In this document: positions 1 through 32,000 of the stretch, piece after piece
How positions within the stretch are numbered: the first letter of the stretch is position 1
Layout: each line of letters starts with the position of its first letter
Assembly: GCA_020632335.1 (NCBI GenBank)
Contig: JACKFV010000001.1
Location: 420,001 to 452,000 of the forward strand
Length of the DNA: 32,000 nt
Reading direction: 5' to 3'
Source: Candidatus Saccharimonadota bacterium
Lineage (GTDB): Bacteria; Patescibacteriota; Gracilibacteria; UBA4473
Position numbers and translations under genes: made by a program
Notes under the pieces: model-generated
The model's input: the letters and a program-made list of their open reading frames with translations, nothing else
Databases searched by the model: none
What the model was told of the DNA's origin: nothing

Positions 1-51
1 CACCACGAGCAATGCGATGAGGAGGATGTCGGTGAGGGAGAGGGCGCTCAT
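1..51 (-). CDS. 5' end of a hypothetical hydrophobic protein; the gene runs off the left edge
   Basis: ATG at 51..49 on the minus strand is followed by 17 open codons, MSALSLTDILLIALLVV. Only 51 nt are visible, so no homology call is possible. Confidence 0.2.
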   Translation of the reverse strand, partial: MSALSLTDILLIALLVV

Positions 52-130
52 AGCCACAGCCTATACCGCGCGCTGCATTCGTCTAGGCAGAAAAGGTAGA
101 CGCCACCGCCGCCGTATATAGAGTGAGACC

Positions 131-1906
131 ATGCGCCAGAAGCACGTAGTGAGTGGCCTGATTCTCCTCCTGCTGGGGGGGGTCATGCTGCTACAGTCGC
201 AGATACCCCAGTGGCGAGCGCTGGCGGAGGCCAGTGTGGAGAGTGCCCTCAACGCCGGTACCAGCGCAGAGGCGTGGCAGCTGGCAGCCTACCAGGCCGA
301 GAGTCTGCCCAGCGTCTACCCCTTTACGCTGCTCTCGCGCACCATCACTGACCTCTCAGCCGTGGCCGCGGCGTACGAGCGCCTCCCCAGTGTGGCCAAT
401 TTTTCGCTGACGTCACAGCCCTTTCTTTATAGCGATATCGAGCCCTATTACCAGTTCAGCCGCACCCTGCGCACCACTATAGCGTCGCTGCAGTCGCGAC
501 TGGGGCGCCTGCCACGAGGGATATTTACCCCAGAGCAGCAGCAGGAGCTGCGTCTGCTGGAGGGGCAGATGAAGATACTGAGCGGCTGGCTGAAGGACGC
601 GGAGGAGATCTACGCAACGCTGAAGGAGCACCGTGACCGCGTGCTGATTCTCTTTATGAATGAGAACGAGGCCCGTGCTGGAGGCGGTTTTGCGGGGTCG
701 CTGGCTTACCTGGATTTCGCTCCGGGGGGGGTGTACCTCAGCTTCCACGACATCTACAGTGAGGACCGGCTCCTCCCCGAGAGCGCGAAACTCCCCGCGC
801 TAGACTACTTCACACCGCTGGACCCGCTCATCAGCCTGAAGGATGTCCCCGCGCTGAGCGCTGACTTCCCTACCCTGGCCGAGCAGTACCAGGACTTCTA
901 TAAGGCCATGCCCAGGAGCTTTGTGCCCAGTACCGTCCTGGCGGTAGATACCCAGGCCATACGCACGCTGCTGGGGGCGCTGCCGCGGGCCATCACGCTG
1001 GAGCCCTGGGAGATCACCGTGACGCCCGAGAATGCCGATATGGTACTGCAGTTCTTGGTGGAATCTAAAATTGCCGGCCGCTATGACGTCAAATCCCCCA
1101 TCATGCAGCTGGGGGTGCAGCTCATGGATCCAACGCTCTGGCGGGGTTTTGCCCTGGGGGAGGAGAACGCGGCGGCGCTGCTGGAGCTGCTGGAGCAGGG
1201 GCACGTGCGGCTCTGGAGTGAGCGGCGAGTACTGCAGTCCCTTGCCGAGCGGGCGGGCATGACTGGCCAGGTGACGCGCAGCCGGAATATCGACGATTTT
1301 CTCCAGCTCAGCATCACGAATATTGGCGCGAATAAGTCGGATAGATTTGTAGATACCGCCGTGCACCACCGCACCAAGGTCCTCCCCACAGGCCTGGGCA
1401 AGGTCTACCTGACGCTGCGGCGTACCCATACGCTGGCTCCGGGGGAGATAGACCACCTGCTCGGCACCACGAGACTCAGCCCGAATGTCGCCAGCACCCT
1501 CACCGACGCGGTGCGCTATGTCTTGGGAGACAGCCAAAACCGCGCCATTATGCATCTGTCACTCCCTGCGGGGGCCGTCATAGACAACTACAGTAACCCC
1601 AGTGGCAGCTATAACGTGCTGGAGGATAGCCCCTTCAGCAACGCGCAGACGGTGGAATTCCCCATGCATGTGAGCCCCGGCGAGTCACTGGAGGTAGTGC
1701 TGGAGTACACGGTGCCGCTGAAGAGAGGATCGAGCGCCTGGCGACCCTATAGCTTTGAGCTGCTGCCCACCCCCGCCCGAGAACGCAGCGAGTTCATCAA
1801 GACCATCACCACGACCGACGACGGGCAGCTCACCGCCGAGACCGAGAACATGGGCCGCCCCCTGCCCTTGCAAGAGCAGATCTACCGCGCGGTGGTGGAG
1901 TTTTAG
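131..1906 (+). CDS. DUF4012 domain membrane-anchored protein
   Basis: 591-aa ORF with an N-terminal TM segment (VVSGLILLLLGGVMLL). It carries the DUF4012-type motif VLILFMNENEARAGGGFAGSLAYLDF. The family assignment is from memory of the motif. Confidence 0.75.
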   Translation: MRQKHVVSGLILLLLGGVMLLQSQIPQWRALAEASVESALNAGTSAEAWQLAAYQAESLPSVYPFTLLSRTITDLSAVAAAYERLPSVANFSLTSQPFLYSDIEPYYQFSRTLRTTIASLQSRLGRLPRGIFTPEQQQELRLLEGQMKILSGWLKDAEEIYATLKEHRDRVLILFMNENEARAGGGFAGSLAYLDFAPGGVYLSFHDIYSEDRLLPESAKLPALDYFTPLDPLISLKDVPALSADFPTLAEQYQDFYKAMPRSFVPSTVLAVDTQAIRTLLGALPRAITLEPWEITVTPENADMVLQFLVESKIAGRYDVKSPIMQLGVQLMDPTLWRGFALGEENAAALLELLEQGHVRLWSERRVLQSLAERAGMTGQVTRSRNIDDFLQLSITNIGANKSDRFVDTAVHHRTKVLPTGLGKVYLTLRRTHTLAPGEIDHLLGTTRLSPNVASTLTDAVRYVLGDSQNRAIMHLSLPAGAVIDNYSNPSGSYNVLEDSPFSNAQTVEFPMHVSPGESLEVVLEYTVPLKRGSSAWRPYSFELLPTPARERSEFIKTITTTDDGQLTAETENMGRPLPLQEQIYRAVVEF

Positions 1907-1916
1907 CCCTGCCGGA

Positions 1917-1944
1917 TTGACACGCGTGGTCCTTACGGTAGCAT
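1917..1944 (+). promoter_or_regulatory. Putative sigma70-type promoter of the subunit D gene
   Basis: TTGACA (1917-1922), 16-nt spacer, TAGCAT (1939-1944). The ATG lies 19 nt downstream, so this is a leadered transcript. Confidence 0.35.
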
Positions 1945-1963
1945 GCCGGGGTAACCACTTTGC

Positions 1964-2620
1964 ATGGCAGTACAACAGGTCACGGCGACGCGCATGACGC
2001 TCCTGGAGCTCAAGAACAAGGTCACCACCGCCAACCGCGGGCATAAGCTGCTGAAGGACAAGCGCGATGGACTCATGCAGGAGTTCCTCACCATAGTGCA
2101 GCGGGCCAAGCAGCTGCGCAAGCAAGTGGAGCAGTCGCTGCGAGATGCCAACCTGGCCTTCCTGGAGGCGCAGATAGCCACCCCCAGACCCTTCATCGAG
2201 AATGCCCTGGCTGAGCCCGTGAAGGATATTCGCATCGGTGTACGGACCAAAACCATCATGGCCGTGAAGATCCCCGAGTTCACCGTAGAGGTGACCGACC
2301 GCGCCGTGCAGTACTCCGCGCTGCAAACCCGTGCCAGCCTGGACATCACCCTGGAGAAGTTCAGCAGTGTCATCGCCCTGCTGGTGGAGGTAGCTGAGAC
2401 CGAGAAGGCCGCCGAGAATATGGCCCTGGAGATAGAAAAAACCCGCCGACGGGTCAACGCGCTGGAGCACAAGATGATCCCCGACCTGCAAGACACGCTG
2501 AAGTACGTGAAGATGCGCCTGGGTGAGACCGAGCGCTCGGCGATTGTGCAGGTGATGGCGATCAAGAACCTGATAGAAGCTAACGAGAACCGTAATACTC
2601 CCCCGCATGCCTCTGCGTAA
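1964..2620 (+). CDS. ntpD: V/A-type ATP synthase subunit D (central stalk)
   Basis: Full-length match to the subunit D pattern. N-terminal motif: TRMTLLELKNKVTTANRGHKLLKDKRDGLMQEF. C-terminal motif: EIEKTRRRVNALEHKMIPDL...KYVKMRLGETER. The size (218 aa) is typical. Confidence 0.9.
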   Translation: MAVQQVTATRMTLLELKNKVTTANRGHKLLKDKRDGLMQEFLTIVQRAKQLRKQVEQSLRDANLAFLEAQIATPRPFIENALAEPVKDIRIGVRTKTIMAVKIPEFTVEVTDRAVQYSALQTRASLDITLEKFSSVIALLVEVAETEKAAENMALEIEKTRRRVNALEHKMIPDLQDTLKYVKMRLGETERSAIVQVMAIKNLIEANENRNTPPHASA

Positions 2621-3677
2621 TTCCCTCCTCTCCAGCCTGCTCACCAGCGCCCTGGTGCTGCTCACCAGTACCGCGCTGGCTTCGCCCCTGCCTGCGGACT
2701 ACCCGCTCTATCGCCAGATCCTCGAGCAGGAGCCCGGCATGCAGCAGCTGGAGCTTCCGCGGGAGGTGCTGCAAGACGTCGACCGTCGGGGCAAGAACCT
2801 GGCGATATTCGACGAGGAGAACACGCTGGTGCCCTTTACCCTGGCTACTAGCGGGGTGGAGCGCCTGGACGGCACGACGCTCACGGTGGTAGAGCAGACC
2901 TTTGGCGATGGGCAGGACCCGCAGTACCTGGTGGATGGAGATATTAGCACCATCGCTGGCTTTGCTAACCGCAGCGATGAGAGCCTGGTGCCCTCGGTTA
3001 CCCTTGCCTTCCCGAGGCCCGTGCCCCTGGCGGCGGTGAGTTTTGACCCGTCGTATAAGGCTGCTATCCCCCGGCTGGTGCTGCGCGCAGGCCTCACGCG
3101 AGAGAGCATGAAGACGCTCTACAGCGGGGAGTACCACCCCGAGATCCTCCAAGAAACCGACCCTATTAGCTACCTGGAGGTGCAGTTCCCCGCCGCGAGT
3201 GACCTGGTGCTCAAGGATATCTTCGTCTACGCAGCGCCACGCTGGGGGCTGCGCTTCCCGGCTGAGGACGGCAAACGCTATACCCTGGCCTATGGCGGCA
3301 GCCGTGACTACGCGGCGTATCGTCATCGGGAGACGTTCTCAGACACCTTTACCCCGAATGCACGGCTGAGTAACCCCATCACCACCGCAGACTATACGGG
3401 AGAAATCCCCCAGTACCTGCCCGATACCGACCGTGACGGCGTGGCCAACGCGGAGGACAACTGCCCGCTGATGGCCAATGAGGCGCAGGACGACAGTGAC
3501 CGAGACGGCATCGGGGACGTGTGTGACAGCCAAGACAACCGTCAGTCGGTGGGGGAGACACTCCGAGAGGCTGGCTCTGCACTGACCAATAGTAACGCTA
3601 CCGCGCTCTACCTGGTGCTGGCGGCGCTGCTCATCGGCATTATTGTCTTTGCGCTGCACCACCGCAAACGCCGCTAA
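2607..3677 (+). CDS. Secreted, C-terminally anchored surface protein with thrombospondin type-3 (Ca-binding) repeats
   Basis: Signal peptide MPLRNSLLSSLLTSALVLLTSTALA. TSP3-like repeats DTDRDGVANAEDNCPLMANEAQDDSDRDGIGDVCD at 3423-3527. C-terminal TM segment plus basic tail (ALYLVLAALLIGIIVFALHHRKRR). The start overlaps the ntpD stop by 14 nt. Confidence 0.8.
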   Translation: MPLRNSLLSSLLTSALVLLTSTALASPLPADYPLYRQILEQEPGMQQLELPREVLQDVDRRGKNLAIFDEENTLVPFTLATSGVERLDGTTLTVVEQTFGDGQDPQYLVDGDISTIAGFANRSDESLVPSVTLAFPRPVPLAAVSFDPSYKAAIPRLVLRAGLTRESMKTLYSGEYHPEILQETDPISYLEVQFPAASDLVLKDIFVYAAPRWGLRFPAEDGKRYTLAYGGSRDYAAYRHRETFSDTFTPNARLSNPITTADYTGEIPQYLPDTDRDGVANAEDNCPLMANEAQDDSDRDGIGDVCDSQDNRQSVGETLREAGSALTNSNATALYLVLAALLIGIIVFALHHRKRR

Positions 3678-3682
3678 AGGGC

Positions 3683-3710
3683 TTGTCTTGGGCAGTATTT
3701 CTCCTACACT
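3683..3710 (+). promoter_or_regulatory. Leaderless-type promoter of gmk
   Basis: TTGTCT, 16 nt, TACACT, then exactly 6 nt to ATG 3717. Confidence 0.5.
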
Positions 3711-3716
3711 GCGGAC

Positions 3717-4313
3717 ATGCAACGCGGCAAATTCTGTATTATTTCTGGCTTTACGGGGGCGGGGAAGTCCACGCTTATCCAGCATCTGCGGCTGCATCGC
3801 CCGGATCTCCTCTTCCTCAGAAGCATCACCACCCGCGCGCCACGGCCAGAGGAGCTCACCCACCCGGAGCTCTGCAGCTATGACTTTGTCACCGAGGAGC
3901 AATTTAGAGAGCTCATCACTACCGGGCAGCTGCTAGAGCACGCGCTGGTGCACAACGCCCACTACTACGGCACGCGTAAGCAACCCATCTTCGACGCTAT
4001 TGCTGCAGGGCAGCTCATCTATAAGGAGATGGACGTAGCGGGCTATGAGATCGTGGAGCAGCTGCTGCCAGCGAAGGATTTCTTTGGTATTACCCTGCAG
4101 TATGACCCCACCGAGGAAGAGATCCGCCAGCGCCTGACTAACGGGGACCGCGCGATGGAGGAGGCAGACGTGCAGCGCCGTATGGCCAGCATCGCCAAGG
4201 AGCAGGAGGTAACCCGGCGCTACCAGTACCACGTGGAGAGCGTGTGGCACCAGATGCCGGCCGTCATCACCGCGGTAGAGGGGATCATCGCCCAGGAGAT
4301 GCATGAGCAGTAA
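3717..4313 (+). CDS. gmk: Guanylate kinase
   Basis: P-loop GFTGAGKST, then SITTRAPRPEE...YDFVTEEQFRELITTGQLLEHALVHNAHYYGT. Confidence 0.95.
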   Translation: MQRGKFCIISGFTGAGKSTLIQHLRLHRPDLLFLRSITTRAPRPEELTHPELCSYDFVTEEQFRELITTGQLLEHALVHNAHYYGTRKQPIFDAIAAGQLIYKEMDVAGYEIVEQLLPAKDFFGITLQYDPTEEEIRQRLTNGDRAMEEADVQRRMASIAKEQEVTRRYQYHVESVWHQMPAVITAVEGIIAQEMHEQ

Positions 4314-4701
4314 CTCCCTCGGCGACACCGGTGAGGCGCTGGCCCGCGAGTACCTGGAGGAGCAAGGGTTGCAGTGCTGCACCCAGCAGTACCACAGCCA
4401 GGGCGGCGAGATAGACCTCATCTGCTATGACGCGACGTCAGACACCTATGTGCTGGTGGAGGTGAAATCGCGGCGCTCGCGGCGGTACGGGCAGCTGCAA
4501 GAGAGCATCACTCGGCAGAAGATAGCGCGCATGCTACACGCGGCTGAGCGCTATTTCCTCACTGAGCTGGAACGCCAAGAAGTGCCCTACTTCCGCATAG
4601 ACATCGTTTTCATCGACTATAGCGGGGACACCCCCATCATCGACTGGTTGCCGAATATCGCCCTGGAGGACGAGTCTACTGGCAGCTCTCGGCCAGGGTG
4701 A
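4303..4701 (+). CDS. yraN: YraN family (UPF0102) endonuclease-like protein
   Basis: GDTGEALAREYLEEQG...GGEIDLICYD...YVLVEVKSRRS. Overlaps gmk by 11 nt and ends in TGA. Confidence 0.9.
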   Translation: MSSNSLGDTGEALAREYLEEQGLQCCTQQYHSQGGEIDLICYDATSDTYVLVEVKSRRSRRYGQLQESITRQKIARMLHAAERYFLTELERQEVPYFRIDIVFIDYSGDTPIIDWLPNIALEDESTGSSRPG

Positions 4702-5251
4702 ATCCGGCAGCTATGGCTTCCTCGGTGCTACAGAAGTACCGTTCGCCCTTGGTCTCATCTATCACCACCCGGCTGGCGGCGATGCAGCCCACGGGGTAGT
4801 AGAACTGCCCGCTGCTGGTGATGTTCCCCTTCACCTCACAGACGCCCTCCAGCGTTTCGTAGTCCTGCTCTGGCACCTCCACCACCGTGGGGAGCATGCT
4901 GCGGGTGTCCTCGGTGCTCTCTTCACTCGGGGCTGGCTCGGCCAGTTGCACCGCTCGGGTAGCGGGCGGGCGACTCACACTGGCATAGACAGGCGCCTGC
5001 TGTAGCTCTTCTAGTACTTGTAGCTCGGTCTCCAGCATGTGGAGGTGCTGCTCGAGCATCTCCTGCTCGGCCATGCTGGGGAGCGGCGGGTAGCTCACAT
5101 TAATAGGCGTGAGACGCCGGTACTGGCTCTCGTCATAGGTGATCTGCATACCGGTGGGGTGGAGCTGCTTACTCCCATCTGAGGGGAGCACGTGCATCAC
5201 CGCGCCGGTTGCTGCTGCCAGTACCATTCCTACAAGGGCTCCAAATGTCAT
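4676..5251 (-). CDS. Membrane-anchored protein with coiled-coil region and a C-terminal Cys-containing KGNI...GERYFC...EEA..AGF module
   Basis: N-terminal TM segment (MTFGALVGMVLAAATGAV). The C-terminus is CEVKGNITSSGQFYYPVGCIAASRVVIDETKGERYFCSTEEAIAAGF. ATG at 5251 is preferred over the TTG at 5260. The gene starts 8-17 nt downstream of thrS. Confidence 0.7.
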   Translation of the reverse strand: MTFGALVGMVLAAATGAVMHVLPSDGSKQLHPTGMQITYDESQYRRLTPINVSYPPLPSMAEQEMLEQHLHMLETELQVLEELQQAPVYASVSRPPATRAVQLAEPAPSEESTEDTRSMLPTVVEVPEQDYETLEGVCEVKGNITSSGQFYYPVGCIAASRVVIDETKGERYFCSTEEAIAAGFTLAESCQ

Positions 5252-5268
5252 AGAAAGCAATAATGCCT

Positions 5269-7023
5269 CTATTGTAATACTTCACAGAATTCGTCAAAGG
5301 AAATCGTTTGTTCCGTCTCCTGCCCATAGGCACGCACGGTCAGCTGGCCACTGGCGGCCTCTGTATCCCCCAGCACAATGCTATAGGGGAGTTTCTCGGT
5401 CTGTGCATTCCGTACGCGTTTGCCCAGCGTCTCACTGGTATCCCAGAGCTCCGCGCGCACCCCGCGCTGCCGTAGTCGCTCCATTAGGGCATTGGCGGCT
5501 GCATCATGCGCTGGGTTCACGGGCAGTACCACGCACTGCACGGGACTGAGCCACGCCGGGAAGGCCCCCGCAAAGTGCTCTATCATCACGCTCATGAAGC
5601 GCTCCAGTGACCCGGCTATCGCCCGGTGGATCATCACAGGGCGCTCCTTGGTGCCGTCCTCCGCGGTATATTCCAGCCCAAAGCGCTCTGGCTGGACGAA
5701 GTCTATCTGGATGGTGGACAGCTGGCGCTCACGCTGTAGGCTGTCGTAGAACATGAAGTCCAGCTTCGGTCCATAGAACGCCGCCTCACCCTCGATGCGC
5801 TTGTAGGGCAGCGCGGCCTCCTGGCATACTTCCTCGAGGAACCTCTCCGCCGTACTCCAGTTCTCCTCGCCCCCCAGGTACTTCTCGAGTGTCTTGGGGT
5901 CTCGTACGCTCAGCGACACCCAGAAGTTCTCTTTCTCCCACATGCCTATACGGGCATAGAACTGCTCGATGATCCGCACAATGCGCTGGGACTCGTCCTT
6001 CACCTGTGATAGCCGACAAAACACATGCGCGTCGTCTTGAGTAATGCTGCGCACGCGGCTCAGGCCACTGAGCTCGCCGTGTTTTTCATCGCGGTAAACC
6101 ATGGTGGTCTCCATATACCGCTGGGGGAGATCCCGGTAGCTGCGCATCTGGCTGGCATACACCTGGGTGTGATGGGGGCAGTTCATGGGCTTCATCACAA
6201 AGGCCGCGTCGTTCTTCCCCCGGACGTGGAAGAGATCATCGCTGAATTTCTCCCAGTGGCCAGAGGTCTTGTAGAGGTCTGGTTGCGCCAGATGCGGGAT
6301 GCACACCTCGGTGTAGCCCTCCGCGCTGCTGAGCGCCATGATGGTATCTTGTATCTTCCGGCGGATAAATGTGCCCTTGGGGGTGAAGAGCGGCAGCCCC
6401 GGCCCCACCAGGTCTGAGAAGGTGAAGAGCCCCAGCTCTTGCCCCAGCCTACGGTGGTCACGCTTGGCGGCCTCTGCTATGAAGTGGTGGTACTCGCTGA
6501 GCAGCTCCTCGGTGGCAAAGGCCACGCCGTAGATCCTCGTCAGCTGCGCGAGCTTCTCGTCTCCTCGCCAGTAGGCCCCGGCTATCTTGGTGAGTTCAAA
6601 GGCTCCTACGTCACCCGTGTAGGAGAGGTGCGGGCCGGCGCAGAGGTCACTATAGACGTTCTGGCCCGCGTCGTTCTGGAAGTGGTAGAACGAGAGCGCC
6701 AGCCCCCGCGCGAGGATCCCGTCGATGAGTTCTTGCTTATACGGGTCGCCGGCAAAGTGCGCCCGCGCGTGCTCCTCACTGACGTCTTGCTGCACTACCG
6801 CGAAGTTCTTATTGATGATCCAGCGCATTTTCTTCTGGATATCTTTAAAGTCATGCTCGCTCAGCGGACTGCCGCCAAAGTCATAGTCCTGATAAAACCC
6901 CGAGTCCGTCCACGGCCCTACTCCCAGGTGTACGTCTGGGCGCAGCATCTTGACGGCATAGGTCATGATGTGACTGGCGGTATGCCGCCGCCGATTCTCG
7001 GTATCTGACTGGGGGAATCTCAT
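5269..7023 (-). CDS. thrS: Threonine--tRNA ligase, lacking the N-terminal TGS domain
   Basis: Begins at the editing-domain motif RRHTASHIMTYAV. Class II catalytic core and anticodon-binding domain are present. The start at 7023 (MRFPQS) is supported by a -10 box 6 nt upstream, and the upstream ORF extension has no homology. Confidence 0.95.
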   Translation of the reverse strand: MRFPQSDTENRRRHTASHIMTYAVKMLRPDVHLGVGPWTDSGFYQDYDFGGSPLSEHDFKDIQKKMRWIINKNFAVVQQDVSEEHARAHFAGDPYKQELIDGILARGLALSFYHFQNDAGQNVYSDLCAGPHLSYTGDVGAFELTKIAGAYWRGDEKLAQLTRIYGVAFATEELLSEYHHFIAEAAKRDHRRLGQELGLFTFSDLVGPGLPLFTPKGTFIRRKIQDTIMALSSAEGYTEVCIPHLAQPDLYKTSGHWEKFSDDLFHVRGKNDAAFVMKPMNCPHHTQVYASQMRSYRDLPQRYMETTMVYRDEKHGELSGLSRVRSITQDDAHVFCRLSQVKDESQRIVRIIEQFYARIGMWEKENFWVSLSVRDPKTLEKYLGGEENWSTAERFLEEVCQEAALPYKRIEGEAAFYGPKLDFMFYDSLQRERQLSTIQIDFVQPERFGLEYTAEDGTKERPVMIHRAIAGSLERFMSVMIEHFAGAFPAWLSPVQCVVLPVNPAHDAAANALMERLRQRGVRAELWDTSETLGKRVRNAQTEKLPYSIVLGDTEAASGQLTVRAYGQETEQTISFDEFCEVLQ

Positions 7024-7029
7024 GCACGC

Positions 7030-7057
7030 ACTATAGGGCGCTCTGGTGAGGTGGCAA
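7030..7057 (-). promoter_or_regulatory. Leaderless-type promoter of thrS
   Basis: Minus strand: TTGCCA (7057-7052), 16 nt, TATAGT (7035-7030), 6 nt, ATG 7023. Confidence 0.55.
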
Positions 7058-7082
7058 ATGATCTGAGTACTCGTACAGAAAA

Positions 7083-7109
7083 TTAGCACTCTCATTATTT
7101 GACTGCTAA
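7083..7109. promoter_or_regulatory. CIRCE operator (HrcA binding site)
   Basis: TTAGCACTC-tcattattt-GACTGCTAA compared with the consensus TTAGCACTC-N9-GAGTGCTAA. This is 17 of 18 positions with the exact 9-nt spacer. Confidence 0.8.
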
Positions 7110-7127
7110 CTCTTTACAGCGTATACT
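7099..7127 (+). promoter_or_regulatory. clpB promoter overlapping the right arm of CIRCE
   Basis: TTGACT (7099-7104), 17 nt, TATACT (7122-7127). The ATG lies 19 nt downstream, giving a short leader. Confidence 0.55.
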
Positions 7128-7146
7128 CCTCTTGTAAGCCCTCTCT

Positions 7147-9273
7147 ATGGACCTCCGCCCCGCAGACGAACCGAAAAAAATCACGCCAGAAGCCATCGCT
7201 GAGGCGCTCTCCAGCTATTGTGTGGACTTCACGGCTAAGGCCAAGGCGGGCAAAATAGACCCCATCATCGGCCGCGATGAAGAAATCCGCCGGACGATAC
7301 AGATCCTCAGCCGTCGGACGAAGAATAACCCCGTGCTCATCGGGGAGGCGGGGGTAGGCAAAACCGCCATTGTGGAGGGGCTAGCGTATGAGATTTTCAA
7401 GAAAAAAGTGCCCGAGAGCATCCAGGATAAACGCGTGCTGGCGCTGGACCTCGCCGCGCTCATCGCGGGGGCGAAGTACCGGGGGGAGTTTGAGGAGCGG
7501 CTGAAACTGGTGCTGAAGGGGGTGCAAGACGCTGCCGGGGGCATCATTCTCTTCATCGACGAGCTGCATACCATCATCGGTGCGGGGGCCAGTAGCGGCG
7601 CGATGGACGCCAGCAATCTCCTTAAACCCGCGCTCAGCAGGGGCGAGCTGCACTGCATTGGCGCCACCACCACGGCGGAGTACCGCCAGTACATCGAGAA
7701 AGACCCGGCACTGGAGCGACGGTTCCAGCAGGTCTACATCGACGAGCCTACGCGTGAGGAAGCCCTGGCGATCCTCCGGGGTATCCGCGAACGGTATGAG
7801 ATCCACCATGGGGTGCGCATCACCGACGACGCGCTCATCGCCGCGATTGACCTCTCCATCCGCTACCTGCCCGACCGCCGCCTGCCCGACAAGGCTATCG
7901 ACCTTATGGACGAGAGCATGAGCAAGCTGAAGCTGGAGATAGAGAGCGAGCCTGAGGAAATCGCGGCCAAGAAGCGTGACCTCATGACCCTAGAACTAGA
8001 GGCCGCGGCGATCAAATCTGACCCGAGTAAAGCCGTGGAACTGGCCACTATCCGTGAGAAAATCACGAGTACGCAGGCCAGCCTCGCCGCGCTGCAGGAG
8101 CGATGGAAGGGTGAGCAAGAGCTCCTGGAGGCCATCAAGCACACCAAGGCGAAGATCGACAAGCTCATGCTGGACGCCGATAAAGCCCGCCGAGACGCCG
8201 ACTATGCCCGCCTGGCGGAGATCCTCCACGGGCAGCTGCCGGCGCTGGAGCAACAGCTGAAGGAGCAACAAGACAAGACCAAGGGCGCGCTGGTGCGTGA
8301 CCAGGTAACGGCTGAGGACATCGCTAAGATAGTGGCTAAGTGGACGGGTATCCCTGCGACGAAGCTCACGCAGACCGAGAGCCAGAAGCTCTCACACCTG
8401 GAGGACGAGCTACACCGCCGTGTCATCGGGCAGCACCGGGCCGTCACCGCGGTGTCTAACGCTATCCGTCGCAACCGCACCGGGCTGACTAAGGGCGATA
8501 AACCCATCGGGAGTTTCCTCTTCCTCGGCCCTACGGGAGTGGGGAAAACCGAGCTAGCCAAGGCCCTGGCAGCCGAGCTCTTTGACACCGAGAAGGCCAT
8601 GATACGCTTTGACATGAGCGAGTTTATGGAGGCTCACTCGGTGAGCCGGCTCATTGGCGCGCCACCGGGATATATCGGCTTTGAGGCCGGGGGCGAGCTG
8701 ACCGAGGCGCTGCGTACTCACCCCTACTGCGTGCTGCTTTTCGACGAGGTGGAGAAGGCCCACCGGGACGTCTTTAATATCTTCCTGCAGCTGCTGGATG
8801 AGGGGCACATCACCGACAGTAAGGGCCGCCAGGTGAGTGGCAAGCAGTGCATTGTGATCTTCACCTCGAACCTCGCGCATGATCTCTTCCTCGGCGAGGT
8901 CATGCCCGACGACCTCACCGTACGCAAAGAGCTACAGCGCTTCTTCCGCCCGGAGTTCCTCAACCGTTTAGACTCTATCATTGGCTTCCACCCGCTGAGC
9001 AAAGACCACATCGCGCAGATCCTCGGCATACAGCTGAGCAGCCTGCGCAAACGCCTGCAAGAGAAGGGCATCGCTATCACCTTCACTGACGCCGCCCAGG
9101 CCTGGCTGACCGAGCGAGGATTCGACCCCGAGTTTGGTGCCCGGCCGCTCAAACGCGTCATAGAGCGCGAGCTGCTTGACCCCCTGGCCATGCAGATGAT
9201 AGAAGGCACGGTGAGCCAGAACATCACGGTAGACGTCGCTGATGGGCAGATACTCTTCCGCGGTGGGGGGTAA
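7147..9273 (+). CDS. clpB: ClpB-type AAA+ disaggregase without the Clp_N domain
   Basis: Two Walker A motifs ([16 protein letters not shown]) with a long coiled-coil M-domain between the nucleotide-binding domains. The protein starts just before [14 protein letters not shown], so the roughly 150-aa N-domain is absent. Confidence 0.95.
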
Positions 9274-9288
9274 AAACAGTGCTAAACA

Positions 9289-9316
9289 TTGACAAAAACC
9301 ACAGATAGTTTACAGT
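9289..9316 (+). promoter_or_regulatory. Putative promoter of the islet membrane-protein gene
   Basis: TTGACA, 16 nt, TACAGT, in the AT-rich DNA immediately after clpB. The ATG at 9360 lies about 44 nt downstream. Confidence 0.4.
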
Positions 9317-9617
9317 GTGTACAAATAGTTCTTTTACTTTATTCAAAAATTTTTAATGTATGAAAAAATTATTATTGGCGTCGACGTCATTTTTATTACT
9401 TTTTGTGCCATTTTTAATAGTGGTGTACATGTTTAAAGTCCTTCTGGGAGAGCAACCCGATGATTTTTGTGGTGCCGCTGCAGGAACTGTCGTCTTGATT
9501 GGTGTAGTGATTCTTGTGGTGATGATTCTAGTGGTGGTTTCTATCATGACTAATGATGGGGAGCGAATTCCCCAGCTAAAGCGAAAACGGAATATTCTCA
9601 CCCTCTGGGTACTAATA

Positions 9618-9625
9618 TTTGGTTA
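9618..9625. repeat. Target-site duplication, left copy (TTTGGTTA)
   Basis: Identical 8-mer directly abutting both IS ends; the other copy is at 10358-10365. Confidence 0.9.
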
Positions 9626-9646
9626 GGTTCAAGATAAGTTGAGAGG
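9626..9646. repeat. IS terminal inverted repeat (left)
   Basis: GGTTCAAGATAAGTTGAGAGG is the exact reverse complement of 10337-10357. Confidence 0.9.
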
Positions 9647-10306
9647 GTTATTACGGAGTAATTTAAGAATTATAGCATAGATATTTTGGTAGCGGTAATT
9701 GAATCTAAATTCGGATTCTTTGAGGTGAAGATAAAAGTGAGATTTGTGAATTCCACGAAATTTAGCAAGTCTGACTTTTGCAATTCCCCAGAAATTTTCA
9801 ATACCATTAATGTGTGACTTTCCACGAGCAAATTCGTCTTTTGAATGATAAACACGATGATGTGTATATCCATTCAAAATTAAGCTATCATAACTCTTCC
9901 ATCCATCAGAATTTACGGTGCTACCTTCCAATATCTTCCCTTTGATAATTGGTATTATCTCTTTCCTAGAAACATTTTGTATGATTTGAGTATATACTTT
10001 CCCGTCTCGCTTTAGCAGGCCAAATACAATTGTTTTTCCTTTTGCCCCTCTGCCTCTTTTTCCACGTACTCGTTTTGCCCCAAAGTAACTTTCATCCACT
10101 TCAAACACGCCACTTTCACGAGTAGCCTTTTCACTTTCTTCTGCAATTATTTCTCGTATTTTCGTGACAATTTTGTTTATTGTTGGACGAGAAATATTTG
10201 TCAGTTGTGCAATTTTTTCAGCTTCTAAATCCAAAGAAAAATACTTTATTATTTCTCTAAATTTAGCTTCTGAAATTCTTGAACGATAGCAGTATTTATT
10301 CTTCAT
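9629..10306 (-). CDS. IS1595-family (ISXO2-like DDE) transposase
   Basis: 225 aa with an N-terminal HTH-like region (IAQLTNISRPTINKIV). Core motifs: FEVDESYFG...KRGRGAKGKTIVFGLLKRDGKVYTQ...VNSDGWKSYD...HINGIENFWG. Confidence 0.9.
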   Translation of the reverse strand: MKNKYCYRSRISEAKFREIIKYFSLDLEAEKIAQLTNISRPTINKIVTKIREIIAEESEKATRESGVFEVDESYFGAKRVRGKRGRGAKGKTIVFGLLKRDGKVYTQIIQNVSRKEIIPIIKGKILEGSTVNSDGWKSYDSLILNGYTHHRVYHSKDEFARGKSHINGIENFWGIAKVRLAKFRGIHKSHFYLHLKESEFRFNYRYQNIYAIILKLLRNNPLNLS

Positions 10307-10336
10307 TTCTGGTAAGAGGATAAGTCTTTTTTTTAT

Positions 10337-10357
10337 CCTCTCAACTTATCTTGAACC
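10337..10357. repeat. IS terminal inverted repeat (right)
   Basis: CCTCTCAACTTATCTTGAACC is the exact reverse complement of 9626-9646. Confidence 0.9.
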
Positions 10358-10365
10358 TTTGGTTA
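10358..10365. repeat. Target-site duplication, right copy (TTTGGTTA)
   Basis: Identical to 9618-9625. Confidence 0.9.
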
Positions 10366-10823
10366 TATATGCCTCGTATCATCGGGGATAGGATATACCT
10401 CCAGACCTAGCGAGGGTGTGCATGTCTTCCAGAATGGGAAATATGTTCCTGAGGTTCACTTTAATAACCCGTTTTTGCCGGACTGTATGGTTCGGTACTA
10501 TGAGGAGAAGCAGAAACTCCACCATGTCTTTAACTACGAGCACGATGGTGTCATATACCACATACCCGTAGAAGCCTCGCTTCGCTTCTCTATTGAGAGT
10601 AAGGCCTTTCAAAAAGATATCGATAAGTATGGTGGAGATCTGGATAAAATGCTAGAGGAGTTGGCACGCAGGATCTTTGATAATGCTCGCTACTCATTCT
10701 CAATGCCGCCCACAGGAGGTGTATTAATGCAAAAAATTCCCGAAAGTACCCGAGAAATTATTGCTGAAACACCCTATACTCGGCTTGAGATCACGTACTA
10801 ATTAGTAGCTAAAATAACAGGCT

Positions 10824-10842
10824 GTCGGGTATATTACCCGAT
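10824..10842 (+). terminator. Possible hairpin terminator after the islet gene
   Basis: CGGGTA-tat-TACCCG forms a perfect 6-bp stem (10826-10840), extendable by T:A and G:T pairs. It lies 23 nt after the TAA stop. The T-tract that follows is weak (tggccttctttctg). Confidence 0.35.
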
Positions 10843-10915
10843 GGCCTTCTTTCTGTCTCCAGAATTTTCTATCACAATGCCAAATGCCAGCGGAGAAATA
10901 CATATGCTTCCCTGA

Positions 10916-10960
10916 GGGGGAGCCGAACTCACGACCTCTCACCGGCTGAGCTATAGCCCC
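10916..10960 (-). other. Decayed tRNA-like fragment (5' acceptor/D-arm plus T-loop-like piece, no anticodon arm)
   Basis: Minus strand reads GGGGCTATAGCTCAGCCGGTGAGAGGTCGTGAGTTCGGCTCCCCC. The first 25 nt or so look like a tRNA 5' acceptor and D-arm, and GAGGTC-GTGAG-TTCGGCT looks like a variable loop and T-arm. I cannot build an anticodon stem, a 3' T-stem or a 3' acceptor strand. Confidence 0.3.
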
Positions 10961-11023
10961 ACAAAGAACCAGAACTACCCTCTCCTTGTACACCAGGGTG
11001 TCAAATGAGATTTAGTGACCCTA

Positions 11024-11052
11024 TTGCCTTCCCGCGCTAAAGCCTCTAGAAT
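11024..11052 (+). promoter_or_regulatory. Leaderless-type promoter of the 11059 membrane-protein/pilin operon
   Basis: TTGCCT, 17 nt, TAGAAT, 6 nt, ATG 11059. Confidence 0.55.
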
Positions 11053-11058
11053 AGAAGC

Positions 11059-11865
11059 ATGCCACAAGAGTTCATTCCTCCCGATGCGGCCGTACCCCTC
11101 CCCGAGCCGCTGAGTGACCCCAAACCCGAGCAGTCCTCGCTCGCGCTCATCTTCATCCGGGCGGCGATAGGCCTGGGGTCGGGCGTCTTGGGCGCGATTA
11201 TCCTGGCGCTGGTGCTCCTGTTGAGCTGGAATGTGGTGGGCGACACCCTCACCCCGCAAGACGCCATCACCAATGAGTTTGGTGTCCAGCAGGTGCTGCA
11301 GCCGCAGAATCCGCTCTTTCTCTGGTTTGTGTTGCTGGCGGTATTCTTTGGCACCCTGGTGGCGAATATCACCCACACCCTGCTGGTCACCGTTACCGAG
11401 GCCATCAGTTTCAACCGCGGCACGGTGCTCACCCATGTGTTCTTCGGGCACCTGGTGCTGCTCTTCCCGGTGTTGGTGCTCTACCTCAGTGCCAGTAGTG
11501 GCTTCAGCAGTGATGGCGTTACCATGGCCGCGCTGGGGCATATGACGCTCATGGTGGTCTTTACTTACTGGGTACAGCAGACCTTCCGTAAGGACACCAG
11601 CGCGCTGGTGCACCTCTATGGCATGGTACTCGGGCTGATTATGGCTGCTCTCCTCTGTATGCTGCTCTTTAGCGCGGGGCGCACGGTGCTGATCTTCGGC
11701 ATGATGCCCCTGCTGATGGGCGCCCTCTACGCGAGTAACGGCGCGGTGCACGCGCTCTACCACTGGCTCACGAGCCTCTACGGCACCGAGTTTCTGTCGT
11801 CGGAGAGTACGCTCGGGGCTGATACCTTCACCGACGCTAACCCGGCCGAGCATGAAACGCTCTAG
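11059..11865 (+). CDS. Polytopic membrane protein (about 6 TM), unknown family
   Basis: 268-aa ORF with repeated hydrophobic helices and host-like GC content. Its stop overlaps the next gene's start by 14 nt. The long antisense ORF 10975-12255 is judged spurious. Confidence 0.7.
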   Translation: MPQEFIPPDAAVPLPEPLSDPKPEQSSLALIFIRAAIGLGSGVLGAIILALVLLLSWNVVGDTLTPQDAITNEFGVQQVLQPQNPLFLWFVLLAVFFGTLVANITHTLLVTVTEAISFNRGTVLTHVFFGHLVLLFPVLVLYLSASSGFSSDGVTMAALGHMTLMVVFTYWVQQTFRKDTSALVHLYGMVLGLIMAALLCMLLFSAGRTVLIFGMMPLLMGALYASNGAVHALYHWLTSLYGTEFLSSESTLGADTFTDANPAEHETL

Positions 11866-12289
11866 ATTTCTCGCCCTCTGCAGCGCTTTTGTCATCACCA
11901 GCATGGCCAGCGCGCAGCAGAAGATCGCCGGGTATGAGGGCCCCCTGCCGCAAGATCTAGCGTCTAACGCCCTGCACAACAAGTACTGGGATATGCTCCT
12001 GCGGCCGGGGAGTATTTCCATCTCTGATCGCATCGCTGCGGGGACGCTCCAGTGGTGGGATATCGGCCTGGTGGCTATTTTCGCCATCGACCTACTTACC
12101 CGTATGGCGGGCACCATAGCGGTGGTGATGTTTGTCTTCCATGCCTTCCAGTACATGACCGCCAGCGTAGGGGGCGACAAACGCGCCGAGGAGGCCCTCA
12201 AGGGCATCGGGAATGTCATCGGGGGGCTACTCATCACCTTCCTCTCCTGGATCATCGTTAACTACATTATCATCGCGCTGACGTCTTAA
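11852..12289 (+). CDS. VirB2/TrbC-like (CPR-type T4SS) pilin-like protein
   Basis: Signal peptide MKRSRFLALCSAFVITSMASA. C-terminal two-helix hairpin: AGTIAVVMFVFHAFQYMTASVGGDKRAEEALKGIGNVIGGLLITFLSWIIVNYIIIAL. This matches the TM, short polar loop, TM layout of T4SS pilins. The assignment rests on topology and motif only. Confidence 0.6.
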   Translation: MKRSRFLALCSAFVITSMASAQQKIAGYEGPLPQDLASNALHNKYWDMLLRPGSISISDRIAAGTLQWWDIGLVAIFAIDLLTRMAGTIAVVMFVFHAFQYMTASVGGDKRAEEALKGIGNVIGGLLITFLSWIIVNYIIIALTS

Positions 12290-12299
12290 TCTCCTCATA

Positions 12300-12327
12300 T
12301 TGCGCTCGTGACTCTGTGGCCTACACT
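12300..12327 (+). promoter_or_regulatory. Leaderless-type promoter of prfA
   Basis: TTGCGC, 16 nt, TACACT, 6 nt, ATG 12334. Confidence 0.5.
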
Positions 12328-12333
12328 CCCCCT

Positions 12334-13392
12334 ATGCAAGAGAAAGCCCTCGCCCTCATCACCGAGCTCCAGCACCTGCAGGCACAGCTGCGTGACCCGG
12401 CCATCTATAGCGATGTCACCCACGCTACGCGCGTTGCGCAGCAGCTGAAAGCTCTCGAGCCCAAGGCCGCCATTGCGAGCAGCTATCTCTCCCTCCTGCA
12501 GCAGCGACAAGACGCCGAGCAGCTTCTCTCCAGCGAGAAAGACCCCGAGATGCTGGAGCTAGCAAAAGCCGAGCTGGAAGACGCCAAGACCCAGCTCCCT
12601 ACGGCCGAAGAAGCGCTCACTCAGGCGCTCATACCCGTAGACCCAGATGACGAGCGCGACTGCATCATCGAGGTGCGTGCTGGCGTCGGGGGTGACGAAG
12701 CCTGCCTCTTTGCTGAGGAAGCCGAGCGTATGTGGCTGCGCTTTGCGGAGATGCAGGGCTTTACCACGCATCTGCTCAGCAGTACCCCGAATGAGAGCGG
12801 AGGGATCAAAGAGAGCATCATCGAGGTGCACGGCTATGGGGCCTATGGCAAGCTGAAGTACGAGAGCGGCGTGCATCGGGTGCAGCGCGTGCCGCGGACC
12901 GAGTCGCAGGGGCGGCTGCACACCAGTGCCATCAGCGCGGTGGTCATGCCCGAGGTAGAGCAGACCACCGTGGAGATCCACCCCAATGACCTGCGTATAG
13001 ACGTCTTCCGTAGCTCGGGGAATGGCGGCCAGAGCGTCAACACCACTGACAGCGCCGTGCGCGTCACGCACCTGCCTACCGGCATTATCGTCACCTGCCA
13101 GGATGATAAATCTCAGCACAAGAATAAGGCCAAAGCCATCAAGGTGCTGGCGTCGCGCCTCCACGCCATAGAGGAGGAAGCCCGCCGAGAAGCGCTCGGA
13201 GAGAAGCGCCTCAGCAGCATTGGCTCGGGGGATAGGAGCGAAAAAGTCCGCACCTATAACTTCCCACAAGACCGCGTGACCGACCACCGCATTGGTCAGA
13301 ATTTTAGCAATCTTCCGGGCGTACTGGACGGTAACCTCCTGAAGATAGTCGAGGCCCTGGCGGTAGAAGAGCAGCGCCTGCGGCTGGCGTAA
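12334..13392 (+). CDS. prfA: Peptide chain release factor 1
   Basis: HRVQRVPRTESQGRLHTS carries the PxT tripeptide. The GGQ motif is in SSGNGGQSVNTTDSAVRVTHLPTG. ATG 12334 is preferred over GTG 12316 because of the -10 box position. Confidence 0.95.
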   Translation: MQEKALALITELQHLQAQLRDPAIYSDVTHATRVAQQLKALEPKAAIASSYLSLLQQRQDAEQLLSSEKDPEMLELAKAELEDAKTQLPTAEEALTQALIPVDPDDERDCIIEVRAGVGGDEACLFAEEAERMWLRFAEMQGFTTHLLSSTPNESGGIKESIIEVHGYGAYGKLKYESGVHRVQRVPRTESQGRLHTSAISAVVMPEVEQTTVEIHPNDLRIDVFRSSGNGGQSVNTTDSAVRVTHLPTGIIVTCQDDKSQHKNKAKAIKVLASRLHAIEEEARREALGEKRLSSIGSGDRSEKVRTYNFPQDRVTDHRIGQNFSNLPGVLDGNLLKIVEALAVEEQRLRLA

Positions 13393-13433
13393 CCCCTAGC
13401 GCGGCTGCCTCAGGCCTGCTATAGTAGAGACGC

Positions 13434-14342
13434 ATGCATATCCTCCTCTTGCATATTTCGGGCAAAGAGACCGAGCGAACCCTCACTCGGGAGGCGCTGA
13501 GCGAGGAGCTACAGGTGGCGCTGCGGGACTTGAGGCCCGTCTTTACCCCGAAGCAGATGATCACGCTGCTACCGCGGGGAGAGAGTATTATTGCCAATCT
13601 CTTGCACGTGAAGCTCATCATCACGCCTCTGCAGGTGTATATTTTTCAGAGTAAGTCTAGGAAAATACAAGAAGAGTTTTTGCCGGTTATTCGCAACGCC
13701 GTACACGCTGATGCCGAGCACAGCTGCTTTCACTTCCGCATGCTGGACGCCGCGCTTACCTATGCGCTGCAGACCATGGCGCAGCTCTTCCGCCCGCTGG
13801 AGGAGCAGGCCGAGCAGATCCTCCATTCGCTCTCTAGTGCTGCTTCAGAGACGGACCTCAACCAGCTCCTGCTGATCAAGAAAAAACTCCAGAAGATTAG
13901 CACTACCATCACCGTGGCCGAGGAACTGCTGGAAGAGACCCTTGAGTCGCCCGACACGCTGGAGGCCCTTACCCTCACTCCAGACACCACAGCTGATGAG
14001 CCCGAGCTCACCTCGATTCTCGAGAATGCCTTTGAGCAAATAGAGCAGCTGAGCCACGAGATAGAAGACATCACCGAGAGCATTGACGATACGCAGGAGA
14101 TCCTCACCCTGCAGCTCTCCGCGCGGCGTAATACCATCATCCGTATTGACCTGCTGATCTCACTTCTCTCGGGTATTTTTGCCTTTCTGGCCGTCATTGT
14201 GGGGCTCTATGGCGTGAACCTTAAAAACCACCTGGAGACCTCACCACTGGCCTTTGCACTGCTCAGTATGGGGCTCTTTATGTGTTTTGTGCTCGCTCTG
14301 CTCGGGGGGGTGTATTACCTCAAGCGCAAGCGTATCCTCTAG
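13434..14342 (+). CDS. CorA/Mrs2-type 2-TM-GxN divalent cation channel with a GVN motif
   Basis: C-terminal TM1-LYGVNL-TM2-KRKRIL architecture. N-terminal Mrs2-like motifs: LRDLRPVF, LLPRGESIIANLLHVKLIITP, FHFRMLDAAL. GVN is encoded at 14211-14219. Confidence 0.85.
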   Translation: MHILLLHISGKETERTLTREALSEELQVALRDLRPVFTPKQMITLLPRGESIIANLLHVKLIITPLQVYIFQSKSRKIQEEFLPVIRNAVHADAEHSCFHFRMLDAALTYALQTMAQLFRPLEEQAEQILHSLSSAASETDLNQLLLIKKKLQKISTTITVAEELLEETLESPDTLEALTLTPDTTADEPELTSILENAFEQIEQLSHEIEDITESIDDTQEILTLQLSARRNTIIRIDLLISLLSGIFAFLAVIVGLYGVNLKNHLETSPLAFALLSMGLFMCFVLALLGGVYYLKRKRIL

Positions 14343-14371
14343 GCACCACTTGTCATCAGAGAAGGCCTGAT

Positions 14372-15898
14372 CTACAGGGCTGTCTGCTGGCGGTAGGAGA
14401 GCGCCTCGGCGATGTGCGGGGTGGTGAGATGCTCCTCATCAGCGAGGTCAGCTATGGTGCGGGCGAGCTTCAGCACTCGCGTATATCCACGCCCAGAGAG
14501 GTGCAGCTGCCGTACGGCGGTCTGCAGGAGCTGCTCGGCGTCAGGAGGGAGGGCGCAGTGGCGCTTCATAAGGGGAGAGGTCATCTCGGCATTGCAGGTC
14601 ACGCTCGTGCCACGGAAGCGCTCTGTCTGGCGTTCTCGCGCTGCTACCACCCGCTGGCGGATACTCGCACTGGACTCGGGTTCGGTGCTCTGGGTGTACT
14701 TCTCTACAGGGATACGGGGGACGGTGAGGTGGAGGTCTATGCGGTCGAGGATGGGCCCGCTGACCCGCTGCTGGTAGCGCTGTACCTGGTGCGCGGAGCA
14801 GCTGCAGGGCTTCTCGGGGTCAGTGGCGTAGCCGCAGGGGCAGGGGTTCATGGCGGCGATGAGGAGGATCTGCGCGGGGAACTGGCAGGTGCCGGACGCC
14901 CTGCTGACGGTAATAACGCCGTCCTCTAGCGGCTGTCGGAGTACTTCGAGGGTTTTTTGGTGGAACTCGGCAAACTCATCCAGGAAGAGTACCCCGCGGT
15001 GCGCCAGGCTTATCTCCCCGGGTTTGGGGGGGTTGCCACCTCCTACGATGGCTACGCCGCTGGCGGTATGGTGCACGGGGCGAAAGGGTCGATGGATATG
15101 CCGGATATCCTCACTGCTGGTGAGCCCCGCGACGGAATGCACACGGATAATATCCAGCCGCTCGGTCATGCTTAGGGGTGGCAAAATAGTGCGTATGGCC
15201 TTTGCTAGCATGGTCTTCCCACTCCCTGGGGGGCCCGTCATGAGGATATTATGCCCGCCGGCCGCGGCGATCTCCAGCGCACGTTTGGCCTGCTCCTGGC
15301 CCTTGACGTGACACAGATCGTGCTCGGTGACCTCCGTGGTATACTCCGGGGTTGGCTCGGCTGGCATGACAGGCGAAAGGAGCGCTGTGCCGCTGAGGTG
15401 GTCTAGCAGTGCCGTGAGGGTAGGCGCGGGGTAGACCGCTATCCCCTCCACCAGTGAGGCCTCGGTGGCGTTTGCCTCGGGGATGAAGACCTGCTCATAG
15501 CCCATTTCCTTGGCCTGCAGCACGGTGGGGAGGACGCCGGTGATGGGTCGCAGTTCCCCGGTGAACCCCAGCTCCCCGATGAATATACTACTCTCTAACG
15601 CGTCTGGCTCGGGCACCTGCCCGGTAGCAAAGAGGATCCCCAGTGCCATAGGGAGGTCAAAGCGCGGGCCGTGTTTCTTGAGGTCTGCGGGTGCCATATT
15701 GATGACGACTTTCTGCCGGGGGAACTCGAAATTACTATTCTTAATGGCCGTACGGACGCGTTCCCGGGCCTCTTGTACCGAGGCATCTGGCAGCCCCACG
15801 ATGGTGAATGCGGGCAGCCCACGGTGGATATCCACCTCGATCTCTACCGCGTGGGCTGTGAGGCCAAAGAGCGTGAGGGACTGTAAGCGACTCAGCAT
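14372..15898 (-). CDS. comM: YifB/ComM family Mg-chelatase-like AAA+ ATPase
   Basis: N-terminal Lon-protease-like region (FTIVGLPDASVQEARERVRTAIKNS...DLPMALGIL). Walker A GPPGSGKTMLA. C-terminal ChlI-type domain. Confidence 0.95.
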   Translation of the reverse strand: MLSRLQSLTLFGLTAHAVEIEVDIHRGLPAFTIVGLPDASVQEARERVRTAIKNSNFEFPRQKVVINMAPADLKKHGPRFDLPMALGILFATGQVPEPDALESSIFIGELGFTGELRPITGVLPTVLQAKEMGYEQVFIPEANATEASLVEGIAVYPAPTLTALLDHLSGTALLSPVMPAEPTPEYTTEVTEHDLCHVKGQEQAKRALEIAAAGGHNILMTGPPGSGKTMLAKAIRTILPPLSMTERLDIIRVHSVAGLTSSEDIRHIHRPFRPVHHTASGVAIVGGGNPPKPGEISLAHRGVLFLDEFAEFHQKTLEVLRQPLEDGVITVSRASGTCQFPAQILLIAAMNPCPCGYATDPEKPCSCSAHQVQRYQQRVSGPILDRIDLHLTVPRIPVEKYTQSTEPESSASIRQRVVAARERQTERFRGTSVTCNAEMTSPLMKRHCALPPDAEQLLQTAVRQLHLSGRGYTRVLKLARTIADLADEEHLTTPHIAEALSYRQQTAL

Positions 15899-15904
15899 GG
15901 CTAT

Positions 15905-15933
15905 AGCCTACGGCGCAGCGCATCTTCATGCAA
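15905..15933 (-). promoter_or_regulatory. Leaderless-type promoter of comM
   Basis: Minus strand: TTGCAT, 17 nt, TAGGCT, 6 nt, ATG 15898. Confidence 0.45.
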
Positions 15934-15998
15934 TAGAAAAGCGGGGAATCACGTTTTGTCTCCCGTTGTCTGTCTGCTGTTACTTGTAGGAGAGTGTG

Positions 15999-18182
15999 CT
16001 AGAGCACCTCTAGTGGCGCTATACTCTGCAGGAGCTTCTTCATGCCTTTGCCGGCAAAGGCCACCTGCACCACGTCCCCGTTTACCAGGATAACCGTGCC
16101 CTCACCGTACTGCTGGCTGCGCACTCGCATACCAGGCCGCAAAGCCTCCTCCTGGCCAAAGACCGCACTCCGCAGGCTGTCCCCCGCCATCACGTTGCCA
16201 TAACTCCCCAGGGCTATACGGCCACTACGGGCACTCTGAGGCATGGTACCGTAGGTTGTCTGCTCTATGTGCTCGGGGTGGAGCTCGGCCAAGAAGAGCG
16301 AGGGCGACTGCTGCGTTCGCTGGCCATAGAGCAGCCGCCACTGCGCATGGGTGATGGTCAGCTGCTGCTTGGCCCGGGTGATGGCCACATAGGCTAGGCG
16401 GCGGGCTTCCTCCAGCTCACTGTGCTCTTGCAGGTCGCTCTGGCTGGGGAAGAGTCCGTCCTCCCACCCGCAGAGGAAGACAATGGGGAACTCCAGCCCC
16501 TTACTGGCATGGATGGTCATGAGCGTTACCGCGCCGTCATGGTCCTCGGCACGGTCAGCGTCGCTTAGTAGTGCGGCCCCCTCGAGGAAGTCTGCTAGCG
16601 GGAAGGCGCTCCCGGCATACCGCCCGGCCACGGAATACAGCTCTCTCACGTTCTGCTGGCGCATCTCTCCCGCCTCAGACCCGTCCTCCAGCGACGAGAG
16701 ATACCCGGTATCCTCCAGCACACGGTCGAGGATAAGCTCCACGGGTTGCTGCACTCCGGCTGCCTCCCAGCGCTGGTACATCTGTGCAAACTGCCCCAGC
16801 GCGGCTCGCTTACTCTTGGGGAGCTCCTCCATCTCCTCCGCGTGCTGCAGGGCGCTGAGCTGACTCATGCCAAAGTCCTGCGCGTAGCGGGCTACAACCT
16901 CCAGCGTTTTCTCCCCCAGTTGACGGCTGGGGACGTTAATAATCCGGTCAAACGCCAGGTCGTCCGCAGGGTTGAAGAGCAGCCGCAGGTAGGCGATGAC
17001 GTCTTTGATCTCCGCACGAGCCATGAAGGGCGTGCCGCCGGTTATCTGGTAGGGGATGCCCTGGCGTAGGAGCGCTTCCTCCAGTACGCGGCTGAGGGCA
17101 TTCATGCGGTAGAGCACGGCCATGTCGCTATAGCTGTGGCCGGCGTGGTGCAGCTCTTGCATACGGTGGGCGATGTAGAGGGCTTCCTCCCTCTCGTCTG
17201 CGGTGGCGATGATGGCTACCTGCTCGCCCGCGGGGTTCTCCGTCCAGAGGCGCTTGCTACGGCCGGTGGTATTCTGGGCGATGAGATGGTTGGCATTGGC
17301 CAGTATGCTGGGGGTGGAGCGGTAGTTCTGCTCTAGCTTGATCACGGTCGCGGTAGGGAAGTCCGCCTCGAAGTTCAGGATATTGGTAAAGTCTGCGCCG
17401 CGGAAGCCATAGATAGACTGCGAGTCATCGCCGATCACCGCGAGGTTCTGGTACTTGCCTGCCAGCAAGCGGATGAGCCGGTACTGCGCAAAGTTCGTGT
17501 CTTGGTACTCGTCTACCATCAGGTAGCGCCAGCGGTCTTGGTACTGTTCCAGTAGCTTTGGGTCGTGCTCTAAGAGCTGCACGGTAGCCATGATGAGATC
17601 GTCGAAATCCAGCGCATTGGCCGCCCGCAGCCGCCGCTGGTACTCGGGGTAGATCTCCGCCACGGCTCTGGTAAAGGGGTTGGGGTCTATACTGGCCGCG
17701 TAGTCGCCGGGGGTCTGCAGCAGGTTCTTGGCGCTGGAGATATGGCTGCGCACCGCACGGGGCTTGAGCCGTGTGTGCTGCATCTCCTCCAGGATGCGCT
17801 TGATGAGGGCCTCTTGGTCGCCTGTGTCATAGATGAGAAAGCGGCTGTCATACCCCAGTGGGGCTATGTGCCGGCGCAACACCCCCACGCACACGCTGTG
17901 GAAGGTCCCCATGGTGGGCGTCTCATACCCCTGCCCAAGCGATGAGAGCAGTCCCTCCACGCGGTGCTGCATCTCCTTAGCGGCTTTGTTGGTAAAGGTG
18001 ACCGCCAAGATCTGCCAGCCAGGGATGCCACTGGCCATCATATGCGCTATGCGGTGGGTGAGCGATTTGGTCTTCCCACTGCCGGCTCCGGCCAGTATCA
18101 GCAGCGGGCCATGTATATGCTCAGCGGCGGCCCGCTGCTGCGGGTTGAGGGGGGCGAGAATCTGCTCGGTACTGGTGGCCAT
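15999..18182 (-). CDS. pcrA: ATP-dependent DNA helicase PcrA/UvrD
   Basis: LNPQQRAAAEH..GPLLILAGAGSGKTKSLTHRIAHMM, SF1 helicase motifs throughout, and a C-terminal Tudor-like tail (GMRVRSQQYGEGTVI). Confidence 0.95.
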   Translation of the reverse strand: MATSTEQILAPLNPQQRAAAEHIHGPLLILAGAGSGKTKSLTHRIAHMMASGIPGWQILAVTFTNKAAKEMQHRVEGLLSSLGQGYETPTMGTFHSVCVGVLRRHIAPLGYDSRFLIYDTGDQEALIKRILEEMQHTRLKPRAVRSHISSAKNLLQTPGDYAASIDPNPFTRAVAEIYPEYQRRLRAANALDFDDLIMATVQLLEHDPKLLEQYQDRWRYLMVDEYQDTNFAQYRLIRLLAGKYQNLAVIGDDSQSIYGFRGADFTNILNFEADFPTATVIKLEQNYRSTPSILANANHLIAQNTTGRSKRLWTENPAGEQVAIIATADEREEALYIAHRMQELHHAGHSYSDMAVLYRMNALSRVLEEALLRQGIPYQITGGTPFMARAEIKDVIAYLRLLFNPADDLAFDRIINVPSRQLGEKTLEVVARYAQDFGMSQLSALQHAEEMEELPKSKRAALGQFAQMYQRWEAAGVQQPVELILDRVLEDTGYLSSLEDGSEAGEMRQQNVRELYSVAGRYAGSAFPLADFLEGAALLSDADRAEDHDGAVTLMTIHASKGLEFPIVFLCGWEDGLFPSQSDLQEHSELEEARRLAYVAITRAKQQLTITHAQWRLLYGQRTQQSPSLFLAELHPEHIEQTTYGTMPQSARSGRIALGSYGNVMAGDSLRSAVFGQEEALRPGMRVRSQQYGEGTVILVNGDVVQVAFAGKGMKKLLQSIAPLEVL

Positions 18183-18188
18183 ACCCGC

Positions 18189-18197
18189 TCTATAGCA
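18189..18197 (-). promoter_or_regulatory. Extended -10 element of a leaderless pcrA promoter
   Basis: Minus strand: TGcTATAGA, then 6 nt, then ATG 18182. No good -35 element is present. Confidence 0.4.
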
Positions 18198-18227
18198 AAA
18201 TAAAGCCCCTCAGGCGAGCGATTTGGC

Positions 18228-18256
18228 TTGTGTTTTGTGGCGGCAGTATCTACAGT
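18228..18256 (+). promoter_or_regulatory. Leaderless-type promoter of smpB
   Basis: TTGTGT, 17 nt, TACAGT, 6 nt, ATG 18263. Confidence 0.4.
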
Positions 18257-18262
18257 AACCCT

Positions 18263-18703
18263 ATGCCACCGCTCCTGCAGCACCGTGCCGCGACCTACCA
18301 CTATGAGATCCTGGAGACCTACGAGGCCGGGATGGTGCTCAGCAGCTGGGAGGTGAAGAGTCTGAAGGCCAAGCACGCGCATATGAAGAGCGCCTACGCC
18401 CGCATAGATGACGGCGAGGTGTGGCTCTACGGGCTGCACATCAGCCCCTGGCAGTACACCACCACCGAGGACATGCCCCCCACCAGGCCGCGCAAACTCC
18501 TCCTGCACCAGCGAGAGATAGAGCGCCTGCACGCTGCGGTACAGCAAAAACGCCTGACCCTGGTGCCGCTCAGTATCTTCTTGGTCCGGGGGAGGATAAA
18601 GCTGTCGCTGGGGCTGGGCAAGGGCCGCAAACGCCACGAGAAAAAACAGGTGCTCAAGGAGCGTAGTATCACCAAAGACCTCCGTCAGCAGGGCATACGC
18701 TAG
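18263..18703 (+). CDS. smpB: SsrA-binding protein SmpB
   Basis: HRAATYHYEILETYEAGMVLSSWEVKSLK...LYGLHISPW, with a basic C-terminal tail. ATG 18263 is preferred over GTG 18230. Confidence 0.95.
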   Translation: MPPLLQHRAATYHYEILETYEAGMVLSSWEVKSLKAKHAHMKSAYARIDDGEVWLYGLHISPWQYTTTEDMPPTRPRKLLLHQREIERLHAAVQQKRLTLVPLSIFLVRGRIKLSLGLGKGRKRHEKKQVLKERSITKDLRQQGIR

Positions 18704-18706
18704 AGG

Positions 18707-20020
18707 CTACTCCACGTTGATGAAGCTGTTGATGGCGTCCATTACCGCTTCGGCTTGCTCCAGCGTGATGCCCACCTCGGCCAGTTCCTCGGGCTTGAGC
18801 CCCTCGTATTGCTTGATCTGGCTCAGGCCCATTTCGCTCAGCAGCGCGGCTACCGCAGGGTCTATACCGTCTAGGGTATCGATGGTCAGGTCCTCGGCGA
18901 TCACCTTGCGGCGGCGCCCTCCGCGTGGGCTGGCGGCGGTTTTTTTCTCTTCTTGCAGGGCTTCGTCTTCCTCTGGCGGCCCGTCAAAGGTCAGCACGTC
19001 TATTTGTAGATTCAGCAGTTGGCTGGCCAGGCGGACATTCTGCCCCTGACGCCCGATGGTCATGGCGCGCTCCTCCTCCTTCACAAAGAGCTTGACGCGT
19101 TCCTCACCATTAGCCCCTTCGTAGAACTCCACCTTGGAGATCTTGGCCGGGCTGAGGGCGGCCTTCAGCATGCGTTTTTTGTCGTCGTAGTGCTGGATCA
19201 CATCAATGCGCTCATCACCCACCTCGGCCGTCACGGCGTTTATCCGGCTCCCGCGCTGCCCCACAAAGGCCCCGACAGGGTCTACAGAGGCGTCTTCGCT
19301 CGCCACGGCTATCTTCGTCCGGACGCCGGGCTCACGGGCGATGAGCGCTGGGTAGACTACGCCCTCGCGGAGTTCGGGGATTTCTTGCTCAAAGAGCGCC
19401 ACGATGAAGTCTTTGCTCGCACGGGTGATGCGCAGCTGCGGCCCCTTGGTGGTGGATTCCACCTTCTCCAGCAGTACCTTGAGGCGCTGACCGGTGAAGT
19501 AGCGCTCCCGGGGGATCTGCCCCCGACGGTAGAGCAGCGTGCTTACGCCGTCTATCTCCAGCAGCACCACGTCGCCATCGGCCTTCTGTACCCGGGCGGT
19601 GAGGAGCGTGCCCTCGCTGTCCTTGAACTTATGGAAAAGCATCTCGCGCTCGGCTTCTTGCAGTTTCTGGCTGATGATATGCTTGGCGGTCTGCGCGGCG
19701 ATGCGCCCAAAGTTCTCGTGCGGCGGGGTGAGGACAAACACCTCATCGCCTATTTCCGCATTGGGCTGGATCTTCTTCGCGTCCTTGAGGAGGATCTCGG
19801 TGTCGATGTCGGTCATGCTCTCCACTACGTCTCGTACTTCGAAGATCCGCAGGTCGGTGATGTCATCCCCCAGGACGACTTTTACGTTCTGGTGTGGGGA
19901 GCCAAAGTCACGCTTATACGCTACGGCTATGGCATTCTCGACGGCCTCTATCACGATGTCTTTGTTCAGATTCTTCTCTGCACAGAGCTGGTTGATGGCG
20001 GCCTGGAGTTTACTTTGCAT
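18707..20020 (-). CDS. nusA: Transcription termination/antitermination factor NusA
   Basis: N-terminal motif LCAEKNLNKDIVIEAVENAIAVAYKRDFG. S1 and KH regions (FVGQRGSRINAVTAEVGDERIDVI) and a C-terminal HhH-like tail. ATG at 20020 gives MQSKL. Confidence 0.95.
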   Translation of the reverse strand: MQSKLQAAINQLCAEKNLNKDIVIEAVENAIAVAYKRDFGSPHQNVKVVLGDDITDLRIFEVRDVVESMTDIDTEILLKDAKKIQPNAEIGDEVFVLTPPHENFGRIAAQTAKHIISQKLQEAEREMLFHKFKDSEGTLLTARVQKADGDVVLLEIDGVSTLLYRRGQIPRERYFTGQRLKVLLEKVESTTKGPQLRITRASKDFIVALFEQEIPELREGVVYPALIAREPGVRTKIAVASEDASVDPVGAFVGQRGSRINAVTAEVGDERIDVIQHYDDKKRMLKAALSPAKISKVEFYEGANGEERVKLFVKEEERAMTIGRQGQNVRLASQLLNLQIDVLTFDGPPEEDEALQEEKKTAASPRGGRRRKVIAEDLTIDTLDGIDPAVAALLSEMGLSQIKQYEGLKPEELAEVGITLEQAEAVMDAINSFINVE

Positions 20021-20092
20021 GCACACAAGCGTTACGAAAAATCCATGCTGATAAGAGTATCACCATGAAGTACATCTAGATCGTTGCATGGA

Positions 20093-20122
20093 GAGTATCG
20101 CCATGGGGGGCTGGGGTGTCAA
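20093..20122 (-). promoter_or_regulatory. Putative nusA promoter (leadered)
   Basis: Minus strand: TTGACA (20122-20117), 18 nt, GATACT (20098-20093). The leader to ATG 20020 is roughly 65 nt. Confidence 0.4.
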
Positions 20123-20156
20123 GTGAATTTTGCGGTATCTGCGGGCGCCTCCCCGC

Positions 20157-20184
20157 TTGCAGAGTGGTGTCGGCCCGCTATACT
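20157..20184 (+). promoter_or_regulatory. Leaderless-type promoter of mltG
   Basis: TTGCAG, 16 nt, TATACT, 7 nt, ATG 20192. Confidence 0.5.
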
Positions 20185-20191
20185 CCGGCGC

Positions 20192-21235
20192 ATGAAGCAG
20201 CGCATCTACTCGGCGTATAGGGCTCCTGCGCGGGGGAAGGGAGAGAAAGCCGCTCCACGACGGCGCTGGTGGGTCCTCAGTGGGGTGCTAGTGCTGGGCC
20301 TCCTGGTGGGGGTGATGGCCTGGCGGTGGGTCCTCAGCGCGTGGTACTCACCCCAGTCGCTTGACCCCACGCTGGTGAGCCTTGTCATCGCTCCCGGGAG
20401 TAGTGCCAGTGCAGTGGCGGCTCAGCTGGAGGACGCCGGGGTGATCCGCTCTGCGCTGCTCTTTAGCCTCTACGGACGCTATTATGGGCTGAGTAGCACG
20501 GTGCAGGCGGGCAGCTATAGCCTCGGCAGAGACCTCACTTATGAGCAGCTCTATGCTCAGCTACAGCATGGCCAGAGTGATGAGGTGAAGATCACCATCC
20601 CTGAGGGCTACACGCTGGCGCAGATAGACGCGCTGCTGGCCGAGAAGGGACTCACTGCCCCGGGGGAGATCCTCACCTGCGCTGCTGACTGCGGCTTGCC
20701 GTATGACCTGCCATCGCTGGAGGGTTATCTCTTCCCCGACACCTACTACATTCCGCTGGCAGACTTCAGCCCACGGTGGTTTATTACCCTGCTGAAGAAT
20801 ACCTTTGACAAGCGCCTGAGTGAGGCGGGCTACACGGCAGATAGCCCCCGCACGGTGCAGCAGGTGGTCACTATGGCCAGCATGGTAGAGCGCGAAGCCG
20901 CGCATGATGGTGAGATGCCGGTGATCGCCGGTATCCTCTGGAAGCGCCTGGACGAGGGTATGCAGCTGGGGGTAGACGCCACCACGCGCTATGCCAAAGA
21001 TGACTGGACGGGGCCGCTCTACGCGGCGGACTTTGACACCGATGACCCCTACAATACCCGCCGCCAGTATGGGCTACCGCCGACGGCCATCGGCAACCCC
21101 GGGCTCGCAGCACTGCGCGCAGCCGTGCACCCCGAACCCAGCGACTACTACTATTACCTGCACGACAGCAGCGGGCGGATCCACTACGGGCGCACGCTAG
21201 ACGAGCACAACGCCAACAAGCGGGACTATCTCTAG
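20192..21235 (+). CDS. mltG: Endolytic murein transglycosylase MltG (YceG-like)
   Basis: N-terminal TM anchor. Motifs IPEGYTLAQID, MASMVEREAA and YNTRRQYGLPPTAIGNPGLAALRAAVHP. The start at 20192 (MKQRIY) is supported by promoter geometry. Confidence 0.9.
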   Translation: MKQRIYSAYRAPARGKGEKAAPRRRWWVLSGVLVLGLLVGVMAWRWVLSAWYSPQSLDPTLVSLVIAPGSSASAVAAQLEDAGVIRSALLFSLYGRYYGLSSTVQAGSYSLGRDLTYEQLYAQLQHGQSDEVKITIPEGYTLAQIDALLAEKGLTAPGEILTCAADCGLPYDLPSLEGYLFPDTYYIPLADFSPRWFITLLKNTFDKRLSEAGYTADSPRTVQQVVTMASMVEREAAHDGEMPVIAGILWKRLDEGMQLGVDATTRYAKDDWTGPLYAADFDTDDPYNTRRQYGLPPTAIGNPGLAALRAAVHPEPSDYYYYLHDSSGRIHYGRTLDEHNANKRDYL

Positions 21236-21238
21236 CGC

Positions 21239-22156
21239 TTAGTTATTGTGTGTGCTGAGCGTGAAGAGGTCGATCACCGGTGGCACGCCCAGGCGTATGG
21301 GGAGTGCCATTTCTCCGAGCCCCGTGGTGATGAAGAGCGGTAGACCGTCTATGGTATAGCTCCCATGGTCAAAGCCATAGGCCGAAGGAATCATCCAGTG
21401 GTAGAAGGGCGGGATGCGCACCTGCCCGCCGTGGGTATGGCCGCTGAGGAGGAGGTCCAGCGTGTGGCCCTGGGGGAGCTGATAGGCGATGTCTGGCGAG
21501 TGGCTGAGCGCGATGACGCTCTCCTCTGGTGGGGTGCTCGTGGCTAGGGCGGTATTCACGGGGTAGTAGGACTCGTCCCCCAGGCCAATGAGCGTGAGAT
21601 TCTCCCCTCCCAGAGAGAGCTCTCGTGCCTGCTCGTCAATGACTTGCACCCCTACGCTGCGCAGCGCTTGGGCTACTTCTACCCCCGTGAAGCCACTGCT
21701 AGAAGGCAAGTCGTGGTTGCCCAGCACGGCATACACGGGCATGGTGAGGGCCTGGAGTGGAGCAAAATACTCGGGGAGTTGCTCCTCGGTAATGGCGTGG
21801 GTGAAGTCCCCCGCGATGAGTACCGCGTCCACTGCTTGCTGCTGGAGCGTCTCTACTACTCGACGGAGGAAAGCAGGAGACTTGTAGGCCCCCAGGTGGA
21901 GGTCTGAGAGCAGCGCGAGGCGCACCGGGCGGCTTGGGGTGAAGCCGGGGAGGGAGAGCGGATGCTCGGCCACGGTGATGATTTGCGGCTCGATAAACCG
22001 CATATAGCTGCCCAGTAGCAGTACCCCTACCCCCAGGCCATAGAGGAGATGCCTCCACCAGCGCCTGGGAGCGCGCCCCCACCAGTACAACAGCAGCACT
22101 ATGGCGGGCACCAGCAGCCATGACCATCCCATGATGCCCTTAGCGAGCCAGATCAT
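21239..22156 (-). CDS. Membrane-anchored metallophosphoesterase (YkuE/YaeI-like)
   Basis: Motifs LSDLHLG, IAGDFTH, LGNHD and SGHTHGGQV, preceded by N-terminal TM helices. Confidence 0.9.
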   Translation of the reverse strand: MIWLAKGIMGWSWLLVPAIVLLLYWWGRAPRRWWRHLLYGLGVGVLLLGSYMRFIEPQIITVAEHPLSLPGFTPSRPVRLALLSDLHLGAYKSPAFLRRVVETLQQQAVDAVLIAGDFTHAITEEQLPEYFAPLQALTMPVYAVLGNHDLPSSSGFTGVEVAQALRSVGVQVIDEQARELSLGGENLTLIGLGDESYYPVNTALATSTPPEESVIALSHSPDIAYQLPQGHTLDLLLSGHTHGGQVRIPPFYHWMIPSAYGFDHGSYTIDGLPLFITTGLGEMALPIRLGVPPVIDLFTLSTHNN

Positions 22157-22162
22157 ATGGCT

Positions 22163-22190
22163 ACGATATCCGGTGTATTTGGCTCGTCAA
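22163..22190 (-). promoter_or_regulatory. Leaderless-type promoter of the metallophosphoesterase gene
   Basis: Minus strand: TTGACG, 16 nt, TATCGT, 6 nt, ATG 22156. Confidence 0.5.
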
Positions 22191-22197
22191 TGCCTGC

Positions 22198-22225
22198 TTG
22201 TCAGCAGCAGTAGGAGGCCTATACT
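22198..22225 (+). promoter_or_regulatory. Leaderless-type promoter of tatD
   Basis: TTGTCA, 16 nt, TATACT, 6 nt, ATG 22232. Confidence 0.55.
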
Positions 22226-22231
22226 ACCCCC

Positions 22232-23089
22232 ATGCTCCCCCTGATAGACACCCACGCGCACTACTACTTCCGTGACTTTGACGCCGATAGAGAGCGGGCC
22301 CTTGCCCGAGATAGCGCCGCGGGGGTCCTCGCTAGTGTGCAGATAGGCTGTGACGAAGTGAGTAGCCTGGCCGCTATACGCCTGGCCCAGCAGCACCCGG
22401 GCATGTACACCACTGTGGGGCTGCACCCCTGTGACGCGCTGCAGGTGGGGCGGCAGCCGCGCCAGTATGCCGGTATGGAGGACTACGTCCCGCGAGGACG
22501 AGACTGGGACAGCCTCTTTACGGTATTTAGAGAGCTGATAGAGCGGCACCCGGGCACGGTGGTGGGGGTGGGGGAGTGCGGCTTTGACCGCTATCATGAT
22601 GCCTCTGAGGCGCTGTATACCGCGCAGTACGAGAGCTTCCGGCGGCACTTGGCGCTCAGCCGGGAGTACGAGCTGCCGTTGGTCATCCACAGCCGGGCCT
22701 CTACACCGGAGCTAGAGGCCTTTATGAAAGAGTATATGCGGGGTCAGGGGGACCGCTTTGTGGTGCACTGCTTCAGCGAGGGAGCCGCGTTTGCTCGCTC
22801 CGTCACTGCGGAGCCGGGGGGATACATCGGCATCGGTGGTGTGGCCACATACCAGAATGCCGCAGCCGTGCGGGAGGCCATCATCGCGGCGCCGCTGGAG
22901 CGGATATTGACCGAGACCGACGCGCCATTCCTGGTACCGGCGGCCTATAAAAAGACCCATAAACGCTGTGAGAGTGCTATGATGGATACCGTCGTGGAGC
23001 TCATTGCGGCGCTTAAACAGGTGCCGCTAGAGGACTGCGCGGCGCAGCTGGTAACTAATGCACAGCGGTTTTATGGCATTAACGAGTGA
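22232..23089 (+). CDS. tatD: TatD family metal-dependent hydrolase/DNase
   Basis: Motifs LIDTHAHYYF, GECGFD, VIHSRAS, VVHCFSE and LTETDAPFLVP. Confidence 0.95.
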   Translation: MLPLIDTHAHYYFRDFDADRERALARDSAAGVLASVQIGCDEVSSLAAIRLAQQHPGMYTTVGLHPCDALQVGRQPRQYAGMEDYVPRGRDWDSLFTVFRELIERHPGTVVGVGECGFDRYHDASEALYTAQYESFRRHLALSREYELPLVIHSRASTPELEAFMKEYMRGQGDRFVVHCFSEGAAFARSVTAEPGGYIGIGGVATYQNAAAVREAIIAAPLERILTETDAPFLVPAAYKKTHKRCESAMMDTVVELIAALKQVPLEDCAAQLVTNAQRFYGINE

Positions 23090-23201
23090 GGACAGGGGAA
23101 GAGAACTGTAGTGTTAGTTTTTGATAAAGGCACCATAAAGAACCGAGGTCGGGGTTTCTCATCATGGAGCATGGGGATTAAGGCAACACGGGGGCCTCAT
23201 G

Positions 23202-23275
23202 TGGCAGGCGCGGTAGGAATCGAACCCACACCAAGGGCTTTGGAGACCCTTGTTCTACCATTAAACTACGCGCCT
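23202..23275 (-). tRNA. tRNA-Trp (anticodon CCA), with 3' CCA encoded
   Basis: The minus strand folds by hand as AGGCGCG-TA-GTTT-AATGGT-AGAAC-A-AGGGT-CTCCAAA-GCCCT-TGGT-GTGGG-TTCGATT-CCTAC-CGCGCCT-G-CCA. It has a 7-bp acceptor stem, and the anticodon loop is CT-CCA-AA. Confidence 0.95.
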
Positions 23276-23294
23276 GTGCAAAAGAATCCCACTC

Positions 23295-23322
23295 ACTATA
23301 GCCCTGCTAGACTATCACGCAA
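23295..23322 (-). promoter_or_regulatory. Putative promoter of tRNA-Trp
   Basis: Minus strand: TTGCGT (inside the ruvC 3' end), 16 nt, TATAGT. The tRNA 5' end lies 19 nt downstream of the -10 box. Confidence 0.4.
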
Positions 23323-23794
23323 CTCTATTTTGCAGGCGATACCACACCGTATGCGCCACCGCCACGGCATCAGCCGCATCGTCGGTAATGGTATCAGTAG
23401 CATAGGTCAGCCGCGCCATACGCATCATTTCGGGTTTGGTGGCCTGTCCATTCCCCGTGAAGCTCTTCTTTACCTCACTCGGTGCAGGTTCATAGAGGAG
23501 GCACCCACGCCGTTGCCCCAGGTACAGCAGCACCCCGCGCACCGCGGCTACGTGCAGCGCGGTAGTGGTATTCCGCGCAAAGTACAGCCCCTCTACCCCC
23601 ATGGCATCTGGCTGGTAGAGCTCCAGCAGGTGCGTTATATCTGCGGCTACTTCGGCGATGCGCTCTGGTAGTGGCTGCCCAGCGCTGGTGGTGATGACCC
23701 CACCAGTGAGGAGCTGCGGTGACCGTTCCCCCTGCACCACGGCAAAACCACAGCGCTCATAGCCGGGGTCTATACCCAGGACGGTAATGGTCAT
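23315..23794 (-). CDS. ruvC: Crossover junction endodeoxyribonuclease RuvC
   Basis: VLGIDPGYERCGFAVV...YFARN...ITDDAADAVAVAH. The ATG overlaps the nrdR TGA stop (ATGA). Confidence 0.9.
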   Translation of the reverse strand: MTITVLGIDPGYERCGFAVVQGERSPQLLTGGVITTSAGQPLPERIAEVAADITHLLELYQPDAMGVEGLYFARNTTTALHVAAVRGVLLYLGQRRGCLLYEPAPSEVKKSFTGNGQATKPEMMRMARLTYATDTITDDAADAVAVAHTVWYRLQNRVA

Positions 23795-24303
23795 GCGGCG
23801 TCGTCTAGGAGGGACTGCTGGGAGGGTTTCTTCCCCGTGGCTACTGCTGGCGCGCTGCCCTTCTCCACCAGGCGGCTGAGCTCCCGCTGGAAGGTCTCAA
23901 TATCCTGGTACTCGTAGTACACGCTGATGAAGCGGATAAACCCAATGTCGTCGGTGTCGCGGAGCATCTCCACCACGTCTTCGCCTATCTGCCGAGAGGT
24001 CACCGTGCCGGTGGTAGCCCATACTTCCTCGAGCTCGCTGACCTGGTGCCGGATGCGCTGGAGGAGATCCGGGCGCTTGCCACAGGCGATGATAATCCCC
24101 CGCATGAGTTTTTCGCGGTCATAGGGCTCAGTGGTGCCGTCTTTCTTCTGTACATAGAGGGTGGCGGTCTGCATCCGCTCAAAGGTCGTCCAGCGGCTCT
24201 GGCACTCCTCACACAGGCGTCGGCGCCGCACGGCCGTCCCGCTATCGGTCAGCCGGCTATCGGTCACCTTGCTCTGCTCGTGGCCACAGCTGGGGCACTT
24301 CAT
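23791..24303 (-). CDS. nrdR: Transcriptional repressor NrdR
   Basis: Zinc ribbon MKCPSCGHEQSKVTDSR...RRRRLCEECQSRWTTFE, followed by an ATP-cone domain. Confidence 0.95.
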   Translation of the reverse strand: MKCPSCGHEQSKVTDSRLTDSGTAVRRRRLCEECQSRWTTFERMQTATLYVQKKDGTTEPYDREKLMRGIIIACGKRPDLLQRIRHQVSELEEVWATTGTVTSRQIGEDVVEMLRDTDDIGFIRFISVYYEYQDIETFQRELSRLVEKGSAPAVATGKKPSQQSLLDDAA

Positions 24304-24309
24304 AGGGCG

Positions 24310-24337
24310 AGTCTACTCATCGCCGAGAGAAATTCAA
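24310..24337 (-). promoter_or_regulatory. Leaderless-type promoter of nrdR-ruvC
   Basis: Minus strand: TTGAAT (overlapping the mscS stop region), 16 nt, TAGACT, 6 nt, ATG 24303. Confidence 0.5.
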
Positions 24338-25242
24338 GCAGATGGCGGCGCCATATGTACATAGACGTCCTGCTGCGTGAAGGGGATAGAGATCTTATTC
24401 GCGTCGTAGGCCTTCTTCACCTTCTCGAACATGTCATAGTACACGTCCCAGTAGAGCTCATTGGCTACCCACACCCGGCAGAGGAGATCCACGCTGCTGC
24501 TCCCCAGAGCACGCACGGCAATGTGCGGCGAGGGCAGATGCACGATGCGCTCGTCGGCGTCTACGATGTCTTGCAGTACCTGCTTGGCGGTGTCGATATC
24601 ATCGCGGTAGCTGATGCTAAAGGTGAAGTCTATGCGCAGCAGGGGGTCTTGCCAGTAGTTCTGTATCGCGGTGTTGCTCACCTGCCCATTGGGGATGAGT
24701 ACGGCCTTGTTATCCAGCGTTTTGAGCTTGGTATAGAAGATATTAATGGACTGCACCGTGCCCTCATAGGCGTCTACCTTGACGTAGTCTCCCACGCGGA
24801 AGGGCTTAAAAAAGATGATGAGCACCCCCCCCGCAAAGTTACTGAGCGACCCCTGCAGGCTCAGCCCTACCGCCAGGCCTATCGTCCCCAGCAGCGCGAT
24901 GAAGCTGGTCATCGGTACCCCCAGCACCCCTATAGCGGTGATGATGATGACTACCCGTAGCACCAGGCTTACCAGGCTGCTGAGGAAGCGTTCGAGGGTG
25001 GGGTCGAGGTGCCGGTGTTCAAACGTACGCTCCAGCGCCCGCACCAGCAGCGTCGTTATGCGGAAGCCTCCCCACAGCAGCACCAGCGCCAGCAAAATAT
25101 TGGGCAGGTAGCCCCCCAGCGACGCCAGCAAGTTCTCGGCATACTGCTGCAGATGAAACGACTGCCACCACGCGTGCACGTCTGGCACGTCGAGGTTGCT
25201 GACGTCTAGAGTGTTGATGATGTCTTGGGTGATGGTCTCCAT
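24334..25242 (-). CDS. mscS: Small-conductance mechanosensitive channel (MscS family)
   Basis: GSLSNFAGGVLIIFFKPFRVGDYVKVDAYEGTVQSINIFYTKLKTLDNKAVLIPNGQV. The start is taken at METITQ (25242). The 89-codon upstream extension is Arg/Pro/Gly-rich and looks non-genic. Confidence 0.9.
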   Translation of the reverse strand: METITQDIINTLDVSNLDVPDVHAWWQSFHLQQYAENLLASLGGYLPNILLALVLLWGGFRITTLLVRALERTFEHRHLDPTLERFLSSLVSLVLRVVIIITAIGVLGVPMTSFIALLGTIGLAVGLSLQGSLSNFAGGVLIIFFKPFRVGDYVKVDAYEGTVQSINIFYTKLKTLDNKAVLIPNGQVSNTAIQNYWQDPLLRIDFTFSISYRDDIDTAKQVLQDIVDADERIVHLPSPHIAVRALGSSSVDLLCRVWVANELYWDVYYDMFEKVKKAYDANKISIPFTQQDVYVHMAPPSA

Positions 25243-25244
25243 GC

Positions 25245-25273
25245 TTGCCAGTGGCGTGTCTTTCTCGTATAGA
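25245..25273 (+). promoter_or_regulatory. Leaderless-type promoter of the methyltransferase gene
   Basis: TTGCCA, 17 nt, TATAGA, 7 nt, ATG 25281. Confidence 0.55.
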
Positions 25274-25280
25274 GAATAGC

Positions 25281-25946
25281 ATGAAATCTGCAAGTGCTGC
25301 AACCTATGATGCCTTTGCGGAGGCCTTCTCACAGACCCGCCACAAGCAAAACTTCTGGCCAGAATTCGGTGTGCTGCTGCCCTATCTCGACCGCCTGGCT
25401 CCCGTAGCGGTGGTAGACGTAGGCTGTGGGAATGGCCGGCTGCGGCGCTTCCTCCCCCACCGCATGGTGCCAGAGGGCCAGTATACCGGGCTGGAGCAGA
25501 GCCTGCCACTGCTCCAAGCCGCGGAAAGTGCCCACCCCACCGAGCAGTTTATGCTCTATGATATGCACCATCCTCTGCCCTACGCTGAGGCGTCGGTGCC
25601 CGTCATCACGCATATCGCCAGCTTCCACCACCTGCTCAGCCGTGCGGCGCAGCGCTCTCACCTGGCCGAATGTGCCCGGGTGCTGCAGCCGGGGGGGCTG
25701 CTATTCCTCACCACCTGGGTACTGCCCGAGAAATACCGCTGGGCGAATTATCGCCGTGGGCGGTTCTGGAACTGGGTGATTCCCTTCGGCCCAGAGCGCC
25801 ACCCCCGGGTATACCGTCGCACTGCGCAGCAGGGGCTGGTGCGGCTGCTGGAGCGGGCTGGGCTGCTGGTACAGCAACGGGGCACCACCTATCACCCCTC
25901 GGGGCATGGACGCAACCACTATGTACTGGCCATTAAACCGCAATAA
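25281..25946 (+). CDS. Class I SAM-dependent methyltransferase, Trm9/ALKBH8-like
   Basis: FAEAFSQTRHKQNFWPEF compares with Trm9 HFSQTRYKPWP. SAM motif VVDVGCGNG. IASFHHLLSRAAQRSHLAECARVLQPGGLLFLTTW compares with Trm9 VVHHWSTRERR...LRQGGQALIYCW. Confidence 0.8.
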   Translation: MKSASAATYDAFAEAFSQTRHKQNFWPEFGVLLPYLDRLAPVAVVDVGCGNGRLRRFLPHRMVPEGQYTGLEQSLPLLQAAESAHPTEQFMLYDMHHPLPYAEASVPVITHIASFHHLLSRAAQRSHLAECARVLQPGGLLFLTTWVLPEKYRWANYRRGRFWNWVIPFGPERHPRVYRRTAQQGLVRLLERAGLLVQQRGTTYHPSGHGRNHYVLAIKPQ

Positions 25947-26008
25947 CCTGCCCATCACGTCAAGCTAAAGTCACCTCACAGCCGTGCCTATCGCTCTATG
26001 CTGTTGGG

Positions 26009-27175
26009 GTGAAAACACTGCGCACTGCCGCCATCACCCTGAGCCTGCTGGCCGCTACTGCGCTGGTGGTGCCGTACGCGCAAGGGGCCTTCCTCCACTC
26101 TAGCCTCTTCTTCTCGCAGGAGGATACCGAGGACCAGAGCCTCTTCTCGGGGCTGGTCAGCCGCATGTGCGAGCCCGTCTTTGCCTACCATCTGGACAAA
26201 CAGCGCACCTACCCGGCGCTGACGAAGGAGGACTTTACCATCGCTTATGACGGCATGCCGCTCTTCGAGCAAGACCCCAAGCAAGACCTGCTGGACTGGG
26301 ACGTCAATGTGCAGACCTATCACACGGCGGTCAACTGTGCCTTTGAGCACGCCATGCATGACGCCGCAGCGTACATCCGTACCGCGCCGGAGTATGGAGC
26401 CAAGGCCGTGTATGAGTCGCGCGATGATAGTGCGGAGGCAGCGCTGTGGGAGGTGGACGATAGCATCCCCATCAAGATAGAGGACGACAGCTACCCCGGC
26501 CTGCCGATAGAAAGCCTAAGCGGCAGCAACGGCGCTGACGTAGCTAACGAGCCCTATTACATCTGGGAGCAGGAGGATATCCCCCAGCCACCGGCACACT
26601 GCGACGCCTACACGCCTGATAAGCTCCAGCAGCTGCAGAGCAACCTGCAGGGCCAGTACGGCACCCCCCACACGGGCGAGTGGTATGCCCTGCCCGGCGG
26701 GGAGACCCACCCGCAGTACCACCTCTATCACCAGTCCTTCGCGCCGCAGCAGATGACCCAGCTGATGCTCGAGGGGCTCTGGTGCCCGTATAACCTCTAT
26801 CTCTCGGCGATGGAGAATAACTCGCGCACTTTCTTTGACACCTATGAGTTCCTCTGGCCAGCGGATACCGACGGTGGCCAGCTGGATACCGACATCCGCT
26901 CTGCCAATATGACCCGGCGCTACAGAGACCTCTGGCAGCGGCGTTACCGAGAAGAGCGCGCCAAGGCCTGGGAGAGCCTCAAGACCATGCTGCACTACTA
27001 CCAGCAGTACGTAGAGGACTATGACCAGTACGCGGTGGAGCGCAGCGTGGCCGACGGGCTCATCCTCGTGCGAGACCAGTGGCAGAAGATCCAGGATAAC
27101 GTCGAGGCCTGGAAGGCCAAGTTCAGCAAACTCACGGCTAATGGCTGCCCGCAAGACGGCAACGCCTGCCAGTAA
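26009..27175 (+). CDS. Secreted acidic orphan protein P1 (388 aa)
   Basis: GTG start. Signal peptide MKTLRTAAITLSLLAATALVVPYAQG. C-terminal helical region ending in ...TANGCPQDGNACQ. I recognise no family. Confidence 0.75.
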   Translation: MKTLRTAAITLSLLAATALVVPYAQGAFLHSSLFFSQEDTEDQSLFSGLVSRMCEPVFAYHLDKQRTYPALTKEDFTIAYDGMPLFEQDPKQDLLDWDVNVQTYHTAVNCAFEHAMHDAAAYIRTAPEYGAKAVYESRDDSAEAALWEVDDSIPIKIEDDSYPGLPIESLSGSNGADVANEPYYIWEQEDIPQPPAHCDAYTPDKLQQLQSNLQGQYGTPHTGEWYALPGGETHPQYHLYHQSFAPQQMTQLMLEGLWCPYNLYLSAMENNSRTFFDTYEFLWPADTDGGQLDTDIRSANMTRRYRDLWQRRYREERAKAWESLKTMLHYYQQYVEDYDQYAVERSVADGLILVRDQWQKIQDNVEAWKAKFSKLTANGCPQDGNACQ

Positions 27176-27184
27176 TCCTCCGCT

Positions 27185-28852
27185 ATGCGCTGCTTTTTCT
27201 CGGTTCTCTCTCTCGTGCTCCTGCTCCTCAGCGGGCGGGCATGGGCACTGGAGCCGCCCTATAAGGCCACTGAGCCCCTGGGGATGTACGGGTATATCTA
27301 CCACCTTACCCTCCCCTATACCGAGGAAGACCAGCAGGAGATCAACGACCGGCTCCTACAGTATGGGCCGTATAAGTTCGGCTCTACGAATGTGCGGGGG
27401 CTCTTCCCCGTAGATCCGCATGAGGGCTATGACCGTGTGGCGCGGCTCTTCCTCGATGAGCTCACGCAGCAGGACATCCAGAACATCATGGCTGGGCAGC
27501 GCCCCGCACTGCTGGCAGATAAGACCGACATCCCCAGTACAGACGTCTTCCGCATCTATGAGATGGTCCGCCGGCAGCACGACTGGGAGCAAGAGCTGCG
27601 GCAGTTTGAGCGCACACTGCAGACCCGCCTCTCCCTGCTGACGCTGCACCGCGATGACCACATCACCGAGCGCATTGACGACACCGCGAGCAACCCCGCC
27701 ATGGGGAGGGACTTTGACATGCAGACGAGCGCGCTGAGCTTTGACCGCATCACAGCGTATAACGTCATTGATAATACGCTCTTCCAGGAGTGGAGCGATA
27801 GCGAGCTGGACGACACCACTGAGGCCAGCTATCCCTCGGCGGTGCTGCGGCGCCCTAACCTCTGTGACCGTACCGGCCCCCCTGCCGGCGCTACTCCCAG
27901 CCCGTGGGACGTCTACCACGAGGTGGACCCCCAAGCTAATGGGGAGGATCCGCCGTGGTATACCGTGCCCCACCGGATGACCCAGCGCACCGAGCCCTGC
28001 TATCAACAGCTCTATGAGGTGCCCCCGTCGGCTGACTTTGACCCCCTGAGTCTGGACCCTGCTAGTACCGTGCGCGGCTTGTACTTCAGCTGGATGAACG
28101 AGCGCACGCAGCTGCCCATCTACACCGACCGCTGCAACCTGCCCGAGCACCTGGGCGAGAAGGTAGAGAACGGCCAGGTACGCCTGCGCGTGGGGGAGGG
28201 CATGGAGAACTCTGGCCCCTGTAGCGGCTTCCGTAAGAGTGAGATAGACAGCAGTGGCGAGTGCATCACCTGCAGCATGACGGCCGTGCATGAAGACCTA
28301 CAGGAGCTCAACGAGCACCCGCTGTATGCCGAGTGTTTCTCGATGCAGACGGGCGGGCGGATGATCGTCAATGGTCTCAATGACCTGGGGTGTGAGCAGC
28401 GCATGCCGCCTGCAGAGCTCTTCGGTGGGTATGACAGTGGGCTCAAGAGCCTGCTGTGGGAGCAACGCCAGGACTTCTGGACCCTCCCCACACAGGGGAC
28501 GGAGAATGGTGGAGCGCCGCTCTCGCTCATCGCCAGCCGCTACCAGCCCTATGAGCAGCTCCCCTTTACCGAGGTTAGCTGCGCCCGGGCCCTCACCTTT
28601 GCCGAGGACGAACTGGCCAGCCGCGCTGTACAGGCCCTGCAGGAGTGCGAAGACCAGCGTGCTCTGCGGCGGGCCTCCCTATTGAAAAAGCTGGAGCACG
28701 AGAGCTATGCGCGGATGCAGCGGCTCTACGCTATGCGGATGGAAGAGGCGCACCGCGTGCTGAGCCATGACCTGACCGGTATGCTCATCACCCTCTCTCA
28801 TCTGCGGGACTACCTGGAGTGTCACGCAGACAACAAATGCAAGGTCAACTAA
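27185..28852 (+). CDS. Secreted acidic orphan protein P2 (555 aa)
   Basis: Starts 9 nt after P1. Signal peptide MRCFFSVLSLVLLLLSGRAWA. Cys-rich middle region. C-terminal helical region ending in ...YLECHADNKCKVN. Confidence 0.75.
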   Translation: MRCFFSVLSLVLLLLSGRAWALEPPYKATEPLGMYGYIYHLTLPYTEEDQQEINDRLLQYGPYKFGSTNVRGLFPVDPHEGYDRVARLFLDELTQQDIQNIMAGQRPALLADKTDIPSTDVFRIYEMVRRQHDWEQELRQFERTLQTRLSLLTLHRDDHITERIDDTASNPAMGRDFDMQTSALSFDRITAYNVIDNTLFQEWSDSELDDTTEASYPSAVLRRPNLCDRTGPPAGATPSPWDVYHEVDPQANGEDPPWYTVPHRMTQRTEPCYQQLYEVPPSADFDPLSLDPASTVRGLYFSWMNERTQLPIYTDRCNLPEHLGEKVENGQVRLRVGEGMENSGPCSGFRKSEIDSSGECITCSMTAVHEDLQELNEHPLYAECFSMQTGGRMIVNGLNDLGCEQRMPPAELFGGYDSGLKSLLWEQRQDFWTLPTQGTENGGAPLSLIASRYQPYEQLPFTEVSCARALTFAEDELASRAVQALQECEDQRALRRASLLKKLEHESYARMQRLYAMRMEEAHRVLSHDLTGMLITLSHLRDYLECHADNKCKVN

Positions 28853-28863
28853 TATGAAGTTTC

Positions 28864-29421
28864 ATGCGCTTTTCTCTTCTTCGGCAGCGGCGGCTACTTC
28901 TCAGCCTGGGGCTGGGGCTCGCGCTGGTGGCGGGGATCGCGCTAGCGCAGCAGACCAGCAAGTGGGATATCTCCATCTACGGGACGCTACAGGATATGGA
29001 AGATACCCGCTTTGGCGATGATGCGCTCACGGGGGAGGACTCCATCAGCCAGGTGCAGGAGCAGCTACGGGTGAATCTGGCCCAGAAGAACCAGGCGGTA
29101 TATAAACGTAGCGATGCCTTCTACGACGAGTGGATACGCGAGCCGGCCTATGCCAATGCTGTTGCTGAGGATATCCTGCGGGCTGAGGAGACGTGGGACT
29201 CGCTCACGCGCCTGATGGATGACTACGCGTATGAGAGCGCGTATATCTATAGCAATGTGCTGCAGAGCGCCTATGACCACGCTGCTATGCATAAACAGGT
29301 CGAGCAGGTGTCGCTCAGTGCGGTAAAGGGCATCTATCACGAGTCTCAGCGTATGAACGGCTTTATCTGCAGTATCTGTCAGCTCCATAACTCCCCCAGC
29401 CAATGCCCCGCCTGCCACTAA
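28864..29421 (+). CDS. Secreted orphan protein P3 (185 aa) with a C-terminal CxxC-x8-CxxC-H tail
   Basis: Starts 11 nt after P2. Signal peptide MRFSLLRQRRLLLSLGLGLALVAGIALA. The body looks helical. The tail is FICSICQLHNSPSQCPACH. Confidence 0.75.
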   Translation: MRFSLLRQRRLLLSLGLGLALVAGIALAQQTSKWDISIYGTLQDMEDTRFGDDALTGEDSISQVQEQLRVNLAQKNQAVYKRSDAFYDEWIREPAYANAVAEDILRAEETWDSLTRLMDDYAYESAYIYSNVLQSAYDHAAMHKQVEQVSLSAVKGIYHESQRMNGFICSICQLHNSPSQCPACH

Positions 29422-30041
29422 GCCTGCTGCTCACAGTGCTCTCTACCACGGCCGCAGCGCAGGTGGTGGAGCCTCCCATTGCCGTGTGCCCCTATAACCC
29501 CGACTATAGCGAGGTCTACACCGACCCCGAACTCGAGCGCGTGTGCCTGCTGGACGACCCGCTGCAAGAGGTCACGCGGGATGGCTTCATGGCTGAGCTG
29601 GACCGCTTCCAGCATCAGGTAGACCGTGCTGCGCTGGATATGATCACCGATAGCGCGCAGCTGGCCAGCCACCTGGTCTATCAGCTACGGGAGCACGTGG
29701 ACTGCCTGGAGCAGCTGTGCTATAGCGCCTGGCTGGAGTGCACGCAGCAGGTACCCATTACCCCTTCACAGACCAGCGAGAGCCTGCAGTGGTGCCTGCA
29801 TACCATTGAGTGGATCACCCAGGTGCAGGAGGAAAAGATAGAGTCCACCCTGCTGGAGCGGCAGAATCTGCTCGCTACAGGCCTACTAGACGAGAAGCAC
29901 TATGCCCTCCACTGGCGGTACGACGCGTATATGGAGCCCGCGCTACTGAGCCTCAGCTCGCAGCTGCACGAGTTCCTCAAGGGCATCACGGCGCTCATTA
30001 AGGTACCGTTTGCCTTCCGGCCGTTGTGGTGGTGGGTCTAG
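29403..30041 (+). CDS. Secreted orphan protein P4 (212 aa)
   Basis: Overlaps P3 by 19 nt. Signal peptide MPRLPLSLLLTVLSTTAAA. Six Cys residues in the N-terminal half. Helical C-terminal half ending in the aromatic tail VPFAFRPLWWWV. Confidence 0.75.
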   Translation: MPRLPLSLLLTVLSTTAAAQVVEPPIAVCPYNPDYSEVYTDPELERVCLLDDPLQEVTRDGFMAELDRFQHQVDRAALDMITDSAQLASHLVYQLREHVDCLEQLCYSAWLECTQQVPITPSQTSESLQWCLHTIEWITQVQEEKIESTLLERQNLLATGLLDEKHYALHWRYDAYMEPALLSLSSQLHEFLKGITALIKVPFAFRPLWWWV

Positions 30042-30047
30042 CAGTCC

Positions 30048-31265
30048 CTACTGCGTAATGCTATGCGCGATGCTGAGGAGGGTATCCCTCAGTGCTGCCG
30101 GGCCGGTGAGCGAGAAGAGAGTACGGCTGTCGCGCGGGACGTGCACGGTGATGGTATCGCCATTCTGGATCTCTCGGAGCGTGCTGGGGGGGTTCTGTGT
30201 CTTTAAGATATCGAGCCGGAACTGCATGGTCTGCTCGGTGGGGATTTCTCCCGTTGCAAAGCCGATGGTGGTGATGCTCTCCCCCACTGGCCCAAAGTGC
30301 ATGTAGTAGTACTGCCAGGGTATCTGTACATTGAACCCGTAGTAGTTGCTGGTGTAGCTGTGGTAGCGGCTGCCGAGCATGGGGATGTAGTCGCTGGGGT
30401 TGCCCTCCTCGGGCAGGGGGTCTGGCGTGGGGGGGGTGGAAGGATCCGTACTCGGTGAAGTCTCTGCCGGTGCGGTGGGAGGGGATTCTGGCGTGGGGGG
30501 TTCCCCCTCCAGGAAGGTATTGAGCAGCGCCGCAAAGGCACGCTTACGGCTGTAGTCCTCGGCAGCGCTGGTGAACCAGAACCGGTATTCCTGCCCCGGC
30601 GAGGCCTGAGAACGGAGAATGACCTCTTGGCGCTCGGTACCGTTGGCCTCCAGCACGACGGTCTTGATGGCCGGCAGAGAGCCGATCTGGCTCTGCGCGG
30701 GGGTGTCGGGCGAGGTAATGGCCCGGCGCTCGAAGCTGAGAAAGACCTTCTTCAGCTCGTCCTCGGCCTGGAAGAAGTAGGCGATTCCCTCGGGGGAGGG
30801 GCTCCAGCGCCAGTCGGCCGGCACGGTGAACTGGTAGCCGTCTCCCGTATAGTGCTGCTCGGTGGGGGGTGGGGTCTTGGTGGGGAGTGGGAGCTCGGGC
30901 GTGGTGACGGCCTCTACCCAGAATATCCGGCGCATTTTCTCGGGTCGGAACCTCCCGGTGAGTTCTACGCTCGTGTTCTCGCTCTCCTGCAGGGGTACTG
31001 CGCTGCTGGCCAGGTAGGCGATGAGCTTGCCATCGGCCTCCAGCCGGTGGGTGGCGGCGGTGGGCACACTGACGGAAAACGGCAGCACTACCCCCTCGAG
31101 GGTCTGCAAGGTGGGTTCCTCCAGCGCGGCCATGGGGTCACTATCGGCCAGCTGACCGGCTACCCCGGTGGCGGCGTCGTGCACATAGGTCTTCAGGCTG
31201 GTGCCTGCACAGGCCGTCAGCCCCACCCCCAGCAGTACCACGAGCGTATAGCGTAGCATTCCCAT
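30048..31265 (-). CDS. Lipoprotein with three modules joined by Pro/Thr-rich linkers
   Basis: Lipobox LLGVGLTAC after a signal sequence. Linkers: PELPLPTKTPPPTE and EPPTPESPPTAPAETSPSTDPSTPPTPDPLPEE. Modules 2 and 3 both open with Y(T)..GY.F.VP..W-like strands. Confidence 0.8.
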   Translation of the reverse strand: MGMLRYTLVVLLGVGLTACAGTSLKTYVHDAATGVAGQLADSDPMAALEEPTLQTLEGVVLPFSVSVPTAATHRLEADGKLIAYLASSAVPLQESENTSVELTGRFRPEKMRRIFWVEAVTTPELPLPTKTPPPTEQHYTGDGYQFTVPADWRWSPSPEGIAYFFQAEDELKKVFLSFERRAITSPDTPAQSQIGSLPAIKTVVLEANGTERQEVILRSQASPGQEYRFWFTSAAEDYSRKRAFAALLNTFLEGEPPTPESPPTAPAETSPSTDPSTPPTPDPLPEEGNPSDYIPMLGSRYHSYTSNYYGFNVQIPWQYYYMHFGPVGESITTIGFATGEIPTEQTMQFRLDILKTQNPPSTLREIQNGDTITVHVPRDSRTLFSLTGPAALRDTLLSIAHSITQ

Positions 31266-31272
31266 CTCTCCC

Positions 31273-31300
31273 AGCGTAGATTCTGCAGAGGGATCGTCAA
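31273..31300 (-). promoter_or_regulatory. Leaderless-type promoter of the lipoprotein gene
   Basis: Minus strand: TTGACG, 16 nt, TACGCT, 7 nt, ATG 31265. Confidence 0.5.
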
Positions 31301-31309
31301 CTGAAATAC

Positions 31310-31339
31310 TTGCTCTTGGCGCTTCAGCGCTGGTATACT
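31310..31339 (+). promoter_or_regulatory. Leaderless-type promoter of the 31346 membrane-protein gene
   Basis: TTGCTC, 18 nt, TATACT, 6 nt, ATG 31346. The spacer contains the small palindrome GCGCttcaGCGC. Confidence 0.45.
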
Positions 31340-31345
31340 AGGGAG

Positions 31346-32000
31346 ATGCCTTTTCGGATACCCTTGCTGTCTCGTTACCTGCAGATACCGCCGGTGCTGC
31401 TGCCCGGGCTGCGGGTGACCTTCTGGCTGCGCTGTCTCTTTACCATCGGCATGATCATCAGCTGGACGGTGCTGCTGAGCCTGTGGGTAGAGCAGTACAG
31501 CATAGACTCGCTGCTGTGGTTCTTTGCCGCGGACGGGGTGGCGGCGCTGGTGGGGGGGCTGCTGAGCCTGTGGCTCTCGGCCCGCTACAGTACAGACGAG
31601 CACTGCTGGCTGACGGGCCTGGCGACTCTGGTGAGCCTGAGCGCGGCGTTTGCGTTGCTGCCGGTATCTGTGGAGGGGTTCTTTGCGCTCAGCTTCATCG
31701 CTAAGGGGGTGTTTTTCTTCCCGCTCTCGCTGCTGCTGTACCGGCATGCGGAGGAGCAGCTGAGCCCTTCAGATGCTCGGCGAGTGATGCCGTTGATCAA
31801 GTCTGGGGCGACCATAGGGGTACTGCTGGGGGCGGGGGTGCTGCTCATTGCGCTGCCCTACCTGAGCGAACCCGTGCTGCTGAGCCTCTGGGGTGTGGCG
31901 ACCCTCGGGGTGCTGCTGCTCTACCAGACGCGGGATTTCCTCGCGCCTGAGGTGCACATGCTGCCCCCGCAGGAGGCCCAGCCACCGGTGACCTTTGCGG
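31346..32000 (+). CDS. Polytopic membrane protein, possibly an MFS- or nucleotide-transporter-like carrier; partial, runs off the right edge
   Basis: I translated an open frame of 218 codons with no stop. It is absent from the ORF track because it has no stop in the window. Sequence begins MPFRIPLLSRYLQIPPVLLPGLRVTFWLRC and has repeated TM helices. The loop LYRHAEEQLSPSDARRVMPLIKSGATIGVLLG is reminiscent of MFS/TLC carriers, but this is weak. Confidence 0.65.
   Translation, partial: MPFRIPLLSRYLQIPPVLLPGLRVTFWLRCLFTIGMIISWTVLLSLWVEQYSIDSLLWFFAADGVAALVGGLLSLWLSARYSTDEHCWLTGLATLVSLSAAFALLPVSVEGFFALSFIAKGVFFFPLSLLLYRHAEEQLSPSDARRVMPLIKSGATIGVLLGAGVLLIALPYLSEPVLLSLWGVATLGVLLLYQTRDFLAPEVHMLPPQEAQPPVTFA

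Follow-up and report, generated by a model that had tools for sequence, protein, structure and literature searches.

The product of the gene located at positions 1964..2620 (+) of the window is very probably a true subunit D, serving the only V/A-type rotary ATPase of the cell, and sequence comparisons indicate that the gene has been relocated away from its partner genes. The window is the whole stretch of 32,000 nucleotides that was analysed (C1:420001-452000). It belongs to a 703-kb genome of the Peribacteria/Gracilibacteria-type CPR, assembled in 2 contigs and 89% complete. Subunit D is a member of a known family and the ATPase gene set is fragmented yet complete: the genome displayed one set of V/A-ATPase genes, spread over four loci (G-I-K-E-C-F, A, B and D).

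The 218-aa product (ntpD/atpD) had been proposed in the original prediction to be a full-length subunit D, and profile searches bore this out. It matched PF01813 (ATP-synt_D) with E=2.6e-52 and 178 bits (cut-off 25.7) over profile positions 2-196 of 196, and scored 154 bits against the curated V-type D subfamily TIGR00309, for which the cut-off is 72. Its nearest solved relative was NtpD from Enterococcus hirae (3aon, E=7.5e-43), followed by the Thermus protein (3a5c, E=3.9e-23) and by yeast and mammalian V1 D subunits (1e-12 to 1e-18). A whole-genome search of the 2-contig, 89%-complete assembly returned this single D match, and D was present in all 43 genomes of the family to which the window's genome belongs.

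The partner genes were found elsewhere. As had been claimed, the 32 kb contain no other ATPase subunit, since genome scans for A/B, I, K, E, C and F placed none of them in the window; the full partner set occurred instead at three loci other than that of D. A 100-aa G-like coiled-coil ORF followed by I, K, E, C and F lies about 50 kb downstream of D (C1:470.2-475.0 kb). The gene for subunit A stands on its own, its neighbours being greA and a thioredoxin-reductase-like gene (C1:256158-258005; NF003220, 845 bits), and subunit B is likewise encoded alone (C2:4884-6332; NF003235, 701 bits). D is therefore not located directly after B, which is on the other contig, while A is 165 kb away from D. 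Subunits I, K, C and F were assigned by Pfam profiles. Subunit E was matched weakly, with neither profile reaching its cut-off (PF01991, E=1.9e-4; NF002629, E=1e-6), while the G-like ORF matched no family at all. Neither an F-type gamma subunit nor a second c-type subunit besides K was found in the whole-genome scan. D being single-copy in the assembly, the other ATPase loci carry no D of their own. A second ATPase set on the ~11% of the genome missing from the assembly is improbable.

A clear difference was observed between this arrangement and that of related families. The canonical contiguous operon, ordered I-K-E-C-F-A-B-D, was recorded in six sister families and in nine further public loci. 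In the sister families D is the last gene, placed right after B and followed by opposite-strand genes, without X (the gene that follows D in the window, see below) or clpP. In the window's family (43 genomes, 25 genera), A and B were both located in 17 genomes, and in every one of these A, B and D were apart. The operon was broken up step by step within this family, as intermediate arrangements persist in some genera, with A next to the I-K-E-C-F cluster or B near D: C-A adjacency was retained in G014, G003, G004 and G007, and B occurred within 1-5 kb of D (in D-X-clpP) in G012, G013, G015 and G040. The stages of the break-up of a rotary-ATPase operon can thus be followed, from one operon to I-K-E-C-F-A plus D-X-clpP-B, and from there to four loci. 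The window's genome is both the smallest of the family (0.70 Mb, against 0.8-2.0 Mb) and the most fragmented, with its four loci. It further distinguished itself by a GC content of 59% (proteins of most relatives look AT-rich, i.e. rich in K, I and F) and by a local gene order almost unshared with relatives from the family.

Of the two readings first offered, displacement of D from its operon was upheld, one gene set being found at four loci where sister families keep I-K-E-C-F-A-B-D, and the displacement went beyond what was proposed. The rest of the ntp set, lacking D, had been expected elsewhere in the genome if this were a simple relocation; this is essentially what was observed, except that A and B were also separate from each other and from the remaining genes. 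An isolation of D due to faulty assembly or binning of this metagenome-assembled genome has to be considered for an assembly of 2 contigs that is 89% complete. Yet the separation of A, B and D and the D-X pair recurred in independent assemblies, including the closed single-contig genomes G012, G014, G015 and G040, and GC content was uniform across the D region, which leaves such an artefact a practically negligible chance. No account of such a gene order was found in the literature on V-type ATPases in Peribacteria or Gracilibacteria. The dispersal of the genes has a practical side for annotation, as metabolic reconstructions of MAGs of class Gracilibacteria that search for operons only may mistake a complete ATPase for an incomplete one.

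Several D genes outside this pattern were recorded. A lone D that is 47% identical to that of the window occurred outside the window's family, in a Candidatus Gracilibacteria MAG (JBGSOV010000001.1; L046:8001-8630). The genes on either side of it lie on the opposite strand, and neither A nor B occurs within 8 kb. This may represent an independent operon break-up. In one genome from a sister family, a second and divergent A-B-D set (G020:C1:380895-384916, L040; D with E=1.7e-33) occurred besides the normal operon. Likewise, one member of the window's family displayed a second, weak D-like ORF (G034:C10:30072-30608, E=6e-15).

Comparison with known systems places this dispersal in context. The V-type Na+-ATPase operon of E. 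hirae is organized as ntpFIKECGABDHJ. The window's genome resembles it by a D that is homologous over its full length and by a subunit repertoire comprising I, K, E, C, F/G, A, B and D. It differs by the lack of a single operon, so that A, B and D would be separately transcribed, and by the presence of D in one unit with the surface-lectin gene X. Several promoters must then be balanced to reach the A3B3DF stoichiometry, although the genome encodes very few regulators. Operons from sister Peregrinibacteria/Peribacteria (e.g. L044 and L047-L051) encode orthologous subunits (46-50% identity for D, 54-62% for A and 55-63% for B), but D ends the operon there, whereas in the window's family it heads the D-X(-clpP) unit. 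In the streamlined genome of Ignicoccus hospitalis, disruption of the cluster for the A-type ATP synthase was previously described (PMC2614490). Both cases share a small, rearranged genome in which the genes of a complete rotary ATPase are scattered. The present one differs in that it concerns a CPR lineage, that fragmentation is family-wide with visible intermediates, and that D is accompanied by a conserved gene unrelated to the ATPase.

The second reading first offered was that D, as a stalk-like protein, had been recruited by a different machine and no longer served the V-ATPase. Structural similarity between D, F1-gamma and the flagellar export protein FliJ is known, and D is indeed encoded away from A and B, beside envelope and surface genes. 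Our results did not point in this direction. Since D is single-copy, the V/A-ATPase set would be an enzyme without its essential shaft if D were not counted. Moreover, strong PF00006 matches in the genome were limited to V-type A and B, both far below FliI/SctN cut-offs, and no FliI- or SctN-type ATPase was found; with V-type A and B as the only strong alpha/beta-family ATPases, there is no alternative hexamer for D. The constraints on the D sequence were also the same as those on operon-encoded D proteins, the window's D having kept 61 of the 72 columns that are invariant in the sister families, and the gene was retained throughout the family. Recruitment of D to another machine is therefore highly improbable. 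An isolated D gene in a genome of the CPR is no sign of a new FliJ-like machine, and a false lead is thereby removed. Neofunctionalisation of D was considered as a separate candidate and rejected: identity between D proteins of the window's family and those of sister families was 52.6%, against 57.7% among sister families, and no column was fixed differently between the two groups, which displayed six near-fixed differences only.

The neighbours of the relocated D gene were as originally described. Upstream lies a DUF4012 membrane protein gene (131..1906, +; PF13196, E=4.9e-12), which is context outside the conserved unit. Downstream, gene X (2607..3677, +; 356 aa), whose product is secreted and carries TSP3 repeats, overlaps D by 14 nt (2607-2620). 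It is followed by gmk, coding for guanylate kinase (3717..4313, +), and by yraN/UPF0102 (4303..4701, +), both identified with Pfam. A promoter-like site (TTGACA-16 nt-TAGCAT, 1917..1944, +), recovered by a consensus scan with 10 matches out of 12, ends 19 nt 5' of the D start codon and is a candidate private promoter of the D-X unit. The scan returned 1 site in 5.4 kb where 1.7 were expected by chance, a count that is not above chance. The DUF4012-D-TSP3 neighbourhood was conserved for one half only: D and the TSP3 gene remain together across the family, but DUF4012 was not kept, no homologue being present near D in any relative examined. Likewise, neither gmk nor yraN occurred close to D in six other genera, and clpP holds their place in relatives.

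Two further features of this region were recorded. A 708-aa two-domain Clp/Hsp100-type AAA+ ATPase (AAA_2, AAA_lid_9 and ClpB_D2-small) is encoded at 7147-9273 (+), 4.5 kb downstream of D, at a locus from which clpP itself has gone. On the other side, about 4 kb separate the window from the end of a single ORF of 6,699 aa (C1:396173-416272), which codes for a giant protein of surface type.

The X protein displayed a signal peptide, a beta-sandwich (residues ~30-260), TSP3 repeats (~270-308), a C-terminal TM helix and an HHRKRR tail. The repeats matched TSP_3 (PF02412) with 30 bits against a cut-off of 25. Pfam F5_F8_type_C was not matched, and TSP_3 alone was reported at E<=0.01. Fifteen orthologues shared one layout, consisting of a signal peptide, a domain of ~240 aa, Ca-binding TSP3 repeats, a TM helix and a basic tail. 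Residues D273, D275, D277, D284, N285 and C286 of the acidic TSP3 motif were among the invariant columns of these 15 proteins, and the TM helix and the tail varied in sequence. An AlphaFold2 model built from the alignment of the 15 orthologues reached a mean pLDDT of 78, with values of 85-94 in the N-terminal beta-sandwich. Its best Foldseek matches in the PDB were CBM32/discoidin galactose-binding modules (4lqr, 2v72 and 4a41), with E=1e-5 to 1e-7 and target-length normalised TM-scores of 0.66-0.74 (4lqr: E=1.6e-7 and 0.66). As modelled, X is a membrane-anchored type-I surface protein of lectin/adhesin-like character, and it could plausibly act as an adhesin of an episymbiont.

The association between D and X looked exceptional at first. 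X orthologues were sought across genomes with the 15-sequence alignment, and X was located directly 3' of D, on the same strand, in 41 of the 43 genomes of the window's family, with D-X gaps ranging from -29 to +61 nt. The two exceptions were G007, where the contig ends just past D, and G044, which lacks X. Among about 50 genes of the window's genome that lie no more than 9 kb from D, A or B, only the D-X pair was syntenic across all six other genera, while two genes near A recurred near A in one or two genera. Besides D-X and the ATPase cluster, one out of ten tight same-strand pairs was kept between the window's genome and its relatives.

The ancestral unit is nevertheless larger than this pair. 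D-X-clpP is the usual arrangement and constitutes the sole block shared around D in nine genera, with clpP following X at L123:9649-10260 in G015 and at L142:2053-2673 in G013, for example. In G044, from which X was deleted, the order is D-clpP (clpP at L137:641-1303). In the window's genome, clpP has moved ~60 kb away from D-X and is found at C1:361008-361625. The idea of D-X as a uniquely conserved pair was consequently rejected, the conserved block being D-X-clpP and the window's genome being a scrambled outlier, and our estimate of a functional link between D and X was lowered for the same reason.

In such a functional link, X would be an accessory or partner protein of the V-ATPase. Ac45/ATP6AP1, ATP6AP2 and yeast Voa1 are type-I accessory membrane proteins of eukaryotic V-ATPases. 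X resembles them by its signal peptide, its large outside domain, its single C-terminal TM helix and its short cytoplasmic tail, a membrane topology shared with Ac45 and Voa1, as well as by the linkage of its gene to that of a rotor subunit. In one version, the C-terminal helix of X might, like these proteins, associate with the K ring or with subunit I; in another, X would be a lectin by which the pump is positioned where the host is contacted. Same-strand adjacency in 41 of 43 genomes is in line with either version, as is the fact that D-X is among the very few pairs that the scrambled genome of the window has in common with six other genera. Given their 14-nt overlap, the two genes may be translationally coupled, in which case both proteins would possibly be made in a 1:1 ratio. 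Such a partnership, if true, would explain why this coupling was maintained while nearly all gene order decayed.

Several observations run counter to this proposal. X is not strictly associated with the V-ATPase, as X-family proteins were present in four genomes without D (G062, G139, G121 and G140) and as genus G044 retains D and has lost X. The conserved block includes the unrelated gene clpP, so that adjacency in this family needs no shared function. The sequence of the TM helix and tail is not conserved; X resembles the eukaryotic accessory proteins neither in sequence nor in fold, being a CBM32 lectin combined with TSP3 repeats, with no Ac45, ATP6AP2 or Voa1 among the Foldseek matches, and X paralogues occur behind genes for other membrane proteins (DUF2339 and a Kef-type exchanger). 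A functional coupling of D and X is hence unlikely, and we give an equally small chance to X as a lineage-specific V-ATPase partner, be it a prokaryotic analogue of Ac45/Voa1 or a tie between the pump and the host-attachment site of an episymbiont. The D-X link is best read, from gene order, as a shared and lineage-specific transcription unit grouping unrelated housekeeping and surface genes. Shared transcription alone does not positively explain the family-wide persistence of D-X.

A relocated D would still operate within a conventional rotary enzyme. It would be expressed from its own promoter with a short leader, as a bicistronic D-X message. D and F would then join the A3B3 head in trans, D forming the coiled-coil central shaft, and subunit C would couple this shaft to the K ring, so that ATP hydrolysis drives ring rotation. 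E/G and I would form the stator, by analogy with established V/A-ATPases. In a fermentative CPR cell, the enzyme would probably be an ATP-driven ion pump. The ring subunit K, a double hairpin encoded ~20 kb beyond the end of the window (C1:472594-473046; L014:7594-8046), matched E. hirae NtpK (2bl2) with E=1.4e-18. Its residues L55/S58/Q59/Q104/E133 align to L61/T64/Q65/Q110/E139 of NtpK, which were listed as Na+ ligands (PMC2359735), the five positions being kept or conservatively replaced. Na+ is a plausible pumped ion, in an ATP-consuming role, because K keeps these ligand positions.

X paralogues or relatives were also encountered at other loci, directly downstream of other membrane-protein genes (L141:5460-8698 in G015, L140:5576-8774 in G043 and L138:4565-7716 in G062). 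One of them follows a DUF2339 gene with a 4-nt overlap, and another a Kef-type Na+/H+ exchanger that contains a TrkA_N domain. The order is a recurring one, in which the gene for a CBM32-TSP3 anchor protein comes after that for a membrane protein.

Follow-up and report, generated by a model that had tools for sequence, protein, structure and literature searches.

This locus raises the question of whether four closely packed genes of unfamiliar sequence specify exported proteins that act together outside the cell. The genes, designated here P1 to P4, lie on the plus strand of the window, the whole 32,000-nucleotide stretch of DNA that was analyzed. The original prediction had described the genome as CPR-like, and it is in fact labelled Candidatus Peribacteria, a CPR lineage.

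Gene organization and coding capacity

P1 (NCBI H6771_02085; 26009–27175) begins with GTG and encodes 388 amino acids; P2 (H6771_02090; 27185–28852), P3 (H6771_02095; 28864–29421), and P4 (H6771_02100; 29403–30041) encode 555, 185, and 212 amino acids. Gaps of 9 nt and 11 nt separate P1 from P2 and P2 from P3, and the start of P4 overlaps the final 19 nt of P3. This arrangement is exactly the one originally described.

Long spurious reading frames arise in high-GC genomes, and this window has many. Since P1–P4 have no homologues, we considered whether they could be chance open frames in GC-rich DNA that are not expressed. The values of GC1, GC2, and GC3 were approximately 0.62–0.66, 0.38–0.42, and 0.73–0.82, a strong GC3 periodicity found in exactly the P1–P4 frames, and the high-GC codon position shifts frame precisely where P2 gives way to P3 and P3 to P4. 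The long antisense frames over P1–P4 carry the mirror pattern typical of shadow ORFs. These composition tests, together with the four well-formed signal peptides in succession described below, refute the chance-frame explanation, whose probability is negligible. P1–P4 are true coding genes by codon-position GC.

Export signals

Signal peptides were judged by a heuristic of our own (not SignalP) that considers the n-region, the hydropathy of the h-region, and the residues at the cleavage site. Assignment to the Sec pathway and signal peptidase I called for a basic n-region, a hydrophobic h-region at least 7–15 residues long, and a small residue at both −3 and −1 of the cleavage site. By this heuristic all four proteins have a basic n-region, a hydrophobic core, and a small-residue cleavage site (marked by an arrow). 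The predicted signal peptides are MKTLRTAAITLSLLAATALVVPYAQG in P1 (residues 1–26, 26009–26086, plus strand; AQG↓A), MRCFFSVLSLVLLLLSGRAWA in P2 (residues 1–21, 27185–27247, plus strand; AWA↓L), MRFSLLRQRRLLLSLGLGLALVAGIALA in P3 (residues 1–28, 28864–28947, plus strand; ALA↓Q), where the n-region is Arg-rich (RQRR), and MPRLPLSLLLTVLSTTAAA in P4 (residues 1–19, 29403–29459, plus strand; AAA↓Q). The mean Kyte-Doolittle value of the h-region over 10 residues was 2.4–3.0 in P1–P4 vs. at most 1.7 in the cytoplasmic proteins of the window. The classical signal peptides claimed for all four proteins thus separate cleanly, by heuristic features, from cytoplasmic N-termini.

Cleavage would leave mature proteins of 362, 534, 157, and 193 amino acids beginning with AFLHS, LEPPY, QQTSK, and QVVEP, with pI values of 4.5 for P1, 4.8 for P2, and 4.5 for P4. 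No transmembrane segment was found in the mature forms (maximum Kyte-Doolittle value over 19 residues, ≤1.0). P1–P4 contain neither the lipobox [LVI][ASTVI][GAS]C nor the sortase motif LPx[TSA][GAN], and they have no C-terminal transmembrane segment. Sorting tags of the PEP-CTERM, MYXO-CTERM, and GlyGly-CTERM types were also rejected: the extreme C-termini (P1, -ACQ; P2, -CKVN; P3, -ACH; P4, -WWWV) have no transmembrane helix and no C-terminal basic cluster, and no NCBIfam sorting domain matched. A type IV pilin or pseudopilin identity was rejected for lack of a class III signal (G↓F/M-T-L-x-E) and of a Pfam match. The N-termini and the missing anchors suggest that P1–P4 are soluble proteins that would be exported.

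Cysteines, C-terminal tails, and composition

The mature forms of P1, P2, P3, and P4 contain 6, 12, 4, and 6 cysteines, respectively, all even numbers. Counts are also even (2 and 4) in the only two other proteins of the window that have both a signal peptide and cysteines, making six of six. A bias toward even numbers of cysteines marks the exported proteomes of organisms that form disulfides (PMC2823432), and a disulfide-formation protein is encoded in Ca. Peribacter genomes (PMC4736985). The even counts in P1–P4 are an independent sign that the proteins lie outside the cytoplasm, where they are probably disulfide-bonded.

The tails read exactly as originally reported. P1 ends in a C-x6-C pair (C380 and C387; 27146–27169, plus strand; tail GCPQDGNACQ) and P2 in a C-x5-C pair (C546 and C552; 28820–28840, plus strand; tail ECHADNKCKVN). 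In P3 all four cysteines lie in the tail CSICQLHNSPSQCPACH, which has the form CxxC-x8-CxxCH (C169, C172, C181, and C184, with H185 as the last residue; 29368–29418, plus strand). P4 ends in the aromatic tail FAFRPLWWWV (30009–30038, plus strand), which is too short and too weakly hydrophobic for a membrane helix (maximum Kyte-Doolittle value over 19 residues, 1.0). At least two cysteines occur in the last 17 residues of three of the four operon proteins and of none of the 22 other proteins of the window. Given the Cys content of each protein, a binomial estimate for terminal Cys pairs in three of four is approximately 1 × 10^−3, a sum of per-protein values for a 17-residue window chosen post hoc. 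No sequence similarity or common domain was found among P1–P4, and the tails are not homologous; the Cys tail common to P1–P3 is a loose motif rather than a conserved module. The predicted mature N-termini of P2 (LEPPY) and P4 (QVVEPPI) both carry EPP as noted originally, a coincidence that is weak evidence (p roughly 0.03, estimated post hoc).

Relative to 19 other proteins of the window, P1–P4 are enriched in D (1.5-fold), Q (1.4-fold), Y (1.7-fold), W (2.5-fold), and C (2.65-fold). E is not enriched (1.05-fold) and must be struck from the residues in which P1–P4 had been called rich; low K contributes as much to their acidity.

Helical segments and structure models

Long helix-prone stretches free of Pro and Gly were present in all four proteins. 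They are C-terminal in P1 (residues 291–349), P2 (residues 461–531, with a heptad signal at 518–545), and P3, and central in P4. The central region of P2 is Cys- and Pro-rich and has no predicted secondary structure; mature P3 is predicted to be all-helical in a low-confidence model. When the helical hydrophobic moment was compared with that of shuffled sequences, P3 stood out (z = 2.6), P1 was marginal (z = 1.8), and P2 and P4 were not above the shuffles; amphipathic or heptad signals were significant only in P3 and the C-terminus of P2. The claim that each protein ends in an amphipathic helix is thus borne out in part: the stretches exist, but that of P4 is central, and the moment is significant only in P3. 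The broader idea of a shared terminal architecture keeps the Cys pairs of three proteins and loses homology of the tails and general amphipathicity (significant in one of four). AlphaFold single-sequence monomer models of P2 and P3 gave no confident fold, and Foldseek found no match for the low-confidence P3 model.

Long helix-prone segments, the amphipathic signal in P3 and P1, and the Trp-rich tail of P4 would suit apolipoprotein-like proteins that bind a host-derived nutrient, lipid or another, and hand it to the neighboring lipoprotein and membrane protein, in a cell without fatty-acid synthesis of its own. Such synthesis is missing in Peribacteria (PMC4736985), a lipoprotein adjoins the operon, and a nearby gene encodes a polytopic, HEAT-repeat membrane protein. 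This role is quite improbable: it is an analogy without fold or family support, the amphipathicity of P2 and P4 is not significant, and the membrane protein gene is divergent from the lipoprotein gene and outside the operon.

The lipoprotein gene (30048–31265, minus strand) is convergent with P4, the two stop codons being 6 nt apart. Its product has the lipobox LTAC, the only one found in the comparison with P1–P4, and a Pro/Thr-rich linker; it too is an orphan for which no homologue was found. A promoter-like site, TTGACG-N17-TACGCT (31273–31300, minus strand), ends 7 nt before its start. The lipoprotein is a possible partner of P1–P4.

Homology searches and origin of the operon

A search of 1.84 billion representatives with P2 returned only P2 itself, and a word-index search with P1 returned only P1. 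Neither Pfam, NCBIfam, PHROGs, PADLOC, nor the PDB gave a match for the operon proteins. The original statement that P1–P4 resemble no recognizable family therefore holds for sequence and structure libraries, with P3 and P4 searched weakly. Conservation of gene order, whose absence the original prediction had named as refuting it, failed in a formal sense: no relative carries the genes. The nearest relatives, in which NrdR (from a 2-kb contig) is only 73% identical and MscS only 48%, have no local synteny with the window at all, and we ascribe the missing conservation to sampling, because these relatives are very distant.

The orphan status of the genes, and their position in a block of five contiguous orphans between conserved genes, could mean that a mobile element or the remains of a prophage carries them as cargo, for instance as structural or host-recognition proteins. 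The GC content and GC3 of the operon region are the same as those of the rest of the genome, which indicates that the region is native, unlike the IS1595 island, the one clear foreign element of the window (42% GC). No integrase, repeats, or tRNA lie beside the block; the anti-phage defense and phage families of PADLOC and PHROGs gave nothing below E = 0.079; P3 and P4 had no match in phage, plasmid, and IMG/VR collections; and all four proteins have host-type signal peptides. Cargo is thus largely refuted and very improbable. The best explanation is that the operon is lineage-restricted and belongs to a high-GC Peribacteria (CPR) bacterium.

Transcription and translation signals

No Shine-Dalgarno sequences were found genome-wide, and a −10-like hexamer at −12 to −16 preceded 14 of 23 genes vs. 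10.6% of random positions; the transcripts of this genome look leaderless. The hexamer TATGCT (25997–26002, plus strand), 12 nt before the P1 start and with no good −35 sequence, is likely the promoter of a leaderless transcript of P1–P2 and further genes. The hexamer TAATAT (28850–28855, plus strand), which contains the P2 stop codon and lies 14 nt before the P3 start, is a possible internal promoter for P3–P4. No −10 box precedes P2 or P4. On this pattern the operon would consist of two coupled pairs, P1–P2 and P3–P4. The spacing is tight, and translational coupling, as originally proposed, is the reading to which it points. With a weak box before P3, the ratios in which the four genes are expressed may not be constant.

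The P3 tail

Because P3 ends in CSIC-x8-CPACH, we considered whether the operon could be an extracytoplasmic redox or metal-handling module centered on P3, with a tail that binds metal or c-type heme or acts as a thiol-disulfide relay, and with P3 perhaps exported folded by the Tat pathway. The CxxCH at the very end (C181-P-A-C-H185) has the form used for heme-c attachment. The two CxxC pairs with a short spacer (CSIC-x8-CPAC) resemble a Cys4 zinc ribbon or knuckle, though no profile matched. An internal CITC occurs in P2 as well. In class II cytochromes c, which are helical bundles, the CxxCH motif sits close to the C-terminus, and P3 is likewise predicted, with low confidence, to be all-helical. 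The n-region contains RQRRLLL, and a Tat-type signal is conceivable from the RR followed by LLL; QRRLLLS matches the motif (S/T)-R-R-x-F-L-K only in RR and two hydrophobic residues.

Against this module, searches of Pfam and NCBIfam gave no cytochrome, thioredoxin-like, or metal-binding family at E ≤ 1, and Foldseek gave no match for the low-confidence model. A His as last residue is an atypical heme ligand, and four cysteines fit two disulfides equally well; the exported location favors disulfides over a Cys4 zinc site. CPR bacteria are generally not known to have heme pathways. The described Peribacteria lack most components of the respiratory chain (PMC4736985). We regard the module as improbable.

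Proposed role of P1–P4

The best explanation, to which we assign a probability of roughly 0.4, is that P1–P4 act together as exported, disulfide-bonded proteins at the cell surface or wall zone. Most transcripts would start at the start codon in a genome with no Shine-Dalgarno sites. P2 and P4, lacking a −10 box of their own, would probably be translated only by ribosomes passed on from P1 and P3, and coupling would hold output within each pair at similar levels. Four soluble proteins would be exported by the Sec pathway, cleaved by signal peptidase I, and folded with intramolecular disulfides outside the cytoplasmic membrane, where small loops would pin down the C-terminal ends of P1–P3. The acidic, aromatic-rich, largely helical proteins may then cooperate at the surface or wall zone of a monoderm-like cell, most likely in a fast-evolving surface or host-contact structure for which the adjacent lipoprotein is a possible membrane tether. 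Peribacteria are known for a heavy investment in proteins that are exported, contain Cys, vary between strains, and are thought to mediate attachment (PMC4736985).

P1–P4 could also be exported and co-regulated but work independently, for example as secreted binding proteins, decoys, or variable surface antigens, with the operon only synchronizing their expression. They share no similarity or common domain, their sizes are very unlike, and P3 has a possible internal promoter. CPR genomes encode many orphan secreted proteins, and single secreted proteins without a known function rank among those with the highest expression (PMC10936435; PMC4736985). Stoichiometric co-production is favored by the extremely close packing of the genes and by the absence of separate initiation signals for P2 and P4, and the terminal Cys pair is common to three of the proteins and found in no other protein of the window. 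Independent action is doubtful, though its chance is substantial. Operon membership by itself is no proof of a complex; the analysis neither supports nor refutes the original proposal of a single host-interaction assembly, and both complex formation and role are putative.

Comparison with known systems

Type IV pili are relied on by CPR bacteria (PMC6744442), and P1–P4 resemble pilins in being putative exported subunits of a surface structure with a Cys pair near the C-terminus that would form a stabilizing loop, as in the D-region. Unlike pilins, they carry ordinary signal peptidase I signals rather than a class III prepilin signal (G↓F-T-L-x-E), their mature forms do not begin with a hydrophobic helix, and Pfam gave no pilin match; their loops of 5–6 residues are much shorter than the D-region.

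P3 resembles class II cytochromes c (cytochrome c′, a four-helix bundle) in being small, predicted to be exported and helical, and terminated by CxxCH, a likeness of motif rather than tested homology. It differs in having no profile match, His as the last residue, a second CxxC 8 residues upstream, and a lineage not known to respire or make heme.

The strongly expressed secreted proteins without known function in host-attached Patescibacteria (Kuroda et al. 2024, PMC10936435) are similar to P1–P4 in belonging to CPR bacteria, having signal peptides, lacking annotation, and being proposed to act in host attachment. When their structures were predicted, those proteins gave recognizable folds, such as peptidoglycan-binding and Ig-like domains, whereas P2 and P3 gave no confident fold.

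The large cysteine-rich extracellular proteins of Candidatus Peribacter riflensis (Anantharaman et al. 2016, PMC4736985) average 1,655 amino acids and approximately 7% Cys. P1–P4, at 185–555 amino acids and 1.5–2.8% Cys, were rejected as members of that group (over approximately 1,000 amino acids, approximately 7% Cys, repeats weakly similar to the Cys-rich ones of Myxococcus): their size and Cys content are too low, and no repeat or family matched. Searches with P1 and P2 found no sequence similarity to the large proteins, for which tight four-gene coupling and terminal Cys pairs have not been described. The two sets nevertheless come from the same class and share signal peptides, a predicted extracellular location, cysteines, a lack of annotation, and clustered genes, and an attachment role and strain variability are proposed for both.

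Gene Organization and Coding Status

P1 through P4 are four consecutive genes on the + strand of the window: P1 (26009–27175; 388 aa, with a GTG start), P2 (27185–28852; 555 aa), P3 (28864–29421; 185 aa), and P4 (29403–30041; 212 aa). P1 and P2 are separated by 9 nt and P2 and P3 by 11 nt; the last 19 nt of P3 also form the start of P4, and these shared bases encode both the last residues of P3 (CPACH) and the first residues of P4 (MPRLPLS). The ORFs, sizes, and packing of the original prediction were thus reproduced exactly. Their products and that of a neighboring convergent lipoprotein gene are annotated as hypothetical proteins (H6771_02085 to H6771_02105) in a deposited MAG named "Candidatus Peribacteria bacterium", in which they lie on a contig of 630,865 bp.

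The GC-content at codon positions 1, 2, and 3 of P1–P4 (approximately 0.62–0.66, 0.38–0.42, and 0.73–0.82, respectively) resembled that of the conserved genes in the window, and the frame of the high-GC codon position shifted precisely at the P2/P3 and P3/P4 borders. The long antisense ORFs of the region exhibited the mirror-image pattern, as shadow ORFs do. Because of these three properties, we conclude that P1–P4 are real genes; the coding-signal tests argue against their being spurious ORFs, an explanation to which we give virtually no weight. All four genes end in TAA or TAG, and therefore the ORF calls do not depend on the meaning of UGA in this lineage.

Stop-codon usage was determined for 25 genes in the window. 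TAG (11 genes) and TAA (10 genes) predominated, and TGA was rarest (4 genes, one of them the foreign transposase gene of an insertion sequence) despite a GC-content of 61%. Because none of the conserved genes in the window is interrupted by TGA, it is not a sense codon in this genome. Gracilibacteria and Absconditabacteria recode UGA, which makes the avoidance of TGA here notable. The only release factor encoded in the window (12316–13392) has PRT at the place of the RF1 PxT motif and is without the SPF motif of RF2; it therefore looks RF1-like.

Expression Signals

Shine-Dalgarno sequences were nearly absent from the genes in the window. In a motif scan, 14 of 23 genes had a −10-like hexamer (TAnnnT or TATAGA) whose first base lay 12–16 nt ahead of the start codon, as compared to 10.6% of random positions; examples are found at 117–122, 13420–13425, and 25268–25273. 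Several of these hexamers were preceded, at a distance of 17 nt, by a −35 element of the TTGAC type. Because Shine-Dalgarno sequences are so scarce and the hexamers lie so close to the starts, most mRNAs of this genome seem to be leaderless.

In the same scan, P1 was preceded by the hexamer TATGCT at −12 (25997–26002, + strand), P3 by TAATAT at −14, which includes the P2 stop codon, and the lipoprotein gene by the promoter-like site TTGACG-N17-TACGCT (31273–31300). Neither a −10 box nor a Shine-Dalgarno sequence was present upstream of P2 or P4; for this reason their translation would probably depend on ribosomes handed on from P1 and P3. The operon would then consist of two coupled pairs, P1–P2 and P3–P4, with transcription beginning at the P1 promoter; there may also be read-through from a class I methyltransferase gene, which lies on the same strand upstream of P1 across a 62-nt gap, and an internal start at P3. 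A consensus scan found no convincing terminator within the block.

Elsewhere in the window, the gene for V-type ATPase subunit D (1964–2620, + strand) overlaps by 14 nt a gene for a signal-peptide protein (2607–3677, + strand) that has no −10 box of its own and is coupled to it. The product of this second gene is another acidic exported protein (pI 4.6) and has a thrombospondin type 3 (calcium-binding) repeat and two Cys residues.

Export and Composition of P1–P4

At the N-terminus of each protein, a basic n-region precedes a hydrophobic core, which is followed by a cleavage site made up of small residues (AQG|A, AWA|L, ALA|Q, and AAA|Q for P1 through P4, respectively). Hydrophobic core scores were 2.4–3.0 for P1–P4 and at most 1.7 for every cytoplasmic protein of the window. 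By this heuristic, a signal peptide was predicted for all four proteins, as originally proposed.

The mature proteins contained no stretch of sufficient hydrophobicity for a membrane helix (Kyte-Doolittle maximum of 1.0 with a 19-residue window), and neither a lipobox nor LPxTG was found in P1–P4; because they lack all of these features, the mature proteins should be released from the membrane. Their identification as lipoproteins or as sortase substrates was rejected because they have no lipobox and no LPxTG, respectively, and their identification as proteins with C-terminal sorting tags was rejected on the features tested.

Mature P1–P4 are acidic, with pI values of 4.5–4.8 and net charges of −12 to −34. 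Relative to 19 other proteins of the window they are enriched in W (2.5-fold), C (2.65-fold), Y (1.7-fold), D (1.5-fold), and Q (1.4-fold) and depleted in K. The predicted richness in D, Q, Y, and W was borne out by this comparison, whereas E was not enriched. The other exported proteins of the window were as acidic as P1–P4; acidity is therefore a trait of the exported proteins of this organism and not of the operon.

C-terminal Cysteines

P1, P2, and P3 were predicted to end in short Cys loops, and such ends were seen in all three: C-x6-C in P1, C-x5-C in P2, and CxxC-x8-CxxCH in P3. None of the 22 other proteins in the window had two Cys within its last 17 residues. Given the Cys content of each protein, the probability that three of four would carry terminal Cys pairs was approximately 1e-3, a sum of per-protein binomial values for a 17-residue window that was set post hoc. 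A point absent from the original prediction is that every mature protein has an even number of Cys residues (P1, 6; P2, 12; P3, 4; P4, 6); the other two Cys-bearing signal-peptide proteins of the window have 2 and 4. Exported proteomes in which disulfides are formed are recognized by a bias toward even numbers of Cys (PMC2823432), and the described Peribacter genomes encode a disulfide-formation protein (PMC4736985). Because of the even counts, this known bias, and the presence of that protein in Peribacter, the simplest reading is that the Cys residues would form disulfide bonds within each protein and that small loops would staple the C-termini.

A redox or metal module centered on P3 would use the same residues differently: the P3 tail could be a Cys4 metal site or, given its CPACH end, a heme-c site. 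Neither kind of site received profile support from Pfam or NCBIfam, and the described Peribacteria lack most components of the respiratory chain (PMC4736985); we consider such a module decidedly improbable.

Helical Segments and Structure Models

Helix-prone stretches free of Pro and Gly were found in all four proteins, at residues 291–349 of P1, 461–531 of P2, 95–155 of P3, and 62–117 and 122–159 of P4. Long amphipathic helices had been predicted at all four C-termini. The stretches are C-terminal in P1–P3; amphipathicity exceeded that of shuffled controls only in P3 (z = 2.6), was marginal in P1 (z = 1.8), and failed to do so in P2 and P4. A heptad pattern was significant only at P2 residues 518–545, with the observed score equaled or exceeded in 1 of 200 shuffles. 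The tails of P1–P4 showed no homology to each other (Smith-Waterman z ≤2.4).

AlphaFold2 models made without an alignment had mean pLDDT values of 38.9 for P2 and 51.6 for P3, and Foldseek comparison of the P3 model with the PDB gave no match at E ≤0.001. Both low-confidence models had long helices at the helix-prone stretches, and they were set aside as evidence except for this helical content, indicating that P2 and P3 would be mainly helical in composition.

Search for Relatives

Searches of Pfam, NCBIfam, PHROGs, and PADLOC with P1–P4 and the lipoprotein gave nothing near a curated cut-off, the best profile match, to TPR_ZFYVE26, scoring 16.6 bits where 27 was required. A phmmer search of PDB sequences with P1–P4 gave nothing below E = 0.2. 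In a word-index search of 5.8 billion clustered proteins, P1 and P2 matched only themselves, as did P2 in an exhaustive HMMER search of 1.84 billion representatives of approximately 15 billion proteins; each of the four proteins is a singleton cluster. The claim that they resemble no recognizable family thus stood in all four profile libraries and the PDB, and by these searches P1–P4 belong to no known family.

P3 and P4 were less well searched than P1 and P2, using the profile libraries, phmmer against the PDB, exact-peptide scans, and tblastn. When mature P3 and P4 were joined with the lipoprotein domains in a single concatenated word-index query, the only match was the lipoprotein itself. 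Because P3 and P4 are in the collection and were missed, this search was uninformative about them; a query that recovers one of three components, all present, shows that concatenation is not safe. Exact-peptide scans were negative for P4 in JGI metagenomes and IMG/VR and for P3 in IMG/VR only, and tblastn of P3 and P4 against phage and plasmid collections was also negative. Smith-Waterman comparisons (z ≤2.4) and tblastn (noise only) gave no sign that P1–P4 or the lipoprotein have paralogs among themselves or elsewhere in the window.

Short Logan contigs from SRR12358675 and SRR12358676 that include P1/P2 and the lipoprotein were 100% identical to the window and therefore provided no strain variation. 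Two conserved genes of the window, MscS and NrdR, were used as anchors in the search for relatives. Among GTDB species genomes, the best MscS match was 48% identical, on a low-GC Peribacteria contig with unrelated neighbors. Among metagenomes, the best NrdR match was 73% identical, on a 2.1-kb contig of 41% GC with other neighbors, and the remaining NrdR matches, on unidentified metagenome contigs, were at most 50% identical. Neither anchor, in its collection, led to a relative usable for synteny. The lineage of the operon is poorly sampled, and absence of the operon from other genomes reflects sampling and rapid evolution more than it reflects function.

Genomic Surroundings

The lipoprotein gene (30048–31265, − strand) is convergent with P4 and ends 6 nt from the P4 stop codon. 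Its product has the lipobox LTAC and a Pro/Thr/Ser-rich linker at approximately residues 250–290; it matched no family in Pfam, NCBIfam, PHROGs, or PADLOC and only itself in the protein-collection search. Together with P1–P4, the lipoprotein gene forms a contiguous 5.2-kb block in which all five genes encode exported orphan proteins. Divergent from the lipoprotein gene and leaving the window is a + strand gene (from approximately 31364 to beyond 32000; complete in L047, 3–2069, − strand) encoding a polytopic membrane domain with C-terminal HEAT repeats (Pfam HEAT_2, E = 1.5e-11).

The GC-content of the window is 58–64%, except for a 42% island at 9–11 kb, and its housekeeping genes include those for ThrRS, a Clp ATPase, a release factor, CorA, ComM, UvrD/PcrA, NusA, MltG/YceG, TatD, NrdR, and MscS. 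Acquisition of the block from a mobile element is highly improbable; composition argues against it, and there was no match in PHROGs or, for P3 and P4, in the phage and plasmid collections.

The 42% GC island (approximately 9000–11000, in a genome of approximately 61% GC) holds a complete IS1595-family insertion sequence (9625–10358) with perfect 22-nt terminal inverted repeats and a transposase gene at 9629–10306 (− strand). The encoded protein shares 83% identity with a transposase that adjoins the closest NrdR relative (L048, 1608–2144, on the 41% GC metagenome contig), which suggests exchange with a low-GC relative. A tRNA-Trp (CCA) gene (23202–23275, − strand) lies within a 186-aa ORF (23111–23671, + strand); because of the tRNA inside it, a pI of 10.9, and the lack of a family match, this ORF is probably spurious.

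Discussion

The original interpretation is supported in part: the signal-peptide heuristic, the gene spacing, and the searches uphold export, operon structure, and orphan status. Together, the results support a native, lineage-restricted operon that would encode four soluble, Sec-exported, probably disulfide-bonded proteins in coupled pairs. A reasonable reading, to which we assign a probability of roughly 0.4, is that P1–P4 work together at the cell surface. It is reasonable because of the coupling, the shared terminal Cys, the orphan lipoprotein neighbor, and the precedent of Peribacteria, which are known to invest in exported Cys-containing proteins with a presumed role in attachment (PMC4736985).

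The main rival explanation is that the four proteins are merely co-regulated and act independently, which is a real, if doubtful, possibility. A lipid- or nutrient-scavenging role for P1–P4 has very little likelihood. Cooperation at the surface could also take a more specific and unlikely form, in which P1–P4, perhaps tethered by the lipoprotein, would build a disulfide-stapled heteromeric surface structure, a new CPR apparatus for host contact or exploitation without a sequence relative in approximately 15 billion public proteins.

These results bear on an open question, the means by which CPR/Patescibacteria attach to other cells and live at their expense. These bacteria devote much of their small genomes to exported proteins for which no annotation is possible. 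The operon is a clean, compact example: four apparently co-translated exported proteins restricted to one lineage, with recurring terminal Cys and an orphan lipoprotein neighbor. Should P1–P4 assemble into a single structure, they would constitute a new surface apparatus and a tractable target for expression and structural studies; otherwise, the locus would still show fast turnover of the surface proteome in poorly sampled CPR lineages. The locus also shows translation apparently by leaderless starts and gene-to-gene coupling and not by Shine-Dalgarno sites.

The terminal loops of P1–P3 recall the pilin D-region; however, the pilin signal and N-terminal helix are missing, and identification of P1–P4 as pilins was rejected for that reason. 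The likeness of P3 to class II cytochromes c is one of motif only. Of the proteins described so far, the closest in kind are the large Cys-rich extracellular proteins of Ca. Peribacter riflensis, but P1–P4 fail their defining size, Cys content, and similarity. On present evidence this is an ordinary kind of dark-matter locus that would not surprise a specialist. In kind, P1–P4 are further unannotatable exported CPR proteins, set apart by tight pairwise coupling and terminal Cys pairs; they are wholly new in sequence and modestly new in kind.
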